From the UHGV virus genome UHGV-1378817: 64,000 bases of DNA. One strand, written 5' to 3'. Under the pieces are notes generated by a model, which saw only the letters and a program-made list of their open reading frames with translations, was not told the DNA's origin and did not search any database. The DNA comes from a virus. Of the stretch, positions 1 through 64,000 are shown piece after piece. The position numbers were made by a program, and so were the translations under genes. Positions within the stretch are counted from its first letter, which is position 1; the number at the start of each line of letters is the position of its first letter.

Positions 1-1414
1 ATCTTTCCCCGTTGAATTTTTCAAGTTCAGTCAGAAATGCTTCCAGAGTATCAGGATGGAAACTGGATTTTACAATCCTCACCATTCCTTGTTGGGCAAG
101 ATTGGCAAAAGGTGAGAACCTTGTCAGTTTAGATTTGTTGGAAGGCATTGGGTCTTCTTCAACCCTAAACCCTTCGGCGAGCAAGGATCTAGAGGAGGTT
201 AAGAACTCACTCTTACCTGCCTGACCTGGGTCCACAGAGAAGACGATTATGCAATCATCACCATCAAACTGCGCCTGTTTCCTGATGATCACATCTCGTT
301 CACCAGCCTTTTTACAGAACTTGCCTTCCAGACCTGTGGAATACCTCCCGTCATCCACGTTCTCAGGACAATAATCACCGGACAGGTAATAAAAGCCGTC
401 GCTATCTTTACTTACCTTAACACTGGCGGTAAAGTCAGGAAACTTATTACCAGAAGTTCTCTCGGTTCCTGCCTTATCCCATGCCCTACAAGATACTGAT
501 CCAAGGGGCACTCTGTCGGCATCACGAAGGAAAGATCTTTGAAAATAGTTTGCACCCTCAGGCTTTGCAAACCAGTTACCATGGAGAAGCTGAGCTTTTT
601 CAAGCTCGGGCAGACCTTCAAGGAAAGCAAGGTATTCTGGGTTGTCTCTTAAGCAGACAGGATTATCGAATATTGTTGCGCCTATAAACGAGAATGACAA
701 CGGTCTTGGCTTGATCTCCACACCCAGTCCGTTAACCGTGGTGTATTTCTCTATCAACTCTTCTTTAGAGTCTCCCCAGATAAATTCACCGTCGCGTCGG
801 ATAAAATATCTTTTCTTACCACATTTCTCCGGATCTGGATACCCTTCATCGTCCAACCACCATCTAACCAGTTTGGCAAGCATGTGTTCTGAATCGGGGT
901 TACAGCTGATAACCATTCTTGATGGATACTTTGACTGAGATCGCAGACGAGACATCAGATAGTCTATCTGCTCCCATTCGAACTGCGTGCCCTCATCGAA
1001 GCAAACCATGGTATACTCAAGCCCTTGATGGTTAAGCTTATCTTGTACATACTCCATGTGGCAGTATTTTACAACAGCTCCCTTTTTGCTTCTATCCCAC
1101 TTGCCAGTGTTCGGATCAAACCGTGGAAAAATGAACTTATGATCCTTCTCTCTGAACTTTGGCTTAATGTTTTCAGGCAGATCACTATAAATAGCTACTG
1201 CTTTAGGCCATAGTCCACCCTCACCTTCCAACTGTGGGGTTGTTCTTCGGAACATAACCACAGAGCTGTGGGGGTCATCAATAATTTTAAGTGGCATCAA
1301 TTGCAAGAGGAACGACTTGCCAGACCCTGCGGCACCGCCGATTACCAAAATATCTGCATCGTTTTCGAGGATCATCTTCTGCTTTTCAGAACACGGTCCG
1401 TAAATCTTAGACAT
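1..1414 (-). CDS. terminase large subunit, N-terminal ~470 codons; C-terminus lies beyond the window start
   Basis: Manual minus-strand translation from ATG at 1412-1414 stays open to position 1; absent from the ORF track because there is no in-window stop. Starts MSKIYGPCSEKQKMILENDADILVIGGAAGSGKSFLL (Walker A), then MVCFDEGTQF (Walker B-like) and NPEYLAFLEGLPELEKAQLLHGNW. Confidence 0.7.
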   Translation of the reverse strand, partial: MSKIYGPCSEKQKMILENDADILVIGGAAGSGKSFLLQLMPLKIIDDPHSSVVMFRRTTPQLEGEGGLWPKAVAIYSDLPENIKPKFREKDHKFIFPRFDPNTGKWDRSKKGAVVKYCHMEYVQDKLNHQGLEYTMVCFDEGTQFEWEQIDYLMSRLRSQSKYPSRMVISCNPDSEHMLAKLVRWWLDDEGYPDPEKCGKKRYFIRRDGEFIWGDSKEELIEKYTTVNGLGVEIKPRPLSFSFIGATIFDNPVCLRDNPEYLAFLEGLPELEKAQLLHGNWFAKPEGANYFQRSFLRDADRVPLGSVSCRAWDKAGTERTSGNKFPDFTASVKVSKDSDGFYYLSGDYCPENVDDGRYSTGLEGKFCKKAGERDVIIRKQAQFDGDDCIIVFSVDPGQAGKSEFLTSSRSLLAEGFRVEEDPMPSNKSKLTRFSPFANLAQQGMVRIVKSSFHPDTLEAFLTELEKFNGER

Positions 1415-1701
1415 TAACCTCTCTCCTTTGGAAACAGTGTTCTAATATAGTCTTGCAAAATGATCAATTTAGCTCTATCATTGCTACAAGACAGATTATT
1501 ATCCCTCATAATGCCAGAATTCACTGCATCTGGAGCACCTTTCTTCAAAGGCATAGCTTTAGCAGGTGGTTTCATGGCACCTTCCGGGGGTTTAACAATC
1601 AACCTTCCTACATCCGGAGGGTCAATCTTGTATTCTCTCTCAACGCTGGTTGCACACCCACATAATAACAAGCACACAATAAACAGTGTAGCAACTCTCA
1701 T
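1414..1701 (-). CDS. o-spanin-like outer-membrane lipoprotein (Rz1-like)
   Basis: N-terminus MRVATLFIVCLLLCGC (signal plus Cys), proline-rich periplasmic region; stop overlaps terminase ATG (TAATG); start overlaps upstream gene. Confidence 0.5.
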   Translation of the reverse strand: MRVATLFIVCLLLCGCATSVEREYKIDPPDVGRLIVKPPEGAMKPPAKAMPLKKGAPDAVNSGIMRDNNLSCSNDRAKLIILQDYIRTLFPKERG

Positions 1702-2096
1702 CGATCCTCCTGATTGATACTCTCATTATAAATATCTATAAGCTGATCAGGGAGTGTTGACTTCTTGCCTTCAGGTGATTGGAGGTAGATAATCTGCTTT
1801 TCTTTACCTGCCCTCTCAGCCATATTTAATTTATCCTGCAGATCAGAAAGAGATTTTTCAAGGTTTTTAACCTCCTCTGCGTGGCCCATTTTAATTTTGT
1901 CGGCCTGCTTTTGTTGCTGATCAAGGATCCGTTCCCACTTTAACTCTGTTGCTGACACACCCTCTTGGTAGGCATCATTAAGCTTGGAGTTAAACCAATA
2001 CACGGCCCCAAGATAAGCTGTACCTATCGCAGCTGCAAAAACTAAACCTTTTATGATCCCTCTATACCTACTCAGCCATGTTAAAACTGAAATCAT
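1698..2096 (-). CDS. i-spanin-like protein (Rz-like)
   Basis: Single N-terminal TM segment (GLVFAAAIGTAYLGAVYWF) followed by a charged, coiled-coil-like region; 4-nt overlap with the downstream lipoprotein gene. Confidence 0.5.
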   Translation of the reverse strand: MISVLTWLSRYRGIIKGLVFAAAIGTAYLGAVYWFNSKLNDAYQEGVSATELKWERILDQQQKQADKIKMGHAEEVKNLEKSLSDLQDKLNMAERAGKEKQIIYLQSPEGKKSTLPDQLIDIYNESINQEDR

Positions 2097-2109
2097 TTTA
2101 AGGCTCCAG

Positions 2110-2141
2110 AAACGAAAAAACCCCGCAGCTATACAGCTAAC
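2110..2141 (-). terminator. putative rho-independent terminator (minus strand)
   Basis: GC stem (CCCCG...CGGGG) around a palindromic loop, followed on the minus strand by a T6 run; downstream of ORF 2202-2471. Confidence 0.4.
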
Positions 2142-2201
2142 GGGGCGGGTTAAAATTGAGTAACCTAAATAGATCGAAACTAACTAAAAGGAGACTAATA
2201 C

Positions 2202-2471
2202 TTATCGAGGCACTCGGTGGATGATTCTAACAGTAACTGCATTTTCATTCATCAAGTATGCATCTACATCTCTGTAAATATAAAACTTCTGCTCACTATC
2301 AACAACACAAGCTACCGCCCCTTCAGAGTTGTCTTCAAAAAAGACCACCACTGCATCGCAGCTGAGTTCATGATATGACTCTCGAAGATTTACAGCCAGA
2401 GGATTGAAATCGTCACGAAAATCTACGGTATGGGTTGGATTTACACGCTCTACAATTTTAAGTGTATACAT
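2202..2471 (-). CDS. hypothetical protein
   Basis: ORF-track ORF 2202-2561 trimmed to the internal Met (MYTLKIV...) because the longer start overlaps tRNA-Pro. Confidence 0.4.
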   Translation of the reverse strand: MYTLKIVERVNPTHTVDFRDDFNPLAVNLRESYHELSCDAVVVFFEDNSEGAVACVVDSEQKFYIYRDVDAYLMNENAVTVRIIHRVPR

Positions 2472-2517
2472 TTTAAAGGTTCCTTTTGTTTGTATATGTT
2501 TAAAGTATAACTGAAAG

Positions 2518-2594
2518 TGGTCTCCACGGAGTGATTCGAACACTCGACCTCCTGATCCCAAATCAGGCGCTCTACCAAGCTGAGCTACGCGGAG
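2518..2594 (-). tRNA. tRNA-Pro (anticodon UGG)
   Basis: Minus-strand cloverleaf: 7-bp acceptor stem, anticodon stem CCUGA/UCAGG with loop UUUGGGA, T-loop GTTCGAATC, encoded CCA. Confidence 0.7.
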
Positions 2595-2605
2595 TATTTA
2601 TTATT

Positions 2606-2680
2606 TGGTGGCCCTGGGTGGAATTGAACCACCGTCTGGCGATTATGAGTCGCTTGCTTGAACCTTCCAGCTACAGGGCC
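2606..2680 (-). tRNA. tRNA-Met (anticodon CAU; could be a lysidine-modified Ile tRNA)
   Basis: Acceptor stem GGCCCUG/CAGGGCC, anticodon loop CUCAUAA, T-loop GGTTCAATTCC, encoded CCA. Confidence 0.6.
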
Positions 2681-2681
2681 A

Positions 2682-2757
2682 TGGTGCTGATAGCAGGACT
2701 CGAACCTGCAACCTATTGATTACAAATCAATTGCACTACCAATTGTGCTACATCAGC
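2682..2757 (-). tRNA. tRNA-Thr (anticodon UGU)
   Basis: Acceptor GCUGAUG/CAUCAGC, anticodon stem AUUGA/UCAAU with loop UUUGUAA, T-loop GGTTCGAGTCC, encoded CCA. Confidence 0.65.
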
Positions 2758-2762
2758 AAAAA

Positions 2763-2861
2763 GGTGCTAGGTGATGGAATCGAACCACCTATGTATTCAA
2801 CGACTACCTCGTCTATTTTCAGGATTAAAAATCCTCGCCCTTGCCAAAGGGCTTACCTAGC
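2763..2861 (-). tRNA. type II (long variable arm) tRNA-like gene, anticodon ambiguous
   Basis: Good acceptor stem (GCUAGGU/ACCUAGC), D-arm and T-arm (GGTTCGATTCC) plus a long variable arm, but the anticodon arm only forms a 4-bp stem with loop UUUUUAA; no encoded terminal A. Confidence 0.4.
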
Positions 2862-2959
2862 TCAGTATGTTGACCATGTTGCTAGTCGGCGATGACGACT
2901 GTAACATTTGATAATCCGGTTCTGCTTCCGGCTTTCGCTTAATTACAAGGTCAACAATA

Positions 2960-3049
2960 TGGCTGAGGGTAATGGAATCGAACCATCATCGAGTCATCCT
3001 CAACGGGACGGTTTTCAAGACCGCTTGAGCACCATTGCTCCCTACCCTC
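2960..3049 (-). tRNA. tRNA-Ser (anticodon UGA)
   Basis: Acceptor GAGGGUA/UACCCUC, anticodon loop CUUGAAA, long variable arm, T-loop GGTTCGATTCC, encoded CCA. Confidence 0.6.
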
Positions 3050-3164
3050 ATTTATAAACAATACTGATAATGACACTGATTTTCGAGCAGTTAGTGACTA
3101 GTATAAACGACGATAAATATCAATGCCATTATCTGTATGATTTATGCATTTAAAACTATAAATT

Positions 3165-3251
3165 TGGTGGGGAGTGGTGGAGTCGAACCACCCGAGTCGC
3201 AATGACAATAGATTTACAGTCTACACCGCTACCTCTACGGGATAACTCCCC
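3165..3251 (-). tRNA. tRNA-Tyr (anticodon GUA)
   Basis: Acceptor GGGGAGU/ACUCCCC, anticodon loop CUGUAAA, long variable arm, T-loop GGTTCGACTCC, encoded CCA. Confidence 0.6.
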
Positions 3252-3255
3252 AATT

Positions 3256-3330
3256 TGGCACCCCGTACTGGACTCGAACCAGTGTCAACGGCTTAGAAGG
3301 CCGCTGCTTTATCCACTAAGCTAACAGGGC
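3256..3330 (-). tRNA. tRNA-Arg (anticodon UCU)
   Basis: Acceptor stem with G-U wobbles, anticodon loop CUUCUAA, T-loop GGTTCGAGTCC, encoded CCA. Confidence 0.65.
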
Positions 3331-3426
3331 ACTGGGTGGCTTTCTTTTACACCTTAGCCGCCAGAAAAGGTGGGAGACCATGTTTACAATATTACACTGT
3401 TAAGCAAAGTTTGTCAAGAAAATATT

Positions 3427-3765
3427 TTAGCTATTGCCAACAGGTTGTATTTCTGTGGTAAATGGCATAAAAGGTGCTGGTTTTTCAGCCTCTTCTACTA
3501 CCACCTCTTCCTCTTCACCAAACATCTCATCATATTCTTCCTGCATTCGGTCTGCCTTATCAAGAACATACTCTGCAATGCTTTGACGAATATTTTGTTT
3601 GGTTTTCGGGTCCAACATCAGCTCTCTTAAAACTTTGTGAGCTTCTGGAACCATCGCTATAAAAGATTCCTTCATATCAAGGATGTTCTTCTCTAGCTGA
3701 ATGGCGTTGGACTCCTCTTTCAGAGGTCTGCCTCTACGGCGACGCTTTTTAGTTGTATCCGCCAT
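3427..3765 (-). CDS. hypothetical protein, basic N-terminus and acidic C-terminus
   Basis: ORF 3427-3918 trimmed to internal Met (MADTTKKRRRRGRP...); minus-strand TTGACA-17-TAAAAT promoter and GGAGGA RBS immediately upstream. Confidence 0.45.
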   Translation of the reverse strand: MADTTKKRRRRGRPLKEESNAIQLEKNILDMKESFIAMVPEAHKVLRELMLDPKTKQNIRQSIAEYVLDKADRMQEEYDEMFGEEEEVVVEEAEKPAPFMPFTTEIQPVGNS

Positions 3766-4113
3766 GTTTCCTCCATTATCACGTGATAGGTGGATTTTAT
3801 CATAGCAAATACTGATTGTCAAGTTCGCCGCAGGGTGGTATTCCCTGCGACTTGCCCAGCGTCCTGGACCAGCAAGACCCAACAAGTGGGTTTTCCAGCT
3901 ATACCCATTACCGCACACAGGCTCGACCTTATTACAGGTTGGCTGGGGTCACATCGTCATGTGCTGGCTGCCCCTACCATTTTAAGTGTGGTGCACTATC
4001 AAGCCCTCTAAGGGGAACTCAGCCTTCTCCGAACCCTGTTTCAAAGCATCCGGAGATAAAGCCATCAAATTCATCTTTAAATTGGATATTCATCATAATA
4101 CACGAAAACAACC

Positions 4114-4356
4114 TCATTGTAAAGCACAAATAAATAAAACATACTTAATTTGTTTGTTATCAGGCTCAGGGTAGAAGTAGAAGATCTTGCTATCACCGAT
4201 CTGAACACCACCATCCCAACAGCATAGCCCATAACCCGTATTCATACAAGCTAAGTCGTTGGCAAAATCTATTGCATCATCCAGTGCACGAAATTCACCT
4301 TCATCTTCTAAATAATCCTCATTCATGGAACGAAAAACGAGCTTAACCTTAAACAT
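4114..4356 (-). CDS. hypothetical protein
   Basis: 80-aa minus-strand ORF in a gene-dense minus block. Confidence 0.35.
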   Translation of the reverse strand: MFKVKLVFRSMNEDYLEDEGEFRALDDAIDFANDLACMNTGYGLCCWDGGVQIGDSKIFYFYPEPDNKQIKYVLFICALQ

Positions 4357-4432
4357 AGCATTACCTGTAGACCTCGTAAGTTAAAATTGTATCACATCAT
4401 ATTGCAGATCTTATCAGGTAACATTATTTTTG

Positions 4433-4642
4433 TCAACAGATTCCGGCCTTATCTCGCCTGTCTGCGTATTCTTTAATCGCAACCTCCTCGGCATGGGTGA
4501 CTAAATCTTCAAAGTAACTCTCAAGCTCCTCGTCAATGTCAGGAAACCAACTCTTTTTCCTGTCAGTGTGAATCGCAGACTTGTTGAATTTATTACAGTT
4601 CTTTGCTACCGGATTGTTCATTAATCGCCCCTCAGCGTTCAT
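4433..4642 (-). CDS. hypothetical protein
   Basis: 69-aa minus-strand ORF; start region overlaps the stop of ORF 4632-5210. Confidence 0.3.
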   Translation of the reverse strand: MNAEGRLMNNPVAKNCNKFNKSAIHTDRKKSWFPDIDEELESYFEDLVTHAEEVAIKEYADRRDKAGIC

Positions 4643-5210
4643 AGTAAATCTTATTTAACATTACCTCATCCTTTGCAGAGAGAATACCGAGATATGCATC
4701 ACCGAACCTACCTGCAACAACCTCTACATGATACATAACTTCGTTAATATCGTCAAGAGTGATAACTGGATGACCGTATCTCTCTGAGTATTGTCTCAGA
4801 GTGCGATGTAGGGAATCATCATCGTAGGCAGACTTTTTAATATCACAAACACGACGAATAGCCTTGATGTCGAAAAACCCTGTGCGATACCAACCAAGAA
4901 AAAGGTTTCGTACAGTGTCAACACCTACATCAACACCGTCAAGAACCTTATCTACAAGATAGCTGTCATCCTTTGGACCTGCTTCCTTAGTTCGAATGTA
5001 GTTGCCATCTTTTCCAGGTGACAGCTCCTTCTCATCACCAACCTGAATGCCATCATTTGGCGGTGTTAACCACTTATCCGGATGCTTACGATCACGAGCG
5101 TTAGAATGATTACGCTGGAAACCTGGCTTCCACTTGAAAGTTTTCTCCATCTGTTCTTCATTCTGATAACGTTTTGCAATCTTTTCACGGTCATCTTTGC
5201 GTGGACTCAT
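4632..5210 (-). CDS. hypothetical protein
   Basis: 192-aa minus-strand ORF; no motif I recognise. Confidence 0.45.
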   Translation of the reverse strand: MSPRKDDREKIAKRYQNEEQMEKTFKWKPGFQRNHSNARDRKHPDKWLTPPNDGIQVGDEKELSPGKDGNYIRTKEAGPKDDSYLVDKVLDGVDVGVDTVRNLFLGWYRTGFFDIKAIRRVCDIKKSAYDDDSLHRTLRQYSERYGHPVITLDDINEVMYHVEVVAGRFGDAYLGILSAKDEVMLNKIYYER

Positions 5211-5713
5211 AACTACCTCCTCTTCAAGTTATAGAAAAACTCACTGTATCGCTTTGTAACGAGCTTTTCTATCAAACTGGTGCGATTGCCTTACCTGGTA
5301 TAGTTTATATAGCTGTGGAGCGATTTAGGTGCCTTCTTGTCCGTTTCCACACATAAACTTCATCCAAGCTCGCGCGGGAGACTCTCAACCGACTCCTTAC
5401 GGCGCTGGCAAGCTTTCGTCGGTGGTCCACATCAGTGCTCGGCCTTTGGCCTGCGCTATCGCTTCGCTCCCACACATGTTAACAGACCTGCATGTATGCA
5501 CTTCTGTTATTGTGTGCACCAGGGAGGCCCGGCATCTCGCCCCTCGTAGGCGAGTGCCAATGAAGGGCCGACACTACCCATAGTAAGTAATAAATTTAAA
5601 ACATGGTACTTAGGATCTAGTATATTCTACATAAGTTAAGTATATGTACTTAGTACCATAAGTACTAGATCTTTTATTTTTTATTATTTAGTTATTTTAG
5701 TTATATTCTTTAT

Positions 5714-5795
5714 GTGTCCGTATCACGGACAGTTAGTGTCCGTATTACGGGCAGATGTGTCCGCGTGACGGACAGTAGTGTCCGTATCACGGACA
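5714..5795. repeat. four tandem copies of a 17-bp palindrome TGTCCGT-N3-ACGGACA (operator- or iteron-like array)
   Basis: Copies at about 5714, 5737, 5758 and 5779; two perfect (TGTCCGTATCACGGACA), two degenerate; spacing 21-23 bp. Confidence 0.6.
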
Positions 5796-5870
5796 GTTAC
5801 TAACCTCTGTTCCATAGCGAACATAAAACATACGAATCCTTATAGTACAGATATTTAAGTTTTTACTGGT

Positions 5871-6221
5871 CTAACCAGTTGTTGACATTCGAATAACCTC
5901 TTCTGGTGGCAAAACTTTGGAAAATGTGCATCTTTTACCTCTCCCTTGTGTGGATATTTCAACCACTCCTGCACATTCTAAAGTTTTAACGCACGCTGCT
6001 GCTTTTGTTTTCTTTATCCCAACATCTGCTGCAATTTTCCTTGTGCTGGGTGTGAAGCGTGAACTTCCTCCAAGCTTATACCAGTTGTGCAGGTAGCAGT
6101 ATACGATCTTGTCATACAAGTCAAGAACAACAACCTCCCCAGTTGTGTCATTCAAAACTTTTGACATAGACAGTATTTCAAGGGGGACTTTAAGATATAG
6201 CAGCTTATCCCCATCTTTCAT
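5871..6221 (-). CDS. putative helix-turn-helix DNA-binding protein
   Basis: 116-aa ORF; C-terminal segment TPSTRKIAADVGIKKTKAAACVKTLECAGVV looks like an HTH/winged-helix; sits next to the palindrome array. Confidence 0.35.
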   Translation of the reverse strand: MKDGDKLLYLKVPLEILSMSKVLNDTTGEVVVLDLYDKIVYCYLHNWYKLGGSSRFTPSTRKIAADVGIKKTKAAACVKTLECAGVVEISTQGRGKRCTFSKVLPPEEVIRMSTTG

Positions 6222-6268
6222 ATCTCCTGATTCTCCTTGTGTGGCAATTTTCTTTAAAATAGCAGGGA

Positions 6269-6823
6269 TTACTCCCCGCTGTCAATAGCAAGACTCATTG
6301 CAATACTGTATGCCTCTTCTAATGGTAAGAGTCTACCCCACACATCCCAACCGACATCAAACTGCCTGCCAAACAACTGTTGTGTGGTTCCGTGAGCATG
6401 ACCGAACAGTTGTACTGATCCGTGAGGCTTTCTGTTCCACTTTGCAAACTGGTAATGGCTCATACAGATCAAATTCTTGTTGTGGCGAAGCTCGTAATAA
6501 TCTACAACCTCATGATAGAACTCTTTCATAATTCTGACAGTCGTCCTTGTGTCATGGTTGCCACGAACAAGAATAATATGTCCGTTCAACATATTTAGAA
6601 TATCTGGAAGTAAGTTGTTGATATTTTTATCAGTAGTGCACGCAATATCTCCCAAGTGGAACACAGTGTCTGCAGGTGACACAACAGAGTTCCACTCGGC
6701 GATGATTCCCGCATTCATACTGTCAAGATTGTGATCATACTGAGATCTGTGTTTTTGACATGAATCAAACTCCATGACCCGCTGGTGGAGAAAGTGTGTG
6801 TCGCTTGTTACAAAGTATTTCAT
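6269..6823 (-). CDS. calcineurin-like metallophosphoesterase
   Basis: Motifs SDTHF (DxH), GDI, GNHD and GHAHG in canonical order; ORF 6269-6928 trimmed to Met MKYFVTSDTHF. Confidence 0.6.
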   Translation of the reverse strand: MKYFVTSDTHFLHQRVMEFDSCQKHRSQYDHNLDSMNAGIIAEWNSVVSPADTVFHLGDIACTTDKNINNLLPDILNMLNGHIILVRGNHDTRTTVRIMKEFYHEVVDYYELRHNKNLICMSHYQFAKWNRKPHGSVQLFGHAHGTTQQLFGRQFDVGWDVWGRLLPLEEAYSIAMSLAIDSGE

Positions 6824-6830
6824 ACATTCC

Positions 6831-7241
6831 TCATTTAAGTTTAATGCAGTTTTTAAGCTGGCGTTCCATACGATCCACAACCCTGTCTGGAACATCATGA
6901 ATGCTTTTATTACCGTGTCGGTTTTCAACCACGATTACGGTATAATTATACCCATGGCTGATTGCCATGTCAACATATTCTTGCACATGTTTTTCTTTTG
7001 TAAACGTATTACTTACCACGATACGGTCGTATCCCATACGCATCATATCTTCTACGTTATCTTTGCACCATTTTGCTGCAAGTGTTACTTTACTTGCATC
7101 CCAGTTGTAATTGCCGTCATCGTCGTACCAGAACATGTCGTTCTCAAAATGTGGATACAGACCTTCTAAAGATAGCGCATTTGCCAGTGTTGATTTGCCA
7201 GACCCTGGTAGACCACGCACGATATATAGCATTTTAGACAT
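6831..7241 (-). CDS. P-loop polynucleotide 5'-kinase-like protein
   Basis: MSKMLYIVRGLPGSGKSTLANAL Walker A; overall pattern resembles the T4 Pnk kinase domain; GGAGGA RBS upstream of ATG at 7241. Confidence 0.55.
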   Translation of the reverse strand: MSKMLYIVRGLPGSGKSTLANALSLEGLYPHFENDMFWYDDDGNYNWDASKVTLAAKWCKDNVEDMMRMGYDRIVVSNTFTKEKHVQEYVDMAISHGYNYTVIVVENRHGNKSIHDVPDRVVDRMERQLKNCIKLK

Positions 7242-7341
7242 AGTAATCCTCCGTTTTAATTTCAAAGATAGTATACCTAACTGTTTTGTTAATTTCAAGT
7301 GTTGACACTAGGTTATTTGTGTGGCAGGATAGACTGACAAA

Positions 7342-8277
7342 ATGACAAATGAGGAACGTATGATGAAGTATTTTAATGCAGACGACCTAGTTGACAAAGG
7401 TCTTGTAACCAGTAGATATTACCCAGATCTTGGGTTAAAGATCTATAAATACGCCAGAAAAGTATTTTACAACAATTTATGGCATTTGTCCCCTCGTTTA
7501 CTGGAGTGCCGAGGCATTGTTGTCGGTAATGAAGGAAATGTTGTGGCATGGCCCTTCACAAAAGTGTTTAACTTGGGAGAAAACTCCACCAACCTGCCTG
7601 ACAATAAGCTTGTGACGGCGGTAGAGAAAAAGAACGGATTCCTTGGTGTGGTATCATCTCATAAAGGTGAACTATTGTTCTCAACAACCGGATCTCTTGA
7701 TTCTCCATATTGTAACCTTGCAAAGGAAACCATCCAGGAGCAATGCGGTAATTTAGATCTTATCAAGAAGGTTATGGGCAATGAAAACATGACATTCATG
7801 TTTGAAATTTGTCACCCTTCAGATCCGCATATTGTTCAGGAAGATCATGGCGCATATTTGATAGGTTGCAGGTATAATGATTCTGGAATAATGCTACCAG
7901 AGGCAGCTTTAGATGGGATTGCCAAATACCTTGGTGCAAAACGTCCTCACACTGTGCGTGAAATTCCGTTCAGCTATGCAAAAGAATTGGCTGCAGAAAC
8001 AAGAGGTGAAGGGTATATGATTCGTAAGCCTTACTATCCTTATGATCTGCAGCTGAAGATCAAGTCTCCATACTATCTGGCACGGAAGGCCGTAATGAGG
8101 GGTAAAGCTTGGAAGATTTGGGATGATGATATCTTTAAACGTGTTGACGAAGAGTTTTACGGCATGGTAAACTTCATTCGCAACAACTACACAGAGGATG
8201 TATGGAACTGCCTCCTGGAGCAGGAACGCCGTGAGATACTTGACTACTATTTCCACAACGAGGACTATATGCAATGA
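7342..8277 (+). CDS. RNA ligase (T4 Rnl1-like)
   Basis: LLECRGIVV, PFTKVFNLGEN and nucleotidyltransferase motif I lysine in VEKKNGFLGVV parallel T4 RnlA (ECRGIMF, PMEKFFNLNEN, LTKEDGSLV). True start may be ATG at 7360 (better RBS). Confidence 0.55.
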   Translation: MTNEERMMKYFNADDLVDKGLVTSRYYPDLGLKIYKYARKVFYNNLWHLSPRLLECRGIVVGNEGNVVAWPFTKVFNLGENSTNLPDNKLVTAVEKKNGFLGVVSSHKGELLFSTTGSLDSPYCNLAKETIQEQCGNLDLIKKVMGNENMTFMFEICHPSDPHIVQEDHGAYLIGCRYNDSGIMLPEAALDGIAKYLGAKRPHTVREIPFSYAKELAAETRGEGYMIRKPYYPYDLQLKIKSPYYLARKAVMRGKAWKIWDDDIFKRVDEEFYGMVNFIRNNYTEDVWNCLLEQERREILDYYFHNEDYMQ

Positions 8278-8624
8278 AGAAGTTGATTGTGTGGCTGGAT
8301 GACTTGAGAGACCCGTCAAATTATGGGCTCCCAGACGCTATTTGGCTAAAGAATTCCTCCGAGTTTATGGATTTTATTAACGATAATAGAAAGCTCTACA
8401 GACGCGTTTCTGAGTGGCATATGGACAACGACCTTGGAGAGGTATTAGAAGGGTACGATTGTCTATCTATGTTGGAGGAAAAATTTGTATTTGGTAAGCC
8501 TCCTGTAGTTGACAACGTGAAGATTTTCGTGCATACTTCTAACCCATCAGCTGCTCGTAAATTCATGCTTGCAGCTGACTCGTTTAAAAAGTTTGGAATA
8601 GAGATTAAACAAAACATCTACTGA
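8274..8624 (+). CDS. hypothetical protein
   Basis: 116-aa ORF translationally coupled to the RNA ligase gene; no motif I recognise. Confidence 0.45.
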   Translation: MKKLIVWLDDLRDPSNYGLPDAIWLKNSSEFMDFINDNRKLYRRVSEWHMDNDLGEVLEGYDCLSMLEEKFVFGKPPVVDNVKIFVHTSNPSAARKFMLAADSFKKFGIEIKQNIY

Positions 8625-8632
8625 GGACACTT

Positions 8633-9394
8633 ATGCGACGACTTATTATTATCTCCGGTGCTGGTTTGAGCGCTGAATCTGGTATTCCCACTTTCCGATC
8701 TGGTAGCACTGCAATGTGGGAGAATTTCAGCATCGATGAGGTGTGCAACATCCACACCTTTGCCAAGAACTACTATAAGGTGCATGACTTTTACAATGCA
8801 CGTCGTGTAGCTCTAGGCAGTGTTGAGCCTAACCTTGCACATCTTCGGATCGCTGAGTGGTATTCCCGCTGGTCTGGTCGTGTGATCAACCTTACCACCA
8901 ATGTAGATGATTTGCTGGAGCGTGCTGGTGTAAAACATGAAGATATTTTACATGTCCACGGGTATTTGCCAGAAATAGTCTATGAGGACGATGAAGGAAG
9001 TGACGTCATTAAGGACATTGGATACTCTGAGGTAGACGCAGGAAAGTATACCTGGGTTAAGCCTAATGTGGTGTTCTTCGGAGAAGTAGCTCCGAAGTAT
9101 ACAGACATGTATGACCTGTTGACTTCTCTTACGAGCAATGATATGGTTATCCTTGTAGGGTGCTCCAACACAGTTATCAATTTTAACTGGGAGCTATTCC
9201 CTGCCTGCAATAAGGGAACAAAACTGCTGATCGTTAACAAATACGACTCACAGCAGCTAGGGGAGAATGGCATTTCACGTAGTGATATTTACCAATATGA
9301 GGATCGCGGCATCCCAGTTTGGTTTAACGGGGCGGTTGATGCTTTCTCTGATAAAACATTCATTGAGACCGTAGAAAACTTTATGGAACTTTAA
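8633..9394 (+). CDS. Sir2 (sirtuin) family NAD-dependent protein
   Basis: N-terminal GAGLSAESGIPTFRSG matches the sirtuin NAD-binding motif GAGISAESGIPTFRG; downstream NxxD...HG pattern (TNVDDLLERAG...HVHG). Confidence 0.7.
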   Translation: MRRLIIISGAGLSAESGIPTFRSGSTAMWENFSIDEVCNIHTFAKNYYKVHDFYNARRVALGSVEPNLAHLRIAEWYSRWSGRVINLTTNVDDLLERAGVKHEDILHVHGYLPEIVYEDDEGSDVIKDIGYSEVDAGKYTWVKPNVVFFGEVAPKYTDMYDLLTSLTSNDMVILVGCSNTVINFNWELFPACNKGTKLLIVNKYDSQQLGENGISRSDIYQYEDRGIPVWFNGAVDAFSDKTFIETVENFMEL

Positions 9395-9407
9395 AAGGAG
9401 ACCTTTA

Positions 9408-10121
9408 ATGCTGAATACCAAATTAATTGACAACCTGGAAAAACTGTCCCAACCTGAAAACTACCTTTGGTCTGCCAACTGGGTGGAAAACTGGAACCGT
9501 GTGGCAGCTAAAGTGAAAAAATCATACACACCATTCGAATTACAGCTTAGCTTCATTGAGGAAGAGTTCAATGAAGTTTTGGAAGAGCTGGAGAAAGGTG
9601 ATGGCGGAGATCACCTGCTAAAAGAGGCCTGCGATCTTCACGTTGTCACAAGTTATGCCGCTTATCTTGTTAATGATAATCACGAAAAGTGGTCAAACCT
9701 GTTTGATAATCCACAGGGTCTTAAGTTCAAGATCGGTGAGTTCTATGATACACTGATCGCTGCGAAAAACACCTCTAAGCAAAAAGCGTCCGCTTACCGC
9801 TTAGCAGAGTTGTCAACAGCTTTGCTGTTCCAGCTTCGCGGCGATGTGTGCGGGATGATGCGTAAGGTTCTCAAATCGAATGACAGCAAGTTTGCACGGG
9901 TCAACCATCTACGGTATTCACACGGTGCCAGTGCAGATATGCCTGCTGAACAACTCATCGAGTTGGAGATTAAAGATCTTGAGCGACGCTTTGATGGTCG
10001 ATATGAAGGTTTTGTTGCTAAGGAAGAATTCTACAACGGTAATAAAGTTATCATATTCCTTGACAGCAAAGGTAAGATCATGAAGCCTTCGAGCTTCAAG
10101 GATGTAACAGAGTATATTTAA
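9408..10121 (+). CDS. hypothetical protein, possibly MazG-like all-alpha NTP pyrophosphohydrolase
   Basis: FIEEEFNEVLEELEKGD...LLKEACDLHVV resembles the MazG EExxE...D acidic motif; weak. Confidence 0.3.
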   Translation: MLNTKLIDNLEKLSQPENYLWSANWVENWNRVAAKVKKSYTPFELQLSFIEEEFNEVLEELEKGDGGDHLLKEACDLHVVTSYAAYLVNDNHEKWSNLFDNPQGLKFKIGEFYDTLIAAKNTSKQKASAYRLAELSTALLFQLRGDVCGMMRKVLKSNDSKFARVNHLRYSHGASADMPAEQLIELEIKDLERRFDGRYEGFVAKEEFYNGNKVIIFLDSKGKIMKPSSFKDVTEYI

Positions 10122-10128
10122 CAACATA

Positions 10129-10147
10129 GCCGGGATTACCCGGCTTT
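10129..10147 (+). terminator. putative terminator hairpin
   Basis: AGCCGGG-att-ACCCGGCT followed by TTT, directly after the stop of ORF 9408-10121. Confidence 0.4.
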
Positions 10148-10154
10148 ACTTGTT

Positions 10155-10493
10155 GTGGAAAGTATGCAAGTGAGGAAGATAGTTATGTACAAGCACTCTA
10201 GAGATCTTGAAAACGATGCTGTGTTTGGGGATCAGATGAAAGAGTTGGTTAAACTCATAGGCAGGATAGAGGATAAGTTTGACACTAAGATCTACATCGA
10301 CAGCAAAGTATTCAACCACAAAATATGGACAAATCTGTGTGTTGGACTACATGGAGATAAAGATGTGGTAAATTTAGTTGTAATTAAGTTCATAGTGTGG
10401 CAGAATAAAACTATAAATTATTACGATCCACACCTGCTTGTTTACCCGATAAAAGACCTATTAGATAAGGAGGACTGCAGTGCCGTTATTTAA
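10155..10493 (+). CDS. hypothetical protein
   Basis: 112-aa ORF in the plus-strand operon. Confidence 0.35.
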   Translation: MESMQVRKIVMYKHSRDLENDAVFGDQMKELVKLIGRIEDKFDTKIYIDSKVFNHKIWTNLCVGLHGDKDVVNLVVIKFIVWQNKTINYYDPHLLVYPIKDLLDKEDCSAVI

Positions 10494-10749
10494 TCTTGCT
10501 AAACCTGTAGAAGCACACCAGTTTGACGGAAGCTCTTCATCAGTATCTGATCTGCAACGGTGGATTGATACAGGTGTGTTTACATCGTCACCTGTTCGTA
10601 CCAGAGATCTTCGTCGCATGTGTGAGCTTGTCGAGCCGTTTGGTAACCTGGTCTTGTACCAGGGAGATTGGTTAGTTGACTTTATGGGAGACTGGTTGGT
10701 AATGAGTAAAGAAGAGATGTTTAACATTTTTAAGGAAGAGGCCGAGTAA
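10480..10749 (+). CDS. hypothetical protein
   Basis: 89-aa ORF; stop overlaps the DNA ligase start. Confidence 0.35.
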   Translation: MPLFNLAKPVEAHQFDGSSSSVSDLQRWIDTGVFTSSPVRTRDLRRMCELVEPFGNLVLYQGDWLVDFMGDWLVMSKEEMFNIFKEEAE

Positions 10750-12032
10750 TGCATCAGATCAAAACAACACTGTACGCACTGAACAAAGATGGCAGCTACC
10801 AACAGTGGAAAGTATTCACGGATGGTGATAAGGTTATCGTAGAGTTTGGCAAGCTTGATGGTAAACTGCAATACAAAGAGACGGTATGCACGCCTAAGAA
10901 CGTAGGTCGTGCCAACGAGACTACCGCTGAGCAACAGGCCGAGCTTGAGGCTATTAGCAAGTGGGAAAAACAAGTCCGTCTTGGGTATGTTGAGAATATG
11001 GAAGATTGCGAGCAGGGTGTTGACCTTTTACCCATGCTGGTGCATGACTACCTGAAGCGTGGCAAGGCTCTTAAATTACCTTGCTGGATCTTGCGTAAGT
11101 TAGATGGCCTTCGTCTACTTGTTGTTTTCCAGAATGGTGAGCCCAAATTTATTTCCCGTGGTAATAAGTCCTACCCTATTCAAGGAAAGCTTCTGGAGCA
11201 ACTTCGCTCTTTCCACCTCACCACTGGGATTAAACAGCTCGACGGAGAGCTCTATATTCATGGTCTGCCTCTGCAGAAAATAGTTTCTCTTGCTAAACGA
11301 TGGCGCACACAGGAAGAAATTCAGGCCGAGATCGATAAAGACTACAAGGCAGATAAAAAACGCCGTCAGGCTGCTATTAAGGCAGGTTTAGCAACATACA
11401 AAAACTTCAATAAGATGGACATTCCTGTTGATGTTGAGCCTGTTCGTGATGATTTGCGTTACGGAGGGTATTGCAGCTACGACTTAGAGTATCATATTTT
11501 CGATATCCCTAGCGATAAGGTGTGGTGGGATCCTGAAACAGAGTCTGGGCGCTGTAAGGATCTTATGGAGGCAAATGGTGCCATTTCTTCTTTGATGCTT
11601 GATCATATTAAGGTTGTTGATGCAGAGCTTGCATATACAGTTGATCGGTGCGAAGAGTCTGTTGGTATATTTATGTCTGAGGGATATGAAGGTACCATTA
11701 TGCGTAACTTCTGTGGTAAGTATGAGTATGGTCAGCGAACATCTGAAGCATTGAAATGGAAAAAGTTCAACGACGCAGAGGTGAAAGTTATTGACGTTGA
11801 GAAAGATAAGAATGATGAAGGTGTTCTTATCTGTGTTGACAAGGAGGGTGTTGTTGTTAAAATGAAGATGAAAGGCACGCACGAGGAGCGTAGCTATGAC
11901 AGGATGCAGGAAATGATCGGCAAGTTTGTCACCTTCAAATATCAAGCAAGGACAGAAGACAACAATTACCAATTCCCTGTCGGTATCTGCGTCCGAAATG
12001 TTAACCCGGACACTTGGGAGGTGCTGGAATGA
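10749..12032 (+). CDS. ATP-dependent DNA ligase
   Basis: Motif I KxDGxR (ILRKLDGLRLLV), motif IV-like SEGYEGTIMRN, motif V-like LKWKKF; 427 aa. Confidence 0.75.
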   Translation: MHQIKTTLYALNKDGSYQQWKVFTDGDKVIVEFGKLDGKLQYKETVCTPKNVGRANETTAEQQAELEAISKWEKQVRLGYVENMEDCEQGVDLLPMLVHDYLKRGKALKLPCWILRKLDGLRLLVVFQNGEPKFISRGNKSYPIQGKLLEQLRSFHLTTGIKQLDGELYIHGLPLQKIVSLAKRWRTQEEIQAEIDKDYKADKKRRQAAIKAGLATYKNFNKMDIPVDVEPVRDDLRYGGYCSYDLEYHIFDIPSDKVWWDPETESGRCKDLMEANGAISSLMLDHIKVVDAELAYTVDRCEESVGIFMSEGYEGTIMRNFCGKYEYGQRTSEALKWKKFNDAEVKVIDVEKDKNDEGVLICVDKEGVVVKMKMKGTHEERSYDRMQEMIGKFVTFKYQARTEDNNYQFPVGICVRNVNPDTWEVLE

Positions 12033-12156
12033 TGTAGTGAGGTTCAGTAGGTAACGGTAGCCAATTGAATGATGGTTTTTCAATTGGCACCTACATAACC
12101 ACACTATGTAGTGTTGTTGATCGGGTTAGTTATGAGTAAACTGGAGAGTATGAAAG

Positions 12157-12627
12157 ATGAAACTTGATAAAAATGTTCAACGAAAAGCTTTCTTGGATAT
12201 GATCGCATATTCGGAAGGCACAGATAATGGTAGACAACCTACCAAGGATCGGGGGTACGATGTCATAGTCGGAGGCAAGCTGTTCAGCGATTACAGCAAG
12301 CATCCCGGTGTTTACGTTAAGCTAAATGCTAAGCTTACCTCCTCCGCTGCTGGGCGTTACCAGGTTTTGGAGAAGTTTGCTAAACACTACATGAAACAGT
12401 TAGGATTACCAGATTTTGGCCCTGCCAGTCAGGACAAGATTGCGTTGCAACTGATCCGTGAGTGCAAGGCTCTCGCCGACATTGACGAAGGGCGTATCCA
12501 CGAAGCTATCCGCAAATGCCGTTCCCGCTGGGCTTCGTTACCCGGTGCCGGATATGGTCAGCATGAACAGAAGATCGAGAAGTTGATCGAGGTGTTTAAA
12601 AAGGCAGGCGGCATTGTTCTGGATTGA
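12157..12627 (+). CDS. endolysin (lambda R-like lysozyme / lytic transglycosylase)
   Basis: QRKAFLDMIAYSEGTDNGRQPTKDRGYDVIVGG closely parallels lambda R (QRKAFLDMLAWSEGTDNGRQKTRNHGYDVIVGG). Confidence 0.75.
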   Translation: MKLDKNVQRKAFLDMIAYSEGTDNGRQPTKDRGYDVIVGGKLFSDYSKHPGVYVKLNAKLTSSAAGRYQVLEKFAKHYMKQLGLPDFGPASQDKIALQLIRECKALADIDEGRIHEAIRKCRSRWASLPGAGYGQHEQKIEKLIEVFKKAGGIVLD

Positions 12628-12690
12628 TCATTGACATAACCACACGGACGTGGTATTGTTACCTCATAAGATGTTCAGGAGGGTTTAACC

Positions 12691-12897
12691 ATGAAAGATT
12701 TTCTGTTGGCAATTTTGTTCATGGCAGCATGTCTGTCCTGTGGTGTCGTGTTTGCAGGTGAAACAGCGTATCTTGTCGATGTGTATCGGGACAATGGTAA
12801 ACGTATTTGCCTTTATGAGACAAGCCAAGGTGAGCTCTACGAGCTTGTGAAACAAGGCGAGGCAGGTTCCTGCCCTCGCACCCATTTCTTTGAATAA
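12691..12897 (+). CDS. small protein with N-terminal signal or membrane anchor
   Basis: MKDFLLAILFMAACLSCGVVFA hydrophobic N-terminus; directly downstream of the endolysin gene. Confidence 0.4.
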   Translation: MKDFLLAILFMAACLSCGVVFAGETAYLVDVYRDNGKRICLYETSQGELYELVKQGEAGSCPRTHFFE

Positions 12898-12906
12898 GGG
12901 GGATAC

Positions 12907-13371
12907 GTGGAAGACGGACGTTTAATGAAGTCTGAACGCAGGCTTATTGTGCAACTGATCCCAGAAACAGCTTGGTATAATAACCTCCGAAACGCTGTGA
13001 AGAAGAGTGAGTGGGATAAGATCCGTAAGAAGTGCTACAGAGAAGCCAACTACACTTGTGAGGTGTGCGGCGGTAAAGGCAGCAAACATCCAGTGGAATG
13101 TCATGAACTTTACACTTTCGAAGAGGGAGTGATCCGGCTTGTCGGACTGATAGCGTTGTGCCCAGATTGTCACACATCTGTGCATCCTGGGTTAGCAAAT
13201 ATCCGTGGAAAGTATGCTCAGGCAGTTAGTCAGTTGGCTAAGGTGAATAAGATCACTAAGGGTATGGCAGAGGCGTATTACCGAGACTGCTTTGCAGAGT
13301 GGCGTGAGCTTAGTAAAGTTCCGGAATGGAAGACTGACTTTTCTTGGATACATCAGTATTTGGAGAGTTAA
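12907..13371 (+). CDS. HNH-family endonuclease
   Basis: Paired Cys/His motifs CEVCGG...HPVECHELY...CPDCHTSVH typical of HNH zinc-binding nucleases. Confidence 0.55.
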   Translation: MEDGRLMKSERRLIVQLIPETAWYNNLRNAVKKSEWDKIRKKCYREANYTCEVCGGKGSKHPVECHELYTFEEGVIRLVGLIALCPDCHTSVHPGLANIRGKYAQAVSQLAKVNKITKGMAEAYYRDCFAEWRELSKVPEWKTDFSWIHQYLES

Positions 13372-14228
13372 GTGTGGTATACTACAATGACAATGATAAA
13401 GATGCAGTTGCTTGGTTGAAGAATCTAATATCTTTAGGACTACTTCCTCAAGGCGAGGTGGATGATCGTTCTATTACAGAGGTTACTGTAGAAGATCTTA
13501 GAGGTTTCACTCAGTGGCACTTCTTCGCTGGCATAGGTGGATGGCCTTTGGCCTTGAAACTTGCTGGCATTCCAGAAACTTGGTCGGTATGCACAGGATC
13601 TCCGTGCTGCCAACCTTTCTCTCAGGCAGGTAAGCAACGTGGAAAATTTGACCCAAGACATCTTGCACCAACATACCTCCGGCTCGTTAAACAGCTTAAA
13701 CCTGAGTTCATGTTTGGAGAGCAGGTTGCAAAAGCGGTTGAATCTGGATGGCTCGACGATATGCAGAATGAAATGGAAAACTCTGGTTACAGCTTCGGGG
13801 CTTCCATACTTAATGCTGCAATCCTCAACGCCCCGCACCGCCGCGAACGACTTTACTTCGGGGCAGTTAGCAACGTGGTTAACCCCTACGGTAACTCAGG
13901 TAGGGTGCAGATCTCAGGAAGCGATGGAAAGGCGCAAGCAACAACGCTTAGCAACTGGCAGGAAGTCATTAAGTCCTGGGAATCTGTGGGAGCAGGTGAG
14001 GATGTATTACGGGTGTGGGAGCATACAAGACAGTATCTATGCCGAGACGGAAAATGGCGTAAACTTCCTGAACCCGGCATTCCCTTGTTGGTTGATGGGC
14101 TATCCACCCCAATGGGATTGTCTCGCCACAAAGGCTTCGGTAACGCTATAGTTCCGCAAATAGGGGCACTTTGGGTGCAAGAGTTTATGAAGTCAGTGGA
14201 TGATTGTGTAAGAGGTGAGTATGGCTAA
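13344..14228 (+). CDS. DNA (cytosine-5)-methyltransferase
   Basis: Motif I FFAGIGGW, motif IV GSPCCQPFSQAG (PCQ catalytic Cys), ENV-like FGEQVAKAV. Confidence 0.6.
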   Translation: MDTSVFGELSVVYYNDNDKDAVAWLKNLISLGLLPQGEVDDRSITEVTVEDLRGFTQWHFFAGIGGWPLALKLAGIPETWSVCTGSPCCQPFSQAGKQRGKFDPRHLAPTYLRLVKQLKPEFMFGEQVAKAVESGWLDDMQNEMENSGYSFGASILNAAILNAPHRRERLYFGAVSNVVNPYGNSGRVQISGSDGKAQATTLSNWQEVIKSWESVGAGEDVLRVWEHTRQYLCRDGKWRKLPEPGIPLLVDGLSTPMGLSRHKGFGNAIVPQIGALWVQEFMKSVDDCVRGEYG

Positions 14229-14511
14229 GAAACCTGTAAAAGAGAAATTTGATAAGACAGCTTTTGTATTCGATACACCTCTGGACGACATCATCAGAGG
14301 TATGCAATCCTTGTATCGGAAGGCTGAATCTGAGCAGTTGTCTGAATCAGAACTTTACTGGCTTGGTTGGTGGGAGTTAAACCTGCCTAAAGCTGAAAGT
14401 TCTTGTCTGAGAACTGTTAAAACGTGCGCCCAAGAAAACGCTGCACTTGGAATCTACCACAAAAGGAAAAGATCAACAAAAAGCTCTCCAAGAAAGACCA
14501 AAAAGTCTTGA
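14215..14511 (+). CDS. hypothetical protein
   Basis: 98-aa ORF with basic C-terminal tail. Confidence 0.35.
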   Translation: MSMAKKPVKEKFDKTAFVFDTPLDDIIRGMQSLYRKAESEQLSESELYWLGWWELNLPKAESSCLRTVKTCAQENAALGIYHKRKRSTKSSPRKTKKS

Positions 14512-14536
14512 CAAAAGTGTTATTAATCTGATATTA
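14508..14536 (+). promoter_or_regulatory. sigma70-like promoter
   Basis: TTGACA-17 nt-ATATTA, upstream of ORF 14571 with AGGAG RBS. Confidence 0.45.
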
Positions 14537-14570
14537 TCGGTCAGATATCTATAAACTAGGAGAACTAGAT

Positions 14571-14879
14571 ATGCTTAAAATTTTTATTGTTGAAGATAAA
14601 GATATTGTCCAGTTGTATGCAAACGAGAATCATAAAGGTATGATTCTGAAGAAGGCAAGCAACCTTCATGAAAACACAATTCAACCTGGCGATGTAATTA
14701 AGATCTGTGGTTATATGATATCAGACTCCTTGATGAAAATAACCCACCACTGGGGGTCTAATCCGTTCCTTTTTGAAAAGTATTGGGATGTTGAGTCACT
14801 TATTGCAGAGAGTGATGATGCATTCCATTACAGCATCCAACCATCTTGCAGAATAACTAACAGGAGGGTCTTTGAGTAG
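14571..14879 (+). CDS. hypothetical protein
   Basis: 102-aa ORF with its own promoter and RBS. Confidence 0.4.
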   Translation: MLKIFIVEDKDIVQLYANENHKGMILKKASNLHENTIQPGDVIKICGYMISDSLMKITHHWGSNPFLFEKYWDVESLIAESDDAFHYSIQPSCRITNRRVFE

Positions 14880-16011
14880 AGAATATCCACTTATTGAGTC
14901 CATAGATTGTCTGGCTGATCTTCTTGAACCTGACGCTATAGTTTATTATGACTTCGATCAAGTTGCATATCAAGCTGCAGCAAGTTGTGAAAAAAGGACA
15001 ATTGAGGTAACACACAAAGCCTCCGGACGTAAGAAGATGTTTAAAACACGAACAGAGTTCTGGGGGCGGCAGAAGAACACCGTTGGTGGTTGGTTAAAAG
15101 CTGAGAATACCAACCGTGAAGCTGCATGTAAAAAGGCTGGCAAGGAGTTTATTCCGTGGACACGAGAAGATTTCGATGTCTTGGATATCCAAACCCCTGA
15201 TCCTGTAGAGAACTGCTTGCACACAATTAAGTGTAAAGCTAATGCAGTCCTTAATTATCTCGGTATTCCGGAAGATCGGTGCGTGGGGGTACTTGGAGGC
15301 ACAGGTAATTTCAGACTAGATCTTCCCATGCCGGAAAGATATAAAGCCAACCGTAACAATACTCTTCGACCACTGCTGCTTGGAGATGCAAGACAGTATC
15401 TCCAAAAGCAGTATAATGCTCAAGTGATCAACGGTATCGAGGCTGACGACTGGTTAGCTATCCAGCAATTTGAAGGTTGGAACCACTACCAAAAAACAGG
15501 TAAGTTCAACAAGTTTATTATCTCTATTGATAAGGACCAAAGAACACTACCGGGGCTTGTGTTCGATCCCATGCGAAACGATAAGGGAGATTTTGTAAGA
15601 GAAACCCCTATGCTGATCGATAACGGTATGGGAAACATCTTCATGAAGCCTAATGGAGAGGTTGGTGGTTACGGAATGCTGTTCTTCGGATACCAAATGC
15701 TGTGTGGTGATTCTGCTGACAACATCAAGCCGTATCAGGGACTTATCGGTAAGGGTAAGTTCGGAGATGCCTCAGCATTCTACCTACTGTCTCAGTGCAG
15801 CACTCCAAAGGAGATGTGGATGGCTATTATTGATCAGTACAAGAAGTGGTTCCCGAAAGGTGTTGTTAAGTATACTGACTTCAATGGTATTGATCGTAGA
15901 ATTTCCGTAGGTCAATGGATGAGTATAATTTTTGACTGTTTGTATATGAAGCGAACATTCAATGATCAAACAAAACTTGTTAACGTTCTTAGAAATGTTG
16001 GAGCAATTTGA
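14872..16011 (+). CDS. 5'-3' exonuclease / flap endonuclease (FEN family)
   Basis: GIEADDWLA and LCGDSADNIKPYQGL match the 5'-nuclease motifs (EADD; GDxSDNIPG). Confidence 0.65.
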   Translation: MSREYPLIESIDCLADLLEPDAIVYYDFDQVAYQAAASCEKRTIEVTHKASGRKKMFKTRTEFWGRQKNTVGGWLKAENTNREAACKKAGKEFIPWTREDFDVLDIQTPDPVENCLHTIKCKANAVLNYLGIPEDRCVGVLGGTGNFRLDLPMPERYKANRNNTLRPLLLGDARQYLQKQYNAQVINGIEADDWLAIQQFEGWNHYQKTGKFNKFIISIDKDQRTLPGLVFDPMRNDKGDFVRETPMLIDNGMGNIFMKPNGEVGGYGMLFFGYQMLCGDSADNIKPYQGLIGKGKFGDASAFYLLSQCSTPKEMWMAIIDQYKKWFPKGVVKYTDFNGIDRRISVGQWMSIIFDCLYMKRTFNDQTKLVNVLRNVGAI

Positions 16012-16343
16012 TGACTAAAAATTCTGTAGATAACGCAATTATGGAAGCTGTTTTTGAGGATGATCACACAACAGGGACACTTAAAACAAAAAATACATTC
16101 GTTGTTGCCACAGGTATGTGGCGGTTGTATGAAGATGACACCATTTCATACATCCTGTACACGGATGATTACGCAGATGACCGTGTATGGTCTGCTGTTT
16201 TAAAAGAGGATTGTGAGCTGATTGAGGGCGAGCGGTTATGCATGTTCACCAGTGTGGAAACAGATGTTAAGCTTTGCTCTCTCGTATTGTTCAAAGATAA
16301 GGCTTATGCTCCTGATGAAGGAGAGGAGGATGAGGAAGCATGA
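16008..16343 (+). CDS. hypothetical acidic protein
   Basis: 111-aa ORF, C-terminal EGEEDEEA. Confidence 0.35.
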   Translation: MMTKNSVDNAIMEAVFEDDHTTGTLKTKNTFVVATGMWRLYEDDTISYILYTDDYADDRVWSAVLKEDCELIEGERLCMFTSVETDVKLCSLVLFKDKAYAPDEGEEDEEA

Positions 16344-16969
16344 GAGAGCGTCTATTATCCATAGACCAGTCGTTGACACACACAGCTTGCGTTGTATGGG
16401 ACGATGGAAAGCCTGTTCATAAGGTTGTGTTACGAACTCAAAGCTCATCTGCAAAAGAGAAGAAACCAGGGACGGTTTCTTTTGCAACAGCTGCTGAGCG
16501 TATTGACTGGATCTGCAAACAGGTCAGATATTATATCCACACGCACGGCGTTGACACCGTAGTTATGGAAGGGCTTTCCTTTGGATCACGCGGGGATGCC
16601 ACACGTGAACTGGCTGGGTTGTTTTACGGTCTTGAAGTTATGCTTTGGGATGCCTTAGCTGATTGTGAAAATGACGGCCTGTTTAAGGTCCACACAGTGA
16701 CACCAACAACTGCCAAAAAGTTTGCTCGTAGTCATCTTCCTGAGGAACTGGCTTTCGAGGAGAAGAAAAAGCTTGACAAAAAGACAGGTAAAGAGCATAC
16801 TGTGAAGAAACCTGTTACAATGGATAAAAAGTTGATGGTTAAGGCCTGCGAAGTATCTGAACCTGGGTTCCTAGATGGGATCAATTTGGTACAAGGTAAG
16901 GCCGATCTCGCAGATGCTTATTGGATAGGCAGGGCGCATCTGGAGGGATTATCGCAAAGCGTAAAATAA
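16340..16969 (+). CDS. putative RuvC-like (RNase H-fold) junction resolvase
   Basis: N-terminal LSIDQSLTHTACVVWD and later VVMEGLSFG resemble RuvC-type catalytic acidic residues; weak. Confidence 0.35.
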   Translation: MRERLLSIDQSLTHTACVVWDDGKPVHKVVLRTQSSSAKEKKPGTVSFATAAERIDWICKQVRYYIHTHGVDTVVMEGLSFGSRGDATRELAGLFYGLEVMLWDALADCENDGLFKVHTVTPTTAKKFARSHLPEELAFEEKKKLDKKTGKEHTVKKPVTMDKKLMVKACEVSEPGFLDGINLVQGKADLADAYWIGRAHLEGLSQSVK

Positions 16970-17526
16970 GAAAGAAAGCTGTCAAAGCCCCCGTTCATAA
17001 CGGGTGGTTAAAAGATTCTAAGGACATAGCCAACTTTCGAAAAGAATTGTCAGAGGAGCAGGATGGTCTTGATCCGATCTTGTGCGAGCCACTTCGTAAG
17101 CCTTGTTTGGATCATGACCATCTGACTGGTCGTTGCAGGGGTGTTTTGTCACAATGCACTAATACCTTTGAGGGGTATGTGCTTAAATACTGGATGAAAT
17201 ACTGTAACGAGTATACAGATTGCAGTTTATCAGAGGCGTTGCGCCGGATGGCTGACTATTTGGAGAAAGACTACAGCGACTTCCCGCTCCACAAAAACTA
17301 CAGAGATGATATGACAAAGTTCTTGAGGAGATGCTCTAAAGCTACGATCATTGCACGAGCAGAATCAGATCTCAATCTTGTCATTAATCCAGAGTGCACC
17401 AAGCATGAGGCTATTGAGTTCTACATGCAGGAGTTTATAAAGAAAACTGAGGAGAGAGATTTCTATGGGGATGAAAAAGGTATTCAATCCTTGCGACTCA
17501 GTCCTGATCAGGATGAAATACCGTAA
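16921..17526 (+). CDS. endonuclease VII-like nuclease
   Basis: CEPLRKPCLDHDHLTGRCRGVLSQCTN matches the Endonuclease_7 pattern (C...C..DHDH.TG..RG.LC..CN). Confidence 0.5.
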   Translation: MDRQGASGGIIAKRKIRKKAVKAPVHNGWLKDSKDIANFRKELSEEQDGLDPILCEPLRKPCLDHDHLTGRCRGVLSQCTNTFEGYVLKYWMKYCNEYTDCSLSEALRRMADYLEKDYSDFPLHKNYRDDMTKFLRRCSKATIIARAESDLNLVINPECTKHEAIEFYMQEFIKKTEERDFYGDEKGIQSLRLSPDQDEIP

Positions 17527-17698
17527 CTGGAAAGGTGTTGTTGCAGATCGCTGCGTTACTGAGCCTAATTTATGGTTTGGCTCTACAGAGTATCATAAAG
17601 AAGAGCAGTGGTTGATGCGTGCCTTCGATGTAGACAAGGGCGAATATCGTGACTTCGCTTTAAAAGACATTCTTCAGTTTTACTAAGGAATCTTAACG

Positions 17699-18682
17699 AT
17701 GATGACAAAGTTAACTCTTGAGCAAATTTTAACACTAAAGCAACAGGGATACACTAATAGACAAATTGCTCGTGAATTTTTAGGCCGTGAGTCACGTGAG
17801 AGCTGGATCCGACTACAGCTTAAACGTGCACAAGAGAATATGTCAGAGATTGTAGGAGAAGCAACGGAGCGCTTCCTTGAAGAGCACAAAGGTGCTAAAG
17901 TTTGGGTGTATGATACAGAGACATCTCCAACAAACGGCTGGTTCTTTGGGCACTATAAGACCAACATTCAAACCTGCGGTATTGAAATTATGCCCTACAT
18001 GCTAACTTTCGCAGGTAAGTGGTTAGACAGTCCTAGTGTGGTTGACTGCGCTCTTCCTGATTACAAAATGTGGGATGAGGATATTCACAATGATCTCGAA
18101 TTGATTCAGGATTTGTGGTATTATCTGGATACATGTGATGTCGCAGTAGCCCACAATTCAGGTTTTGACTGTGGGTGGGCCAACCAACGATTTGCATTTC
18201 ACGGATTGCCTCCAACAAGCCCCTACAAAGAGGTTGACACCCTTAAAATGATCAAGAAGGCATTCCGTTTGAATGCAAACACTTTGGAGTATGCATGCAA
18301 ATACTTCCAACTTGCCCGACAGAAACTGATTGACCACACATTTGAAATGTGGATCAAGTGTGTTCACGGTGATCTTGAGGCGTTTAAACAGATGCGGGAG
18401 TACAATGTTGGCGATATCCTATCTCTGGAAGGCCTGTATTTGCTGGCTCGCCCGTTTGCTAAGCAGCACCCCAACATGTCATTGTACTACCAGGATGAGG
18501 AGCCAAAAGTTCGTTGCCCACGCTGTGGTGGAGAACACCTTCACGAGGAAGAAGCTTTGGCGTATACTCAACTGAGTGCATTTAAAACATACCGCTGCGA
18601 AGGTTGTGGATCTGTTGTTCGTGACCGTAACAACATCCGCACCAGAGAAGAAATGAAAAATACCCTGATTCAGATAATCTAA
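17699..18682 (+). CDS. DEDD-family 3'-5' exonuclease with C-terminal zinc ribbon
   Basis: Exo I VYDTETS, Exo II AHNSGFDCG, Exo III YNVGD; C-terminal CPRCGG...CEGCG. Confidence 0.55.
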   Translation: MMTKLTLEQILTLKQQGYTNRQIAREFLGRESRESWIRLQLKRAQENMSEIVGEATERFLEEHKGAKVWVYDTETSPTNGWFFGHYKTNIQTCGIEIMPYMLTFAGKWLDSPSVVDCALPDYKMWDEDIHNDLELIQDLWYYLDTCDVAVAHNSGFDCGWANQRFAFHGLPPTSPYKEVDTLKMIKKAFRLNANTLEYACKYFQLARQKLIDHTFEMWIKCVHGDLEAFKQMREYNVGDILSLEGLYLLARPFAKQHPNMSLYYQDEEPKVRCPRCGGEHLHEEEALAYTQLSAFKTYRCEGCGSVVRDRNNIRTREEMKNTLIQII

Positions 18683-18690
18683 CAATTATA

Positions 18691-18714
18691 GGGAGGCTTG
18701 CGCCTCCCTTTTCC
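18691..18714 (+). terminator. putative rho-independent terminator
   Basis: GGGAGGC-ttgc-GCCTCCC followed by TTTTCCTTTT, directly after the stop of ORF 17699-18682. Confidence 0.5.
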
Positions 18715-18727
18715 TTTTGGAGGCACT

Positions 18728-19546
18728 TTGAGCAAGAAAGAGTCCAACGACAAATACTACACAAACCCTGAGTATGCAGAATATCTTGTTGGTAAAGTAA
18801 AAGATAAGTATGGGAATTGTGCATACGTTGAGCCTTCTGCTGGAAGGGGTTCTTTTTCAAAACTATTTTCAGAGATACTGTCGTACGATTTAGTACCAGA
18901 TCCTGAATTTGAAGGACCAACACCGTGCATTCAGGCAAACTTCTTGGAGGTGCATCCCAAGGCAGATGTCTTCATAGGTAACCCACCATTTGGCAAGAAT
19001 TCATCCTTAGCTTGCAAATTCTTTAACCATTGTGCATCATTGCTAGAGCTTGGAGGGGCTATAGCCTTCATCTTGCCACGGACATTTGAAAAAATATTTT
19101 TTGCAAACAAACTGGACATGTCGATGCACCTTGTCTACAGCGAAAGGTGCCCTAAGAATTCGTTTTTACTTAATGGCAAACCTTATGACGTGCCATGTGT
19201 TTTCCAAATTTGGGAGAAAAAGGCGTGCAATAGGGATCCTGTAGAGATTGGAGAGAATAAGTTATTTTCTTTTAGCACACCAGATGACTACGACTTCTGT
19301 GTAAGACGTGTTGGGTATAATGCTGGAAAAGTATTGGGGGATGATGACCCAAAATCTGAAGAATCAACATATTTCATAAAATCTTTAGTTAACGGTGTTG
19401 ACAGAGTGTTTGCTGAATGCTATTCTTCTTTTCAAGAAGAAGCAGGTAAGACTGCTGGAATGAAGAGTATAGGTAAGAAAGAACTACAATACATTTTGGA
19501 GACCAGGTATGATCAAAAGCATAGACTTGACCAAAGAACTTACTGA
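18728..19546 (+). CDS. DNA N6-adenine methyltransferase
   Basis: Motif I EPSAGRGSF and motif IV IGNPPFG. ORF-track start at 18698 lies inside the terminator hairpin; a TTG near 18728 with GGAGG RBS is more plausible. Confidence 0.55.
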   Translation: MSKKESNDKYYTNPEYAEYLVGKVKDKYGNCAYVEPSAGRGSFSKLFSEILSYDLVPDPEFEGPTPCIQANFLEVHPKADVFIGNPPFGKNSSLACKFFNHCASLLELGGAIAFILPRTFEKIFFANKLDMSMHLVYSERCPKNSFLLNGKPYDVPCVFQIWEKKACNRDPVEIGENKLFSFSTPDDYDFCVRRVGYNAGKVLGDDDPKSEESTYFIKSLVNGVDRVFAECYSSFQEEAGKTAGMKSIGKKELQYILETRYDQKHRLDQRTY

Positions 19547-19967
19547 TGCAAAAGCTTTTGGTGAGACAGCGGTACAAAGAGGACAGGCGATGGGACTGGC
19601 ACTACCTTTCGTCTTAAAAGAGCACTTTACAGATTTTCAACTTATCAAAGGTGATAAGGGAATGCTTATCCTGGAGCATAAGTTGAGTAAGAAACGCTAT
19701 AAAGTCGTTTTTAATTCTAAAGCTCCAACAAAACTGGGATTCAGAACTTACAATCTTAACCCTTCCTACACTAAGGGTGTTGGAAGGGTAGAACAACAGC
19801 ATTTCAGTGCCAGAGCTTCTTTAGCCCCTTTGATGCTAAATTTCTCAGGGGTGGCTTTAGGATACCTTGATAAGAAAAGGGTTCTTCATGTTCGTTTCAC
19901 AGACTTTGTAACGCTTTTAGCTAACAACGAGGTTGATGAGAAGGGACGTGTAAAAACAAACTTCTAA
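19509..19967 (+). CDS. hypothetical protein
   Basis: 152-aa ORF downstream of the methyltransferase. Confidence 0.4.
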   Translation: MIKSIDLTKELTDAKAFGETAVQRGQAMGLALPFVLKEHFTDFQLIKGDKGMLILEHKLSKKRYKVVFNSKAPTKLGFRTYNLNPSYTKGVGRVEQQHFSARASLAPLMLNFSGVALGYLDKKRVLHVRFTDFVTLLANNEVDEKGRVKTNF

Positions 19968-19982
19968 TAACGCATAGTATGA

Positions 19983-20186
19983 TTGGAGACCGAAATGACA
20001 CTAGAGTTAACAATTCCAGACAGCTTTTCAGAAAACTTTATCCCAGAAATGATGAGTAAGATGCGATCATTGCTTGATCAGATTGAGGAGGCTGTTTGGG
20101 AAGACGATGCTGTAGTGGCTAACGAGCTGGTAGATAAGTGTAAAAGTATTATTGATGCAGTTGAAGAATACCACGGAGGTTTTTAA
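19983..20186 (+). CDS. hypothetical acidic protein
   Basis: 67-aa ORF coupled to the downstream gene. Confidence 0.35.
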   Translation: METEMTLELTIPDSFSENFIPEMMSKMRSLLDQIEEAVWEDDAVVANELVDKCKSIIDAVEEYHGGF

Positions 20187-20800
20187 TGGATATTATTGTT
20201 CTTAACGCCCCACCCAGCAGTGGTAAGGATCACATTGCAGATCTCTTGTTGGAAGCTATTCCTAACTCACACCACCGTGAGGTTAAGGAAATGCTCTTCA
20301 GTGTGGCAATTAAGGCAGCTGGTGTAACTCCTCAACTCTGGAATGCACTTTATGACCGCCACTACAAAGAAGAGCCTTGCCCTTTCTTAATGATAGACGG
20401 CAAGCATGTTTCTCCGCGAGAATGGATGATCCATTGTAGTGAAAATCTGATTAAACCTATCTTTGGTGAAGATGCTTTCGGTAAAGCCGCAGTCGCATCT
20501 TTGAAGAAAGATTTCCCTGAAGGTAAAGGGGTTATTGTTTACTCCGATGGGGGATTCAAAGAGGAGCTGGCATGCCTTAGCGAGTACGCATACAGCACAG
20601 GTGGAGATCTGTTGTTGTTCCGTATTCACCGTGTAGGATATGACTGGGGAAATGATTCCAGAACCTATCTAAGTCTGGAAAAGAACGGAATAAAAGGGGT
20701 TGAGTTTGATGTTGTAAACCCTGAAGGTGCACCTTGGGAGTGTGCATCGGAGATTGTGTGCAAGTATATTGATGCTAAAGAGGCCCAAGAAGAATGTTAA
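20186..20800 (+). CDS. putative deoxynucleoside monophosphate kinase
   Basis: MDIIVLNAPPSSGKDHIADLL resembles the T4 gp1 dNMP kinase N-terminus (MKLIFLSGVKRSGKDTTADFI). Confidence 0.45.
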   Translation: MDIIVLNAPPSSGKDHIADLLLEAIPNSHHREVKEMLFSVAIKAAGVTPQLWNALYDRHYKEEPCPFLMIDGKHVSPREWMIHCSENLIKPIFGEDAFGKAAVASLKKDFPEGKGVIVYSDGGFKEELACLSEYAYSTGGDLLLFRIHRVGYDWGNDSRTYLSLEKNGIKGVEFDVVNPEGAPWECASEIVCKYIDAKEAQEEC

Positions 20801-21387
20801 TCGGAATTGATGTAGATCTGACACTGGTAGATTCAGGAACAGCATGGTGGGAGTGGTTGGAGCGTTTGTATGGTCCAGCCAGTAAGACAGTAGCTAAACC
20901 TTCTAATGGGCTAATGTATTACGATTTGTCAAAGTATTGGCCTGATCGTCCCAAAGAAAACATCATAGGACCTTTTGATTTCTGGAGTGATCCGTTCCTC
21001 TACGACTTCCTTAAGCCTGAAGAGGGGGCTATTGAGGTTATGAAAGATTTGGTGGCTCGTGGTCACAAGCTTGCATTTATCTCGGTATGCAAGAAAGGTC
21101 ACCTTGCATCTAAATCAAGGTTCTTAAAGCGTTGGACCAGTGATTTTATGGACCTGGACGATCACACCCAGGGCCACGGCTTCTACGCCACACATTTCAA
21201 AGGGAATGTGGCTGTAGATGTTATAATTGACGACAGGCATGAATACCTGAACCAATTCGCTTCACGACCTGAAGTTATTAAAATCCTAAAAGATACGCCT
21301 TATGAGCAATTCGAGGAGTTAAAGGTCAGTGTTGACTATACCGCTAATAGCTGGTATAAAATAGGAAAATTTTTAGAAGGTATTTGA
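20794..21387 (+). CDS. HAD-superfamily phosphatase, possibly a deoxyribonucleotidase
   Basis: N-terminal IGIDVDLTL carries the HAD DxDxT motif. Confidence 0.4.
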   Translation: MLIGIDVDLTLVDSGTAWWEWLERLYGPASKTVAKPSNGLMYYDLSKYWPDRPKENIIGPFDFWSDPFLYDFLKPEEGAIEVMKDLVARGHKLAFISVCKKGHLASKSRFLKRWTSDFMDLDDHTQGHGFYATHFKGNVAVDVIIDDRHEYLNQFASRPEVIKILKDTPYEQFEELKVSVDYTANSWYKIGKFLEGI

Positions 21388-21388
21388 A

Positions 21389-21589
21389 ATGGGCAGATGT
21401 TCTAAAGGTGGCGATCCTGTAGTCAGATACGGTGACTGGCTAGAGGTGTATGATCTAGGAGGTAAGCTAGTGTATGCCTCTAGGATCACCCAAGATATGT
21501 GCTCTGACATGTTCAACAGATACCTTGCATTTAAGGCCAACATAAACCCAGACGAAATTTCCAAAATTAAAACAAGGAGAGCTAAATAA
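21389..21589 (+). CDS. hypothetical protein
   Basis: 66-aa ORF between the HAD and thyX genes. Confidence 0.3.
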   Translation: MGRCSKGGDPVVRYGDWLEVYDLGGKLVYASRITQDMCSDMFNRYLAFKANINPDEISKIKTRRAK

Positions 21590-22572
21590 TGCTAAAACTG
21601 TGCACTGCAAAGATTATTGCTGACAGCATTTCCGAGAAAGGTAAGCGTATCACCACTTTTGAACTAGAGTATCCTCGAATTATTCACTCAGAGCTTATGA
21701 CGCACCGAGTGTTCAGCCGAAACGCCATGTCTTCCCGTGCAGTACCTGTCGGCAAGATGCTGCAACAGATTGTGGAGAATCCGGCAATGCCAGTTCGCTT
21801 CGGTGTAAATAAGCGAGGAATGGAAGATGGTGGGGAACACGATCAAAAGATCCGTGTAGAGTACACTGACATGGAGCTAACTCCTGAAGAGTTTTGGAAA
21901 GAAGCTGCAAAAAACGCCGCTTGGCATGCAGAGAAGTTCGCCCTTGCTGGTTACCATAAGCAAGTATGTAACCGCTTAGTGGAGCCGTTCCAGCGCATGA
22001 AAACAGTTGTAACAAGCACCGAGTGGAATAATTTTTTCCACCTCCGTTGCTGGCACGATGCGGATCCTACGATTCAGATGTTAGCTAATTGTATGTGGGA
22101 GGCTCTTGAGAATAGCACTCCTGAAATCCTTAAACCGGGTCAATGGCACACCCCATATGTAGAGCACGTTTATTTGGACGGAGAGTTTAACTACGCTGTA
22201 CGTGACACAGAAGGAAAGCTCTGCATTCTCGATACTAAAGAAGCTCTGTCTATCAGTGCTAGTTGCTGTGCACAAGTATCTTATCGAAATATTGACAGCA
22301 CGTTTGAAAAGGCAGATAGTGTGGCTAAAAAATTGATTGGTGGGGATCGTATTCATGCAAGCCCTTACGAGCACCAGGCAACACCTATGGATCACGATAA
22401 CGCAATGGAACGTTTAAACTACTACCTGTCTTCATGTGAAATCACACAAGACATCAGTACTTGGCAGGAAGGTGTAACCCATCAAGACCGTGATGGTAAA
22501 TTCTGGTCTGCCAACTTTTGTGGGTGGGTTCAGCACAGACAACTGCTTAATAACCACTTCGTGAAAGGTTAA
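21589..22572 (+). CDS. thyX: flavin-dependent thymidylate synthase
   Basis: ThyX signature RHRxxSxxxxSxR present as THRVFSRNAMSSRA. Confidence 0.8.
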   Translation: MLKLCTAKIIADSISEKGKRITTFELEYPRIIHSELMTHRVFSRNAMSSRAVPVGKMLQQIVENPAMPVRFGVNKRGMEDGGEHDQKIRVEYTDMELTPEEFWKEAAKNAAWHAEKFALAGYHKQVCNRLVEPFQRMKTVVTSTEWNNFFHLRCWHDADPTIQMLANCMWEALENSTPEILKPGQWHTPYVEHVYLDGEFNYAVRDTEGKLCILDTKEALSISASCCAQVSYRNIDSTFEKADSVAKKLIGGDRIHASPYEHQATPMDHDNAMERLNYYLSSCEITQDISTWQEGVTHQDRDGKFWSANFCGWVQHRQLLNNHFVKG

Positions 22573-22601
22573 TCCTATCACAGTGATAGGTAACTTTTGT
22601 G

Positions 22602-22630
22602 TTGACTAATAGTATTAGATAATCTATAAT
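22602..22630 (+). promoter_or_regulatory. sigma70-like promoter with an adjacent perfect palindrome
   Basis: TTGACT-17 nt-TATAAT; immediately upstream is the palindrome CCTATCAC-ag-GTGATAGG at about 22573-22589. Confidence 0.5.
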
Positions 22631-22631
22631 A

Positions 22632-23132
22632 ATGGCTCACTTTGTTGGTGAGCCAGAAATGGAGACAGATATGAGTAATGTTATGATTCCTAAAAAGACA
22701 TTTATTTCAGTTACTTTAGATTTTCTATCTACCGTCCCCGGGTTTAACGTTCGCACACGAAACGGTCTCCGAGCTGCACTCTTTGCCGTAGGGTTTGATT
22801 TAAAAAGTATTGATGTTCTTCGTGGAAAAAACGTTCGATGCAAAAATAAGCCAACACATTATCGAAAGGCAGATGTATTTGCTGGTGTCATGCGTGCAGA
22901 CTTTAGATACCCACAAATGTATAACGGTGTAGATATTTTAGATGTAGATAAAGCACCTGGTGAGGCAATGCTTGTTCAAGATCTCCCGTATGATATCCCC
23001 GTAGAGGATCGTGTTAATGTAAGAAAGTATACAAAACAATCTGAAAAGGCTGAAGATATTCATATTGTTGATGAACCTTTCAATTTTGAAGATCTGCATC
23101 GCCTGGAAAAATTATTCGGTATTGAAAGCTAA
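22632..23132 (+). CDS. hypothetical protein
   Basis: 166-aa ORF downstream of the promoter. Confidence 0.4.
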   Translation: MAHFVGEPEMETDMSNVMIPKKTFISVTLDFLSTVPGFNVRTRNGLRAALFAVGFDLKSIDVLRGKNVRCKNKPTHYRKADVFAGVMRADFRYPQMYNGVDILDVDKAPGEAMLVQDLPYDIPVEDRVNVRKYTKQSEKAEDIHIVDEPFNFEDLHRLEKLFGIES

Positions 23133-23373
23133 GGTGGTGAAGATGAATCATAACTCCAAGTGGAAGGATCTTGGTTTTGCAAGTCGGGCAGAATATGTTG
23201 GTTGGCTTTGGTTCAACGGCCTGACAAACGATATTAAAATGTATGATGATGTTTATTATGACGAGTATACAGGTAAAATTATAAATATCTCTGTAGAAGA
23301 GGATACCTTTATCCAGCAAGATACTGATACCTGCCTTGATAAATACGTTAATGAAGTGGAGGAAGCAAATTGA
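23065..23373 (+). CDS. hypothetical protein
   Basis: 102-aa ORF; start likely at a later Met; GGAGGA near its 3' end serves as RBS for nrdA. Confidence 0.3.
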   Translation: MLMNLSILKICIAWKNYSVLKAKVVKMNHNSKWKDLGFASRAEYVGWLWFNGLTNDIKMYDDVYYDEYTGKIINISVEEDTFIQQDTDTCLDKYVNEVEEAN

Positions 23374-25685
23374 TCACCAAGGTAATTAAAAGCAACGGAT
23401 GTGAAGTGGCATTCGATCCAGAACGTTTAAATAAGGCAGCTATTTTCGGTGACGACGGTAACGGCAATTGGTCACACATTGCACTGGATGCATACAAACG
23501 ACTGTATGATGGATGTACAACCAAAGAAGTTAACCAAGCTATCATAGACTCCTGTGTTAGCCGTAAAGACGAAGCACATTCCCGTATGGCTGGTCGTGTT
23601 CTTATTGGTCAGATTTATAAAGAGGCTTTTGGAGGGTTTACAAAGATCCCTTCCTTACCATCATTTTACAATGACATGGTTGAGAAAGGTTATTGGGAGG
23701 ATATGGGTTATAGCTTTACCGAGCTAAACACTTTAGACGCTGTTATTGACCACAGTAAAGATCTCGGTTATGGCTATGCAGTCCTTAAACAGTTTCGCGA
23801 CAAATACGGGATCAAGGATACTCTTAAAGACACCTTGTTTGAATCTCCCCAGATGATGTTTATGGGGATAGCAATGGCTGTCATGAAGAATATGCCGAAA
23901 GAACGTCGTATCAACGATGTTGTAAAATTATACACTTATCTGTCCGACTTAAAGATCAATGCCCCGACACCGTACTTAAACGGGCTACGCACAGGTAAGA
24001 CAGGGTATGCATCTTGTTGTGTAATAAAAGCTGACGATACAGCAAAATCTATCGGTGTGGCACGTGAAGTTGCGTACACAATGACGGTTAACCAAGCAGG
24101 TATCGGCTACTATTTATCATCAAGATCTGCAGGCGATGGTGTTCGTGGTAACACTATTAAACATATGGGTAAGATTCCATATTATCGAGGTATTGATGCT
24201 GGGGTTAAGGAGAACAGACAACAATCACGTGGCGGTTCTGCAACAGTATCATTCCTTGCACTGGACCCGCAGATTGATGAGCTAATCCGTTTGAGAAACC
24301 CTATGACTGTTGCTTCAAAAAGAATCAACACCATGGACTACTCCATCGGTATTAATAGGTCGTTTATCAACCGTGTGGCTAAGAATTTAGATTGGATGCT
24401 TGTTTCTTATAAGCACGCGCCTCAACTGCATGAGGGTATCTTCACCATGTCTATGGAGGAGTTTGATGCAGAGGTTGATCGTATTGCTAAAGATGACAGT
24501 ATTCCTAAAACATGGATCCGAGCTAGAGATCTTGCTGTTGAACTGATCACGCAGCGCACTGAGGTGGGAAGGCTGTACGTATACTGGACAGATGAGATGA
24601 ATAGACATACACCTTTTAAAGATGTGATCTATTCAAGCAACCTGTGTGCAGAAATAGCCCTCCCGACAAAAGGCTATTCAGATATGCGTAATATCTTCAA
24701 GTACGATGCTGATGATGGAGAGGTTGCATTGTGCTTCCTGTCATCTCTTGTAGCTGGGAGGGTTACTCCAGAGGAGTATGAGGATGTTGCATACTATACG
24801 GTGCTTATGATTGACAATGTTATGGAAATCATGACATATCCGTATGAAAATATGGAAAGCACAGTTAAAAAACGCAGATCCATCGGGGTTGGCCTTACCA
24901 ATGTTGCACATTTTATTGCCAGCCACAAGGTTACTTACGGGTCTCCTGAAAGTAAACAGCTCGTTCACGATCTTGCAGAACTTCACAGCTATAGCTTGCA
25001 TAAGGCAAGTTTACGGTTGGCAAAAGAGCGTGGTGTCTGCGAGTGGATGCATAAAACAAAATATCCAGAAGGTTGGTTACCAATCGACACCTATAACAAA
25101 GAGGTCGATAGCGTGGTGAAAGATCCTTCTCTTAAACAGAATTGGGAAGGGTTACGTAAAGAAATCATTGAGAATGGTGGGCTACGTAATAGCGTTCTTG
25201 AAGCATATATGCCTAATGAAAGCTCTTCGCTGGCAACAAACACCACTAACGGGGTTTATCCTGTCCGTGAGCACATTATCTTTAAAAAGTCGCCACAAGG
25301 GCAGGTGCTGTTTATCGTTCCTGACTATGATGAGTTGAAAGAGTATTACACCTCGGCTTGGGACGTTGATACTAACGACATGATCGATATGTATGCCGTG
25401 ATTCAAAAATTCACAGGTCAGGCAATCAGCGCGGATTTATACATAGACTACACCAAGTTGAAAGATGGTAAAATTTCAATGAAGGAGCAGTTAGGGTACC
25501 TTATCCGTGCCACTAAATTCGGGATGAAGACATGGTATTATTTAAACTCTAGGGTTGGTGCTGGTGACTCCTTGGCAGAGGAACTTCATGCCAAGAAACA
25601 GGCTGAAGATGAAACCAGAAAGAACTATCCTTTGATTGCAGATAGTTCAGTTGAAGATCCGTATTGCGAAAGCTGTGCACTATAA
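23370..25685 (+). CDS. nrdA: ribonucleotide reductase class I large subunit
   Basis: 771 aa; ATP-cone-like N-terminus; active-site region NLCAEIALPT; TTG start with GGAGGA RBS. Confidence 0.85.
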   Translation: MITKVIKSNGCEVAFDPERLNKAAIFGDDGNGNWSHIALDAYKRLYDGCTTKEVNQAIIDSCVSRKDEAHSRMAGRVLIGQIYKEAFGGFTKIPSLPSFYNDMVEKGYWEDMGYSFTELNTLDAVIDHSKDLGYGYAVLKQFRDKYGIKDTLKDTLFESPQMMFMGIAMAVMKNMPKERRINDVVKLYTYLSDLKINAPTPYLNGLRTGKTGYASCCVIKADDTAKSIGVAREVAYTMTVNQAGIGYYLSSRSAGDGVRGNTIKHMGKIPYYRGIDAGVKENRQQSRGGSATVSFLALDPQIDELIRLRNPMTVASKRINTMDYSIGINRSFINRVAKNLDWMLVSYKHAPQLHEGIFTMSMEEFDAEVDRIAKDDSIPKTWIRARDLAVELITQRTEVGRLYVYWTDEMNRHTPFKDVIYSSNLCAEIALPTKGYSDMRNIFKYDADDGEVALCFLSSLVAGRVTPEEYEDVAYYTVLMIDNVMEIMTYPYENMESTVKKRRSIGVGLTNVAHFIASHKVTYGSPESKQLVHDLAELHSYSLHKASLRLAKERGVCEWMHKTKYPEGWLPIDTYNKEVDSVVKDPSLKQNWEGLRKEIIENGGLRNSVLEAYMPNESSSLATNTTNGVYPVREHIIFKKSPQGQVLFIVPDYDELKEYYTSAWDVDTNDMIDMYAVIQKFTGQAISADLYIDYTKLKDGKISMKEQLGYLIRATKFGMKTWYYLNSRVGAGDSLAEELHAKKQAEDETRKNYPLIADSSVEDPYCESCAL

Positions 25686-25690
25686 TTTTA

Positions 25691-25711
25691 AAGGGGCTTC
25701 GGCCCCATTTT
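25691..25711 (+). other. GC hairpin between nrdA and nrdB
   Basis: GGGGC-ttcg-GCCCC followed by ATTTT, between the nrdA stop and the nrdB RBS. Confidence 0.35.
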
Positions 25712-25723
25712 AGAGGTAGAATA

Positions 25724-26812
25724 ATGGCTGTATTTAATGCTGAGAACACCGCTCATAAAACTGGTGACTATCCGCTGTTTCTGGGACAGCAAATGGGTAT
25801 GTACGATTCTATCAACAAAAAATATCCACAACTGTTTGAACTATACAAAAAACAAAAAGAGCAAGATTGGGCAGAGGATGAAGTGGATTTGTCGCAATCT
25901 ATTTCAGATTTTGTAACATGCTCAAAGTCAACTTATGACGTGATGGTGCAGACCTTGATGTGGCAATGGGAGGCTGATAGCGTTGCGGCAAGATCGATCA
26001 TCTGCCTCTTTTCACCATTCATCACTAATAGTGAGCTTTTCACTCTATTGATGAAACAGTCGGAGATTGAAGTTCTTCACGCACTAACTTACTCAGAGAT
26101 TGTTAGACAATGCCTCCCCAATGCCCGTGAGATTATAGAAGAGATTCAGGAAAACCAAAACGTTCTGAGCAGATCCGGCGTTATTGTCAAATACATGCAA
26201 GAGCTTGAGGTTATTGGTGCAAAATACCGACTGGATCCTTCTAGTGTTGAAGAAGATGTTGTGCGGAAATGCATTCTTAGAGCGCTTTTTGCACTTTTAG
26301 CTCTGGAAAGTATTGAGTTTATTGCAAGTTTTGCATGCACTTTTGCAGTAGCTGAACAGGGTATCTTTGTTCAGGTGGCGCAGCTTGTTCAAAAAATCAT
26401 GCTTGACGAAATGCTACATTCGAAAGGGGATTTTGCCATCATTGATATCCTGCTTAATGATCCCGCATGGGAGAAAAGCTTCCTTGAGATAAAGGGGGAG
26501 TTAAAAGAGATTCTTGATGAAGTACGAACCAAAGAGTACGGTTGGAGTGACTATATTTTCAGCGAAGGAAGAGCGATTATAGGTCTTAACTCCCCGTTGC
26601 TTAAAGAGTGGGTTGACTATAACTGCTCACCGATTTATGATTACTACGACATCGACAAAGACTTTGTGCCGCCAACAAAGGACCCGCTACCGTTTATGCA
26701 GGTGTGGATGAAACCTTCATTGCAACAGACGGCGAACCAAGAAATGTCGAACACTGACTACCGCGTCAACACAACTGTTAACGACGCTGAAGAAGAAATT
26801 TGGGAGTTTTAA
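25724..26812 (+). CDS. nrdB: ribonucleotide reductase class I small subunit
   Basis: ORF 25664-26812 trimmed to Met MAVFNAENTAHK with RBS; position and size fit a di-iron R2 subunit. Confidence 0.7.
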   Translation: MAVFNAENTAHKTGDYPLFLGQQMGMYDSINKKYPQLFELYKKQKEQDWAEDEVDLSQSISDFVTCSKSTYDVMVQTLMWQWEADSVAARSIICLFSPFITNSELFTLLMKQSEIEVLHALTYSEIVRQCLPNAREIIEEIQENQNVLSRSGVIVKYMQELEVIGAKYRLDPSSVEEDVVRKCILRALFALLALESIEFIASFACTFAVAEQGIFVQVAQLVQKIMLDEMLHSKGDFAIIDILLNDPAWEKSFLEIKGELKEILDEVRTKEYGWSDYIFSEGRAIIGLNSPLLKEWVDYNCSPIYDYYDIDKDFVPPTKDPLPFMQVWMKPSLQQTANQEMSNTDYRVNTTVNDAEEEIWEF

Positions 26813-26815
26813 TAT

Positions 26816-27094
26816 ATGAGCTGCGAAAAATCTTTTTTCATCATCATTTACGGTAAGGATAACTGCCCACATTGTGTCAGAGCAAAAGAATTTGCAATCA
26901 GCAAAGGTCTGCCTTTTGTATATAAGACACTTGGCGAGGGCTACACAAAAGAAGAGCTTATTGAGAAGTGCAGTCCAATTGTCCCTAGAACGTTGCCGCA
27001 GATCTTCTTAGAAAGCGATCTTGACAGTGTCCATATAGGCGGTGCCGACGATTTCATCTCTTTTGTTAAGAATGGTTTTGGAGAGAAAAAGTGA
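26816..27094 (+). CDS. glutaredoxin / NrdH-like redoxin
   Basis: 92 aa with CPHC active-site motif (GKDNCPHCVRAKEF). Confidence 0.55.
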   Translation: MSCEKSFFIIIYGKDNCPHCVRAKEFAISKGLPFVYKTLGEGYTKEELIEKCSPIVPRTLPQIFLESDLDSVHIGGADDFISFVKNGFGEKK

Positions 27095-29214
27095 AAGTTG
27101 TAAAACGGGACGGTAGAGAAGAGTTCTATAACGGAATTAAGGTGATCAAGGCGGCAGAGTCCGCCTTACTTGAGTCTGGGCATACTGAAGAAGAAGCTTA
27201 CCGGATCGCCTGCGCGGTTAATGAAGTTGTTGCTAACAATCTACCAACCGACCAGTGCACGATCTCTGTAAAAAATATCCATATCCTTGTTGAAGATGCT
27301 CTTATGGATATGGGTTTAAAATGTGCAGCCAGAGAATACATCCAGTATAGACAGACAAGAGATAATAACAGAGAGGCAGGTGGAAAACTGCTTGCAGATA
27401 TTAGTGGCTTCTTGGATCGAACTTGTGATGAATTTACAAAAGAAAACGCAAATAAGCCTACTAATCATGTACACACTCATCGCGACCTGCTTGCGGGTAT
27501 TCTTAGCAAACACCTTGCATCAACACAGATCCTGCCAGACCGTGTCTCCGAAGAGCACAATAAGGGCTTCATCCATGTGCATGATCTTGACTACTTGATC
27601 AGTCCGTTAACAAACTGTTGTTTGGTAAACTATCCAGATATGTTGGAAAACGGATTCAACATTGGTAACGCCCATGTCAGTAAGCCGAAGTCAATAGGGG
27701 TTGCAACAACAATCCTTAGCCAAATCTCTAGTGCGGTAGCTAGTGCTCAATATGGTGGTCAGACTATGAGCCATATTGATCATTATCTGGCACAGTATGC
27801 TGAAGCAACCTATGAGAAGAACCTTAAATTTTGCCAGGAACATTGGTTGCCAGATGCTGAGAGTGTTGCAATGCAAATGACAGATAAAGACGTATTTGAC
27901 AGCATGCAGACTTTGCTCTATCAAATCAATACGTTAACTTCTGTCAACGGGCAAACTCCATTCATCACATTGAGTTTAGGACTGGATACCTCGGTCTTTG
28001 GTAGAATGATTACCAAAAACTACCTGAAAGTCCACAAAATGGGTCTTGGTGAAGAACGTATTACACCTGTGTTTCCTAAAGTGCTGTTCTTCCTAGAAGA
28101 GGGTGTCAACATGAACCCTGGGGATCCTAACTATGATTTGAAACGATTAGCTCTGGAATGCTGTGCAGAACGTATCTACCCTGACTTCGTGTCTGTACCA
28201 CTAAATAGAAAAGTGACAGGCTCGACAGATGGCAAAGTAACGAGCATGGGTTGCCGGAGTTTTCTTAGCAAATACAATGACTTGGAAACAGGCGAGGAGA
28301 AATATCTTGGCAGATTTAACTTAGGCGTTGTTAGCCTTAACCTGCCAATGATTGCGGCAAAAGCTAAGACGGAAGGTGTTGATTTCTTTGCAGTTCTTGA
28401 CGAATACTTGGATCTTGCATACGAGGCTCACCTTGTAAGGGTTAATCGTCTAAAAGGAACAAAGGCAGGGCAGAACCCCATCATGTGGTGTGAAGGCGCT
28501 CTTGCTCGCCTGGATCCTGAAGAGAGTATTGATAAACTCTTCTATGACGGGTACGCTTCCATCAGTATTGGGTATATCGGTGTGTATGAAACCTGTCAGA
28601 TTTTGGGTAGAGAGGGTGACAAGGCTTTAGCTCTTGGAATCCTTCAGCACATGAGAGATGCTTGTGAGCGATACAAGAAGGAAAGTAGACTAGCATTTAG
28701 CTTGTACGGCACTCCTTCTGAGAGTCTATGCTATAAAGCTGCAACCTGTCTGGATCGTGAATATCCGGAAGTGTTAAAGCACGATCATGAATATCTCACC
28801 AACAGTTTCCATCAGCCAGTATGGATAAATAGCTCTCCTTTTGATAAGTGGGAGTATGAGGAAGGTTTTGCTATGATCTCCTCTGGTGGCAACATCGGAT
28901 ACGTAGAGACACCTAACCTGAAAAACAACCTGGATGCTTTAGAGGCTCTTGTTGACTTCGGGTATAAACACATTATGTATTTTGGTATTAACCAACCTGT
29001 GGATAAATGTCTCAAGTGCGGTTTCTCTGGTGAGTTCAGTGCAACAGCTAAAGGCTTTGTATGCCCAGAGTGTGGAAACCATGAAGAGGGAACGATCAGT
29101 GTAATTCGACGTGTGTCTGGATACCTTTCCAGTCCTAACTCCCGTCCTTACAATAAAGGTAAGCAAGCGGAAGTTATCGAGCGAGTTAAGCACTACGGAA
29201 GTTGTGGTTGCTGA
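27091..29214 (+). CDS. nrdD: anaerobic ribonucleoside-triphosphate reductase
   Basis: 707 aa, GTG start; C-terminal glycyl-radical motif RVSGYL and Cys cluster CLKCG...CPECG. Confidence 0.85.
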   Translation: MKVVKRDGREEFYNGIKVIKAAESALLESGHTEEEAYRIACAVNEVVANNLPTDQCTISVKNIHILVEDALMDMGLKCAAREYIQYRQTRDNNREAGGKLLADISGFLDRTCDEFTKENANKPTNHVHTHRDLLAGILSKHLASTQILPDRVSEEHNKGFIHVHDLDYLISPLTNCCLVNYPDMLENGFNIGNAHVSKPKSIGVATTILSQISSAVASAQYGGQTMSHIDHYLAQYAEATYEKNLKFCQEHWLPDAESVAMQMTDKDVFDSMQTLLYQINTLTSVNGQTPFITLSLGLDTSVFGRMITKNYLKVHKMGLGEERITPVFPKVLFFLEEGVNMNPGDPNYDLKRLALECCAERIYPDFVSVPLNRKVTGSTDGKVTSMGCRSFLSKYNDLETGEEKYLGRFNLGVVSLNLPMIAAKAKTEGVDFFAVLDEYLDLAYEAHLVRVNRLKGTKAGQNPIMWCEGALARLDPEESIDKLFYDGYASISIGYIGVYETCQILGREGDKALALGILQHMRDACERYKKESRLAFSLYGTPSESLCYKAATCLDREYPEVLKHDHEYLTNSFHQPVWINSSPFDKWEYEEGFAMISSGGNIGYVETPNLKNNLDALEALVDFGYKHIMYFGINQPVDKCLKCGFSGEFSATAKGFVCPECGNHEEGTISVIRRVSGYLSSPNSRPYNKGKQAEVIERVKHYGSCGC

Positions 29215-29217
29215 TTC

Positions 29218-29247
29218 TTGACAAAAGCCACAAGGATGTGGCATATT
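29218..29247 (+). promoter_or_regulatory. sigma70-like promoter
   Basis: TTGACA-18 nt-CATATT just after nrdD; a second TTGACA follows. Confidence 0.35.
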
Positions 29248-29277
29248 ATTGACACACAGTGAGCTAGGAGGTGCAGT

Positions 29278-29391
29278 ATGTCATCAGGTATTTATAAAAT
29301 TTGCAAGTGCGGCTGTAGTTGCAATCTTCGTTGGTGCAAGGCACTAGACGATTTTATTTGGCATTGCCCTAAATGTGATGCGGAGTATCTA
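29278..29391 (+). CDS. small Cys-rich zinc-ribbon-like peptide (~37 aa)
   Basis: MSSGIYKICKCGCSCNLRWCKALDDFIWHCPKCDAEYL; AGGAGG RBS; stop overlaps the nrdG ATG (ATGA); below the ORF-track size cutoff. Confidence 0.4.
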
Positions 29392-29864
29392 TGAACATTG
29401 TCGGATACACAGAAATATCTTACACCGAAGGGCCAGGTATTAGAACTGCCTTGTGGGTATCTGGGTGCCCACACGCTTGCCCTGGTTGCTTTAATCAGGC
29501 ATTTTGGTCAAAAGATAAGGGGAGGGAGTTCACTGAAGAAGACTTGCAAAAAATCTTGTCAGATTTAGATAACCCGTCTGTGTGCGGTATCTCTCTACTG
29601 GGTGGAGAACCCTTAGCATACTATAATGAGCCAGATATTATTAGCCTGATGGAGAAAATTAAGGAAAAATTTGGTGACAAGAAAACTATTCTTGTATATA
29701 CTGGGTTCACATTTGACCATATCTCTAGTGATGTTCTTAAACTGGCTGATATCATCATTGACGGTAAGTATGTAAAAGATTTACCAACCAAGAAACCGTT
29801 CAGAGGCAGTGATAACCAAAGAATGTTTAAAAAAGTATCAGGCGGTTGGGTTCAGGTAGACTAG
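29391..29864 (+). CDS. nrdG: anaerobic ribonucleotide reductase activating protein (radical SAM)
   Basis: CPHACPGCFN radical-SAM CxxxCxxC cluster; directly follows nrdD. Confidence 0.8.
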   Translation: MNIVGYTEISYTEGPGIRTALWVSGCPHACPGCFNQAFWSKDKGREFTEEDLQKILSDLDNPSVCGISLLGGEPLAYYNEPDIISLMEKIKEKFGDKKTILVYTGFTFDHISSDVLKLADIIIDGKYVKDLPTKKPFRGSDNQRMFKKVSGGWVQVD

Positions 29865-29867
29865 TTG

Positions 29868-29897
29868 TTGACAAAGCTTTGTTGAGTTGGTTATAAT
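29868..29897 (+). promoter_or_regulatory. strong sigma70 consensus promoter
   Basis: TTGACA-18 nt-TATAAT, then GAGGAGG RBS and ATG at 29927. Confidence 0.55.
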
Positions 29898-29926
29898 TGC
29901 CGTAATGAAAGCAGAGGAGGTGCAAA

Positions 29927-30040
29927 ATGGCTAAAAAAGCCTTGAAGAAGGCGTACAAGAAAGAGATTGCGCTTGAGCTTAAGAAAAAACACAAGCGTGA
30001 AAAGAAACATCATGAAGATGAAGAGGGGGTGCAACAGTGA
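29927..30040 (+). CDS. small lysine-rich basic protein (~37 aa)
   Basis: MAKKALKKAYKKEIALELKKKHKREKKHHEDEEGVQQ; stop overlaps the GTG start of ORF 30037 (GTGA). Confidence 0.4.
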   Translation: MAKKALKKAYKKEIALELKKKHKREKKHHEDEEGVQQ

Positions 30041-30387
30041 CACAAGAACGTATCGATTTGGCTAATAAGTTTGTAGACCTCATTTTGCCACGGTTAGTTA
30101 CTCAACATGCAGATGCTATTTCTACTAATCTTGATGGCTTACGCCTAATGCTGAATCGCACAGATGACCCTCGTATTCGGGCTGATTTAGAAGCCTCTGC
30201 CAACAAACTGGAAAAGTTCTTGCAAGTAGACACGCAAGAAGCCTTGCACAAGATTATGGTGGAAGGTTTCTCTAAAGAATTTACCATTAAAGAGCTTAAG
30301 GAGCTGATCCACCAAGAAGAGATGAATATCCGAGTTCAGGCTGTTGCAAGCAGCATGGAAGCGGCTATTGAAAAACTGTTGCAGTAA
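30037..30387 (+). CDS. hypothetical protein
   Basis: 116-aa ORF coupled to the upstream small ORF. Confidence 0.4.
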   Translation: MTQERIDLANKFVDLILPRLVTQHADAISTNLDGLRLMLNRTDDPRIRADLEASANKLEKFLQVDTQEALHKIMVEGFSKEFTIKELKELIHQEEMNIRVQAVASSMEAAIEKLLQ

Positions 30388-30425
30388 AAGTACTTGGCAC
30401 ATCTCAATCTGAAAGGAGTCCCAAC

Positions 30426-31214
30426 ATGGGTCGAGCTAAAGAAACAAAACGCATGCGTGATGAAGCTAGAGAGGCTCGCAAATCTGATCGCCTGCGTAAG
30501 GCTGCTGAGAAATTTGCTGACGAACGAGAGCACACTGCTCCAGCTCTCCGACCAATGAATAAGAAGCAGCAAAAGTATCTTGATTATCTAGGGTCACGTA
30601 AGATTATTATTGTAAACGGTGTGTTTGGATCCGGTAAGACATTCATGGCATCTGCATATGCAGGTGATCTTCTGCGTAAGAACGAGATTGATAAGATCAT
30701 TGTTGCACGTCCTTACGTTCAGACAGGAAAGACTTCAGGATTTAAACCTGGAAATGCAATGCAGAAATTGTGGCCCTATCTTCGAAGCATGATGGACACG
30801 ATTTGTCGTCGTGTTGGCAAAGGTGCTTTTGCCGCAATGCTGGGAGACGGTCAGAACAGCCGTATCGAGATTTGTGAAGTTGAAAGCATTCGTGGTCGTA
30901 GTTTCGATGAGCGATGCTTTGTCCTGATTGACGAGGCACAGCAAACTAACCCTGAAGAAATGTTGTCAATTATCACAAGGATCTCTGATCAAGCCACCCT
31001 TGTAATTATGGGTGATAATAGCCAACGTGACATCCCTGGTAAATCTGGCCTTGCATGGGTGACGGATTTCTTTACTCGTCATCCAGATCCTGAGGTTGGA
31101 ATGATCAGCTTTGATAGTCCAGACGATGTCGTTCGTTCCGGGTTGGGTCGTCAGATCGCACTCAATCTTATTGAGGATCGTGCAAATCATATTTGGACCC
31201 CTGTTTCCGAGTAA
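30426..31214 (+). CDS. phoH: PhoH-like ATPase
   Basis: Walker A GVFGSGKTF, Walker B-like VLIDEAQ, overall PhoH layout. Confidence 0.75.
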   Translation: MGRAKETKRMRDEAREARKSDRLRKAAEKFADEREHTAPALRPMNKKQQKYLDYLGSRKIIIVNGVFGSGKTFMASAYAGDLLRKNEIDKIIVARPYVQTGKTSGFKPGNAMQKLWPYLRSMMDTICRRVGKGAFAAMLGDGQNSRIEICEVESIRGRSFDERCFVLIDEAQQTNPEEMLSIITRISDQATLVIMGDNSQRDIPGKSGLAWVTDFFTRHPDPEVGMISFDSPDDVVRSGLGRQIALNLIEDRANHIWTPVSE

Positions 31215-31219
31215 TACAG

Positions 31220-31240
31220 AAGGGTGGTTATTCCACCCTT
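31220..31240 (+). terminator. putative terminator hairpin
   Basis: AAGGGTGG-ttatt-CCACCCTT followed by AAAAT, after phoH. Confidence 0.35.
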
Positions 31241-31259
31241 AAAATGTCTAAAACGGTTG

Positions 31260-31288
31260 TTGACAAATAGGTAAGCTTTAGATATTAT
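31260..31288 (+). promoter_or_regulatory. sigma70-like promoter
   Basis: TTGACA-17 nt-TATTAT upstream of ORF 31317. Confidence 0.5.
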
Positions 31289-31316
31289 TATCGGACAAAA
31301 CAGAGAGAAGGACAGT

Positions 31317-31628
31317 ATGGCTACAATACAAGAGAAACTGAATAAAATATACTGCCTGTTTGTCTATAACGGCGAGACAATTTTGGCAAATAAAGGATCC
31401 AAGAATGTGTGGATCAAGGACAGCGGTGGTAACATAATTAACTTAGCGTTGCTACGTGAGCGCCGACACAGATTCTTTATCGAGTCTCGAATTATTGAAA
31501 GCAGCACTTGCTACAGAACAGGCGATAAAGTAATTGTTGACAATGATACGTGGTATGTGGTAGACTGGCAATCATTGAGTTGTGATGCTTCTGACAATCG
31601 TAAGTATTCCATAGTGATTGCTAAATAA
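31317..31628 (+). CDS. hypothetical protein
   Basis: 103-aa ORF. Confidence 0.4.
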   Translation: MATIQEKLNKIYCLFVYNGETILANKGSKNVWIKDSGGNIINLALLRERRHRFFIESRIIESSTCYRTGDKVIVDNDTWYVVDWQSLSCDASDNRKYSIVIAK

Positions 31629-31688
31629 AGGTAAATGTGAATCAGGTTTAAATAAATAGCTTTCAACTTCCAATATTAAGGATTTCTC

Positions 31689-32738
31689 ATGAATTTAACA
31701 CCTCGCAGCACCATGGTACACGGCATGAAAGAAAAACAGAACGGTTTCGAACCTATGAGTAATAAAATGTTTGGTATGCCGGGCGGTATTATGGAAACAT
31801 ACAGCTACCCAACACCTGTTGTTGACCACGTTCTTTATATCGACGATTTGGAGGACCTGCAGGATCATATGTCTCGTCTGCAGACGATTCGTATGGCTCA
31901 GCCGGAAGAAAGCATTCGCGTGATCATCAATAGCCCCGGGGGTTGCGTGCACATTGCAATGGCTTATCTGCAGGCATTCCGCGAGTCTCAGGCAAGCGTT
32001 GTTGCACATGCTGAAGGGATGTGCTGCTCTGCTGGAACAATCTTATGGCTTGGTTGCAAAGAACGTACTGTGGCTCCGGACACAGAATTTATGTTCCACT
32101 ACTATCAAGGTGGCACTTATGGTAACGGTGTTAACATGAATATTCAGGTCAGCTACTGGAAAAAACGTTTTGAACACCTGATCGAAAAATACTACGGTGG
32201 GGTGCTGACAGAAGATGAGATCGCATCCATCACAGCTGGTGGCGAAGTGTGGTTGGACGGAGAAGAGTTGGCAGCACGTACTGGAGCTATTATTCTGGAT
32301 GAAGGTAACATACAACGCATCCAGAATGGACAAAAACCGAAAAAGCTTCTGGCAAAAGGGGATGAAGAAGGCGTGTTAGGTGAAGCAGGTCTTCCGGAGA
32401 TTCACCAGTGCACCTCTTTAGATGAGTTAGTTCATGCTGTTGAATCTGCAAAAGCGGGTGGTTCGAAAGGTGATGTTCACACTGTGTTCCTGAACCTGCA
32501 GATGGAAAGTGGTGAGACCGTTAAGATTGCCTTAGGTGAGATCACCTCAGAAGATTTGCAGCGATTCTCTGTTGTTGAACTTCAAGACATTCTGTCCCAA
32601 TTGAAGACAACCCTGAACGGCGGTGAAGAGGTTAAGGTAAAAGATAAGACTCGTAAGCGTCTGGTGGACAATATTATTAAAACAGCAAAAGAGCTTAATG
32701 AAAAAATCCTGGGTGCAGGAATTGTCGAAGAAGCTTAA
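31689..32738 (+). CDS. ClpP/S14-family serine protease homolog with long C-terminal extension
   Basis: VIINSPGG and GMCCSAGT match ClpP-type motifs; about 150 extra C-terminal residues. Confidence 0.5.
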   Translation: MNLTPRSTMVHGMKEKQNGFEPMSNKMFGMPGGIMETYSYPTPVVDHVLYIDDLEDLQDHMSRLQTIRMAQPEESIRVIINSPGGCVHIAMAYLQAFRESQASVVAHAEGMCCSAGTILWLGCKERTVAPDTEFMFHYYQGGTYGNGVNMNIQVSYWKKRFEHLIEKYYGGVLTEDEIASITAGGEVWLDGEELAARTGAIILDEGNIQRIQNGQKPKKLLAKGDEEGVLGEAGLPEIHQCTSLDELVHAVESAKAGGSKGDVHTVFLNLQMESGETVKIALGEITSEDLQRFSVVELQDILSQLKTTLNGGEEVKVKDKTRKRLVDNIIKTAKELNEKILGAGIVEEA

Positions 32739-32750
32739 ACATTAATTCTA

Positions 32751-32772
32751 AAGCCCTCTTCGGAGGGCTTTT
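32751..32772 (+). terminator. putative rho-independent terminator
   Basis: GCCCTC-ttcg-GAGGGC followed by TTTT. Confidence 0.5.
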
Positions 32773-32789
32773 ATGATCTGGAGATTTGC

Positions 32790-33323
32790 ATGACTTGTGC
32801 TAGAAAACCTGATGAACAACGTAACGCCTACGACGAGTATGTGACACCGGAGTGGTGTGCAGAAGGGCTGTATGACCTTATTCCGTTCCCAGAAGACTGG
32901 ACCTACTTAGAGCCTTGCAGGAATAGTGCCTCAGGTGTGTTTTACTCCCGTATGCCGTTAGGATCTGCATGGGGAGAAATCCAAGAAGGTGTTGACTATC
33001 TGAATACAGAATACAACCATGTTGACTGTATTATCACCAACCCACCATACAGCCTAGCTCGTGAGTTTGTAGACAAGGCGTTGAAAGATGCTGACGTAGT
33101 TATTATGCTTTTGCGTCTTAATTTTCTGGAAAGCAAAGCCAGATTTGAATGGTGGCTTGATAATGCACCCACTACTGTGATCACAATATCTAAGCGTCCA
33201 TCATTTCAATCAAATGGTAGAACTGACGGGCAAGCATATGCGTATTTTGTGTGGGATAAGAAAAACCGTTTAGGCTTGCCGCCATTTATGTGGTTGGCAC
33301 CACCAGAGGTGGACCTGAAATGA
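32790..33323 (+). CDS. DNA N6-adenine methyltransferase (small)
   Basis: Catalytic motif ITNPPYS; 177 aa. Confidence 0.55.
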   Translation: MTCARKPDEQRNAYDEYVTPEWCAEGLYDLIPFPEDWTYLEPCRNSASGVFYSRMPLGSAWGEIQEGVDYLNTEYNHVDCIITNPPYSLAREFVDKALKDADVVIMLLRLNFLESKARFEWWLDNAPTTVITISKRPSFQSNGRTDGQAYAYFVWDKKNRLGLPPFMWLAPPEVDLK

Positions 33324-33604
33324 AAATGAGTGCTAAGGACAAATTACACCAGTTAGCGCTAAAACGTCCTGTAACGCTCCCTGACGAGCTTAACTCCATT
33401 TATGATGCGATTGTAGGGGAGATACAAAATAAAGCGTTAGCAGGCTTTCTGGGATGCGGATTTTCGATAAATCTACCCTCGCATCTCTCAGACTACTTCC
33501 CGCACATTGTTGGAGATTTAAGGGCAGGAGGTCTGCAGGTAGATGTTGTTGGCATCTCCCCAGAGAAAAATAATACGGTTGCCTACTTGACAGTAACCTG
33601 GTAG
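33320..33604 (+). CDS. hypothetical protein
   Basis: ORF 33290-33604 trimmed to Met MKMSAKD, coupled to the methyltransferase stop. Confidence 0.35.
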   Translation: MKMSAKDKLHQLALKRPVTLPDELNSIYDAIVGEIQNKALAGFLGCGFSINLPSHLSDYFPHIVGDLRAGGLQVDVVGISPEKNNTVAYLTVTW

Positions 33605-33880
33605 TTGTGTATTGTTGTTTTCAACAAGAGGGGGTCATTTATGTACAAGTCATTTTCAATCTACTCAAGACAGGCGAAACACTACACAGAGATCCTGATC
33701 ACTCAGAAAAAATCTGTGGAAGGTGAGTGGGAATATCACCATAAAATGTTGCGTCCAGACTGGGTTTTTGATAGACTTATTGCTATGATCCCTCTCGGAG
33801 AAGTATACCCTCTGACAGCCCATCGCGATGCTTGGGATTTAATTGATTACATAGATTCATTTAAGGAGCCTAGATTATGA
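33605..33880 (+). CDS. hypothetical protein
   Basis: 91-aa ORF. Confidence 0.35.
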   Translation: MCIVVFNKRGSFMYKSFSIYSRQAKHYTEILITQKKSVEGEWEYHHKMLRPDWVFDRLIAMIPLGEVYPLTAHRDAWDLIDYIDSFKEPRL

Positions 33881-34275
33881 AGATTGAGATTACTAAAGAA
33901 GGTAATAAAGTGTCCGGCAACTATGCAACAGTAATTCGGGATTTAATGTTTGAAGCCACCAAGATCGGTACATCTAAAGTTGGTCAAACTGTTAGTGTGA
34001 AAAGTAATATCGCCACAGGAGAGAAGGTATTCATTGTGGTCAAAGGGCAGGATCCCGTGGAAGGAACAGTGGGCCGAGGTGGCTACCTGTGCATTTCTGA
34101 AGAGCCGCGTATGTTAGTGGCTGACGCTACTATGGGTGGGAAACGTGTGTGCGAGGCGGATGAGGTAATGATTATCCAACCTGTTGATCCAGATGACCCA
34201 GCAACTTGGGTGGTAGGAAATGAAATCTTCTCTTTAGAAGAGTTATCCTTCCCAGCACCGCGCTCTGTTCAGTAA
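33877..34275 (+). CDS. hypothetical protein
   Basis: 132-aa ORF, MKIEIT N-terminus. Confidence 0.4.
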   Translation: MKIEITKEGNKVSGNYATVIRDLMFEATKIGTSKVGQTVSVKSNIATGEKVFIVVKGQDPVEGTVGRGGYLCISEEPRMLVADATMGGKRVCEADEVMIIQPVDPDDPATWVVGNEIFSLEELSFPAPRSVQ

Positions 34276-34312
34276 TAATTTATCTTACCAGGGACGGTAG
34301 GTAGGAGGTAGC

Positions 34313-34546
34313 ATGAAAGTTAAATTTCTTACAGATTTAGGGTACCCTTCCTTGGTTGACTGTGTTGGTAAAATTGTGGAAGCAAAACGGCTATCTGCAA
34401 ACGAGAATGTTGTCCTGGTTAAAGGGAAGGATTTACTAGCTGCAGGTGCAGAGTCTGGCAGGATCTCTCCTGATTATATGTATTACCTATCTTTAAGTAA
34501 TCTGCCAGAGCGAGGCGGTAAAGGCCTTGAAGTTGTGGAGGAGTGA
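34313..34546 (+). CDS. small acidic protein, paralog family member
   Basis: MKVKFLTD...KGKDLLAAGAESG...EVVEE; shares N-terminal MKVK-L-D and the (D/K)L(L/I)(A/T)AGA motif with ORFs 37968 and 38185. Confidence 0.45.
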   Translation: MKVKFLTDLGYPSLVDCVGKIVEAKRLSANENVVLVKGKDLLAAGAESGRISPDYMYYLSLSNLPERGGKGLEVVEE

Positions 34547-35076
34547 CAGGTATGCTTCTGATTAACTGGGAAGACCTCTATGGGGACAAAGACCCTGTTG
34601 CGTTTGTTGATCGTAGGTGGAGATACACTGAAGAACAACTGGCGGCAAAAAATTTAACTGCAAAACGCAGAAAGATCATCCAGTGCAAGTACAAATACGC
34701 ACAGTTTGCTGCAAAAGTGTCTCCACAAATCGAGAGCTTTGTGCTTAAATTGTATGACGAGTACCTCAAATTCCAATTGGATTTTGTGCAGGTGTACCGT
34801 GCACAGGTACGACCAGATACCAACATATGTAGATGGAAGGTTGTTTGTGAAGGTAAAGATTTGCCGCTCAGCTTGACAATTGAGTGGCGTTATGGGTATC
34901 ATGAGTGTGGTCTGTATGATATTTGGGATGTCATTGTAGATCCTGCTAAGCATCTGAACACAGAGGAGCTGGAATATATCAATAAGGTTATTCTCGATAT
35001 GTTTTTCAGCTACACACATGAAAACTCTGAGAAAGAACGGGATAATTTTCTTGACACCCTCAGCGACCATTTGTAG
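34543..35076 (+). CDS. hypothetical protein
   Basis: 177-aa ORF. Confidence 0.4.
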   Translation: MTGMLLINWEDLYGDKDPVAFVDRRWRYTEEQLAAKNLTAKRRKIIQCKYKYAQFAAKVSPQIESFVLKLYDEYLKFQLDFVQVYRAQVRPDTNICRWKVVCEGKDLPLSLTIEWRYGYHECGLYDIWDVIVDPAKHLNTEELEYINKVILDMFFSYTHENSEKERDNFLDTLSDHL

Positions 35077-35106
35077 TATACAATTTAACCTACAAAGGGA
35101 GGACCA

Positions 35107-35334
35107 ATGAGTATAAATGTTGTGCTAATAGGTTACCTGGTAATGTCCGTTATAACAGCGGTATTCTTGACAGGTGTATGCATCGTGTCCAGACGAAGGG
35201 TGAAGTTTGATGATTTTATCACCATCATCACTGCTGCACCTTTTTGGCCTGTTGTTATCTTCATCGTAATAATGTGCCTAGTTGATTACTACAAGAATAT
35301 CAGGAAGGAGAGTAGGGATGGAGGCCGCACCTAA
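35107..35334 (+). CDS. small membrane protein
   Basis: 75 aa with two hydrophobic segments. Confidence 0.4.
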   Translation: MSINVVLIGYLVMSVITAVFLTGVCIVSRRRVKFDDFITIITAAPFWPVVIFIVIMCLVDYYKNIRKESRDGGRT

Positions 35335-35535
35335 AACTATCTATACTGTTCTTAAAGAGATTGCGTTCTACGCAGATCTTAGCCAGGCACCTTTATGGGA
35401 AAAGAGCATGTATTTAAAATGGTGCGTTAATTTAGGGAGACCTTCCAGTGTTTCAAGCCATGTTTATTGAGATGCTATCTGGGATATTGTTACTGGTAGC
35501 CATCTTAGGTGGTGCAGTTCTGATGTATAACTATC

Positions 35536-35739
35536 TTGAAAAAGGAGACAGCAATGGTAAAAAATAAATCTTTAGAGCAGGCTGAAAACCTTCTCCACGA
35601 GCTGGTAAAGGAGTGGAAAGTTGAATACTCAGATTTTAATGCACGAGAGGGTGAAGATTATTGGCCTACGGAGCGCTCAGAGGGCGAATGGTATCAAGAT
35701 TTTATAGAGTGGTTATATCAGACGTGCGATGAGGGGTGA
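35536..35739 (+). CDS. hypothetical protein
   Basis: 67-aa ORF with RBS. Confidence 0.35.
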   Translation: MKKETAMVKNKSLEQAENLLHELVKEWKVEYSDFNAREGEDYWPTERSEGEWYQDFIEWLYQTCDEG

Positions 35740-36206
35740 CGATGTTTGTTAAATATGTAAAAACGTGCCTCAACAGTCTTGGCAGAGAGCATTGGTACAC
35801 CTTGCTTGAAAAAGGGGAAATTTTAACAAAATCTGGAAAGATAACTTTGATACCTCTTGATAGTAAAGGTAAAGACCCGTCACGACTTGTTATAGATGAT
35901 TACGTTACAGGTGTGACGTTCGAGGTCTCTGTGGAGAGGTTAATACGCAGAGCTGGCGGCCCTTATGACCGAAGAGAGTATGTTTTCGATTCCGTTACAG
36001 AGATGGGGGAGCATCCGTCTTTAATGTTCAGGATGGTAATCAGAGATATGAGGTCATCTATAGATAGGATCGTAAAGGACATTAAGGAACCTTTTAGAGT
36101 AAAAGTTAAGAAGTTTTTCGATTCTAAGATTAACATACTCGCCGTTGCACTAGGTGTAGTTCAACTTCTGTTAATTTTGCACTATTTTGAACTACTATTT
36201 AAGTAG
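35736..36206 (+). CDS. hypothetical protein with C-terminal TM segment
   Basis: 156 aa; C-terminal ILAVALGVVQLLLILHYF. Confidence 0.4.
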   Translation: MTMFVKYVKTCLNSLGREHWYTLLEKGEILTKSGKITLIPLDSKGKDPSRLVIDDYVTGVTFEVSVERLIRRAGGPYDRREYVFDSVTEMGEHPSLMFRMVIRDMRSSIDRIVKDIKEPFRVKVKKFFDSKINILAVALGVVQLLLILHYFELLFK

Positions 36207-36268
36207 TAGTTGAGATATGGCACAAAGGATGTGCCATAGTGAAATAAACTAAGAAAGAGGTAGAGAGA

Positions 36269-36616
36269 ATGCCAAAGATTAAAACGTTATTACTGTGGGT
36301 AGCTGTTTTAGCTTTTATAGGGTACTGGACTTGGGAAACTGAATTAAAAGATATCGGATATACCAGTCTTGAGAGCAAGGCGTGCATTGGCATAACCGAT
36401 GCGTTCAGGCAAAATGCTATGGATCACGAATGTGTTGATGCAGATATAGATGAGAAACTGTCTAAGGACAAAGATTTTTACCATGGGCATGCTTTACTTG
36501 ATAGTGGTGACACTGTAGAGTTCTGGTCGTGGTTTCGTGAAGATGGAACAATAAAAACAGCAGTAAAGATCTCTAACAAAGAGTTAATGCTGTTGCAGCA
36601 AAAGGAGGCTCAATGA
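36269..36616 (+). CDS. hypothetical protein with N-terminal signal/TM
   Basis: MPKIKTLLLWVAVLAFIGYWTW hydrophobic N-terminus. Confidence 0.4.
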   Translation: MPKIKTLLLWVAVLAFIGYWTWETELKDIGYTSLESKACIGITDAFRQNAMDHECVDADIDEKLSKDKDFYHGHALLDSGDTVEFWSWFREDGTIKTAVKISNKELMLLQQKEAQ

Positions 36617-36900
36617 TCTGGATATCCTATGCTGATGGCACCATGCTGTATACTGCAGGTACCAGATATGAAGTTCAGGAGAACGATAAAAAATTTATCG
36701 TAAAAACATTTGACAAGGACGACAACCTTTTGCTAGAATTGACTTACAAGGTTGGAGAGGTATCCAATATCCAATTGGATTGTGGTCATAAAGATAATCC
36801 ACTCAAAAAACCTGGAATAGGCAAGGCTTCAGAAGAACGTTTGTCTCGTATTGCAGAAAGCGTTTCTACACAAAAATCTAAGAAGGGGACTAGAAAATGA
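36613..36900 (+). CDS. hypothetical protein
   Basis: 95-aa ORF coupled to neighbours. Confidence 0.35.
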   Translation: MIWISYADGTMLYTAGTRYEVQENDKKFIVKTFDKDDNLLLELTYKVGEVSNIQLDCGHKDNPLKKPGIGKASEERLSRIAESVSTQKSKKGTRK

Positions 36901-37390
36901 AAAACTTACGTTTTAACACTTATTACTACAACACATTAAATGATTTGTACTATATTGTTCGAAGTAAAAGTCCTGAAACAGTCCTATTCTGCCGTGAACC
37001 CTTCAAAGGGGAGGAAGTAGAGTCTGAGATGAATGTTAGCCAAATCACCTCTTTGTTGCTCTCAGGCGCAATGGAAGAAGTAATATTCTAAACCAGGCGG
37101 GAGGGTTTTATGAAGCACTATTGCCTGTCTGGTAGAATGGGTGCAGATTGTGATTGGGTTTTCTTAAAACTTGTCAGCATTCGAGAGTTCATCCCAGAGG
37201 AAGAGCAAGAAAGTGAGCTGATGTCATGGATCAACCATTACGGTAACACTTTTCGACATGTTAAGGTAGAAGAGTTGCCAAGCGAGGCTGATTGACTATG
37301 ATTGCATCAATATTAACGTTTATGGGTGGCGTGGCATTCGGATTCATTGTTTGCCTGTTTATAGTGATTATGTCTATGCGAGGCTGAATT

Positions 37391-37687
37391 ATGAAACTTT
37401 TTGAGTGGTTTAAAAAGTTTAAATATAAAGCTGTAGCCATCGTGCCGTGGTCAATTCAGTGGGTTGATGAAGGTGGTCTACCAATACCTGGTGACAAAGA
37501 TACTGGGTACTGGATTATGATGGAGAACGGGTTTGGAAAGCGAAAGTATACGTGCACAAACTCTACTCGATCTGCACTTAATAGAGTGCCTGGTTACAAA
37601 CTTATGGTTGTGTGGAAAATGTCAGGCGTCCCTCCAGCCAATGCTCAATTTCTTACTGACAATCCTACCACGGTAGAGGGAGATTGA
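37391..37687 (+). CDS. hypothetical protein
   Basis: 98-aa ORF. Confidence 0.35.
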   Translation: MKLFEWFKKFKYKAVAIVPWSIQWVDEGGLPIPGDKDTGYWIMMENGFGKRKYTCTNSTRSALNRVPGYKLMVVWKMSGVPPANAQFLTDNPTTVEGD

Positions 37688-37971
37688 TAATGAAAAAGAT
37701 TAACAGTAGTGAAGTCGAGTTTAAACTTGTCGGAAAAGGCACTTACTGGGAAGTTCGTCAAAAGGTATATTTGTTCGGTCTTATTCCTTACTGGTCTAAA
37801 TTCTACTGGGGAGCTAACGAGTGGGGAAGATACGCCACCAAATCAATGGCACTTATTGGTATAGCAGAGTACATTGCAGCCAGAGATAGGGTTGGAGACA
37901 CTTATTACTATACTGCGGACGATATTCGTAACAGTGTTTACGTCCCACAACCACCTGATGGAGACCGTTGA
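37684..37971 (+). CDS. hypothetical protein
   Basis: 95-aa ORF. Confidence 0.35.
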   Translation: MIMKKINSSEVEFKLVGKGTYWEVRQKVYLFGLIPYWSKFYWGANEWGRYATKSMALIGIAEYIAARDRVGDTYYYTADDIRNSVYVPQPPDGDR

Positions 37972-38195
37972 TGAAAGTTAAAGTTTTAGATTCAAGCTTC
38001 TATATTGGTCAGGAGCCCTTAGTGGGGAAAGTGTTTACTGCTGTCCCTAACGAAGATTACCCCGACCTTTTAAAAATAAAAGGGGCAGATCTTATTGCCG
38101 CTGGTGCATCTCAGGAATGCTTTGACAGTCAGTGGACCTACAACTTTGCCCTAGGTGAGGATGTAGAGATAGTGGAGGACAATCATGAAGGTTAA
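37968..38195 (+). CDS. small acidic protein, paralog family member
   Basis: MMKVKVLDSSFYIGQEPLVGKVFTAVP...KGADLIAAGASQE...EDVEIVED. Confidence 0.45.
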   Translation: MMKVKVLDSSFYIGQEPLVGKVFTAVPNEDYPDLLKIKGADLIAAGASQECFDSQWTYNFALGEDVEIVEDNHEG

Positions 38196-38439
38196 AATTC
38201 TTGATTCTAACGTCTACTTGGGACAATCCTTCCTGAAGGGAAAAGTCGTTCCTGCGGTATACTTTGAAGGGTTGCCGTGGGATGATCCTGTTCGGCAACA
38301 TCACAGTTATGTAGGCCACAACGTAGTGTTTATCTTAGGAGCAGACCTGATCACCGCTGGTGCACCTGAATATTATTTCGGGGAAGAGTCCTATTATGCC
38401 TTTGGGGTAGGGTCAGATGCAGATATTGTAGAGCTGTGA
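38185..38439 (+). CDS. small acidic protein, paralog family member
   Basis: MKVKILDSNVYLGQSFLKGKVVPAV...GADLITAGAPEY...DADIVEL; adjacent to paralog 37968. Confidence 0.45.
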   Translation: MKVKILDSNVYLGQSFLKGKVVPAVYFEGLPWDDPVRQHHSYVGHNVVFILGADLITAGAPEYYFGEESYYAFGVGSDADIVEL

Positions 38440-38451
38440 TGGGTAACCGTT

Positions 38452-38850
38452 GTGAAAAATAAACTGTTCAAAGTTACAATGAAAATTCGCGGAGCTTGGA
38501 GCGTAAAGCAAGGGCGTATTCCAGAATTTGAGAAAGACTTCTACGTAGTCTCCACCTCGGAGGAGGCTGCATGCTGGCAAGCTGGCTATGCCTATGCAAG
38601 AACCTGGTACGAAGGATACCAGACTGGGGGCTATGACGGAGAAATTATCAGCAAGAGTGTAGAAGAAATTAATGTGTTGACAAGTGAAAAAGTTTTTGTT
38701 ATAGTGCATCCAGATTCCAGAGTGAAGCATTACTGGAATGCCAGAACAAAAACTTGGACACCGTTTGCAGATTCTGCTACGCCACTTTTAAACCAGAAAG
38801 CTCTTGACTCTGCCCCAAGTTATGGGGTTGTTGAAGAAAAGCTAAACTGA
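38452..38850 (+). CDS. hypothetical protein (paralog of ORF 40661)
   Basis: Shares HP-S...YW......WTP pattern with ORF 40661-41056. Confidence 0.4.
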   Translation: MKNKLFKVTMKIRGAWSVKQGRIPEFEKDFYVVSTSEEAACWQAGYAYARTWYEGYQTGGYDGEIISKSVEEINVLTSEKVFVIVHPDSRVKHYWNARTKTWTPFADSATPLLNQKALDSAPSYGVVEEKLN

Positions 38851-38867
38851 AACAGTGAGGTGCCACT

Positions 38868-39158
38868 ATGATGGATTTAGTTCTGAATATTGATAACGCA
38901 GGAGAGCTTAAAGACGATGGTGTAACAAGTATGGACAAACCCTGCTCTGCCGAGGTTGACTCAAAATGGACCTACAAGTTTGACGGAGAGATCTTCGCAA
39001 ATGATGAGAAGGTTGTAGATGCTGCAGCCATTTTGAACGCTTTAGGGTACGACCCTGTGAATTCTTTGATCAAGGATCCTGTTGAGTTTGCAGAGTATGT
39101 TCGAAAAATGGCAGATCTTGCTGTAGATATTTTAAGAACTATCGACAACAAGCTATAA
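38868..39158 (+). CDS. hypothetical acidic protein
   Basis: 96-aa ORF. Confidence 0.35.
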   Translation: MMDLVLNIDNAGELKDDGVTSMDKPCSAEVDSKWTYKFDGEIFANDEKVVDAAAILNALGYDPVNSLIKDPVEFAEYVRKMADLAVDILRTIDNKL

Positions 39159-39163
39159 AACTG

Positions 39164-39192
39164 TTGACACAACGCTTCGGCTATAGTATTAT
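39164..39192 (+). promoter_or_regulatory. sigma70-like promoter upstream of the HPF-like gene
   Basis: TTGACA-17 nt-TATTAT. Confidence 0.5.
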
Positions 39193-39241
39193 TGTTTTCA
39201 AAGAGAGATAGTTATTCCCTCTTCCTTAAAAGGAACACGTT

Positions 39242-39562
39242 ATGCAAATTGAAATCACTGGCAACAATGTAGAAATCACAGAAGGTATGGTATCTTTTAT
39301 TTCCCGCAAAATGTCCAAGCTGGAGCGTTTACATCCCTCTGTTAACTATGCACGTGTGAGTGTAAAAGTTGAAAATGATCACCAGGAAGTTATGGCGTTC
39401 ATTTTTGACAATTCTGGAAAAGAAGTTATTGCCAAGGCTAAAGGCAGTGATGCTTACGAGGCAACTGACCGTATGGTAGATGTTGCAGCACGTCAGCTGG
39501 CTAAATGCGGTGGAAAGAAAGGTAAGGGGAAAGGCAAAGTAAAGATTGACTTTGGAGAATGA
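39242..39562 (+). CDS. ribosome hibernation-promoting factor homolog (HPF/YfiA/RaiA family)
   Basis: MQIEITGNNVEITEGMVSFISRKMSKLERL... closely parallels E. coli HPF MQLNITGNNVEITEALREFVTAKFAKLEQY...; similar length, basic C-terminus. Confidence 0.7.
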   Translation: MQIEITGNNVEITEGMVSFISRKMSKLERLHPSVNYARVSVKVENDHQEVMAFIFDNSGKEVIAKAKGSDAYEATDRMVDVAARQLAKCGGKKGKGKGKVKIDFGE

Positions 39563-39699
39563 GGTGCTACAATGGGTGTGATTAAGAAATTAGTCCCAAA
39601 TGTAGAGATTGCATGCTTTGAAATTATGTTTGCAATCGCAGTTGTAGTTAATGTGTTAGGTTACGGCTATTAATATCAAATAATTGAGGAGACCTCTAA

Positions 39700-39969
39700 A
39701 TGAAAATTAAATTATTCAAAACTGAGCTGGCAGACAAAAACTGTGGACTGGTTGAAGGCATGATTGTTGAAGCACAACCAGTGGACTATATGAAGGTGGT
39801 TCGTGATGCCCTGGGTGAAGGTTTTGATCTGATGGAGCCAGCTCTGCGAGAAGATGTTATCGAGATGGCTAAAAAGCACACACCTGAAGGTTTGGTGGTG
39901 TTTGTTGCACCGGGTAACGGAGAAGAGTTGATTGTAACTCCTGATGTGTATGAGATTGTAGAGGAATAA
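39700..39969 (+). CDS. small acidic protein (possible distant family member)
   Basis: MKIKLFKTE...YEIVEE. Confidence 0.4.
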   Translation: MKIKLFKTELADKNCGLVEGMIVEAQPVDYMKVVRDALGEGFDLMEPALREDVIEMAKKHTPEGLVVFVAPGNGEELIVTPDVYEIVEE

Positions 39970-40060
39970 TCCTACTTGGATTAGCATACTTCCTCGATAA
40001 GGAAGATCTGTAATTATTTGTGGGAAAGGAATCCCAATCTCTTACCAGAGGTGATACTAT

Positions 40061-40324
40061 ATGATTGTTTATTTTAAAACTTCAGGTGGATACCCTGATT
40101 CTCAAAGTTTGATCGGAAAAACGTGCACAGCATACTCACCTCTTGATGAGGAGGTAAGCGATATTCTACGAAATATGTATCGGATTGACCCACAAGAAGC
40201 CTTTGATCAAAACCTTGTATTTGTCAAGGGCTCAGACATGAAGTCTTTGGGAGCATTCCCTGAAGCAGATGATGATGCCGTTTATTCGTTCATGACCCCT
40301 TTTGAAGCTATGGTTGTTGGGTGA
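40061..40324 (+). CDS. small acidic protein, paralog family member
   Basis: YPDSQSLIGKTCTAYSP and VFVKGSDMKSLGAFPE parallel motifs in ORFs 37968 and 38185. Confidence 0.4.
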   Translation: MIVYFKTSGGYPDSQSLIGKTCTAYSPLDEEVSDILRNMYRIDPQEAFDQNLVFVKGSDMKSLGAFPEADDDAVYSFMTPFEAMVVG

Positions 40325-40328
40325 TAAT

Positions 40329-40661
40329 ATGAAAGTACGCTTTATTGGTGAAACAATTCCTGTGCATCTCCGGTCTCCTGAGGATTCTGCAGATCTTGCA
40401 TCTCAAAAGGCGAGAGGTTATGATAAGAAAGTAACCTCAACCGATGTAGTGCTTGAGGCTACCAGTCTACCTGACCCTGCTGCATTCTTTAATCATTATG
40501 GGTACTATTTCAGCAATCTGATGAATATCGGTGAGCTTGTGTTTATCAGTGGTGGAGAGATTGTTAGCAAGCTTGGCGGCGATCCGGATGTCTTTCATGA
40601 AACCTGTCCTTTTGCATTTGTGGTAGGTTCAGATGTGGAAGTTATTGAGGAGGTGCGGTAA
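40329..40661 (+). CDS. small acidic protein (possible family member)
   Basis: ORF 40302-40661 trimmed to Met MKVRFIGE; ends VVGSDVEVIEEVR. Confidence 0.4.
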   Translation: MKVRFIGETIPVHLRSPEDSADLASQKARGYDKKVTSTDVVLEATSLPDPAAFFNHYGYYFSNLMNIGELVFISGGEIVSKLGGDPDVFHETCPFAFVVGSDVEVIEEVR

Positions 40662-41056
40662 TGGTAAGCCTATACCGTGTTGAGTATAGCTCAGATACTG
40701 TATACAACGTAAGAAGCAAAGATCGCAGCGACAGAGTGCAAGAAATGTATGTTCTTGCCGACAGTCCGTTATCTGCAGCGTTCAAGGCAGGGGCTCTTGC
40801 ATCTCGTTGGAAATTCGAAGGTGGATCTTTCTATGAAGAAACCCTTGAAGATTCTGTTGTTATTTCTTCTGTAGAGGTTTCAGATGACTACGAAGGGAAA
40901 AAGTTCGTAATGCGGCACCCACACAGCAACATTGCGTACTACTGGGATGTTCTGAACAACGAGTGGACCCCAGATCTTCAGAAGGCTACTGTGCTAACAC
41001 CGTTTTTGGCAGATAAGTTCCCACCAGAAGGTAATTTATCCGCACTGTTTCAGTAA
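40661..41056 (+). CDS. hypothetical protein (paralog of ORF 38452)
   Basis: Shares HPHSNIAYYWDVLNNEWTP pattern with ORF 38452. Confidence 0.4.
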   Translation: MVSLYRVEYSSDTVYNVRSKDRSDRVQEMYVLADSPLSAAFKAGALASRWKFEGGSFYEETLEDSVVISSVEVSDDYEGKKFVMRHPHSNIAYYWDVLNNEWTPDLQKATVLTPFLADKFPPEGNLSALFQ

Positions 41057-41074
41057 TTTTCTTGCACACAGGTG

Positions 41075-41103
41075 TTGACAACGCCAACCCTGTGTGAAAT
41101 AAT
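41075..41103 (+). promoter_or_regulatory. sigma70-like promoter
   Basis: TTGACA-17 nt-AATAAT upstream of ORF 41133. Confidence 0.4.
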
Positions 41104-41132
41104 ACCTTCATCTTAACAAGACAGGAGACCGA

Positions 41133-41393
41133 TTGATGAAGATTAAATTGAAAAACCTTGAAACGGCAGAGATTCAGGACGGTGTTGATTTCCGTTCTAA
41201 AGATGGTGACATCTTAGAGGTAAATATTCCAACCTACGAGCTGATTAAAGGTTTTGGCAACGTCCCAGAGGAAGGTATCGCAGACGTTCTTCTAATGTTA
41301 ATCGTTAGTGGGACAGTGTTCTTGGGTGAAGGTGAGAACGCTATTGCAATCCCAAGCCATTTTTATGAAGTAGTTGACGAAGAGGTGCTGTAA
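41133..41393 (+). CDS. small acidic protein
   Basis: MMKIKLKNLE...YEVVDEEVL. Confidence 0.4.
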   Translation: MMKIKLKNLETAEIQDGVDFRSKDGDILEVNIPTYELIKGFGNVPEEGIADVLLMLIVSGTVFLGEGENAIAIPSHFYEVVDEEVL

Positions 41394-41744
41394 ATGAAAG
41401 TAGAAATTACCGGTTTTGATATTAATATGGTTCCGGAAGATATTTTAGCTAAATTGCCGGAAGGTTTTGGTAACGGTGTTGTGGTGGATGCTGTTCCTCC
41501 TACCAAAGACATTCTGCTGCAGTATGGTGTAGCAGAGGAAGATGTCGATAAAGTTCTTACAATGATGGCAATCGATCGTGTTGTCGTTGTTAAAGGTCTC
41601 GATAATTTTGAGAGTGATCCCCTGATTATTCGTGGAGATGACTACAAAATCATCGATAATGAAGGCCAAGAGTTCTATGAGCCTTGTGCAGAAGATATTC
41701 TTAACTTATTACTGGAAGCAGGTACCGAAGAGGAGGACGAATAA
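41394..41744 (+). CDS. small acidic protein
   Basis: MKVEITGFD...; coupled to neighbours. Confidence 0.4.
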   Translation: MKVEITGFDINMVPEDILAKLPEGFGNGVVVDAVPPTKDILLQYGVAEEDVDKVLTMMAIDRVVVVKGLDNFESDPLIIRGDDYKIIDNEGQEFYEPCAEDILNLLLEAGTEEEDE

Positions 41745-42073
41745 TGAAGATTGACCCGTTACTGAAGGCTCGTGCAGAAAAAGCGTACACCATTAAGCTG
41801 ACCAACCTGGTTCCTACTTGTCATCCAGATGTAGGTTGGCCTGAAGGTCTGGTAGAGGGGACTGTAACAGCTGCATACCTCCCTAACATCAAATACCTCA
41901 TGGAGATCTTAGAGATGGATGAGGAAACTGCAGAACAGTTCCAGTTGGACATGAAACAAAGTGGGACTCTGGTTATTCACGGGTGGTACAATACTAAAGA
42001 TGCAGAAGACCCTCTTGTAACTTCTAATCTGGCATATGAAATCTTAGGACCTTTGAACCTGGGGGAAGACTAA
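41744..42073 (+). CDS. small acidic protein
   Basis: 109-aa ORF. Confidence 0.4.
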   Translation: MKIDPLLKARAEKAYTIKLTNLVPTCHPDVGWPEGLVEGTVTAAYLPNIKYLMEILEMDEETAEQFQLDMKQSGTLVIHGWYNTKDAEDPLVTSNLAYEILGPLNLGED

Positions 42074-42360
42074 TGAAAGATCTGGTTAAGATTAAGATTA
42101 AAGATACCAACGGCGAACTCAGCCATTTTGGAATTAATGATGGTGACGAGCTGATCGCACACCTACCTACCAAGGAAGTTGTAAGCAAAGCAGTTGCCGG
42201 AGAAGAAGATGCAATGCAGGCTGCAGGTGTGGATGAAAACTATGTAGCCATGTGTATGTGCCGAGATCAGGTTGTTCTGTATAAAGCGTATCGACCAAAC
42301 GGAGCCACGGAGTGGCTTGTATTCCGACCTGAAGGATATGAAATCCTAGAGGCACTATGA
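42073..42360 (+). CDS. small acidic protein
   Basis: MKDLVKIKIKD...YEILEAL. Confidence 0.4.
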   Translation: MKDLVKIKIKDTNGELSHFGINDGDELIAHLPTKEVVSKAVAGEEDAMQAAGVDENYVAMCMCRDQVVLYKAYRPNGATEWLVFRPEGYEILEAL

Positions 42361-42449
42361 TAAATCTTGCCAAGGTTGCAATGGTCCTGCTAATTATTTG
42401 CTGGTCAGTAACCTTAACACTGTGTCTTGTATTTCAGTAAGGTGCTTAT

Positions 42450-42713
42450 ATGAACATCCTGATGTGGGTTGTAGCAGTGGCGTTTGTTGCATGTTTTTGC
42501 TGCTGGGTTGCGGTGAGGATTTCTGTAGCTACCCTTCGGAAGTTGGGGTTCTCAGAGTGGGATATTAATATTCTTTCTTTTCGCAATGAAACAATCTCAG
42601 CCGCCCTGCTCTGTAAGAAATTCAAGTGGGAACCTTGTGAGGTCATGAGCTATCTAAGAACAGGTGATATCCCTGAAAGATTTAAAAAAGTTCTTGACGG
42701 CGATGATAAATGA
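42450..42713 (+). CDS. small membrane protein
   Basis: MNILMWVVAVAFVACFCCWVAV hydrophobic N-terminus. Confidence 0.35.
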   Translation: MNILMWVVAVAFVACFCCWVAVRISVATLRKLGFSEWDINILSFRNETISAALLCKKFKWEPCEVMSYLRTGDIPERFKKVLDGDDK

Positions 42714-42868
42714 CAGTATAGTGACTAACAAGAGGTGGTGAGTGATTGATTTTACTGAAGCTTTAATGATGGCCTTGTCTGTTTTAGCGCTATCGGTGTG
42801 TTTTGGGGCGTTATTCACATCTCTGGTTAAAGTTTTACATACAGTATTATTACCCAAGGAGCGCAGTA

Positions 42869-43120
42869 ATGACGAAGATTGACTTGAATGCTGGCGACCA
42901 TGTTGTTGTCAAATGCATTGGAGATTATCTTGGATTCACAATCGGCAATACTTACGAAGCGGTAGTGGCGAAGGTTTATCATGATAAAGTCCTCAGTCTT
43001 GTATTTGACTGCGATGATGATGGGGATGACCGATACGTCTGTGAGGTGCTGGCACGAGACGATAGTGAAGACCAGAAATTCCTGGTTATTGAACTGAACG
43101 GTATTTTTGTAGAACGTTAA
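42869..43120 (+). CDS. hypothetical protein
   Basis: ORF 42803-43120 trimmed to Met MTKIDLNAG with AAGGAG RBS. Confidence 0.4.
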   Translation: MTKIDLNAGDHVVVKCIGDYLGFTIGNTYEAVVAKVYHDKVLSLVFDCDDDGDDRYVCEVLARDDSEDQKFLVIELNGIFVER

Positions 43121-43148
43121 TTTAAAACAACATAAGGAGACTCTTACT

Positions 43149-43454
43149 ATGGCTAAATCTAAAGTTGAACTGTTCACCTCTCTTCCTTCTGACACTGCAG
43201 AACGTGATCGCCTTCGCAAAACAATCGAAGAGCTGGTGGAACTCCAGCTTCAGATTAAAGATCTGAAAGATGCCATCAAGGATATCATTCTCGTTGAGAA
43301 GCAGGATCATCTGTATTCTCCTAAATTCATCAAATCTCTGGTGGCTACAGAGTTCGATATTCGCTATGAGGCTGAAAAACGTCGCGCTAAAATCGAAGAA
43401 GAGGTTGAGCACATGTCTGAGGCAGACATTCTGTTCAAACGCTCTGTAGAATAA
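43149..43454 (+). CDS. hypothetical coiled-coil protein
   Basis: 101-aa charged ORF with AAGGAG RBS. Confidence 0.4.
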   Translation: MAKSKVELFTSLPSDTAERDRLRKTIEELVELQLQIKDLKDAIKDIILVEKQDHLYSPKFIKSLVATEFDIRYEAEKRRAKIEEEVEHMSEADILFKRSVE

Positions 43455-43458
43455 TGAC

Positions 43459-43490
43459 AAAGAGAGGGGCCTGGGCCCCTCTTTCACTAT
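43459..43490 (+). terminator. rho-independent terminator
   Basis: AGAGGGGCC-tgg-GCCCCTCT followed by a T-rich stretch, immediately after the stop of ORF 43149-43454. Confidence 0.55.
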
Positions 43491-43835
43491 TTGCAAAAGG
43501 AACCAGCTATGAGAATGCCAATCACTGTGAAAGAGCTAAATGAACGTGATGCAGGTGGTCTATGGCCTGCACGAAAAATCCGCTGCGTCTATATGAAAGA
43601 GAATCTTGAACATCTTGATCAACAGATCAAGGTCGGTGATATTTTTGAGGTCTTCTATTCCAATCGTCGTAACTGGGAAACCATTCAGCCTTCTGGTTTT
43701 GTTCTTGCCAAACTTGACACTGGAGAAGTGATTATCCCTGGGTTGGATATTGTCTTCGAAATTATCCAGGAGTGGGATCCGGATAAGATTAGATACGAAG
43801 AATTATTCGGTAAAGGTATTATCAAACCTGTGTGA
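43491..43835 (+). CDS. hypothetical protein
   Basis: 114-aa ORF. Confidence 0.4.
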   Translation: MQKEPAMRMPITVKELNERDAGGLWPARKIRCVYMKENLEHLDQQIKVGDIFEVFYSNRRNWETIQPSGFVLAKLDTGEVIIPGLDIVFEIIQEWDPDKIRYEELFGKGIIKPV

Positions 43836-44143
43836 GGTGGATTATGTCTACAAAGGCGGCTAAATACTCCTACATGCCATCAACCTCTGCAGAGGTAGAC
43901 TTTAGTTTCGATGTGTTTCCACTGTTTGAGGCGGTTCTGGCATACCCAACAATACTATCTACTCCTGAATCACTTGTGCCTGTTAAGTTGCAGAACGCTA
44001 TGCATTCTATGCACTACAACAATAAATGTAGGCACAGATGGTGTCAGGACGAGGAAAAAGATTTGGACAGTTTGAGAGATTTTGACAGTCACCTTTTGAC
44101 ACCTTTCAGCTACTCCAACCTTGATAAGCCCTCATGGGTATAG
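43832..44143 (+). CDS. hypothetical protein
   Basis: 103-aa ORF. Confidence 0.35.
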   Translation: MRWIMSTKAAKYSYMPSTSAEVDFSFDVFPLFEAVLAYPTILSTPESLVPVKLQNAMHSMHYNNKCRHRWCQDEEKDLDSLRDFDSHLLTPFSYSNLDKPSWV

Positions 44144-44298
44144 CAAAATATCAAATTTAAGACACCTAGGACGCTCTGTGGCGTCCTTTTCTTTATCTGG
44201 TGCACGATTGCATACCTTGGACAGGTAATCTCATTATAGAGCGCTTTAGAAAGAATTTGACTGTTTTCCTAAACCACCAACATCTTGAGGTATCATTT

Positions 44299-44520
44299 AT
44301 GAAAATTGTTCTATACGACGATAACGATATTGCTCTCAGTACTGTATATTTTGAAGATGATGATCTGCCAGATTTTCTACGTGTCTCCACATTTGCTGCA
44401 GAATACGGTGTGAGCCGTCAGGCAATGCATAAGTACCGAGAGTATCAGAATTGCTCATGGGCTGAGACCTTTATGCACTTTATCCAACGTAAGCAGGCTC
44501 TGGACCGCAAAAAGCTTTAA
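44299..44520 (+). CDS. small putative DNA-binding protein
   Basis: ORF 44200-44520 trimmed to Met MKIVLYDDND; FAAEYGVSRQAMHKY looks HTH-like. Confidence 0.35.
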   Translation: MKIVLYDDNDIALSTVYFEDDDLPDFLRVSTFAAEYGVSRQAMHKYREYQNCSWAETFMHFIQRKQALDRKKL

Positions 44521-44620
44521 GTGTATATACTTTTTATTTCGAGCGTAGCGAGAACGCACGTCCGTTTTGACCCAAATCACCATACGCTCGGATTTTAACC
44601 AAACCCTCGCGGCGTTTCTG

Positions 44621-44649
44621 TTGACACATTACCGCTCTCGTGATAGTAT
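44621..44649 (+). promoter_or_regulatory. sigma70-like promoter
   Basis: TTGACA-17 nt-TAGTAT; GGAGAA RBS and ATG at about 44682 downstream. Confidence 0.45.
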
Positions 44650-44681
44650 CCACACATCGTTTGGAGAATATGGGATACACA

Positions 44682-44771
44682 ATGAGAACATTGTCCGAAG
44701 TTTTAGTGGTGATCCTGATGATCATTACGTCCATAGCGGCTGTTGCCGGAATACTCACGGGTGGAACATGA
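44682..44771 (+). CDS. candidate small hydrophobic peptide (~29 aa)
   Basis: MRTLSEVLVVILMIITSIAAVAGILTGGT, single TM-like helix, own promoter and RBS; overlaps two featureless longer ORFs (44567-44980 plus, 44534-44953 minus) so the coding frame here is unresolved. Confidence 0.3.
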   Translation: MRTLSEVLVVILMIITSIAAVAGILTGGT

Positions 44772-45101
44772 TCAACACGCATGCATCTGAAGAGACATCT
44801 GAAGGAGTGACCATATGTCCATTGGCTGATCCAGTGAAAGGGGAAAACTTCGATTCTGAAGATTCTCCATCTTCGCTCCAGATAGATCCTGAGGCTGATG
44901 ACTTGACGTGGGGAGACATCGTAGATATCTGGTTCTCTATTATGCCTGAGCACGAAGAGTTCAGAGGTGGTAGACTATGAAGCACCGAGCCCACACAGGT
45001 TCCTCATGCTAAAGCATGGCCTGAAGAGGCAAACGTGCATAATTCCCGTGCATTGGAACGTATAAAACCCTGTTCACACTCTCATTTCCAGAGGAGATTT
45101 C

Positions 45102-45317
45102 ATGAAGATAGAAATATTTGGTGGGGCTGACAACACTCGTGGCCTGATTTACCTTGAATTTGATGAATCATACCTGCCAGAGGTGTTAAATATAGACTCT
45201 GTTGCTGAGGCTTTGGGAGTAAACCCTAAAGAACTCCACTCTTGTGCTGAGATCGATGGTTGGGAAGAGACCATGAACATTGATTTCAGTGAAGTAGAGG
45301 ACGAACCGCTGGACTGA
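45102..45317 (+). CDS. small acidic protein
   Basis: MKIEIFGG... 71 aa with GGAG RBS; last gene of the plus-strand block. Confidence 0.4.
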   Translation: MKIEIFGGADNTRGLIYLEFDESYLPEVLNIDSVAEALGVNPKELHSCAEIDGWEETMNIDFSEVEDEPLD

Positions 45318-45446
45318 CACACAATTAGCTGCCCGGCTAAAGTGCTGGAAGCGCACCTATAACACATCTTTCAACTAAATTTCCTACCACCACAATCACT
45401 TACCTCCAACACATGACTGTTTGCTTGTTTAGTGAGCAGTCATGCC

Positions 45447-45474
45447 TTGACATTCTTGCCTATCCTGATAAAAT
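45447..45474 (+). promoter_or_regulatory. sigma70-like promoter reading into a GC-rich non-coding segment
   Basis: TTGACA-16 nt-TAAAAT with no ORF downstream; followed by about 270 nt of unusually GC-rich sequence ending in a G-run and T-rich stretch near 45730-45760. Confidence 0.4.
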
Positions 45475-47725
45475 TAAGTTCTTCTCTTTTCTTTTACCGA
45501 GTAATTCGGGTTTTCTGTTCTCTTCGGTTTGAAGGGGTATGGAGATACACCTGAGTGAACAGGGTGAACAACCGAACCATTGGCTATGGCATTAGCATGG
45601 CGAAGCGGACGGGTGACGAAAGAGGGGCCGGAGGACACCAGTCACTGCCATATGATATATGGGTGATAACCTGAAGAGTCTGAATAAGTGTTTAAGTACC
45701 AGTCAGAGGAAAAGGTGAATGGTAGCCGAAGGGGGAGGGGGGTTTCTTGTATCTTTAATTTGTATATTATGTATACACTTGTAAACCAATATCATCTAGA
45801 TCTGTTTACCACACAAAGTGGATAGAGACAAATATTACCTATTAAACTTGAATTATTTATAGAAAATACCACAACACCACTTAAGTCTTTGATTTTACAC
45901 ACAAATCTTACAGATATTCAACCTCCATATTTAACATACCTGTAACATATTCCATACTCTACCTGCCTGATCAATTTCCCCAACTACATCCCTCATATTT
46001 CCCCTGTCTGTACTACCCTGCCCCACCGGGAGTCCCGTCATATCTGGCTTTCCAGCAAATATCACACCCACAAATATCATGCCTGAAGAGGGTTTCATCC
46101 CATAATACCTGCCTTGCCTGAAGAGCGCTTCATACACCACGTAAATTTTTTAATTGACCTCCCCTGCCCCGCCGGAGAGGTTGGCTTTTCCCACACAGAC
46201 CTGAAGAGTCAGCCAGAAATATCTGAATAGGCCCAGTTCTACCACGATTTTGACCTGACCTACAGGAGCGCTGCCAGGCGGACGAAATGGGAATACTTCT
46301 CATTCTTATAACAATTCTCAAATATCGAGGCAGTGAGGCAAATTAATAGGCCAGGCCGTTCACACAGTGGCACAACATTTGCAACCTATCTTGTGGGGGT
46401 GAATGAGAATACCTATCATTGTGAGAACCATTATCATTACGGGCAATTTAACATAATACCCATTATGCGCACCACTGGTGATACATACAGGGATTGATAA
46501 CACGAGTTACAGTTTACGCATATAACAATCATATTTCTTACTATTTGTGTGGGATATAGTTAGCAGCCGATAGATTAGATATTGACCTGTGGACTTCCAA
46601 CCGTCTAGACGTCTAAGCGCCCACACAACAAGGCTTATACATACATTACTGAATGTAAACAGGGCCGCAAAAATGCTACCATACCAGTTTGTAAATTTTC
46701 ATGCAGCACTTGACAAAGAGGAGGAAAACTTGTCTGACACAATGTCACACAATATGACACAATAACGGCTGTTACCATTCCATATCTCACTGTTTACGCA
46801 TAGACTGTTTACGCCTGGATAGTTTACACCTTGACAGTTTACACAGATATGATAAGCCATGACATTCGTTTGCATGAAAACAATTAGCAAGTTAACAATT
46901 AACAAGTTAATAATATATGACATAATATAAAAGCAGGGCAACTATTAGAAGATCTATAGTTGCCTTGCTTGTTATGTCATGATTAACTAAATACAAGGCA
47001 ACTATGATCTGATTAATAGTTTGCAGACAAACTATCACGGGGGTGATGGTTACTGCTTTTATATTATGTCGCGACTCCGTCGCGCCATGCCATTCGTTTG
47101 CATAGTTGCCTTATTGTTACAGATAAAATAATTGTATTGTTAATTATTTCTTATCTTTCTATTAGTCATCTAATGATTCCGGTTAGTATAGTAACGTACA
47201 GTAAACATTAGACGACTAAATATTTCTATGTTTATGATAACCTATCGTGACAATTCCGGACTGTTTACGAAAAATGTTGACACCTGAGCTGATTTATGTT
47301 ATGCAATTTAAACGAATAATTATTTTATGCAGGTATTGACTATTCCGTTATTCTATGGTTGGAATAAATACTTAGCAAGCTATAGAATGGTGAGCGTACG
47401 TAAATTCTGAGATTTGTCGGCTATAGTTATACTCGATTTTTCACGTAGAACACGCTTTTTGGTTTGTGTAAGTGTATGACTTATAAAGATTTTTAGTTGT
47501 TGACAAGATATTGAAGATGTGCATCAGGTTAAATTTTGTGCAATAGCTGCATTACGTGCAATTTTGGAAGGAAAACTGGTAAAAATAGCACCGATACCAC
47601 ACAATGAAAGGTTATGCAATAGCTATTTTATATGTATATTTGTACAGTGTGCAGGATTGATGGCTCGTCAATTATTCCACTTGCCAGGTAGGGCCGTTTA
47701 TGGTAGGGGAAGAGCAGACAAAAAG

Positions 47726-47744
47726 AAAGGGGCCTAAGCCCCTT
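47726..47744 (-). terminator. rho-independent terminator (minus strand)
   Basis: On the minus strand AAGGGGC-ttag-GCCCCTT followed by TCTTTTT, immediately downstream of the stop of ORF 47763-48182. Confidence 0.5.
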
Positions 47745-47762
47745 GATAATTCAGTTAAAAAA

Positions 47763-48182
47763 TTATAATGATTCGTATATTTCAAAAATCCGATTTGCCA
47801 GGTCGTTACGGTAGCGGAATTTTTCCTCACGTTTGATCATCAGATCTTTAAAGCCGTATTCTTTAAGCACTTCATTAACTTTATGGCGGCATACCTTCAT
47901 ATTATCTTGAGCGTCACCAATAAACTTGTTGCTGTGGTGCATTGCTTTAATTTCTTCTTCCAGGACCAGGGCAACTACCCGTACCGGATCAAGCTGGTAG
48001 GCGGTAACATCGATGCGGCATTGTAGACGGCTTTTAACGTCTGCCACCGGATATACTGCAACCTCTTCCCCGTCAACATTGACAATAATTAGTTTACCAT
48101 CGATTTCGAATCCTTTCGCCGCCGGACCGTGACAAAAAGCGTTATCAAAGCTATATGCCGGATTATTAGATTTAATGTTCAT
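47763..48182 (-). CDS. hypothetical protein
   Basis: 139-aa ORF. Confidence 0.45.
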   Translation of the reverse strand: MNIKSNNPAYSFDNAFCHGPAAKGFEIDGKLIIVNVDGEEVAVYPVADVKSRLQCRIDVTAYQLDPVRVVALVLEEEIKAMHHSNKFIGDAQDNMKVCRHKVNEVLKEYGFKDLMIKREEKFRYRNDLANRIFEIYESL

Positions 48183-48326
48183 GGTGTTTTTACCTCTTAG
48201 TTAATTTTCTTACAACTTCCCTTCAAAAAAGAATATAGCAAAACTGCCGATCCCTGTCAACCAAGGATGGCATAATTTTTATGTGATCAAGGGGCTTTAT
48301 TGCCCCTGACCATGTAACTTGTTGTA

Positions 48327-48590
48327 TTATTTGTTATTCATCCAGTTTTCCCAAGCTGCCTGATAATCTGCCTCACTGCGGCGGATCTCTTCTTGCTCTT
48401 CAAGCCGGATCTCTTCTTCTAGGTACCCCAAGATATCGGCTTTTTTGGTCTGGCGTAACATCCAATCATCTTTTTTACGGGTAAAGATCTTATATGCTTT
48501 CTCGCAAACCTCTTTTTTGCTACCTTTTTGGACTTCAAGAACTTTGTAGGCCATGTACTGAACTAGTTTGAGCTGATCAAGACGTTTCAT
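48327..48590 (-). CDS. hypothetical protein
   Basis: 87-aa charged ORF. Confidence 0.4.
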   Translation of the reverse strand: MKRLDQLKLVQYMAYKVLEVQKGSKKEVCEKAYKIFTRKKDDWMLRQTKKADILGYLEEEIRLEEQEEIRRSEADYQAAWENWMNNK

Positions 48591-48653
48591 GATGTTTACC
48601 TCTTTATGGGGTTCTGGTTTGGTGTGGGCCTTTTGGCCCGTGTCATTATCTTA

Positions 48654-48926
48654 TTACTTACGGCGGCAAAATTCAAGTGTTTTTAATTGATAATCTTCCT
48701 CAGCTTGGAGTACAACCGCCTCGATCATTTCGTTGGCATTGGTGAAGCCATACCCTTGAGCGAACTCATCCGCGCCACCTTCGTGATCATGTTCTGCGTT
48801 CATCGCTTCCACAAAATGGAATTCAAGATTATTGAGGTAAGGGCTTGATGTTCCGTCCTCTTTTTCGATGAGATCCCAGATAGCATTAAAACGTGATTCG
48901 ACTTCTTGATTAATCCAGCTTGACAT
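48654..48926 (-). CDS. hypothetical acidic protein
   Basis: 90-aa ORF. Confidence 0.4.
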   Translation of the reverse strand: MSSWINQEVESRFNAIWDLIEKEDGTSSPYLNNLEFHFVEAMNAEHDHEGGADEFAQGYGFTNANEMIEAVVLQAEEDYQLKTLEFCRRK

Positions 48927-49139
48927 AATGTTTTCCTCTCTTCTGGTTGTTGTGTGGGCACTTTTGCCCCTTCAAGATAAATGATACCCCCACCACCTGG
49001 CAGATGTCAACGGTTTTTATAGTTTTTTATATAACAGGCACCCCCGGTGATTGTCTCCCCCCGTCGCCAGGTGCCTGCCGTGAAACAAGTATAACAAAAA
49101 ACAGGACCATTGCAAGCCCTGTTTTGTAGTTTATAAATA

Positions 49140-49331
49140 TTATATTTTTTCGCCTATGTAGTCCGGTCGGTTTTTCTCTGTCATGCGCTTTAGCAATTCT
49201 TGCATGTTGCTTATGGCTTGTAGTGTATCCCCTTCCAGGCTTGAATCGACATAATCAGGATCGTCTATGACCTTTCTATGATTATGATAACGCAGTACCG
49301 CCAATACCTTTCTAACTTGTTCGATATTCAT
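49140..49331 (-). CDS. hypothetical protein
   Basis: 63-aa ORF. Confidence 0.35.
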   Translation of the reverse strand: MNIEQVRKVLAVLRYHNHRKVIDDPDYVDSSLEGDTLQAISNMQELLKRMTEKNRPDYIGEKI

Positions 49332-49480
49332 TTTTACCGCTCTTTAAAACAAGGTGCCAACCGTTTCCAATAGATCACTAACTATCAGGACAATACTGAT
49401 CAGCACATATCTAACCATAAGGGGAAAGAGCGCCAGCGATCCCGCCACAATCCCCAAGGTGATGATTATCTTTCTCATGG

Positions 49481-49765
49481 TTAACGGTTTACGTAAGTTT
49501 TCCCGTTCACGGTTATGGGCAGATCCTCCAGGTCTGGATCTTCCTTAAGGTCGCGAGCAAGCTCACCGCACCGGATACCCTCGAATCCGTAGTACTCTGT
49601 CGTGCCGTCCTTAAAAGTTTTAGCGGCAAGGCATAAGCGATAAGTAACCCCGATTCGATTGACGGCATGAATATCCGTTAGATTAACCTCTTTTGCCAGC
49701 TCTTTAGCCATTACAGGCGCATTAAGTCCAACAACCAGGGCAACCACTGCGATCATCTTTTTCAT
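49481..49765 (-). CDS. small secreted protein
   Basis: MKKMIAVVALVVGLNAPVMAKE signal-peptide-like N-terminus. Confidence 0.45.
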   Translation of the reverse strand: MKKMIAVVALVVGLNAPVMAKELAKEVNLTDIHAVNRIGVTYRLCLAAKTFKDGTTEYYGFEGIRCGELARDLKEDPDLEDLPITVNGKTYVNR

Positions 49766-49856
49766 TGTGTCTATCCTCTTTCTGCTACGTTTAAGGCGGA
49801 GGTAACCGCCTGTTTATGCTTTGTTGGTTAATTTTCGGGTATCGGTATAAATTAAA

Positions 49857-50072
49857 CTATGCTGTACGTTCAACTATAACAACGGTTTGGGGGATCTCAC
49901 CTTCCACCACTAATAAGGCCTTTTTCTGCGTGATGGATATCTTTACCCGTTGCAGCGTGGCGGTGAAGTCTTTCATTTCGTCACGTGGTGTTTTAGTGCA
50001 ATACCAGATCTCAGGCTTGCCGATCTGTAAGTTGCGTAAAAATTCCGTTTTGCCTGTTTTGTTAGTGATCAT
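49857..50072 (-). CDS. hypothetical protein
   Basis: 71-aa ORF. Confidence 0.35.
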   Translation of the reverse strand: MITNKTGKTEFLRNLQIGKPEIWYCTKTPRDEMKDFTATLQRVKISITQKKALLVVEGEIPQTVVIVERTA

Positions 50073-50263
50073 TTGCCAACCTCACCCGATACCGTTGGAA
50101 GACAAGATCACATTAGCCATGGTTGCAATCAGGCCAATACCCAGGGCAATAACCAGGATCACCGCATCAATTAATTTCTGTTTCATGGTGTTTATTCTCT
50201 TCTGTTAGTAACCTTATTCATGGGGCCGCTACTACAGCCCCAGGGTAAGGCGGCTATGTGCTT

Positions 50264-50551
50264 TTAGTGTTTCATTCCAACCATCGCGGCACGGATCGCC
50301 GTAGTGCTGTACTTGAAGCCGTCCGGGGTCTTATCTTGTCCGGTTAGCTCCAGAAAAAGCATCATATCCCGCGCCGCATCATTACGATTAGCATTAGCGT
50401 TAATAAAGCCTTGGGCCAACCGGTACAATGACTCATCGTTATTAATCCAAAGGCTTACATTCCAATGAGTTTTGTTTTTGTAACCGTTATAACCTTTATT
50501 GCTTTTCATGGTGTTTACCTCTTCTTTGTTCCAGGTGGCGGACCATTCCAC
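50264..50551 (-). CDS. hypothetical protein
   Basis: 95-aa ORF. Confidence 0.4.
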   Translation of the reverse strand: MEWSATWNKEEVNTMKSNKGYNGYKNKTHWNVSLWINNDESLYRLAQGFINANANRNDAARDMMLFLELTGQDKTPDGFKYSTTAIRAAMVGMKH

Positions 50552-50602
50552 CGCCTTATGTATTATGCTTTGTTAGATGGTTGTTTGTTGTCAAACTATT
50601 TT

Positions 50603-50782
50603 AACGATAATCATCGTACGCTTTATTAACCTGGCGAATATAACATTCAAAAGCCAGATCAATAGATTTATATTCACGGATATATTCACCATAGGAAACC
50701 ACATACATTTCTATAGCTTCCTCATATGCGAGGAGAATAGAATCTAAGCCTACGATCTCAGTCTTTGCAATAATAGCCATGA
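50603..50782 (-). CDS. hypothetical protein (~59 aa)
   Basis: Manual translation MAIIAKTEIVGLDSILLAYEEAIEMYVVSYGEYIREYKSIDLAFECYIRQVNKAYDDYR; preceded on the minus strand by TTGACA-16-TAGTAT promoter, GC hairpin and AGAGGA RBS. Confidence 0.35.
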
Positions 50783-50855
50783 TTTTTATCCTCTTTGTGG
50801 TTGGTGGGGCTTGTTGCCCCCTTTGATTTATATACTACAGTCTTATATGGTCATG

Positions 50856-51089
50856 TCAACTATTTTCAAAAAATTTTTCTGCTGTAATATTTTTCCCGGT
50901 AGGGTTCGCTACTTTCAAAATTTTATCATGCACTGGACGCCCAAAAGAATAAGCGCCGTACACAGTGCACCAATAATCGCCGTCAGGCTGTACTATTACC
51001 GCCGCATAGGGTACGCCTTTTTCGTTTTTGCTGACAAAATAGATCACGTTGCCATTAATAGCCTCGGCGCGTTTAATTTGTTCCATCAT
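50856..51089 (-). CDS. hypothetical protein
   Basis: 77-aa ORF. Confidence 0.4.
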   Translation of the reverse strand: MMEQIKRAEAINGNVIYFVSKNEKGVPYAAVIVQPDGDYWCTVYGAYSFGRPVHDKILKVANPTGKNITAEKFFENS

Positions 51090-51145
51090 GATGATTTGCC
51101 TCTCTTTATTTTCATAATTGGGGGGCCTTTTCGGCCCAGCCAGGT

Positions 51146-51430
51146 TTATTTATTGATAGCGTGCAGCGGGAAAGGTACGCCAGGTTGATAGATAACTTTT
51201 ACAACCTCATCAGGACAAAAGAAGTTGCAGAACTCACCGCAATAGGCCTCATCCTCTTTCAACTCTTCATCAATATACTCAAAAAAGTAGTCGATGCTTG
51301 GATAATCTTGCCCTGGGTTATAGTCAACCATTGTCAGGACCAGTTCAAGATCGTTGCGTAGGATATGCATACCCGCTTTTAAGTATTTTGCTTCCATTTC
51401 TACTACATCGCCAGCGGTAACAATAGCCAT
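51146..51430 (-). CDS. hypothetical acidic protein
   Basis: 94-aa ORF. Confidence 0.4.
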   Translation of the reverse strand: MAIVTAGDVVEMEAKYLKAGMHILRNDLELVLTMVDYNPGQDYPSIDYFFEYIDEELKEDEAYCGEFCNFFCPDEVVKVIYQPGVPFPLHAINK

Positions 51431-51657
51431 GGTTTTAACTCCTATCTATCCGGTTAATGATTGGGGGCCGCCCCCCTGATGAGTCCTATTATCCATATTG
51501 TAGGGCTTGATGCAAGTACTTATTTAAAAAATTTTTTAAGCGCTCCGTATGCCGTTGTAACGCCAAAATAATAAAGGCCATGCAACCGCATAGCCTTTAT
51601 GTGATTATATCGCTGCAGGCCCTGCCAGGGGCCTTATTTTGCATCATTTTACCGGAA

Positions 51658-51957
51658 CTATACAGAGAAAACATCGTTCACAATAGCGATCACAATGCCG
51701 CCCACCTTGTCACGGTCAACAATGCACAAATCACCATAAATCATGTGGTAGTCTGGATGATCTTTCACGGAATAGTCAATGAGTGTTTTCTTGTCGTCCA
51801 GCTTTGTAACTTCCATTCTCATAACGATATGAGAATCATCAAAGGCATTATTCCGAAAAGTCATAGCCTGACCACCAGGGCACCCAGTGATCTCAACTTC
51901 CACACCGTCTACGATCTGACCATCAAAGAAATAAAGATTATTAGCCGGGATAAACAT
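51658..51957 (-). CDS. hypothetical protein
   Basis: ORF 51658-51966 trimmed to ATG (MFIPANN) with AAGGAG RBS; downstream of palindromic promoter copy 1. Confidence 0.4.
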   Translation of the reverse strand: MFIPANNLYFFDGQIVDGVEVEITGCPGGQAMTFRNNAFDDSHIVMRMEVTKLDDKKTLIDYSVKDHPDYHMIYGDLCIVDRDKVGGIVIAIVNDVFSV

Positions 51958-52001
51958 GTTTATCACTCCTTGTTAACTGCGTGTTATTTTACCACGATTA
52001 A

Positions 52002-52047
52002 AATTTACTTTACCGATGGCCCTGAAGTCAAGGCCATCTAAAAATAA
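52002..52047 (-). promoter_or_regulatory. conserved palindrome-embedded promoter element, copy 1
   Basis: About 46 bp, near-identical to copies at 55714 and 56335; on the minus strand a TTGAC -35 sits inside the inverted repeat GATGGCC...GGCCATC. Confidence 0.55.
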
Positions 52048-52049
52048 AT

Positions 52050-52250
52050 TTACAGGCCTACAATCTCTTTGATTCGTTTTACTGCTGCCTCAGCGCCTTG
52101 GGGGTAGAAATTATGGTAACCGATCACGCGAGTGATACTAATCGCCGTTTGATGATCTTCATAATCGCCCTTGAAGATTTCTTGACCGTCAATCAGCACG
52201 GCAATTTTTTCTTCTTTTTTGAAGTTAATAACGCGGATATTGTTGCTCAT
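52050..52250 (-). CDS. hypothetical protein
   Basis: 66-aa ORF. Confidence 0.4.
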   Translation of the reverse strand: MSNNIRVINFKKEEKIAVLIDGQEIFKGDYEDHQTAISITRVIGYHNFYPQGAEAAVKRIKEIVGL

Positions 52251-52727
52251 TTTGTTTCTCCTTTCTGGTTTTTGTGTTGGTGGGGATTAGCTCCCCGTTG
52301 ATTGTCATTATCCACATTCTGGACCGGATTGCAACACCCCGGAAGAAAAATTTTTTAAAAAGATAGGCCCCATGATCGGGGGCTGTTCTTAGTTACTTAC
52401 TGCGATAAAGTACATCCCTACGCCTAGCAATATTTCAAGGGCGATGATCTCAAGCCATACCATAACCCGGCGCGCCTTATCGGTGCGGGGCTTATCCTTG
52501 GTTGTCATCGTCTCCCCCTTTCCTCCTGGTAGTAGTGACGCGATCTACAATGACCCCCAGGAGTCCTATCACGACACACATCACGAGAAAAATTATCTCC
52601 GCTGTTGTTCGGTCCATTATTATAAAAGTCCTCAAGATCAGGCCTGAAAATAAAGCTTTCGTTATTGAATCCATCACGCCAGGCGGCTGGCTTCAAATCT
52701 TCATTAAAGGGATTAATTAACGTGGTA

Positions 52728-53099
52728 TTATTTAAACGGCTGGCCCACATATTTTCTATTCCTCTCAAATAGGCGATCCGCCTCAGTTAAACATATCTCA
52801 TGGGCTTGATCTCTGGTTTTAGCTTCATCAAAAACCTGTTGCGCCAGGCTGCAACGTAGGGAGACTGGAAGATCACTATAATAGGCGTTGACAAACGTTT
52901 GAGCGTCGTACAGGTCTGAAAATACTTTACCCTTTCTATTATCGCCTTTGTCAACAATTGCAAGGATAACAAGTACAATAGTTGCAACCACCCCCAGGAA
53001 AATAGATATAATAAACCATAAAAAGGCGGATCTACCTATCTTGCCAGCGATCCAGGCGTTGAACAAGGCAACTACTACAGCCAAAATAATAAATTCCAT
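52728..53099 (-). CDS. membrane protein
   Basis: ORF 52728-53132 trimmed to Met MEFIILAVVVALFNAWIAG; two hydrophobic helices; AGAGG RBS. Confidence 0.45.
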   Translation of the reverse strand: MEFIILAVVVALFNAWIAGKIGRSAFLWFIISIFLGVVATIVLVILAIVDKGDNRKGKVFSDLYDAQTFVNAYYSDLPVSLRCSLAQQVFDEAKTRDQAHEICLTEADRLFERNRKYVGQPFK

Positions 53100-53163
53100 T
53101 CTATGTACCTCTTTTGTAGTTCTGTTTAACAATAAGGCGGCAAATATGCCGCCTGTTACCTGA

Positions 53164-53544
53164 TTAAAAATTATCGCCGTAAATCTTTCCGCTTTCTACC
53201 CATACCACCACGCGAGGCATACTATCCCACACGTCTTGTTTTAGATTGAGCGCGTGCAATTCTTCGGTGGTGCTCATACCGGGCACGGGCTGATTGTATA
53301 CTGCAAAACGACCGCCTGCATAATCATAGGCCAGGGTTAAATCACACTGGATCATCTTTTTGATCATGGCATTAAGCATGGCGTTAGCCGCATATTGATC
53401 ACGTTTTAAAGGCAACTCTTTGATTAGTTTGCGATAGTTTTCGATATGGTCGCACACTGTTTCACGAGGAAGATCTTTCATATCTTCACGGAATGTAACC
53501 AGGTTAAACATAACGGTGTCAATAGCCTTGGTAGTGTTTTTCAT
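53164..53544 (-). CDS. hypothetical protein
   Basis: 126-aa ORF. Confidence 0.4.
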   Translation of the reverse strand: MKNTTKAIDTVMFNLVTFREDMKDLPRETVCDHIENYRKLIKELPLKRDQYAANAMLNAMIKKMIQCDLTLAYDYAGGRFAVYNQPVPGMSTTEELHALNLKQDVWDSMPRVVVWVESGKIYGDNF

Positions 53545-53634
53545 GATGTTATCCTCTTTGTTTTGTGTTGGGGCAAACGTCTTGCCCCCTTGAGTTTTAA
53601 TATAGCAGGTTTTTAGGTTATTGCAACACTTTAT

Positions 53635-54258
53635 TTATGAAAAAGTCATCTCACCATATTCATCGACATCAAACCGCCAATCATTGGCCTCGATAAGGCC
53701 GATCAGGTTTTCTGCGGTGAACTGTTCTAGATAGGCCTCCTTCAGGTCTACGTAAACCTTGCGGGATAGCTCCCGTACCGTCTCGGTGATCAGTTCTTCC
53801 AGGTCTTCCACTTTGTTTTCTTGTTTGGCGGTCAGATCTAGCCAAGTGGTATCAATGTACCCGCTTACAGTGTTTTCATGGCTGTAATGGCTGTACTTGT
53901 CGCGTTCAACACTGGCTGATAACTCGCCATCGTGCATTGTGCCGAACAAGTGACGAATTGATCGGAACTTGGTCAGGGCCTTTACTTTACGCAAAAATTT
54001 TTCTAAATCCACGTTTTCAGCACTGATTGACGCGCCGTCACCCTGGCACCAAAAGCCGGACCAATGTACTTCGGTATCTTCAAGGCCGTACTCTGGAAAG
54101 ATATATTCTTTGTAGTGTTCAATTACACTTTCTGCAAAAAAGTTATCCCCGCTGTGTTCTTCTCTTTCGCGGACCATTTCAATAGCTTTTTCTTTTTGTT
54201 CGTCGGTCAGCACGTCGAAAGATAAATTGTAACCTGTGGTAATGTTAACGGTGGTCAT
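53635..54258 (-). CDS. hypothetical protein
   Basis: 207-aa ORF; contains FWCQGDGASIS; no family assignable by eye. Confidence 0.45.
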   Translation of the reverse strand: MTTVNITTGYNLSFDVLTDEQKEKAIEMVREREEHSGDNFFAESVIEHYKEYIFPEYGLEDTEVHWSGFWCQGDGASISAENVDLEKFLRKVKALTKFRSIRHLFGTMHDGELSASVERDKYSHYSHENTVSGYIDTTWLDLTAKQENKVEDLEELITETVRELSRKVYVDLKEAYLEQFTAENLIGLIEANDWRFDVDEYGEMTFS

Positions 54259-54332
54259 GATATTTTCTCCTATTTTCTTTGTTAGTGGCGGGAAAACTTC
54301 CCGCCTGTGTGCTTAAGTATACTTATTGAGAT

Positions 54333-54593
54333 TTACTTGTCAACACTATTTTTTAAATTATTGTGGCGTAAAATATTCAAGATCTCTTCAACGTCATCAA
54401 CACGGCGGCAATTTTTAAACGCTACCAATTGCCCCAGGATTTTAATCACTGGACGGCCTTGCCAGTGCCCTTGGAGAAAGCGCGCTTTAACTTTATCGGT
54501 GGAACTATCACGCCACCAAATAGCCTTGTTGTTGCAGTAGTAAAAATTATTCAGGATAACATCAACTTTATCAAAATTTTTTAATTTACGCAT
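54333..54593 (-). CDS. hypothetical protein
   Basis: 86-aa ORF preceded by a minus-strand TTGACA-16-TATACT promoter. Confidence 0.4.
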   Translation of the reverse strand: MRKLKNFDKVDVILNNFYYCNNKAIWWRDSSTDKVKARFLQGHWQGRPVIKILGQLVAFKNCRRVDDVEEILNILRHNNLKNSVDK

Positions 54594-54997
54594 GGCGTTT
54601 ACTCCTTTCTCTCTTTGATGTGGTTAGTATAGCTAACCTGTTGACGATGTCAATGATATTTTTAACGCCATGAAACGGCCCTGGGCGATGTTTTCAGGTT
54701 AAAGGGGGCGATTGCATAGGTGGGGCCTTTTTGGCGCTTACAGGGCCAACCAGGGGCGCTATTCGTAGGATAGAAATAAAAAGCCCCGCACAATGGCGGG
54801 GCGTTGGTTGTTATTTGCCTTTGTGGCGGTATCGTTCCGCCTGTCGTTCACGTTCCAAAAGCAGGCCCGGTAATTTGCGATCATAATGATTCCGCCAGAT
54901 CTTCCCAAATCTTTTTGGCTTATTCAGTTTATTGTTGCGCTGGCGGCGTTCCGGCAGCTCTTCGGAAGCATGAGATCGCTTTACAATCTTCTCAAAA

Positions 54998-55351
54998 TTA
55001 ATCTTCATATATTCCCCCCTTGCTAACTTCAATATTGGCCTGAATAGCCCGGATACGGCGCTTTATAACTTCCTGATCTGTGTGATCGTATCCCCAAAAG
55101 TCTACGATTTTTGCGCCTCCAGCCTTTAGGCGGTATAGTGTTTCTTGCATCTTGTAAGCCGGGATCGGTCGCGGTGTTACCTGGTCGCCCTTCTCATTCT
55201 TGTACTTGATAATGTAGTCTTCATTGTCGTTGAATACCCAAAATGGGTATTCTGTGAGCGCGTTGCTCTCTTTTTCGTTTTTAGATTGGATCTTGTTTAC
55301 AATTAAAGCCGTAGCAATAGCGCCAATAATAAAACTTGCCCCGCTGATCAT
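54998..55351 (-). CDS. membrane-anchored protein
   Basis: ORF 54998-55414 trimmed to Met MISGASFIIGAIATALIV; AAGGAG RBS. Confidence 0.4.
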   Translation of the reverse strand: MISGASFIIGAIATALIVNKIQSKNEKESNALTEYPFWVFNDNEDYIIKYKNEKGDQVTPRPIPAYKMQETLYRLKAGGAKIVDFWGYDHTDQEVIKRRIRAIQANIEVSKGGIYED

Positions 55352-55426
55352 GTACTTTCTCCTTTCATTGTGTTGATAAACTGTCTTTATAGATGGCCCT
55401 GCTACCAGGACCACCGAAAAAACAGC

Positions 55427-55672
55427 TTATTTGACGATACCGACAAAACAGATCCCGCCTTCCCCTATATAGGCAATATCGGTAATTTTATAATTTGTCA
55501 AGATCCGCGTGTTCAGATCATTAATAAAATCGGTCATCGCGTTGGTGTAGTTGTCTTCCGTGTCTAAGGCATAATCCCAGGTGTAAACCTTTTTACGTCC
55601 GAAGCCTTTTACCATGATACGGGCGCTTTTGGTGTTGGTAGGGGCATAATATTTAGTGATTAGTGCTGCCAT
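55427..55672 (-). CDS. hypothetical protein
   Basis: 81-aa ORF with AGGAG RBS; downstream of palindromic promoter copy 2. Confidence 0.45.
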   Translation of the reverse strand: MAALITKYYAPTNTKSARIMVKGFGRKKVYTWDYALDTEDNYTNAMTDFINDLNTRILTNYKITDIAYIGEGGICFVGIVK

Positions 55673-55713
55673 GGTTTTAACTCCTATGCATTAGTTCAGT
55701 GTTAACAGTATAA

Positions 55714-55759
55714 AGTTTACTTTATTGATGGCCCTAAAGTCAAGGCCATCTAAAAATAA
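55714..55759 (-). promoter_or_regulatory. conserved palindrome-embedded promoter element, copy 2
   Basis: AGTTTACTTTATTGATGGCCCTAAAGTCAAGGCCATCTAAAAATAA on the plus strand; same element as copies 1 and 3. Confidence 0.55.
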
Positions 55760-55761
55760 TC

Positions 55762-56103
55762 TTACTCGTTTTCTTCCAGCTCCGCAAGCTCTTCTTTTGC
55801 TTCTTCCAACCCTGTCTGTAATTCCTGGTATTCTTCATCGTCCTCAATATCCAGGCTGTCGATGTAGTCGCTAAATCCGCAGCGGTAAGCGATAGGATCT
55901 AGCTCCTTGAGGATACGCGACGGAAGAAAAGAAATGTTTCCGATCATAATTTCGCCGTAGATCTCGTCTAACCATTCATCATAGTTTTCGTCGTACTTGT
56001 CCTCGTCGATTTCAAAGTTATCGATCTTATTCTCAAGGTCTGCGATCTGTTTTTTCAGCGCGGCGATCTGCATAGCTTTTTCTGCGGCGGTCATAGTAGT
56101 CAT
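55762..56103 (-). CDS. hypothetical acidic coiled-coil protein
   Basis: 113-aa ORF, highly acidic C-terminus. Confidence 0.4.
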   Translation of the reverse strand: MTTMTAAEKAMQIAALKKQIADLENKIDNFEIDEDKYDENYDEWLDEIYGEIMIGNISFLPSRILKELDPIAYRCGFSDYIDSLDIEDDEEYQELQTGLEEAKEELAELEENE

Positions 56104-56179
56104 GGTGTTTTTCTCCTTTTGTGTGTTCTGGGAAGTTTTCCCGTTTATGTGCTTATTATATCGATTTAAGTTAGCTTGT

Positions 56180-56302
56180 CAATTAAAAGTTTAAGAAAAA
56201 TTTTGCGACACCGTTGGCGCTACCCATCAACATTTGCGCCAGGATGTACCCAATGATGCAAACGATGATGGTTACCTTTGTGTGCTGGCGTGTAGTACTC
56301 AT
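56180..56302 (-). CDS. small hydrophobic membrane peptide (~40 aa)
   Basis: Manual translation MSTTRQHTKVTIIVCIIGYILAQMLMGSANGVAKFFLNF; G-rich RBS; downstream of palindromic promoter copy 3; below the ORF-track cutoff. Confidence 0.35.
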
Positions 56303-56334
56303 CTTTAAGCCCCCTTTTCCGCTCAACTGTGGTT

Positions 56335-56380
56335 AGTTTACTTTATTGATGGCCCTGGTGTCAAGGCCATCTAAAAATAA
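56335..56380 (-). promoter_or_regulatory. conserved palindrome-embedded promoter element, copy 3
   Basis: AGTTTACTTTATTGATGGCCCTGGTGTCAAGGCCATCTAAAAATAA; differs from the other copies mainly in the 3-nt palindrome centre. Confidence 0.55.
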
Positions 56381-56382
56381 GC

Positions 56383-56787
56383 TTAATAAGTTTTCAGTAC
56401 TTTCCCGTCCAATCTGTCAAGCTGGATCTCGATAGCTGCAGAAAACCTATTGTAAACCACATCACCCATAGAATCCAACCAGTCTATGACATTATACACT
56501 TGCTCTTTGTTCTTGCAGGTCCGGATCCGTTTCATGATGTAAGCCGGATCAATATTGGTACTCTCGTTGGTGTTCCCCTGTACCTTGTTTGCCGTATTAG
56601 TTACATCTTTAATGGCCTTTACCACCACCTGGAATGGCTTTAAGGTGCCTTTTGCGTTCATCTCACGCGCTTTTGCGGCGCGGTTGTTATATGTTACACA
56701 ACGGCGGCAAATGTTGATCAAATGCATGTCAATAATTTTTTCATCGTTTGCCAACTCGTTCATGATGCGGCGTACGTTCTTATTCAT
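56383..56787 (-). CDS. hypothetical protein
   Basis: 134-aa ORF; minus-strand TTGACA promoter, GC hairpin and RBS upstream. Confidence 0.45.
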   Translation of the reverse strand: MNKNVRRIMNELANDEKIIDMHLINICRRCVTYNNRAAKAREMNAKGTLKPFQVVVKAIKDVTNTANKVQGNTNESTNIDPAYIMKRIRTCKNKEQVYNVIDWLDSMGDVVYNRFSAAIEIQLDRLDGKVLKTY

Positions 56788-56869
56788 GATCTTTTTCCTT
56801 TGTGCTGGCGGGAAACATTCCCGCCTTTTGTGTCTAGTTTATTTAAATTTTGCAGCGTGTCAATGATTT

Positions 56870-57268
56870 TTATTCGTGGGCGCATGTTACAATGTGCTTT
56901 TTATAGCCCAGGTGGTCAGCAAGTGCCGACAAAAACTCTTCTTCGTAGATCCAGCCGTCGGCAGTGATCCCCATAGCATTTAATGCGCTCTCAAGTGCTG
57001 CGTTAGCTTTATCGTAACCGTGACCGCTCGCCTTGCCGCCAGTATAACCGTACTTATTGTTCTTGTTGTCGTGAATCCAAAACACGCAGTAGTGAGTGTT
57101 ACCACTGGCGGCGGCATAATACCGGATCTCAGCTACTTCGTGCAAATTATTGTCATCGTCCAGGCCCACCAGATTATAAGCCTTGTAAAATCCACGATCA
57201 CGGCGGCAGTTCTTGACATCAGAAAAAGAAAAGTCCGCATTATCAAAATTAAAGGTAGTGGTTTTCAT
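56870..57268 (-). CDS. hypothetical protein
   Basis: 132-aa ORF. Confidence 0.45.
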   Translation of the reverse strand: MKTTTFNFDNADFSFSDVKNCRRDRGFYKAYNLVGLDDDNNLHEVAEIRYYAAASGNTHYCVFWIHDNKNNKYGYTGGKASGHGYDKANAALESALNAMGITADGWIYEEEFLSALADHLGYKKHIVTCAHE

Positions 57269-57332
57269 GATTTTATCCTCTTAGTGTCTTTTGTGCTTTT
57301 AGTGTATTTGGTGTCGGACTATATGTCAATAC

Positions 57333-57530
57333 TTATTTTTTATTAAACCAGTGGTTGATCTGTCCTTTTGTCAGGGCGCAACGATTAAGCTGTTGCCGGG
57401 TATAGCTCTGACCGCGACGGAATTTATAAAGGCCTTGCCCGTTGTTGATGGTTACGTCCACCTGGCAAACCATTTGATCGGTGACCACCTGGCGAGTGTT
57501 GCGACGTACTTTGATCCCGTATGCGTTCAT
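57333..57530 (-). CDS. small basic protein
   Basis: ORF 57333-57608 trimmed to Met MNAYGIKVRRNTRQ with AGAGGA RBS; minus-strand TTGACA-16-TATTAT promoter near 57590-57620. Confidence 0.4.
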   Translation of the reverse strand: MNAYGIKVRRNTRQVVTDQMVCQVDVTINNGQGLYKFRRGQSYTRQQLNRCALTKGQINHWFNKK

Positions 57531-57611
57531 AAATTTATCCTCTTTACTGGTTAGTGCGGTGTTGTTCACCTTGTAGGGTAATAATACCATGATTAACCTT
57601 GTTGTCAACGA

Positions 57612-57752
57612 TTATTTTAAATTATTTTTATGATAGAATCCACCTGCCGCCCCCGCCAGGTTAACCACCATTTTTTCGTACTCTTCTTTATGTTCTCGCG
57701 CTTCTGTATCATTAATCACTACATTTCCCAGGTGAGTAGCATTACCTTTCAT
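57612..57752 (-). CDS. hypothetical small protein (~46 aa)
   Basis: Manual translation MKGNATHLGNVVINDTEAREHKEEYEKMVVNLAGAAGGFYHKNNLK with GGAGGT RBS. Confidence 0.3.
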   Translation of the reverse strand: MKGNATHLGNVVINDTEAREHKEEYEKMVVNLAGAAGGFYHKNNLK

Positions 57753-58766
57753 TTTTGTACCTCCTCTTCAATTGTTTTCCCTACAGCATGGGCCTACCAG
57801 GTTTGCAAGATTTCACCCTCTCCCACCTGGTCAGTTAGGTCCTGCCAGGCTGGCCCCGCCAGGTTGCAACGGTTAGCGCATCAGGTTAGAAAAATTTTTT
57901 GAAAAGGTGTTGACAGCGGCCCCGCCAGGTGGCACAATATACCTATCGAAAGGACGGCAGGCACCGGTGACGGGGGAGACAACCACCGGGGATGGGCGCT
58001 GCATAAAATGAGAACGGTTATCATTATCATTTAAAAATTTATGCAAAAAATCCTTGCCTTCTTTGTCCTGTGTGATACTATAATAACAAGCCGGGGCAAC
58101 AGGGGCCGGGAGACAATCACCGGGCCTGCCCGTTATTCTGCAAACGAGAATGATTATCATTCAAAATTCTAAATGAGAACTCCTCGCATTTAATAAATTT
58201 AATTAGCACGCTAATTACCCTCCGTAACAATTTCCTATAAAATAGTATCCACTAAAATATTCCCATATAGAAATTTTAAAAATCCATTTCTGAAAACGAA
58301 AAATCGATTTCGTCCCCAAAAATTTCAGGTCGAGAGCTGGAACGATTTCCAGAAAATCCGATTCAGAAAACGAAAAACAGATCGAGTACTGAGAAATTTA
58401 TCGAGAAAAATTTTCAGAAAATTCAATCTTTGAAACGAAAAACAGATCGAGTACTTGGAAAGCTGTACCGCAACTTCAAGATAGTGGCTGGATTATTGCC
58501 ATAAAAGGCCAAGGGCGAGTGGGAAAGTTCTGGTAGAAGGGTGTGAGCATACGCGGAAAATCTGGAATGGTAGCCCGGAATATGACGCAAACGATAGGAT
58601 GAGTGGTTCAGCTCATCGTGTCTACCCTGAAAAATCCATTTTAGTTTTCGATCCGTTTTCTGATTTTCTAAGAATTTTAAAATATCTGGCCTGGTGAAAT
58701 ATCAAAAAGGAGGAAATCCATTTTAGAAATCCCCCTTATACTTGATATGCCAGAAATTTTCAAGTA
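57753..58766. repeat. 1-kb ORF-free, repeat-rich intergenic region
   Basis: No credible ORF; GCCCCGCCAGGT(T/G) repeats, two tandem paralogous units, 68-bp-spaced direct repeats, AAATCCATTT motifs; itemised in findings. Confidence 0.55.
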
Positions 58767-59096
58767 TCAGCTATCTTTGTTTTTAGGTTTATACATGCGG
58801 AGAGGTATAGTCTTTGTAACATTCCACTTCCTCAACCCTTCCCAGCTCCAATTGTGGGCGTGGTATCCGGTTATGCATGCACTGCTAGAGTGATCGTAAG
58901 CATAAGAGAACGCTAAGCGCACCAGGTGAGGCCAGTCCTTCCACGGTTGTGGCCCGTAAGCTTTTCTCCAACACCGACACAAACTAAATGTCTCAAGGAT
59001 AGGAAGGATAACAAACCCATACACTGTAACCAAAATAGTCAGTGCAATGATTGTCAGGAACACATACCCTGCAGTTGAAATGATGATCTCTGTCAT
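58767..59096 (-). CDS. membrane protein
   Basis: N-terminal hydrophobic segments (IISTAGYVFLTIIALTILVTVYGFVILPIL). Confidence 0.4.
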   Translation of the reverse strand: MTEIIISTAGYVFLTIIALTILVTVYGFVILPILETFSLCRCWRKAYGPQPWKDWPHLVRLAFSYAYDHSSSACITGYHAHNWSWEGLRKWNVTKTIPLRMYKPKNKDS

Positions 59097-59356
59097 TTGT
59101 CGTCCCCTTTCTTACGGATATAAATGTGAGAACCTGCCTGTATATAAATTTCTCGACCATCTTCTGCAAAGATGTGGAATACACGATCACCTTCGTACTC
59201 GATACGAGATATCTTCATAATTGTCTTTCCGCCTGGGATGCGGATCTCGTCTCCCACAGCGATGTTCCATGCAGATTTAAGCTTAAACATCCGCACCCTC
59301 CTTTGGGAACTCGAATTCTGGCATAGCCATATACGCCACAACAGGGTTGTAATCAA
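59093..59356 (-). CDS. hypothetical protein
   Basis: 87-aa ORF coupled to the downstream gene. Confidence 0.4.
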   Translation of the reverse strand: MITTLLWRIWLCQNSSSQRRVRMFKLKSAWNIAVGDEIRIPGGKTIMKISRIEYEGDRVFHIFAEDGREIYIQAGSHIYIRKKGDDK

Positions 59357-59528
59357 AGTAGAAATGACCGTTAATTATCCCAGTTTTGTGCACATGGTCA
59401 CCAGATCCTGCAAGAACAATCTCGCAAGCTCCGAAATCTACCTTACCATTCTCATCTGCCATGGCTACAATATACTTTCCTAGAGGCATGTTTTCAACGC
59501 CGTCTACAAATGTCCACCCTTTGTTCAT
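59283..59528 (-). CDS. hypothetical protein
   Basis: 81-aa ORF. Confidence 0.4.
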   Translation of the reverse strand: MNKGWTFVDGVENMPLGKYIVAMADENGKVDFGACEIVLAGSGDHVHKTGIINGHFYFDYNPVVAYMAMPEFEFPKEGADV

Positions 59529-59548
59529 ACTTTATCTCCTGCACTTTC

Positions 59549-59884
59549 TTAAGGTAACCAGTAAACAATCTCGCCTTTCAGCTTCATGTCATTTCCAACA
59601 TAAATTTGCCAGCCATCCATCGTTTTGGCAACTGCAGGCCCAAAGTCATCCGCACCCCTTACCTCTTTCCAGGTCCCGTAGTCAGGTTGCCAGATATAAA
59701 ATCCACCTTCTTTGTCCCATGCTCCATACACCACGTTTGACAGGTTTCCCATTGCAACAATAGTGGGCCGTGGGAATAATGCATCTACAGATGCGCCACA
59801 ATATCGGGTATCTTTTAAATTGCAATCCCAAAAGATGTCTGCCAGTGTGGCGGCGATAGCTTTACGTCTTTCCAATGTTACCAT
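59549..59884 (-). CDS. hypothetical protein
   Basis: 111-aa ORF. Confidence 0.4.
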   Translation of the reverse strand: MVTLERRKAIAATLADIFWDCNLKDTRYCGASVDALFPRPTIVAMGNLSNVVYGAWDKEGGFYIWQPDYGTWKEVRGADDFGPAVAKTMDGWQIYVGNDMKLKGEIVYWLP

Positions 59885-59891
59885 ATCATAC

Positions 59892-60083
59892 TCACTTGTT
59901 GTTAAGAAGTTCTAAAACTTTCTGTCTTACTTTGTCAAGGTCTGTGGATTCAAAAACTGTACGGTATCCCCAACTTTGCCCATAGGAGTGACTGCAATCC
60001 CCGTAGCACCATTGCTCAATTTGATAGTATTCAAGGAACGGGTGCTGTCTAACTATGATACCATCTCGGTTAAAAATTACCAT
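59892..60083 (-). CDS. hypothetical protein
   Basis: 63-aa ORF. Confidence 0.35.
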   Translation of the reverse strand: MVIFNRDGIIVRQHPFLEYYQIEQWCYGDCSHSYGQSWGYRTVFESTDLDKVRQKVLELLNNK

Positions 60084-60146
60084 AATACATCGCTCTCTGT
60101 TAGTTTATGCGTATATTATACACTGCAGTTTTCAGATGTCAACCTC

Positions 60147-60398
60147 TTACAGATTGCTCCAGTACAATCGGCATTTACATTTTGGGCAATGAGGTTCTTT
60201 TATATAATAACCATCAGTCTTTGGAACACTTTTTGGTGCAGTTTTAAGATTGTACCTGGTAAAACATCGGAAGCAGGTTACCTCTCCCACCTGTTGATCG
60301 TTGATCCACTCACCAGAGTAAAGTTCTTTCTTGTTTCTCATAATTCTCTCCCAAATCATCTGCAATCTTATACCAAAATCTCCAGCCAGAAAGCACAC
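60147..60398 (-). CDS. small zinc-ribbon protein
   Basis: CFRC...CPKCKC Cys pairs. Confidence 0.35.
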   Translation of the reverse strand: MCFLAGDFGIRLQMIWERIMRNKKELYSGEWINDQQVGEVTCFRCFTRYNLKTAPKSVPKTDGYYIKEPHCPKCKCRLYWSNL

Positions 60399-60592
60399 GG
60401 GAACACTTTGAGGATTGAATCTTTACTTGGCTCGGAAGTTCTTTTTCCGTATGGTAGGTAGAAATACCCTCCTGCAGATTCGAATATAGCTCCTTCGGTT
60501 GTATCTACCACAGCAAGAATTAAGATTTTAGTCTCCACAGTGCTCTCCTCTCTTAGTTGTTGTGGAAACTATATCACCTCAGAAGATGGTCG

Positions 60593-61090
60593 TCAACACT
60601 TTTTGTACTCTACTACAACCACATCAATATCTGTGGTTGCAAGATTAATTACATCTTCTACATGTTTCCACTTTAGACCTCCAATACCGCATCCGATTTT
60701 AGGAATGTAGAACGGCAATGACATACCTTTGAATACCTCGTTGACTCGCTCAAAACCTTTCATGATTGAGAAGTATTCAGCATTGGGCCCTGGGTAGAAC
60801 TGGGTATATAGGTTGATTCCATATACGACCCTGGCCTTGGCAAAATGCTCCCAACAAGAAAACATACCCAGCTTGTCTAGATTACCATAAGCAGTCTCTT
60901 TGTCGGCTGCCAGTGCTTGAGGGAACTCACGGGCAATATCTTTCGCTATACCTGCACCCATTGTGTGAAAGCAGTTACAACCGTGGATCATGTGGCCTGA
61001 CCCTTTCTTGAAAATGGAGATTAGATCTCCCTTTACAGTATCAATAATCACGGTATTCCAGCTCCTCTTCTGCAATTTCCAAAAACTCAT
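60593..61090 (-). CDS. macro-domain protein (ADP-ribose binding/processing)
   Basis: VIIDTVKGDLISIF...HGCNCFHTMGAGIAKDI fits the macro-domain N-terminal pattern. Start uncertain: the longest ORF reaches 61150 and overlaps the upstream gene by about 110 nt; Met at 61090 still overlaps by about 50 nt. Confidence 0.45.
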   Translation of the reverse strand: MSFWKLQKRSWNTVIIDTVKGDLISIFKKGSGHMIHGCNCFHTMGAGIAKDIAREFPQALAADKETAYGNLDKLGMFSCWEHFAKARVVYGINLYTQFYPGPNAEYFSIMKGFERVNEVFKGMSLPFYIPKIGCGIGGLKWKHVEDVINLATTDIDVVVVEYKKC

Positions 61091-61466
61091 CCCAACCCTG
61101 TGGCATATTTGAGTTGCCGAAGTGGCTTTCGTAGTAGAGATTTTTACCACTTGGAAGGTAGAAATCTGTTACCTCATAGAATCCACAATCGTCGCACTCA
61201 CCTTCTTCAAACTTGGCCTCGACCTTAATACCGAGGAAGGTGAAAAGTTTATGGATATCTTCAGTTTCGAACTCCCAGTGAATGTTGTTTTCCGCATCGG
61301 TGTAGAACTGGATCAGCAGACCATTGTCCAGTTTACCAAAATACTCTGTGAAGTAACTTCCTTCCCAGAAATCTTTATGACAAATAATATCCATACGTTT
61401 GCCCATAATAATGGTGTGAGCGTTTTGGGCATCATCACGAATCAGTTTTGGCATTTCATAGATCAT
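61041..61466 (-). CDS. hypothetical acidic protein
   Basis: 141-aa ORF; CDDCG motif. Confidence 0.4.
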   Translation of the reverse strand: MIYEMPKLIRDDAQNAHTIIMGKRMDIICHKDFWEGSYFTEYFGKLDNGLLIQFYTDAENNIHWEFETEDIHKLFTFLGIKVEAKFEEGECDDCGFYEVTDFYLPSGKNLYYESHFGNSNMPQGWDEFLEIAEEELEYRDY

Positions 61467-61534
61467 CTTAGTTCTCCGGGTTCAACAGGTGGTGGTGCTA
61501 CAGGAAGATCATAAAACATGGCTATCACAGTCTC

Positions 61535-61732
61535 TTACACAGGAATTGCTTCAAATAGACCGTTATCTATACCGTCCTTCAGATAGAGATTATATTCTAT
61601 GTCGGTATCTGTATAAAGGGCAGCATCCAGCATTCTATCTGTGAGTCCATCCATCGGGTGGAGAAACCACCACCCACGCCAGTCAAAGTAACAGCCTGGT
61701 GCATCTTCTCTTACACGGATTCGATAAATCAT
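61535..61732 (-). CDS. hypothetical protein
   Basis: 65-aa ORF. Confidence 0.35.
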   Translation of the reverse strand: MIYRIRVREDAPGCYFDWRGWWFLHPMDGLTDRMLDAALYTDTDIEYNLYLKDGIDNGLFEAIPV

Positions 61733-61828
61733 GGGCAGTGGCCTCCTGTTAGTTATACATCCCAGTTTTCTTCGTTCATCACGTCCTCCCGTTCTATGAA
61801 GTTATAATTGCACACCTTTCAACCTGTG

Positions 61829-62245
61829 TCAACAGAAAACTTCAACAAATTCTTCCACAGTTTTAATGTCGTGGGAAAAAGGTTTACGGCTATAACGGGC
61901 AATAGCACTGTCAACCACAGCGCGATACTCTAAATCTTCAGAATATTTCATGAAGCATTGCAGCGTCTCTGGGCAGATAGCTAAATAGCTCCACCACCCC
62001 TCTTCAGATTGGTAGTCGAATCCCATACTCTCCAACCATGAAGCATATACGCCTGCACCCTCAAGCCAGTGAGTATTTTCATCCAGAAACTTGTTAATAG
62101 ACATGTGAGCTTCTAAGCATTTATCCAGCTCTTTTCCGTTAACCAGCCACGCACTGACCGTGGCGCATCCAAAGTCTACAGATTGAGTTGACAGGTTGTA
62201 TTGGTCATAGTTCTCAGGTTTAACAATGATATCTTCTAATGTCAT
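61829..62245 (-). CDS. hypothetical protein
   Basis: 138-aa ORF. Confidence 0.4.
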   Translation of the reverse strand: MTLEDIIVKPENYDQYNLSTQSVDFGCATVSAWLVNGKELDKCLEAHMSINKFLDENTHWLEGAGVYASWLESMGFDYQSEEGWWSYLAICPETLQCFMKYSEDLEYRAVVDSAIARYSRKPFSHDIKTVEEFVEVFC

Positions 62246-62307
62246 TTTTCAGATCTCCTTATACAAAAATGCCCCACCCTTTCGGGCAGGGCTATGTTAA
62301 CTAATTG

Positions 62308-63534
62308 TTAAAAAGGGATGTCATCATCAAAGGCGTACTGTGCTGGATTCTGATCCATTGGGTCATCTTCCTCATCATTTACAGGAGGAGCGTCTACAGT
62401 GTTTTGCTGTGGAGCTGCTTCCTGTTTGGCAGCCTGAGGTTCTTGATGGTCAGTTGACCCAGCACCGTTCTTGATCCAATCGTACAACGGCTCAGCCAGA
62501 TTAGTCAAGACATCTTTTGCTTCTGCAGTAATTGCCGCTGCAAAATCATCAACTTTCGTTTTCTTGTCAATACGGCGACAAGCGTTCAACACCGCATTAC
62601 CGACACTGGCACCTACTTCATCCTCAGTTCGGTTGGTGGCTTGAGCATACTCTTTCTTAAGCTCAATGGTGACTACGTGCAGTGTTTTAGCCACGCTTAG
62701 TGGGTCGTCCACCTTAAACCCGCGATCTAGGATGATTTGCAACGCATTGATGCTATGTCCCGTCTCCACACCAATAGGGTCGTAAGAGGATTTACGCTTG
62801 CCACCAGAGCCTTGGGTGCCGTTCTCTGCCTTAGGTGGATAGGCTTTGAAACCACTGATAATGTTTCCGGTGTCTTTGTCAACAATGGCTGCAACACGAC
62901 CACCTACCACCAGGTCTTTAAGCTGCTCATCAGTGACAACCATGGCACCTTCGCCAATCTTGTGGTCATTAACAGTAACCACGTTGCCAACAATCTGAGT
63001 CACATCGCCATAGATGCGTAAAACGTCCTGATTGGCATTCTGCTGAGGTTTCTGCTTCTGGCCTTGTGATTGTGCACCTTGTTGCTGTTTTTGCTGCTGA
63101 GTCGCTGCTGGAGCCTCTCCTGCACCCAGCTTGACCATCTTAGCTAGTGAGCCTTTGTAATAGGTCTTACCGTTATGCTCGTTTGCCTTCAAAGGGATAT
63201 TTACGATCCATCCCGGCGTTACGGTTTCCCACTTGTCATCAATTTTAACAGAGACAGAGTCTTGATGACCAGGTTTAAGCAGCTTATCACCCATACTGAT
63301 CCAAACTTCTTCACCACCTTGAAGCAGGTTATCAGAGGAATCCAGTTCAGAAATCAGTAAAGAGATGGTGTGGCTGGATTCAATTTTCTTACCTTGCCAC
63401 ACAGTGGTTTTAATACCTGTTGTAGGATCAGCACCTTTGATAGGTTTGATGCTGACACGTTTAATCATGCCGTGAGCCAGTAAAACAGTTTCACGCGGAT
63501 TCATCGGGTTAGCGAATTGTTGAATAACGCTCAT
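62308..63534 (-). CDS. single-stranded DNA-binding protein-like
   Basis: 408 aa ending in DDDIPF, the canonical acidic SSB C-terminal tip; Gln/Gly-rich low-complexity linker before the tail. Confidence 0.5.
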   Translation of the reverse strand: MSVIQQFANPMNPRETVLLAHGMIKRVSIKPIKGADPTTGIKTTVWQGKKIESSHTISLLISELDSSDNLLQGGEEVWISMGDKLLKPGHQDSVSVKIDDKWETVTPGWIVNIPLKANEHNGKTYYKGSLAKMVKLGAGEAPAATQQQKQQQGAQSQGQKQKPQQNANQDVLRIYGDVTQIVGNVVTVNDHKIGEGAMVVTDEQLKDLVVGGRVAAIVDKDTGNIISGFKAYPPKAENGTQGSGGKRKSSYDPIGVETGHSINALQIILDRGFKVDDPLSVAKTLHVVTIELKKEYAQATNRTEDEVGASVGNAVLNACRRIDKKTKVDDFAAAITAEAKDVLTNLAEPLYDWIKNGAGSTDHQEPQAAKQEAAPQQNTVDAPPVNDEEDDPMDQNPAQYAFDDDIPF

Positions 63535-63899
63535 TATTTGTCTCCTTGTTCTTCGTTAGTGTTTGCTGTGTGTGCAAACCCTGCTTGAATTAATTTGTCC
63601 TGAACTTGAGCCAACAGGCCCATTGCAAAACTTGTAGTCCCAGAGAGGGCCATTAGCATATCTCGTTGTTGAGCTACCCAACCTAAGGCATAGTCCAAAC
63701 GACGATATTTTTCTTCTTCACGCAGAGCCTGAAATAATTGTTCAGCCTCCGGTTGTTGTGTGAGCTCCTGAAGTCTTCCCATGAAAGAAGAAAGCACTAG
63801 CAAAAGAGACACTTGATCTTTACTTAACCCTAAGAAAAATTCTTGAGGTTGTTCTTGCTCGTTCATCGCAACCGACGCTTGATCGTTCATTTGTTCCAT
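63534..63899 (-). CDS. hypothetical protein
   Basis: 121-aa ORF whose stop overlaps the SSB-like gene start. Confidence 0.4.
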   Translation of the reverse strand: MEQMNDQASVAMNEQEQPQEFFLGLSKDQVSLLLVLSSFMGRLQELTQQPEAEQLFQALREEEKYRRLDYALGWVAQQRDMLMALSGTTSFAMGLLAQVQDKLIQAGFAHTANTNEEQGDK

Positions 63900-64000
63900 T
63901 ATGGAATCTCCGATTTTATTTGAACAACATAGAAGGAGACACTATTTTAGCATCCCTTCTGTAAATTACAATAGATATTTGTTAGCCAATCACTTCAAAA

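Follow-up and report, generated by a model that had tools for sequence, protein, structure and literature searches.

A conserved palindrome array, an AT-rich stretch and a small winged-helix gene as a candidate iteron-type replication origin of rV5-like phages

Introduction

What function do four tandem palindromes serve that are embedded in a long non-coding stretch next to the gene for a small, presumably DNA-binding protein? This question is raised by a locus in a stretch of viral DNA of 64,000 nucleotides (the 64-kb window) whose source is an rV5-like myovirus of the genus Vequintavirus. A preliminary description of this DNA had left three options side by side: an operator cluster, a partition (centromere-like) site, or a set of iterons, with the product of the adjacent gene as the candidate binder.

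Few coliphages are isolated as often as those of the rV5 type, which are candidates for use in biocontrol and therapy; an origin and its origin-binding protein, once defined, would aid phage engineering and would help to explain differences in replication specificity between genera. The authors of the 2013 rV5 genome paper, who call the phage lytic, sought an origin via skew, encountered only switches that coincide with changes in the direction of transcription, and named no origin (PMC3606486). In the published literature that we searched, neither an origin nor iterons are described for rV5-like phages. The analysis reported here leads us to the view, held with modest confidence, that the palindrome array, the AT-rich stretch beside it and the small gene together constitute an iteron-type lytic replication origin module.

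Results

Four dyad-symmetric repeats in a strict phase

When up to two mismatches are allowed, the palindrome TGTCCGTNNNACGGACA (TGTCCGT-N3-ACGGACA) has exactly four matches in the 64-kb window, all located between positions 5715 and 5795, where 0.14 would be expected by chance; a count of four was reached in none of 100 shuffled sequences. The fourfold tandem occurrence that had been noted beforehand is thereby borne out. The matches carry no mismatch at 5715-5731 and 5779-5795 and one mismatch each at 5737-5753 and 5758-5774. A better description of the unit is TGTCCG-N5-CGGACA, a form that three copies match perfectly and the remaining one with a single mismatch:

5715..5731, iteron 1: TGTCCG-TATCA-CGGACA, a perfect dyad
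5737..5753, iteron 2: TGTCCG-TATTA-CGGGCA, one half-site mismatch; the perfect version is found in phage JEP1
5758..5774, iteron 3: TGTCCG-CGTGA-CGGACA
5779..5795, iteron 4: TGTCCG-TATCA-CGGACA, the same sequence as iteron 1
5714..5799, whole array: four units of 21-22 bp, about two helical turns each

From start to start, the four units are spaced by 22, 21 and 21 bp, which narrows the 21-23 bp given in the preliminary description. Since this spacing equals two helical turns, all sites come to lie on one face of the DNA, and the 11 bp between the centres of the half-sites suit a dimer that occupies successive major grooves. The repeats are themselves dyad-symmetric, and their central bases (TATCA, TATTA, CGTGA) are not poly-A. 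TGTCCG-N5-CGGACA is absent elsewhere in the 64-kb window, and in the genome of Escherichia phage APECc02 (135.4 kb) the motif, at no more than one mismatch, is restricted to the array; the search for further copies of the palindrome thus found none in the rest of either sequence.

Position of the locus in the phage genome

The 1.1 kb around the array is 99.8% identical to the corresponding DNA of APECc02, the closest complete genome, which also belongs to the genus Vequintavirus. Matches to this segment were obtained in 119 phage records, in 118 of them across at least 80% of its length; the non-coding region and the adjacent gene for a 116-aa protein occur in the same 119 records, with all gene matches at least 88% identical. 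The surroundings are arranged as follows:

Minus strand, in order: a tRNA cluster, four small ORFs, a 660-bp non-coding stretch that contains the array, the 116-aa ORF, a metallophosphoesterase gene, and a gene for a polynucleotide-kinase-like ATPase (AAA_33)
About 7300: point of divergent transcription, with an RNA ligase gene beyond it on the plus strand

In the APECc02 genome, the array is positioned at 74.80-74.88 kb, and the global minimum of the cumulative GC skew, at 73.5 kb, coincides with the divergent-transcription point 1.3 kb away. As skew tracks gene orientation and cannot tell replication from transcription, this position agrees with an origin at the array but has no power to decide the matter. 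In rV5 coordinates, 5.6-5.8 kb of the 64-kb window corresponds to about 65.0-65.3 kb, the offset being about 59,440.

An ORF-poor region of 2.2 kb at 45.3-47.5 kb holds several other repeat families together with AT-rich DNA. This region is a further candidate for the origin, whether as a second one or in place of the array, or it may serve in packaging or regulation.

The array adjoins the most AT-rich DNA of the genome

On the side that faces away from the 116-aa gene, the array is flanked by DNA of strikingly skewed composition, within which the following features were recorded:

5585..5713: candidate DNA-unwinding element, 129 bp with 19.4% GC, adjoining the array
5603-5613 / 5649-5659: inverted repeat ATGGTACTTAG/CTTAGTACCAT inside the AT-rich segment
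5614-5622 / 5663-5671: inverted repeat GATCTAGTA/TACTAGATC, interleaved with the preceding pair (5603..5671)
5668..5680, plus strand: GATCTTTTATTTT, the sole exact match to GATCTnTTnTTTT in the 64-kb window
5290..5584, minus strand: GC-rich (55%) non-coding element beside the AT-rich stretch, found in Vequintavirus only

The AT-rich flank with inverted repeats of its own, as previously described, is therefore real, and its repeats form two interleaved pairs. Positions 5585-5713 correspond to the 130-bp window with the lowest GC content of the whole 135.4-kb APECc02 genome, the next lowest having 24.6% GC. The segment contains two GATC sites and is T-rich on the plus strand beside the array. 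The sequence GATCTnTTnTTTT is the consensus of the 13-mers of E. coli oriC. No DnaA box (TTWTNCACA) was found within 8 kb of the array; such boxes are present in many, not all, iteron-type origins.

The GC-rich neighbour could be a structured RNA. A covariation test across 5287-5592 returned no compensatory pairs, the divergence between the sequences being too small, and a search of Rfam at gathering and E-value thresholds yielded tRNAs only, with no hit at the array or at the GC-rich element.

The array and the AT-rich stretch are conserved as one unit

We aligned the non-coding stretch from members of the genus whose protein is 85-100% identical to that encoded in the window. Variation is distributed very unevenly. 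Within the array, 1 of the 48 half-site columns, 0 of the 13 linker columns and 2 of the 20 columns for the central five bases are variable, and in the AT-rich stretch 8 of 130; the flanks vary more, with 18 of 75 columns from the stop codon to the array and 63 of 285 in the GC-rich neighbour. Having far fewer variable columns than the flanks, array and AT-rich stretch are under selection as one unit, and the conservation of the array in related phages, one of two points on which the preliminary description had made its interpretation depend, is evident within the genus. Conserved half-sites with looser centres are the pattern that one would predict, as judged from these alignments, for the target of a dimeric DNA binder.

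A stand-alone winged-helix protein is encoded next to the array

Two features define the neighbouring transcription unit:

5871..6221, minus strand: winged-helix gene, 116 aa, ATG start; rV5 gp075/ORF79; PHROG 12838
6256..6285, minus strand: sigma-70-like promoter, TTGACA-18-TATTTT with an extended -10 TG, at the same site as the annotated promoter P76 of rV5

The array begins 75 nt past the stop codon of this gene and hence directly on its 3' side, as had been reported. The promoter at 6285-6256 is predicted to drive the winged-helix gene in the direction of the array. As the prediction places no terminator-like site between gene and array, transcription probably continues into the array and the AT-rich stretch. 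A scan for sigma-70-type promoters revealed no site between 5200 and 6250, that is, within about 400 bp of the array, and the palindrome is not present at the gene's own promoter.

The earlier assignment of the protein as a putative HTH protein is upheld by a match to the Pfam family HTH_36, although this match is sub-threshold (22.8 bits, cut-off 25), and by structure prediction. A second sub-threshold Pfam match, to DUF6945 (24.9 bits, cut-off 28), spans the part of the protein that also matches the PDB entry 4RO3. No RepA_N, O-protein or other initiator model was hit in the Pfam search. The PHROG matches are to families described as 'replication initiation protein', PHROG 12838 being matched over its full length. 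GenBank calls the gene product a 'putative transcriptional regulator', and RefSeq, like PHROG 12838, a 'replication initiation protein'; given that this automated name is already attached to the gene, the novelty of our assignment is modest.

A sequence search of the PDB gave a single significant match, 4RO3, with an E-value of 7.4e-6 for the single protein (phmmer) and 8.5e-7 for a profile, at about 25% identity. The AlphaFold2 model, computed from an alignment of 29 sequences, is a confident single winged-helix domain (pLDDT 80.6); it replaces a model from five near-identical sequences with a pLDDT of 45. Foldseek again placed 4RO3 at the top for this model (E 1.5e-5, TM 0.67), followed by 4PQL, 4PT7, 5KBJ and 4PTA, the E-values for the staphylococcal RepA_N structures being 3.5e-3 and above. 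The entry 4RO3 represents the N-terminal domain of RepA from the Vibrio cholerae satellite PLE, an initiator of the RepA_N family, and 4PT7, 4PTA and 5KBJ are domains of S. aureus plasmid RepA proteins (RepA_N), the last of these in complex with iteron DNA (PMC7145576); 4PQL was deposited merely as 'N-terminal domain of DNA binding protein'. Structure and profile searches also report a resemblance to generic winged-helix regulators of the MarR and CodY types. With 4RO3 as the top match in both sequence and fold, and staphylococcal RepA next, the protein is most specifically akin to the DNA-binding domains of initiators. These sequence and model comparisons make it a candidate origin-binding protein, and we infer its identity as an initiator from them.

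Searches with the single protein (tblastn, a word search of 5.8 billion proteins, exhaustive HMMER) recovered almost nothing beyond the genus, and a mixed alignment was required to reach more distant homologs. The relatives that form the subfamily all measure 105-129 aa and consist of the DNA-binding domain only. By its length and its AlphaFold2 model, the Vequintavirus protein likewise lacks a C-terminal domain through which a replisome or host factors might be recruited. In remote relatives, the matches seen to 'O-like' PHROGs are only weak. Seven of the relatives in the alignment, some of them from sister genera, match the Pfam family 'wHTH-PRTase associated', a sequence match that points to a regulatory role for those sister-genus relatives. 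One relative (P0013) has a length of 194 aa.

Sister genera carry counterparts with different repeats

In the phages PVP-SE1 (Seunavirus), pEp_SNUABM_01 (Henunavirus) and Mydo (Mydovirus), the divergent-transcription junction harbours a small gene for a winged-helix protein of 105-118 aa, and the module lies at or near both this junction and the skew switch. These genes belong to PHROG 8453 and to PHROG 8102, a family that carries the description 'replication initiation protein'. Each of them, and also the corresponding gene of three metagenomic relatives, adjoins its own lineage-specific repeats in a 22-24-bp phase; those listed here have a period of 23-24 bp:

PVP-SE1: CTAATTATTCCC-N4-GGGAAT
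pEp_SNUABM_01 and Mydo: TGCTCAAATTGAGCA
Metagenomic relative L023: GGTTCATTTTGGACC; the presumed recognition helix of its protein differs

The repeats of the sister genera converge on A/T tracts, and in every case they are followed by an A-rich stretch with AGATCT motifs. A cross-genus MAFFT alignment of the AT-rich segments was poor, and we used pairwise local alignments against shuffled sequences instead. In its minus orientation, the AT-rich stretch of the window aligns with that of pEp_SNUABM_01 better than all 300 shuffles; with PVP-SE1 both orientations score about equally, and with Mydo the result is marginal.

The order of the parts, phased repeats by a winged-helix gene and then an A-rich AGATCT stretch, and the size of the proteins (about 105-125 aa) are what these modules share with that of Vequintavirus. 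They differ in the protein family (PHROG 8453 or 8102 versus 12838) and in having two or three repeats of other sequences instead of four. Judged from these sequences, the repeats change together with the protein across genera, and some of the AT-rich part appears to have been kept. For the PLEs, co-variation of the RepA_N domain with the origin has been described as that of a swappable cassette (PMC8263062), and the swapping of specificity cassettes between the sister genera mirrors this behaviour.

The layout relative to transcription is also distinct. Beyond the module of the sister genera, two strong promoters are predicted back to back, and the module resides in the approximately 200-nt 5' leader of the winged-helix gene. 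By the predicted promoters, the module is transcribed in both layouts, with the Vequintavirus gene reading toward the repeats and the sister-genus genes reading away from them.

Discussion

A candidate iteron-type origin of replication

Phased short repeats, an adjacent AT-rich element and a gene next to the repeats, the hallmarks by which iteron origins are recognized, are found together at this locus. Of the three options with which we started, the set of iterons is the one that the data favor: the neighbouring protein is initiator-like, the AT-rich stretch is the extreme of the genome, and the repeats are conserved and genome-unique.

These observations lend themselves to a straightforward model. 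Dimers of the 116-aa winged-helix protein would bind the four dyad-symmetric iterons, all on the same face of the DNA, and the DNA, bent or stressed by the complex so formed, would open more readily within the neighbouring unwinding element of 129 bp and 19% GC. The helicase-primase (gp230 in rV5, which also encodes a Pif1-like helicase, gp237) and the polymerase of the phage would then be loaded at the opened element. According to our predictions, transcripts that start at the promoter ahead of the gene extend through the module, and this transcription may contribute to its activation. From the anatomy of the module we infer four steps, namely binding, melting, the loading of the helicase and the start of replication there. 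In such a scheme, the loading of the helicase is left unexplained by a protein that has no C-terminal domain.

Alternative explanations

The most serious competitor, which we nevertheless consider unlikely, is that the winged-helix protein is a transcription regulator and that the four palindromes are its operator or a roadblock cluster. Bound there, it would block or tune read-through into the GC-rich element and the ORF at 4632-5210, or it would control an unrecognised phage promoter within the AT-rich stretch. A fold common to many regulators of the MarR, CodY and LexA types, the GenBank name of the gene product, and the position of the array within a transcribed stretch without a predicted terminator all speak for such a role. 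So do the sister genera, in which the repeats separate a strong promoter from the winged-helix gene, a layout that would fit autoregulation, and some of whose proteins match 'wHTH-PRTase associated'. Against it stands the lack of any sigma-70-like promoter within about 400 bp of the array, a finding that weakens the operator option of the preliminary description. Furthermore, neither the gene's own promoter nor any other part of the genome contains the palindrome, the closest specific relatives of the protein are initiators and not repressors, and regulation would leave unexplained why the AT-rich extreme of the genome is attached to the array and is equally conserved.

Transcription could also be an integral part of initiation. 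In this variant for the Vequintavirinae, a stand-alone DNA-binding domain, with no part to recruit a helicase, would coat the array and turn it into a roadblock that borders on the DNA most easily melted in the genome, and an RNA polymerase stalled there would leave an R-loop or a primer in the unwinding element. The polymerase would arrive via the gene in Vequintavirus and via the AT-rich leader in the sister genera, and the GC-rich element of Vequintavirus might be part of the RNA concerned. That the stand-alone domain, the roadblock array, the polymerase stall and the priming should all hold jointly strikes us as rather improbable; if true, it would be a new combination of iterons with transcriptional priming.

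It is very improbable, in our view, that the palindromes act as RNA, forming tandem stem-loops in the 3' untranslated part of the mRNA for the winged-helix protein, with a role in stability, processing or pausing. The region is predicted to be transcribed, its RNA folds far better than shuffled sequences (z -6.2), and variation falls mostly on what would be 'loop' positions; the fold score, however, follows trivially from the palindromes, and the stem changes in iteron 2 and in the relative L009 produce C-A mismatches in the sense (minus-strand) RNA. Identical stems, invariant linkers and the strict period of 21-22 bp indicate a sequence-specific DNA binder rather than generic hairpins.

There is scarcely any likelihood that the array is a partition (centromere-like) site to which the small protein binds, the last of the options raised at the outset. 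About four repeats of 20 bp are also known from plasmid centromeres, for instance parC of pSK41, and this resemblance counts for a partition function. One complete Vequintavirus genome has been filed as a circular E. coli 'plasmid'; as this sole match in the plasmid database is a whole phage genome, it does not indicate that any plasmid replicates by means of the module. No NTPase of the ParA or ParM type is encoded nearby, the neighbouring P-loop protein being the polynucleotide-kinase-like AAA_33 ATPase that is accompanied by an RNA ligase and a phosphoesterase, and the small protein is of neither the ribbon-helix-helix nor the ParB type and has a RepA_N-like winged-helix fold. The phage is described as lytic, and a search of 5,426 complete E. 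coli genomes found no copy of the AT-rich stretch with the array. With no partition NTPase, the wrong protein fold and a lytic phage, partition is unsupported.

Some pac sites are clusters of repeats with GATC, and this would be compatible with a pac site. Equally slim is the chance that the array is such a site for headful packaging of this circularly permuted genome (PMC3606486), since the terminase genes are about 4.4 kb away, with spanin and tRNA genes between, and the neighbouring protein is initiator-like and unlike small terminases.

Comparison with known systems

Returning to the preferred interpretation of the locus as an iteron-type origin, its functionally closest counterparts, by analogy, would be the origin and RepA of the PLEs and ori-lambda with its O protein. 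Gel shifts demonstrated that PLE RepA binds to a semi-palindromic repeat in the PLE origin, and deletion experiments revealed that this repeat is required for PLE replication (PMC7145576). PLE RepA is the best match of the Vequintavirus protein in sequence and fold; the PLE iterons are semi-palindromic and lie in non-coding DNA near the initiator gene, as the dyad-symmetric Vequintavirus repeats lie near the initiator-like gene, and in both systems the domain and the repeats co-vary. For its replication the PLE relies on the machinery of phage ICP1, whose DNA polymerase is related to that of rV5, being counted in the rV5 paper among its closest homologs (PMC3606486). A search for a homologous module near the ICP1 origin (at about 60 kb, mapped by sequencing coverage) gave only a marginal match, to a Rha/Ant-like protein. 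The differences are equally clear. PLE RepA has a conserved C-terminal domain that is hypothesised to recruit the replisome, whereas the Vequintavirus protein corresponds to the N-terminal domain alone, and the PLE is a satellite, whereas the Vequintavirus module belongs to a large lytic phage. In addition, the inverted sub-repeats of RepA_N iterons converge on a poly-A tract, unlike the central 5 bp of the Vequintavirus repeats; the repeats of the sister genera do converge on A/T tracts.

The RepA_N initiators of the staphylococcal plasmids pSK41 and pTZ2162 resemble the system in their winged-helix N-terminal domain, which is dimeric on iterons with inverted sub-repeats, and they are among the top fold matches; their Foldseek E-values are weaker, and the Vequintavirus protein has no Pfam RepA_N match. 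In the staphylococcal RepA_N plasmids, the origin is situated inside the rep gene, and the initiators possess a C-terminal domain.

The geometry of ori-lambda is very close overall to that of 5715-5795 plus 5585-5713: four dyad-symmetric iterons of about 18-19 bp are lined up in a row, with an AT-rich region directly beside them. Dimers of the winged-helix N-terminal domain of the lambda O protein bind these iterons, and transcription through or near the origin activates it. Ori-lambda lies inside the O gene, and the C-terminal domain of O binds the helicase loader P, whereas the Vequintavirus candidate origin is found 75 nt downstream of the gene and the protein has no C-terminal domain.

Pfam thresholds that are missed, the absent C-terminal domain and an origin outside the gene consequently keep the module from being a full member of either the PLE or the lambda family. 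Its assignment as an origin would link a phage replication module to the RepA_N-type domains of satellites (PLE RepA) and of anti-satellite nucleases (ICP1 Odn). The combination of iterons with an AT-rich element and a neighbouring initiator is in itself a textbook design; the unusual point is a protein that consists of the DNA-binding domain only, which makes helicase loading the puzzle. The module is best described as a probable iteron origin of the kind represented by PLE and lambda but with a DNA-binding-domain-only initiator, a classical design and not a new type of system.

GC-rich stretches and the leader of the winged-helix gene

Two GC-rich stretches lie in the first 6 kb of the window:

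5290-5584, minus strand, non-coding element of 55% GC, directly after the AT-rich stretch
3770-4100, second stretch of about 53% GC, between annotated small ORFs at 3431-3769 and 4114-4356

The element at 5290-5584 is single-copy and was found in no genus but Vequintavirus. It could be a structured RNA. Its predicted RNA fold reaches a z-score of -3.0, an Rfam search returned no match and a covariation test detected no covariation. In rV5, an 18-nt deletion falls within it, and some records have small ORFs annotated in it. The stretch at 3770-4100 likewise lacks an Rfam match and is mostly left without annotation in related genomes.

Where the leader transcript of the winged-helix gene is predicted to begin, the sister genera conserve a CATAGAG motif followed by a short GC hairpin (positions 2860-2900, 2815-2845 and 2655-2680 of the compared loci L013, L014 and L016, respectively), the stem of which varies in sequence from genus to genus with its pairing kept:

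Mydo, GAGTC/GACTC
PVP-SE1, GAGCC/GGCTC
pEp_SNUABM_01, CGGTG/CACCG

An ORF-poor region at a point of convergent transcription

A 2.2-kb region of the window with few ORFs (45300-47500) is situated where transcription converges, and is probably the box marked 'non-coding' in the rV5 genome paper (PMC3606486). It contains the following features:

46737-46764, ACACAATATC repeat, 2.8 copies
46792-46842, GTTTACRC four times with a 15-bp period
46879-46914, AACAATTAACAAGTT repeat, 2.4 copies
about 46936-46965, palindrome centred on AGATCT
47100-47400, low-GC DNA (30-32% GC)

Copies of AAGGCAACTAT are present in both orientations, and one pair of them makes the palindrome. The region may serve as a second origin, as a pac site or in regulation.

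A possible tRNA-repair set, a tRNA-like gene and a plasmid record

Within 6269-8277, the winged-helix gene has three neighbours, which encode a metallophosphoesterase, an AAA_33 ATPase resembling polynucleotide kinase, and an RNA ligase of the T4 Rnl1 type. As a group they look like a tRNA-repair set beside the phage tRNA cluster. One tRNA-like gene is odd:

2763-2861, minus strand, 99 nt

ARAGORN reports it as 'tRNA-???' with an anticodon of four bases, its Rfam tRNA score is just 35.5 bits, and GenBank labels vary between tRNA-OTHER and tRNA-Lys; it may be an intron-containing, suppressor-like or degenerate tRNA.

A complete Vequintavirus genome of 137,565 bp (CP057073.1; locus L024), from an E. 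coli isolate of cattle faeces, was deposited as the circular 'plasmid pRHB39-C03_2'. This record may reflect a carrier state, or phage DNA contaminating the culture.

A nuclease-fused relative of the winged-helix protein

In the metagenomic 228-aa protein P0012, a GIY-YIG nuclease domain is fused to a winged helix of the DUF6945 type, one related to the 116-aa protein of the window. Nuclease and winged-helix domains of these kinds also make up Odn, the origin-directed nuclease of phage ICP1 (PMC8263062); P0012 has both kinds of domain in common with Odn, in reversed order.

Follow-up and report, generated by a model that had tools for sequence, protein, structure and literature searches.

The window, as we call the whole stretch of 64,000 nt that was analysed (UHGV virus genome UHGV-1378817), is a Vequintavirus (rV5-like) genome: its positions 3400-7000 are 97-98.7% identical to about 117 Vequintavirus genomes, among them AlexBoehm, APECc02 and rV5. 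A preliminary description of the sequence had pointed to a GC-rich segment at 5330-5583 that lies between a gene at 4632-5210 and an AT-rich palindromic region and contains only low-complexity ORFs. That statement holds. The segment has 57.1% GC against a mean of 42.8% for the window (sd 0.036, z = 3.99), and in a scan of the whole 64 kb a GC fraction of 0.571 was reached only by 254-nt stretches overlapping 5315-5584, the highest GC found at this length. Its ORFs, of 84, 70, 56 and 40 aa, begin with GTG or TTG, are rich in Arg, Ser and Pro, and have no Pfam or PHROG match. The genes around it all lie on the minus strand, and the locus is arranged as follows:

2518-3330: cluster of seven tRNA genes
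4632-5210, minus strand: gene for a 192-aa protein (phrog_12226)
5340-5575, minus strand, read from 5575 to 5340: the whole conserved structured element, delimited by conservation, by the GC peak and by the start of homology at 5572
5584-5700: AT-rich imperfect palindrome of about 100 bp, a candidate DNA-unwinding region (inverted repeats I2, I7-I11)
5714-5799: four 21-22-bp repeats, each with the 17-bp dyad TGTCCGTATCACGGACA (iteron/operator array)
5871-6221, minus strand: gene for a 116-aa winged-helix protein, an initiator or regulator candidate (phrog_12838 'replication initiation protein', E = 8.5e-80)
6823-6269, minus strand: metallophosphoesterase gene

The 116-aa winged-helix protein has weaker matches to other initiator PHROGs, to HTH_36 and to DUF6945; its role in replication initiation is a candidate one, taken solely from the PHROG annotation. 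Among the homologues found, the 192-aa protein is confined to the genus Vequintavirus. With four repeats spaced 21-22 bp, an AT-rich palindrome and an adjacent gene annotated as an initiator, the locus has the layout of an iteron-type arrangement, and we regard the repeat module as a candidate, origin-like one; the repeats, being dyad-symmetric, could also be plain repressor operators rather than iterons. The cumulative GC skew reaches its minimum at about 7100-7300, some 1.5 kb from the element. As a sign of an origin it is confounded by a switch in transcription direction, with which it coincides and to which the rV5 genome paper ties changes of skew (PMC3606486). Apart from these changes, the same paper mentions only a 'non-coding' box (PMC3606486).

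Neither a sigma-70-like promoter nor an intrinsic terminator was found in the phage between the promoter at 6285-6256 and the gene at 4632-5210, and no intrinsic terminator-like site was found on either strand of 3300-7500. This layout leads us to expect the element within a polycistronic minus-strand transcript, reached by read-through, and an RNA form of the element is likely in the phage.

Relatives of the element in phages and plasmid-like replicons

The conserved unit is offset from the segment first described: it spans about 5575 to about 5340, beyond which conservation weakens but extends to about 5320. All 119 Vequintavirus records that were matched contain it, at 89-99.7% identity, as do three ordinary vequintavirus contigs from metagenomes. 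Its sole divergent relative lies on a 137-kb IMG/VR contig, L004, where the flanking protein is 83% identical; L017, recovered in the metagenome scan, is a second copy of this contig. Homology between the window and L004 starts exactly at 5572. On the upstream side of it, the helix-turn-helix gene and the repeats of L004 are different ones and its A-rich stretch is unrelated, and the palindrome at 5584-5700, which has a mean pairwise identity of 99% among 12 vequintaviruses, is unrelated there.

More distant phage homologues were sought by blastn against 50,697 phage records, which matched Vequintavirus only. Beyond the vequintaviruses and the L004 contig, the metagenome scan gave one chance match, in a high-GC coding region. 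Matches in Collinsella and other MAGs were set aside, as they share a 21-nt seed only and their covariance-model scores are those expected by chance. Within the 64-kb window the covariance model of the core and module B (R1, see below) found no second copy, and it recognised neither the 3766-4113 segment nor the non-coding region at 45-47.7 kb, both of which had been considered as paralogues.

Partial matches at 85% identity came from small circular 'plasmids' of 13.2-13.7 kb and from a 39.6-kb trimer of the same unit. No chromosomal match was found in complete E. coli genomes; all E. coli matches were on plasmids. Sixteen plasmid-like replicons of E. coli were covered, 15 with a length of 13-14 kb and the 39.6-kb trimer, ten further satellite loci (nine distinct genomes) being included, and each of them has the core of the element once per monomer. 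Their genes specify a major capsid protein, a distal-tail-like protein, a Neck1/tail-completion-like protein and a 700-aa tape-measure protein, together with two helix-turn-helix proteins and a winged-helix initiator-like protein; no terminase is annotated in them. The longest-covering matches of their tape-measure protein are vequintavirus tape measures, which cover at most 77% of the query at about 25% identity. Judged by sequence, the replicons look like phage satellites of a virulent myovirus, and we refer to them as satellites.

Each satellite has about 2.3-2.9 kb of non-coding sequence, and its sole repeat-bearing non-coding region holds the element. The element is among the few sequences common to phage and satellites at 84-87% nucleotide identity; the window and the satellites also have in common a 24-nt string, at 46303-46326 of the window, and a small gene, at 44200-44520, with 72% nucleotide identity and about 67% identity of the amino acids. 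Homologues of the satellite capsid protein at an identity of at least 82% fall into 18 clusters, the largest with 441 member sequences, and those that are named all come from E. coli, typically from contigs of 13.4-14.3 kb. No satellite was found in IMG/VR by DNA pattern or by capsid protein. The literature on rV5 and Vequintavirus non-coding RNA, transcriptomes, satellites, termini and phage RNA motifs yielded no published description of the element or of the satellites. The element has in this way led to what may be a new family of satellites: replicons of E. coli, small and circular, of which public assemblies (Logan/NCBI) contain several hundred copies. E. coli 190, E275a and RM10740 are among the strains that carry the 13-14 kb form.

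Fold, selection and coding potential

Read on the minus strand, the element is composed of the following parts:

5526-5569, minus strand: P1, a hairpin of 16 pairs with an internal loop and a bulge
5471-5516, minus strand: P2, a hairpin of variable length in the MFE fold (CACACA/UGUGUG base, AACAGA/UCUGUU, UGCA/UGCA tip)
5433-5470, minus strand: module B, the small hairpins GCG-AUAG-CGC and GGCC-AAA-GGCC, flanked by the linkers UGUGUGGG and AUGUGGA
5388-5423, minus strand: core stem-loop, ACCGAC/GUCGGU closing the invariant 24-nt loop GAAAGCUUGCCAGCGCCGKAAGGA
5369-5386, minus strand: 3' conserved strand GAGAGUCUCCCGCGCGAG, kept in the phage and most satellites
5368-5478, minus strand: match of covariance model R1 (core and module B; 131.8 bits, E = 6e-31), the sole match in the window

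Conserved linkers (UGUGUGGG, AUGUGGA and GAGUCUCCCGCGCG) connect the modules, and the tetraloop of the core loop alternates between GUAA and GGAA. The pentamers GTGTC, GGGTC and TGGTC, which match T7-type primase recognition sequences, overlap the linkers; they are prone to arise by chance and were left unweighted. The same treatment was given to GCGAAGC, a stable DNA mini-hairpin, as short motifs are common by chance.

P1 consists of a GGCCC/GGGCC base, a 6-nt internal loop, GGCA/UGCC, a bulged A, CUCGCCU/GGGCGAG and a 5-nt loop. Its 16 pairs are 100% paired in all eight distinct sequences, against 34-51% when the partners are slid. Substitutions in P1 among the phages fall only in loops, and in satellite L020 two G-C pairs have become U-A through changes on both sides. 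P2 has lost its tip by an 18-nt deletion in rV5, Murica and A147, which retain the CACACAUG/CAUGUGUG base, and its middle helix ACAGA/UCUGU is ACAGC/GCUGU in L004 (A-U to C-G). In the core alignment (A3, 17 sequences) the 24 pairs are 97.3% paired, as opposed to 33-45% in slid controls; eight of the 24 are changed on both sides, and none of 500 shuffles matched the observed values, which refer to a structure derived from the same alignment and to a small number of independent lineages (phages that are close to one another, a single outgroup and two core types from satellites). In the core stem, four of the six pairs show changes on both sides. Some small hairpins are broken without compensation by changes in single genomes, in YP-6, EduardKellenberger and Murica (3-nt deletion).

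More tentatively, GAGAGUCUCCCGCGCGAG can pair with GUGUGGGAG at 5467-5475 in a long-range closing helix (helix 1 of the core alignment), which is 96% paired with U.G wobbles and has an inconsistent register in some satellites of core type B, described below. Another long-range stem, GGAGCGA/UCGCUCC, was proposed by the single-sequence fold and rejected, as it is absent from the divergent relative L004. In both the core and P1, U.G wobbles are seen only when the minus strand is read, which identifies the minus strand as the folding strand. The loops GUAA/GGAA and GAAA, and cUUCGg in several satellite modules, are typical of RNA.

Identity to L004 is 92% in P1, 92% in module B and 92% in the core, 72% in P2, the least conserved part, 73% in the 3' tail and 57% in the next 46 nt. 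Taken together, P1, module B and the core are identical at 142 of 154 positions (92%), compared with 38 of 60 four-fold degenerate sites (63%) of the adjacent 192-aa gene. Purifying selection thus acts on these three parts, with a strength close to that on codon positions 1 and 2. It is scarcely credible, then, that the segment is a non-functional GC-rich remnant, such as the scar of a recombined cassette. The region is indeed a recombination junction, and its modules are shuffled among the satellites, but a remnant does not account for 92% identity as against 63% at neutral sites, for the compensatory changes, or for the retention of one copy by each of the 16 satellite replicons, and of the element by about 120 phage genomes.

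A small protein gene is highly improbable as well. ORF78 of rV5, of 56 aa, runs on the minus strand from 5475 to 5305 and is entered as a CDS in the rV5, ECML-10 and BASEL phage records; its frame is open in 12 of 12 vequintaviruses examined, and the indels of rV5 and Murica are multiples of three. In L004, however, the frame has an internal stop. Its GTG start lies within the UGUGUGGG linker, with no obvious ribosome-binding site, its product has no Pfam or PHROG match and shows radical replacements (V/G, L/S, D/V, R/L and P/L/S/H), and P1, upstream of the ORF, is equally conserved. Between phage and satellites both strands of the core stem change together (HRR to RCR, SRL to RQQ), as predicted by a helix and not by a protein. 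The plus-strand frames contain stops in many of the phages, and ECML-10 has a 1-nt insertion (12 vequintaviruses aligned). No conserved coding frame with the properties of a protein-coding gene was found in the element.

A scan with Rfam 15, which the preliminary description had proposed, did not assign the element to a family. At gathering thresholds its 4227 models, which include C4/CI antisense RNA, GOLLD, ROOL, ribozymes, 6S, tmRNA and RNase P, found only tRNAs in the 64-kb window; a permissive scan of 3600-5900 remained at chance level (rli43, 23.9 bits against a gathering score of 100), and three satellites gave nothing at E <= 0.1. The preliminary description had named two outcomes that would speak against it, a real protein encoded here and a lack of any conservation, and the alignment, ORF and selection checks found neither. 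We conclude that this is very probably a functional, structured non-coding element, whatever its role. The family it represents appears to be new, though of a known kind and separate from all named families, and extends the range of structured RNA-like families beyond those in Rfam.

Module exchange in the satellites

In the satellites the R1 match always lies on the strand of the initiator operon, downstream of the replicon's own repeat array. Type A cores keep the 24-nt loop of the phage on a GCUGCC/GGCAGC stem instead of ACCGAC/GUCGGU, and type B cores, whose stem is GUCCGGAU/AUCCGGAC, differ in the loop and in the module-B hairpin as well; three different stems occupy one position in the phage, in type-A and in type-B satellites. 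The two core types share the linkers UGUGUGGG, AAUGUGGA and (G)GAGUCUCCCGCGCG, and the linkers are unchanged beside satellite module-B hairpins that read GGC-GA-AUGC-GUCA-GCAU-GAG-GCC or AGC-GUA-GUGC-GAA-GCAC-GUA-GCU. Where UGUGUGGG is repeated, extra modules made up of three short hairpins lie between its copies; one such module is inverted in L034. Just upstream of the satellite elements lie clusters of G runs (GGGGGAAUGGGGAGGG), a feature that the phage copy lacks. Besides the phage, only satellites L020 and L038 have P1, and in all three it follows closely on an AT-rich palindromic stretch.

Repeat type, of which there are about five kinds, and core type assort independently among the satellites (for example L031 versus L035, L042 and L043, and L033 versus L036 and L037). 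Given the conserved linkers, the variable modules and this independent assortment, the element is a mosaic of exchangeable folded modules and conserved linkers, and is independent of initiator specificity. It always adjoins an array of putative initiator-binding repeats: the order of repeats, AT-rich stretch and element, on the same strand, is the same in three independent contexts, namely the phage, L004 and the 16 satellite replicons. The earlier suggestion of a single cis-acting unit made up of the segment and the array is upheld as far as position and strand are concerned, but the element is a separable module, since homology with L004 starts at its 5' end with the upstream array swapped, and since repeats and cores assort independently. 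Its strand-specific hairpins lie near the origin-like array, 140 nt from the repeats, as in a single-strand initiation signal.

The promoter layout of the satellites differs from that of the phage. In satellite L031 a terminator that follows the preceding gene lies on one side of the element and the initiator operon's two strong promoter-like sites on the other; upstream of the repeats there is only a weak promoter-like site (9 of 12). An RNA would there need an unrecognised promoter, or the element would act as DNA.

Possible roles of the element

The explanation that we favour, and hold tentatively, is that the element is a structured RNA, or its single-stranded DNA equivalent, working with the origin-like module, perhaps in priming or in replisome recruitment. 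The non-coding element of about 235 nt, which folds on the minus strand only, would most likely be an RNA, part of an early minus-strand transcript that also spans the winged-helix and 192-aa genes, and would form a positional unit with the initiator-like winged-helix protein, the four dyad-symmetric repeats and the AT-rich palindrome. The initiator would bind the repeats and the AT-rich region would open, and the folded strand just downstream would serve as the site of DNA-synthesis priming or replisome recruitment, in the form of a transcript (primer or R-loop) or of exposed single-stranded DNA. Satellites that keep the core beside an initiator and repeats of their own would be able to rely on the same machinery downstream, possibly supplied by an rV5-like helper phage.

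Several known systems resemble parts of this arrangement. The lambda origin has four dyad-symmetric O-binding repeats and an AT-rich region. Like lambda-type and iteron-plasmid origins, the phage locus has an initiator-like winged-helix gene beside four dyad repeats at 21-22-bp spacing and an AT-rich stretch, and the initiator-like winged-helix protein of the satellites weakly matches a lambda O-like PHROG. Unlike in lambda, the AT-rich region is here followed by a conserved, folded, GC-rich element of about 235 nt, which lies outside what defines lambda ori and is retained across an exchange of the initiator/repeat cassette. Single-strand initiation systems include ssiA and ssiB of the IncQ plasmid RSF1010, G4-type primase sites (the G-site of R1) and phiX174-type primosome assembly sites. 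These signals, which are recognised through their fold rather than through duplex sequence, resemble the element in having strand-specific hairpins near repeats and an AT-rich region, and the inverted hairpin module of satellite L034 adds to the likeness; the element is larger than they are, modular, and has RNA-type GNRA/UUCG tetraloops. A structured transcript through or beside an origin, as predicted here, is also seen in the ColE1 RNA II pre-primer and the R-loop primers of T4 oriF and oriG. R-loop-forming primers carry G-run clusters, to which the G runs upstream of the satellite elements are comparable. In contrast to these primers, no defined promoter was found for the element; it has no sequence similarity to them, and the phage copy is without the G-run cluster.

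The strand-specific helices, the GNRA and UUCG loops and the purifying selection would fit equally well a regulatory or effector RNA unrelated to replication and processed from the early polycistronic transcript, an explanation that we consider possible, if somewhat unlikely. Such an RNA could act in cis, on mRNA processing or stability or by controlling the 192-aa gene that lies downstream; in trans it could be, for example, an immunity or decoy RNA in the conflict of phage, satellite and host, in the manner of P4 CI RNA. The phage element is intergenic in a co-directional operon without a terminator, and it is separable from the repeat array, with repeat and core types assorting independently, both of which agree with this explanation, as do the complementary and recurring motifs UGUGUGGG and CCCACA. 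These motifs resemble the repeated target and effector sequences of P4 immunity. The P4 CI RNA and the C4 antisense RNAs of P1 and P7 are comparable as small structured RNAs derived from a leader, with repeated complementary boxes, but the architecture here is different, the phage is virulent and there is no Rfam C4 match. More generally, an RNA of this kind finds no counterpart in Rfam, C4/CI antisense RNAs included; no promoter or terminator delimits a discrete RNA, no base-pairing target was identified, and the strict position downstream of the arrays in every lineage is left unexplained. GOLLD and ROOL are likewise multi-helix non-coding elements of phage genomes near a tRNA cluster, which here lies at 2518-3330. 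Unlike them, the element is much smaller, is without an Rfam match and occurs in one phage genus and one satellite family.

Vequintaviruses have circularly permuted genomes and headful packaging, as determined by PhageTerm (PMC8407724; PMC13211470). A packaging (pac) site would accord with this, the shared core and P1 being the helper's signal carried by a terminase-less satellite. It would also accord with the 84-87% nucleotide identity between phage and satellite elements while the tape-measure proteins are only about 25% identical, and with the satellites having no annotated terminase. We nevertheless regard a pac site as improbable: compensatory changes, U.G wobbles on one strand and RNA-type tetraloops are unexpected for a duplex site of a small terminase, the core stem and loop are wholly replaced in type-B satellites, and P1 is missing from most satellites.

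To return to an element that works with the origin-like module, a related proposal, which we consider doubtful, is that the replication or packaging machinery of rV5-like phages recognises the element, as a folded RNA or single-strand module, and so uses it as a 'hijack handle', and that the satellites keep it in order to be replicated or mobilised by the phage. If this were true, the element would serve a virulent coliphage and its satellite as an interface made of structured nucleic acid. P4 and P2 come to mind as a satellite-helper pair. Like the Vibrio PLE and its helper ICP1, the satellites combine their own initiator and repeats with an apparent need for other machinery, judging here from gene content; unlike PLE, the replicons of E. 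coli exist as free circular plasmids, with genes for capsid, distal-tail-like and tape-measure proteins. We know of no description of a folded element shared by helper and satellite for PLE. A folded element common to phage and satellite offers a point at which the exploitation of a helper can be studied. The rV5-like phages are widely used candidates for biocontrol and therapy, and the element together with its array gives a concrete candidate for their origin or early regulation.

Satellite-like replicons of E. coli

The core of the element, the conserved structured non-coding stretch of the window, is shared with a family of plasmid-like E. coli replicons, referred to here as satellites. 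The features that bear on this relationship are as follows.

Loci L020, L021 and L031-L044: satellite family, in E. coli plasmids NZ_CP020521.1, NZ_CP043822.1, NZ_CP178698.1, NZ_CP035869.1, CP148565.1 and CP134895.1 and in assembly contigs
L031 4725-4747, with equivalents in all satellites: C-run/G-run hairpin, then a G-run cluster (GGGGGAAUGGGGAGGG...GUGGGGAAGG)
Window 44200-44520, plus strand: small ORF, 106 aa from GTG

The members of the family are circular, with sizes of 13.2-14.3 kb. Satellite gene products include a major capsid protein and a 700-aa tape measure, together with distal-tail-like, Neck1-like and HTH proteins; a winged-helix initiator is accompanied by repeat arrays. No terminase, portal or replication enzymes are annotated in these loci. 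The largest satellite capsid cluster holds 441 member sequences, and we found no account of the family in the literature searched. These replicons look like plasmid-like phage satellites tied to rV5-like phages.

Protein-coding similarity between window and satellites is confined to the small ORF, which matches a satellite 83-aa gene (72% nucleotide and about 67% amino-acid identity) located after the capsid gene in every satellite. Neither Pfam nor PHROG assigned a function to the window ORF, which could act in partnership with the shared element. In the satellites, the conserved C-run/G-run hairpin and the G-run cluster after it occupy a position between repeat array and element; the phage has no counterpart. 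This feature has the potential to form a G-quadruplex or an R-loop.

An ORF-poor region with shared motifs

A second region of the window also shares short sequences with the satellites.

Window 45370-47760, mostly minus strand: ORF-poor stretch of about 2.4 kb, no long ORFs
Window about 47715-47745: terminator-like hairpin

This stretch, which probably corresponds to the box marked 'non-coding' in the rV5 paper, carries GTAAAC-type and AAGGCAACTAT-type repeat families and recurrent CUCUUCAGG and UGUGUGGG motifs. A 24-nt string within it (46303-46326) showed 96% identity in every satellite checked; CCCACACAAAUAGUAAG, at about 46535-46555, was also found ahead of P1, the first hairpin of the element, in satellite L020. 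This stretch may serve as a second region of an origin-like or regulatory kind. Across the whole window, 25 copies of the heptamer TGTGTGG were counted where 8.7 are expected (0 of 100 shuffles). Six of them map to the minus strand in the interval 44650-47603, and two fall within the element.

Flanking sequences and the companion GC-rich segment

Window 5584-5700: AT-rich imperfect palindrome, upstream of the element
Window 5231-5272, minus strand: 12-bp inverted repeat, 18-nt loop (AUAGAAAAGCUC ... GAGUUUUUCUAU)

Among 12 vequintaviruses, the palindrome has a mean pairwise identity of 99%, exceeding that of most of the element; in L004, a divergent IMG/VR relative, unrelated sequence takes its place. 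The inverted repeat, which lies shortly before the ribosome-binding site of the 192-aa gene adjoining the element, is unchanged across all phages and L004, and is therefore a candidate for an operator or for a hairpin that controls translation.

The GC-rich, ORF-free segment at 3766-4113 is about 91% identical to L004, within a 2.1-kb block, and has promoter-like sites on either side (minus strand, 4123-4095 and 3822-3794). The satellites contain no match to this segment, and its fold z-score was only -1.26. A covariance-model search ruled it out as a paralogue of the element.

Host labels and an unusual tRNA-like gene

The 'Campylobacter phage' label of 18 phage-collection records (MG0656xx, UNVERIFIED) is doubtful, because in the region of the element their sequences match those of E. 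coli vequintaviruses at about 97% identity.

Window 2763-2861, minus strand: odd tRNA-like gene of 97-99 nt, in the tRNA cluster

ARAGORN assigned this gene a 4-base anticodon, and its Rfam score is 35.5 bits; its annotation in other records is tRNA-Lys or 'OTHER'. The gene may encode an intron-containing or frameshift-suppressor-like tRNA.

What the first reader, a model, noticed from the sequence alone, without database searches (positions are those of the whole stretch)
8633..9394. Sir2-family NAD-dependent enzyme in the early block
The sirtuin NAD-binding signature GAGLSAESGIPTFR is intact. Sir2 domains act as deacylases, ADP-ribosyltransferases or NAD hydrolases, and bacteria use Sir2 NADases in several defence systems, so a phage copy could modify host proteins or alter NAD pools. 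A macro-domain gene, the usual partner for ADP-ribose products, is also present but 50 kb away (60593-61090).
Basis: partly seen in the sequence, partly recalled or inferred. Interest (0 to 1): 0.55.

Follow-up and report, generated by a model that had tools for sequence, protein, structure and literature searches.

The report
Zinc-less phage sirtuin in RNA-repair operon
The gene is a real but already catalogued sirtuin of rV5-like coliphages that has lost its zinc-binding cysteines and sits in one operon with an RNA ligase, so it most likely performs an NAD-consuming step of phage tRNA/RNA repair; that role was proposed in 2022 and has not been tested.

Summary
The ORF at 8633-9394 (+) is real. 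It encodes 253 aa and matches Pfam SIR2 at 96 bits. It is under strong purifying selection (dN/dS 0.03-0.06). The window is a Vequintavirus (rV5-like coliphage), and the gene is 99.6% identical to an annotated "sirtuin" of phage JohannBauhin. Relatives occur in 982 phage records, including T5.

The NAD motif GAGLSAESGIPTFR, the catalytic His109 and a SIRT5/CobB-type YxxR motif are intact. All four zinc-ribbon cysteines are missing, and the near-universal TQNxD motif reads TTNVD. These two changes covary across the clade.

The gene is third in a tightly packed unit, T4-type RNA ligase, cREC, Sir2 and a MazG-like gene, closed by a terminator hairpin. A polynucleotide kinase and a metallophosphoesterase are transcribed divergently next to it. 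Relatives in other phages sit beside different RNA-repair, ADP-ribose-processing or NAD-salvage genes.

This neighbourhood was described by Iyer et al. 2022 (PMC9503650), who proposed a KptA/Tpt1-like removal of RNA 2'-phosphate. I found no experimental test.

The macro-domain gene exists, but on the minus strand, 51 kb away. The protein is not a SirTM and not a defence NADase. The main rival is a CobB-like protein deacylase.

Verdict: already known and moderately interesting.

The parts
8633..9394 (+). Sir2-family gene (253 aa), a Zn-less phage sirtuin
   Evidence: ORF; Pfam SIR2 96 bits; PHROG 2162; CobB-like fold with TM 0.75-0.83; dN/dS 0.03-0.06
8657..8698 (+). NAD-binding motif GAGLSAESGIPTFR (residues 9-22)
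   Evidence: Read from the sequence. G9, A10, G11, S13, S16, G17, F21 and R22 are invariant or nearly so in 120 homologues
8792..8803 (+). Y54-N-A-R57, a YxxR motif of class III sirtuins (SIRT5 Y102/R105, CobB) that binds an anionic group
   Evidence: Aligned with SIRT5 FYHYRR and CobB FYNARR. F53, Y54, R57 and R58 are invariant
8894..8908 (+). TTNVD motif (residues 88-92), the canonical TQNxD with Gln replaced by Thr
   Evidence: TTNVD occurs in 117/120 close homologues. The Q-to-T change covaries with loss of the Zn cysteines
8957..8962 (+). Catalytic His109-Gly110
   Evidence: Aligned with CobB HMHG; invariant
8963..9058 (+). Cysteine-free remnant of the zinc ribbon (residues 111-142) with a conserved (D/N)-(I/V)-G-Y motif
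   Evidence: No Cys in this stretch. Relatives of the same length carry CxxC...CxxC here. The model predicts beta strands 110-118 and 124-128 with pLDDT ~94-96
7342..8277 (+). T4 Rnl1-type RNA ligase, first gene of the unit; its stop overlaps the cREC start by 4 nt
   Evidence: Pfam RNA_lig_T4_1 56 bits; annotated as RNA ligase in relatives
8274..8624 (+). cREC protein (cyclic-phosphate-processing receiver domain); ends 8 nt before the Sir2 start
   Evidence: Pfam cREC_REC PF20274, 55 bits against a cutoff of 27
9408..10121 (+). MazG-like nucleotide pyrophosphohydrolase; starts 13 nt after Sir2
   Evidence: PHROG 671 E=6e-22; no Pfam hit; listed as MazG in PMC9503650
10128..10145 (.). GC-rich hairpin (7 bp stem, 6 GC pairs) followed by a T-run, a terminator-like site that closes the four-gene unit
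6831..7298 (-). P-loop polynucleotide kinase (AAA_33), transcribed divergently from the ligase (annotated start corresponds to 7238)
   Evidence: Pfam AAA_33 42 bits; 'polynucleotide kinase' in JohannBauhin
6269..6928 (-). Calcineurin-like metallophosphoesterase, a candidate 3'-end healing enzyme (annotated start corresponds to 6823)
   Evidence: Pfam Metallophos and Metallophos_2; annotation
60593..61090 (-). Macro-domain gene, a possible remote processor of the ADP-ribose by-product; not an operon partner
   Evidence: Pfam Macro 25 bits; nearest solved relatives are 5e3b, the Poa1p ADP-ribose-1''-phosphate phosphatase and OARD1

Best explanation
The gene encodes an active, NAD-consuming sirtuin of a phage-specific, zinc-less subclade related to class III enzymes (CobB/SIRT5). 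It is co-expressed with an Rnl1-type RNA ligase, a cREC cyclic-phosphate-processing protein and a MazG-like pyrophosphohydrolase. A divergent polynucleotide kinase and a metallophosphoesterase lie next to it. The most likely role is the NAD-dependent step of a phage tRNA/RNA break-repair pathway that counters host ribonucleases leaving 2',3'-cyclic phosphate ends. In the proposed pathway, cREC or the phosphoesterase opens the cyclic phosphate, the kinase phosphorylates the 5'-OH, and the ligase seals the break. The sirtuin then transfers ADP-ribose from NAD+ onto the leftover 2'-phosphate (a terminal phosphate is an alternative target). [quoted passage not shown] This is the KptA/Tpt1 reaction on a different fold. 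Y54/R57 would hold the anionic phosphate. MazG, cREC and the distant macro domain would dispose of the ADP-ribose product. Shown here: family membership, intact catalytic motifs, loss of the Zn ligands, operon structure, and recurrent genomic linkage. Inferred: the substrate and the chemistry, which follow Iyer et al. 2022 (PMC9503650).
For: Catalytic competence: the GAGxS..GIPxFR motif, N90/D92, H109-G110, the FGE loop, GxS and N202 are invariant in 120 homologues, and dN/dS is 0.03-0.06. Operon: Rnl1 and cREC overlap by 4 nt, cREC and Sir2 are 8 nt apart, Sir2 and the MazG-like gene 13 nt apart, and a terminator hairpin follows at 10128-10145. The same gene set is kept at 45-58% Sir2 identity in 14 IMG/VR loci. 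Different RNA-repair partners appear in other lineages. 28 loci from ~104-122 kb contigs, one the length of phage T5, have HAD_SAK_2 ('Swiss-army-knife RNA repair' HAD phosphatase) 1-3 genes downstream; in T5 itself it shares the annotated promoter-terminator unit. Metagenomic Cys-less relatives sit as RlaP-Sir2-NADAR, as Sir2 overlapping PTH2 peptidyl-tRNA hydrolase, and as Sir2 next to Metallophos in a bacterium. Others sit as Sir2 + NadR-like + HAD_SAK_2 and as RlaP..NAMPT..Sir2. NAD-salvage neighbours fit real NAD consumption. The YxxR anion-binding motif is invariant. No KptA/Tpt1 is annotated anywhere in the 99.6%-identical JohannBauhin genome. A phage tRNA cluster lies 4 kb upstream. 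A published comparative-genomic proposal covers exactly this neighbourhood (PMC9503650).
Against: There is no biochemical evidence for any sirtuin acting on RNA, and no experimental paper on this clade was found. The protein is acidic (pI 4.8; family median 5.1), which is unlike typical RNA-binding enzymes. Kinase, metallophosphoesterase and ligase already form a complete T4-style heal-and-seal set that leaves no 2'-phosphate, so a Tpt1-like step is not obviously needed. About 13 loci (~150 kb contigs; phage alia, Stephanstirmvirinae, is an example) show only unknown-function neighbours. The closest solved structures are genuine protein deacylases, and the hydrophobic residues of the FGE loop are kept. 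Gene linkage shows association, not substrate.
Confidence: 0.45

Rival explanations
1. It is a conventional protein lysine deacylase (deacetylase, desuccinylase or lipoamidase like E. coli CobB or SIRT5). It would reset acylation of host or phage proteins during infection, possibly including the neighbouring ligases, whose catalytic lysines must be free. The linkage to RNA-repair genes would then be regulatory or coincidental.
For: The best sequence and fold matches are CobB and SIRT5. The catalytic His, the YxxR motif that gives SIRT5/CobB their desuccinylase specificity, and the FGE loop are conserved. NCBIfam's best hits are 'NAD-dependent protein deacylase' models. The macro domain in the window resembles OARD1, an O-acyl-ADP-ribose deacylase.
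Against: It fails every curated CobB cutoff (122 vs 243 bits, 103 vs 320). It has lost the four-Cys zinc module; that canonical deacylases need this module is my own knowledge and was not tested here. The near-universal Gln of TQNxD is replaced. The host already has CobB. Repeated linkage to RNA/tRNA-end enzymes in independent lineages is not explained.
Confidence: 0.33
2. It is an NAD glycohydrolase, or it processes an NAD-derived signal. It would change the NAD pool or destroy or mimic immune messengers (counter-defence or superinfection exclusion), like the Sir2 effectors of Thoeris, DSR or Sir2-HerA.
For: Sir2 domains can be NADases (background in PMC9503650). Some relatives lie next to NAD-salvage genes, NAMPT and a NadR-like gene.
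Against: There is no significant PADLOC hit. SIR2_2 (PF13289) scores only 12 bits, E=0.17, so the protein belongs to the canonical PF02146 branch. An unregulated NADase in a lytic phage operon would deplete a cofactor the phage needs. No sensor or partner domain and no informative fusions were found.
Confidence: 0.08
3. It is a SirTM-like protein ADP-ribosyltransferase that works with the window's macro-domain protein as a writer/eraser pair.
For: A macro-domain gene exists in the same genome. Sirtuins can ADP-ribosylate proteins (PMC4518038).
Against: SirTMs replace the catalytic His by Gln (QG) and are adjacent or fused to their macrodomain. Here HG is kept, and the macro gene is 51 kb away on the opposite strand. 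Iyer et al. also note the lack of a linked Macro gene in this clade.
Confidence: 0.05
4. It repairs chemically blocked tRNA rather than broken tRNA. It would remove N-acyl groups from aminoacyl-tRNA acetylated by GNAT toxins of the TacT/AtaT type. This is my own speculation, prompted by the Sir2-PTH2 gene pair.
For: One Cys-less relative overlaps a peptidyl-tRNA hydrolase 2 gene. The window gene sits in a tRNA-repair context near a phage tRNA cluster.
Against: This rests on a single neighbourhood. Sirtuins are known for epsilon-N-acyl-lysine, not alpha-N-acyl-aminoacyl esters. No such activity has been reported.
Confidence: 0.04

Closest known systems
Phage RNA-repair-associated sirtuin clade (Iyer, Burroughs, Anantharaman & Aravind 2022, Viruses 14:1977, PMC9503650, section 3.7.3; 'type 2' neighbourhood prototyped by Escherichia phage V5 and Proteus phage Mydo)
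   Same: It is the same phage lineage and the same gene set: sirtuin, T4-like tRNA ligase, cREC, nucleotide kinase, MazG and calcineurin-like phosphoesterase, with no adjacent Macro. The T5-type variant with a Swiss-army-knife HAD was reproduced here.
   Different: Nothing essential differs. This report adds three things I did not see in the passages read: the loss of all four Zn cysteines, the covarying Q-to-T change in TQNxD, and the extra contexts (PTH2, RlaP-NADAR, NAMPT, NadR-like). The function remains a prediction.
E. coli CobB / human SIRT5 (class III sirtuins; PDB 1s5p, 6rxq, 3riy)
   Same: The Rossmann fold matches with TM 0.72-0.83. The GAGxS..FR motif, YxxR, N and D of the C-pocket, catalytic HG, the FGE loop and GxS are shared.
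   Different: Identity is only 24-31%. It falls below the NCBIfam CobB cutoffs. It has no zinc cysteines, reads TTNVD instead of TQNID, and carries an extra ~45-residue C-terminal extension (residues ~207-253) conserved in the phage clade.
KptA/Tpt1 RNA 2'-phosphotransferase
   Same: [quoted passage not shown] Both are genomically associated with RNA ligases and cyclic-phosphate processing enzymes.
   Different: The fold and family are unrelated: the Pfam scan of this protein returned only SIR2. Tpt1 activity is demonstrated, whereas here it is inferred. This protein is acidic.
SirTM (class M, macrodomain-linked sirtuins; Rack et al. 2015, PMC4518038)
   Same: Both are sirtuin-fold proteins, and an ADP-ribosyl-transfer chemistry other than deacylation is under consideration for both.
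   Different: SirTMs have QG in place of the catalytic HG, keep the zinc domain and sit in one operon with a macrodomain. Here HG is kept, zinc is lost and the macro gene is 51 kb away.
Defence-associated Sir2 NADases (ThsA, DSR1/2, Sir2-HerA, pAgo-associated)
   Same: Both belong to the Sir2 superfamily and consume NAD.
   Different: There is no PADLOC match and no SIR2_2 match. The gene is phage-encoded, has a single domain, and sits in a lytic-phage repair operon.

Membership tests
Sir2/sirtuin family (Pfam PF02146) | Profile match above the curated threshold | tested here: met
   96.2 bits against a cutoff of 24, covering profile positions 1-178 of 180
Sir2/sirtuin family (Pfam PF02146) | Rossmann-fold NAD site with the GAGxS...GIPxFR motif | tested here: met
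   Residues 9-22; invariant in the family
Sir2/sirtuin family (Pfam PF02146) | Catalytic histidine (HG) | tested here: met
   H109-G110 align with CobB HMHG; invariant
Sir2/sirtuin family (Pfam PF02146) | TQNxD motif: Asn and Asp of the nicotinamide pocket, plus the Gln | tested here: inconclusive
   N90 and D92 are kept, but Gln is replaced by Thr (TTNVD) in 117/120 close homologues
Sir2/sirtuin family (Pfam PF02146) | Four-cysteine zinc ribbon in the small domain | tested here: not met
   There is no Cys between residues 39 and 176. Relatives with an insert of the same length carry CxxC...CxxC
Sir2/sirtuin family (Pfam PF02146) | Sirtuin fold | tested here: met
   The AF2 model (pLDDT 89.5) matches CobB, SIRT5 and Af-Sir2 at probability 1.0, TM 0.70-0.83
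Class III sirtuins / CobB orthologues | YxxR acidic-acyl recognition motif | tested here: met
   Y54/R57 align with SIRT5 Y102/R105 (residue numbering from my own knowledge)
Class III sirtuins / CobB orthologues | NCBIfam equivalog score cutoffs | tested here: not met
   122 vs 243 bits, 103 vs 320 bits and 92 vs 318 bits
Class III sirtuins / CobB orthologues | NAD-dependent lysine deacylase activity | not testable with these tools
   Needs an enzyme assay
SirTM (class M) | Catalytic His replaced by Gln (QG) | tested here: not met
   HG is retained; definition from PMC4518038
SirTM (class M) | Macrodomain adjacent in the same operon or fused | tested here: not met
   The macro gene is at 60593-61090 on the minus strand, 51 kb away
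Defence Sir2 NADases (Thoeris ThsA, DSR, Sir2-HerA, SPARSA) | Match to PADLOC defence models or to SIR2_2 PF13289 | tested here: not met
   PADLOC's only hit is PDC-S65 at E=0.0076 over 33 residues; SIR2_2 gives E=0.17
Phage RNA-repair sirtuin clade (Iyer et al. 2022) | Phage-specific sirtuin clade | tested here: met
   PHROG 2162 E=5e-109; 982 phage records including T5
Phage RNA-repair sirtuin clade (Iyer et al. 2022) | Conserved neighbourhood with RNA ligase, cREC, kinase, MazG and phosphoesterase | tested here: met
   description
Phage RNA-repair sirtuin clade (Iyer et al. 2022) | NAD-dependent removal of RNA 2'-phosphate | not testable with these tools
   This is a prediction only; no experimental report was found
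KptA/Tpt1 (RNA 2'-phosphotransferase) | Homology to the KptA/Tpt1 family | tested here: not met
   The Pfam scan returned SIR2 only. The resemblance is functional and hypothetical, not membership

The most novel reading that the evidence does not exclude
This zinc-less, TTNVD-type sirtuin is the first sirtuin whose physiological substrate is a nucleic acid. It would be an NAD-dependent RNA 2'-phosphotransferase, or an enzyme that ADP-ribosylates RNA end phosphates, that evolved convergently with Tpt1/KptA. Loss of the zinc ribbon cysteines and the Gln-to-Thr change would be the adaptations that open the acyl-lysine cleft to an RNA phosphate. It would then be part of a widespread phage counter-defence against tRNA-cleaving host nucleases (982 phage records including T5).
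Probability: 0.3. Interest if true: 0.75.

Novelty: already known. Interest (0 to 1): 0.38.

Why it matters
If the prediction holds, sirtuin chemistry would extend from proteins to RNA. Phages would have a second, unrelated solution to the Tpt1 step of RNA repair. It would also explain why roughly 2% of sequenced phages, including the classic T5 and the rV5 group used in therapy cocktails, carry a sirtuin. NAD supply, the target of many bacterial defences, would then be linked to the phage's ability to mend tRNAs cut by other defences. If the enzyme is simply a deacylase, it is an ordinary auxiliary gene. Either way the gene, the family and the hypothesis are already in the literature and databases, so the value of this finding is as a well-defined, cheap biochemical test rather than a discovery.

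Tried and rejected
1. Defence-type Sir2 NADase: the PADLOC and SIR2_2 scans were negative.

2. SirTM/macro pair: rejected on the catalytic residue and on gene distance.

3. CobB orthologue recently taken from the host: rejected. Identity to E. coli CobB is 31%, and the protein falls below all NCBIfam cutoffs.

4. Domain fusions of long relatives as 'Rosetta stone' clues: ten proteins of 297-528 aa gave only SIR2, plus one with WG_beta_rep, so this was uninformative.

5. Third neighbourhood type (~150 kb contigs; phage alia, Stephanstirmvirinae, is an example): the flanking genes have no Pfam hit and only unknown-function PHROGs (8514, 9509, 8562), so there was no functional clue.

6. Searches for experimental work on phage sirtuins, for sirtuin together with Tpt1/KptA, and for rV5/Vequintavirus sirtuins returned only the comparative-genomics papers.

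7. A sigma-70 promoter directly upstream of the ligase gene was not found. The consensus scan only gave sites inside ORFs, so the start of the transcription unit is not defined.

8. NAD-salvage, KptA or ART genes elsewhere in the genome: none is annotated in the 99.6%-identical JohannBauhin record, but most of its small ORFs are 'hypothetical'.

Full report
**Observation.**
It runs from the ATG at 8633 to the stop ending at 9394 on the + strand and encodes 253 aa. A GAGGA ribosome-binding sequence lies 7-11 nt upstream. Residues 9-22 read GAGLSAESGIPTFR.

The protein matches Pfam SIR2 (PF02146) at 96 bits, E=3e-27, over essentially the whole profile. It matches PHROG 2162, 'Sir2 (NAD-dependent deacetylase)', at E=5e-109. 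An AlphaFold2 model built on 41 homologues has mean pLDDT 89.5. Its best Foldseek matches in the PDB are E. coli CobB (TM 0.75 on the query, 0.83 on the target), then human SIRT5 and the Archaeoglobus Sir2 proteins.

Against two relatives the gene shows dN/dS of 0.03 and 0.06, so it is a maintained, functional gene.

**Where the window comes from.**
The region 8000-10200 is 98.4% identical to Escherichia phage JohannBauhin (Bas53, Vequintavirus). It matches 121 phage records at 80% identity or more, nearly all above 90%. Where those records are annotated, the gene is already called 'Sir2-like protein', 'sirtuin domain NAD-dependent deacetylase' or 'cobB'.

At the protein level the family is found in 982 phage records:
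- phage T5 itself (T5.102, 58% identity);
- Klebsiella phages of ~135-144 kb (55-56% identity), the identity range of the Mydovirus-named homologue P0054;
- ~140-156 kb coliphages such as phage alia (Stephanstirmvirinae);
- KVP40-like vibriophages and jumbo phages.

So the gene and its family are known objects.

The catalytic histidine is present. H109 in 'HVHG' aligns with the HMHG of CobB and the HG of SIRT5, and is invariant in 120 homologues.

The zinc-binding cysteines are absent. The protein's only cysteines are C38, C177 and C192, and none lies in the 36 residues between the HG motif and the KPNVVFFGE loop, where the zinc ribbon belongs.

The ribbon has not simply been deleted. Among the 150 nearest 50%-identity cluster representatives, many carry an insert of the same length (about 32-40 residues). 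That insert has CxxC...CxxC flanking a conserved (D/N)-(I/V)-G-Y motif, which the query also keeps as DIGY at residues 128-131. The model still predicts the beta strands there with pLDDT around 94-96. The rV5/T5 branch is therefore a degenerate zinc ribbon that has lost its ligands.

A second change travels with this one. The near-universal TQNxD motif reads TTNVD. Among the 93 representatives I could parse, Thr goes with 0-2 Cys in 28 of 32, and Gln goes with 3 or more Cys in 49 of 56.

Everything else needed for NAD chemistry is invariant: G9, A10, G11, S13, S16, G17, F21, R22, N90, D92, the FGE loop, G176, S178 and N202. The class III 'YxxR' motif is also invariant (Y54, R57). In SIRT5 and CobB that motif binds the carboxylate of succinyl- or malonyl-lysine.

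The protein fails all curated NCBIfam CobB thresholds, for example 122 against 243 bits. It is only 31% identical to E. coli CobB. It is a divergent phage lineage, not a captured host gene.

The gene is the third of four tightly packed + strand genes:
- a T4 Rnl1-type RNA ligase (7342-8277; Pfam RNA_lig_T4_1);
- a cREC 'cyclic-phosphate processing receiver domain' protein (8274-8624; PF20274, 55 bits), which overlaps the ligase stop by 4 nt;
- Sir2, starting 8 nt after cREC;
- a MazG-like nucleotide pyrophosphohydrolase (9408-10121; PHROG 671), starting 13 nt after Sir2.

A GC-rich hairpin with a T-run follows at 10128-10145. A P-loop polynucleotide kinase (6831-7298) and a calcineurin-like phosphoesterase (6269-6928) are transcribed divergently from the ligase. 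A cluster of seven phage tRNA genes lies 4 kb upstream. Together this is a heal-and-seal RNA repair module.

**Is the association more than local accident?**
I collected 63 IMG/VR loci that encode relatives and looked at their neighbours.
- Fourteen loci, at 45-58% Sir2 identity (one at 94%), keep the kinase, phosphoesterase, ligase, MazG and DNA-ligase set. cREC was detectable by phmmer in nine of them.
- Twenty-eight loci from ~104-122 kb contigs, one of them the exact length of phage T5, lack those genes. They carry a HAD_SAK_2 'Swiss-army-knife RNA repair' phosphatase one to three genes downstream. In T5 it lies within the same annotated promoter-terminator unit.
- About thirteen loci from ~150 kb contigs have only unknown-function neighbours (phage alia, Stephanstirmvirinae, is an annotated example).

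More distant Cys-less relatives in metagenomic contigs sit in further variations:
- RlaP (RNA-repair nucleotidyltransferase)-Sir2-NADAR;
- Sir2 overlapping a peptidyl-tRNA hydrolase 2 gene;
- Sir2 next to a metallophosphoesterase in a bacterial chromosome;
- Sir2 followed by a NadR-like NMN adenylyltransferase/kinase, with HAD_SAK_2 nearby;
- RlaP, NAMPT and then Sir2.

The recurring partners are therefore RNA/tRNA end-processing enzymes, ADP-ribose-processing domains and NAD-salvage enzymes. This is what one expects of an enzyme that spends NAD on an RNA-repair reaction.

**What is already published.**
[quoted passage not shown] They also describe the T5-like (SP15) variant with the HAD phosphatase. 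They note the absence of a linked Macro gene. They propose that the sirtuin's ADP-ribosyltransferase activity is used like KptA to remove 2'-phosphates left from 2',3'-cyclic phosphate ends.

I found no experimental test of this in the searchable literature.

**Mechanism I consider most likely (confidence about 0.45).**
Host metal-independent ribonucleases cut tRNA or mRNA, leaving 2',3'-cyclic phosphate and 5'-OH ends. The proposed steps are:
1. The kinase phosphorylates the 5' end.
2. cREC or the phosphoesterase opens the cyclic phosphate.
3. Rnl1 seals the break.
4. The sirtuin uses NAD+ to take away the residual 2'-phosphate.

The chemistry is a natural extension of sirtuin catalysis; this is my inference. 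Instead of an acyl oxygen, a phosphate oxygen held by Y54/R57 attacks C1'' of NAD and expels nicotinamide. H109 then activates the ribose 2''-OH, as it does in deacylation, which attacks the phosphodiester. [quoted passage not shown] MazG, cREC and the genome's Poa1p/OARD1-like macro domain could degrade that product.

The family, the motifs, the zinc loss, the operon and the linkage are shown. The substrate and the chemistry are not.

**Evidence against.**
- The protein is acidic (pI 4.8).
- A kinase + phosphoesterase + ligase set can repair breaks without ever creating a 2'-phosphate.
- One large phage group shows no recognisable repair neighbours.
- The nearest solved homologues are true protein deacylases.

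**Rivals.**
- A CobB/SIRT5-like protein deacylase (0.33) fits the homology and the YxxR motif. It does not explain the lost zinc module, the altered TQNxD or the repeated RNA-repair linkage.
- An NADase or anti-signal enzyme (0.08) is disfavoured by the lack of any similarity to defence Sir2 families.
- A SirTM-type writer paired with the macro domain (0.05) fails both defining features.
- A speculative N-acyl-aminoacyl-tRNA deacylase role (0.04) rests on a single PTH2 neighbourhood.

**Verdict.**
It misses the zinc loss and the operon context, and the macro 'partner' is on the other strand, 51 kb away.

The gene, its family and the leading functional hypothesis are already known, so novelty is 'already known'. 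Interest is moderate (0.38). The open question, whether a sirtuin acts on RNA, is attractive and directly testable with a simple assay, but this scan did not raise it.

Noticed in passing
window 2518-3330 (- strand): A cluster of seven tRNA genes (Pro, Met/Ile-like CAT, Thr, Ser, Tyr, Arg) lies 4 kb upstream of the RNA-repair genes. It includes an odd 97-99 nt tRNA-like gene at 2763-2861. ARAGORN cannot assign it (a 4-base 'anticodon', atcc). Rfam scores it at only 35.5 bits. The JohannBauhin record annotates it as tRNA-Lys.
   Followed up: partly
L068 6142-6648 (phage T5 RefSeq NC_005859.1, T5.105): T5.105 is labelled 'Sir2 (NAD-dependent deacetylase)' in RefSeq. It is really a HAD_SAK_2 phosphatase with a DIDGV motif: 98% identical to the protein that hits PF18143, and with no similarity to the sirtuin. 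This is a probable annotation error carried over from its neighbour T5.102.
   Followed up: yes
window 8000-10200 versus GenBank records such as MG065655 and MG065672: Eighteen to twenty-five records named 'Campylobacter phage' (host C. jejuni, ~140 kb, mostly unannotated) are 93-97% identical to this E. coli Vequintavirus region. This suggests mislabelled hosts or contamination in those deposits.
   Followed up: no
window ~44200-47600, especially 46890-47150: This ~2.5 kb stretch has no annotated CDS in either JohannBauhin or slur16, and gene orientation flips here. It contains nested inverted repeats (for example 46919-46936 / 47053-47070, 18 nt, 100% complementary) and short direct repeats. 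It may be an origin or a regulatory region.
   Followed up: partly
window 6945-6973 (- strand): A perfect sigma-70 consensus (TTGACA, 17 nt spacer, TATAAT; 12/12) lies inside the kinase ORF, just upstream of the metallophosphoesterase gene. It is the only perfect match in the 7 kb scanned.
   Followed up: no
window 60593-61090 (- strand): The nearest solved relatives of the macro-domain protein are S. coelicolor SCO6735-type macrodomain 5e3b, yeast Poa1p (ADP-ribose-1''-phosphate phosphatase, the enzyme downstream of Tpt1) and human OARD1/TARG1. It is annotated only as 'hypothetical' or 'phosphatase' in relatives.
   Followed up: partly
window 12157-12627 (+ strand): An endolysin gene sits alone inside the replication/repair block, right after the DNA ligase. 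The holin and spanin genes annotated in relatives lie far from it.
   Followed up: no
L078 5001-6100; L074 4917-7181; L084 1-5711; L072/L073: Cys-less sirtuin relatives in uncultured phage contigs sit next to PTH2 peptidyl-tRNA hydrolase (overlapping stop/start), between RlaP and NADAR, downstream of NAMPT, or directly upstream of a NadR-like NMNAT/kinase. As far as I read, these contexts are not listed in the 2022 survey.
   Followed up: partly
L069 4793-6013 (phage alia) and L032-L038, L055-L058: In ~150 kb phages (phage alia, Stephanstirmvirinae, is the annotated example) the sirtuin is preceded by conserved proteins of unknown function, about 200-240 aa (PHROG 8514) and, in the alia-type loci, a further 170-195 aa protein (PHROG 9509). 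The latter overlaps the sirtuin start. They are candidate uncharacterised partners.
   Followed up: no
window 10155-10749 (+ strand): Two small conserved ORFs of unknown function (112 aa, PHROG 7684; 89 aa, PHROG 14585) lie between the terminator hairpin and the ATP-dependent DNA ligase. They travel with the module in the Klebsiella-phage-type loci (L023-L059).
   Followed up: no
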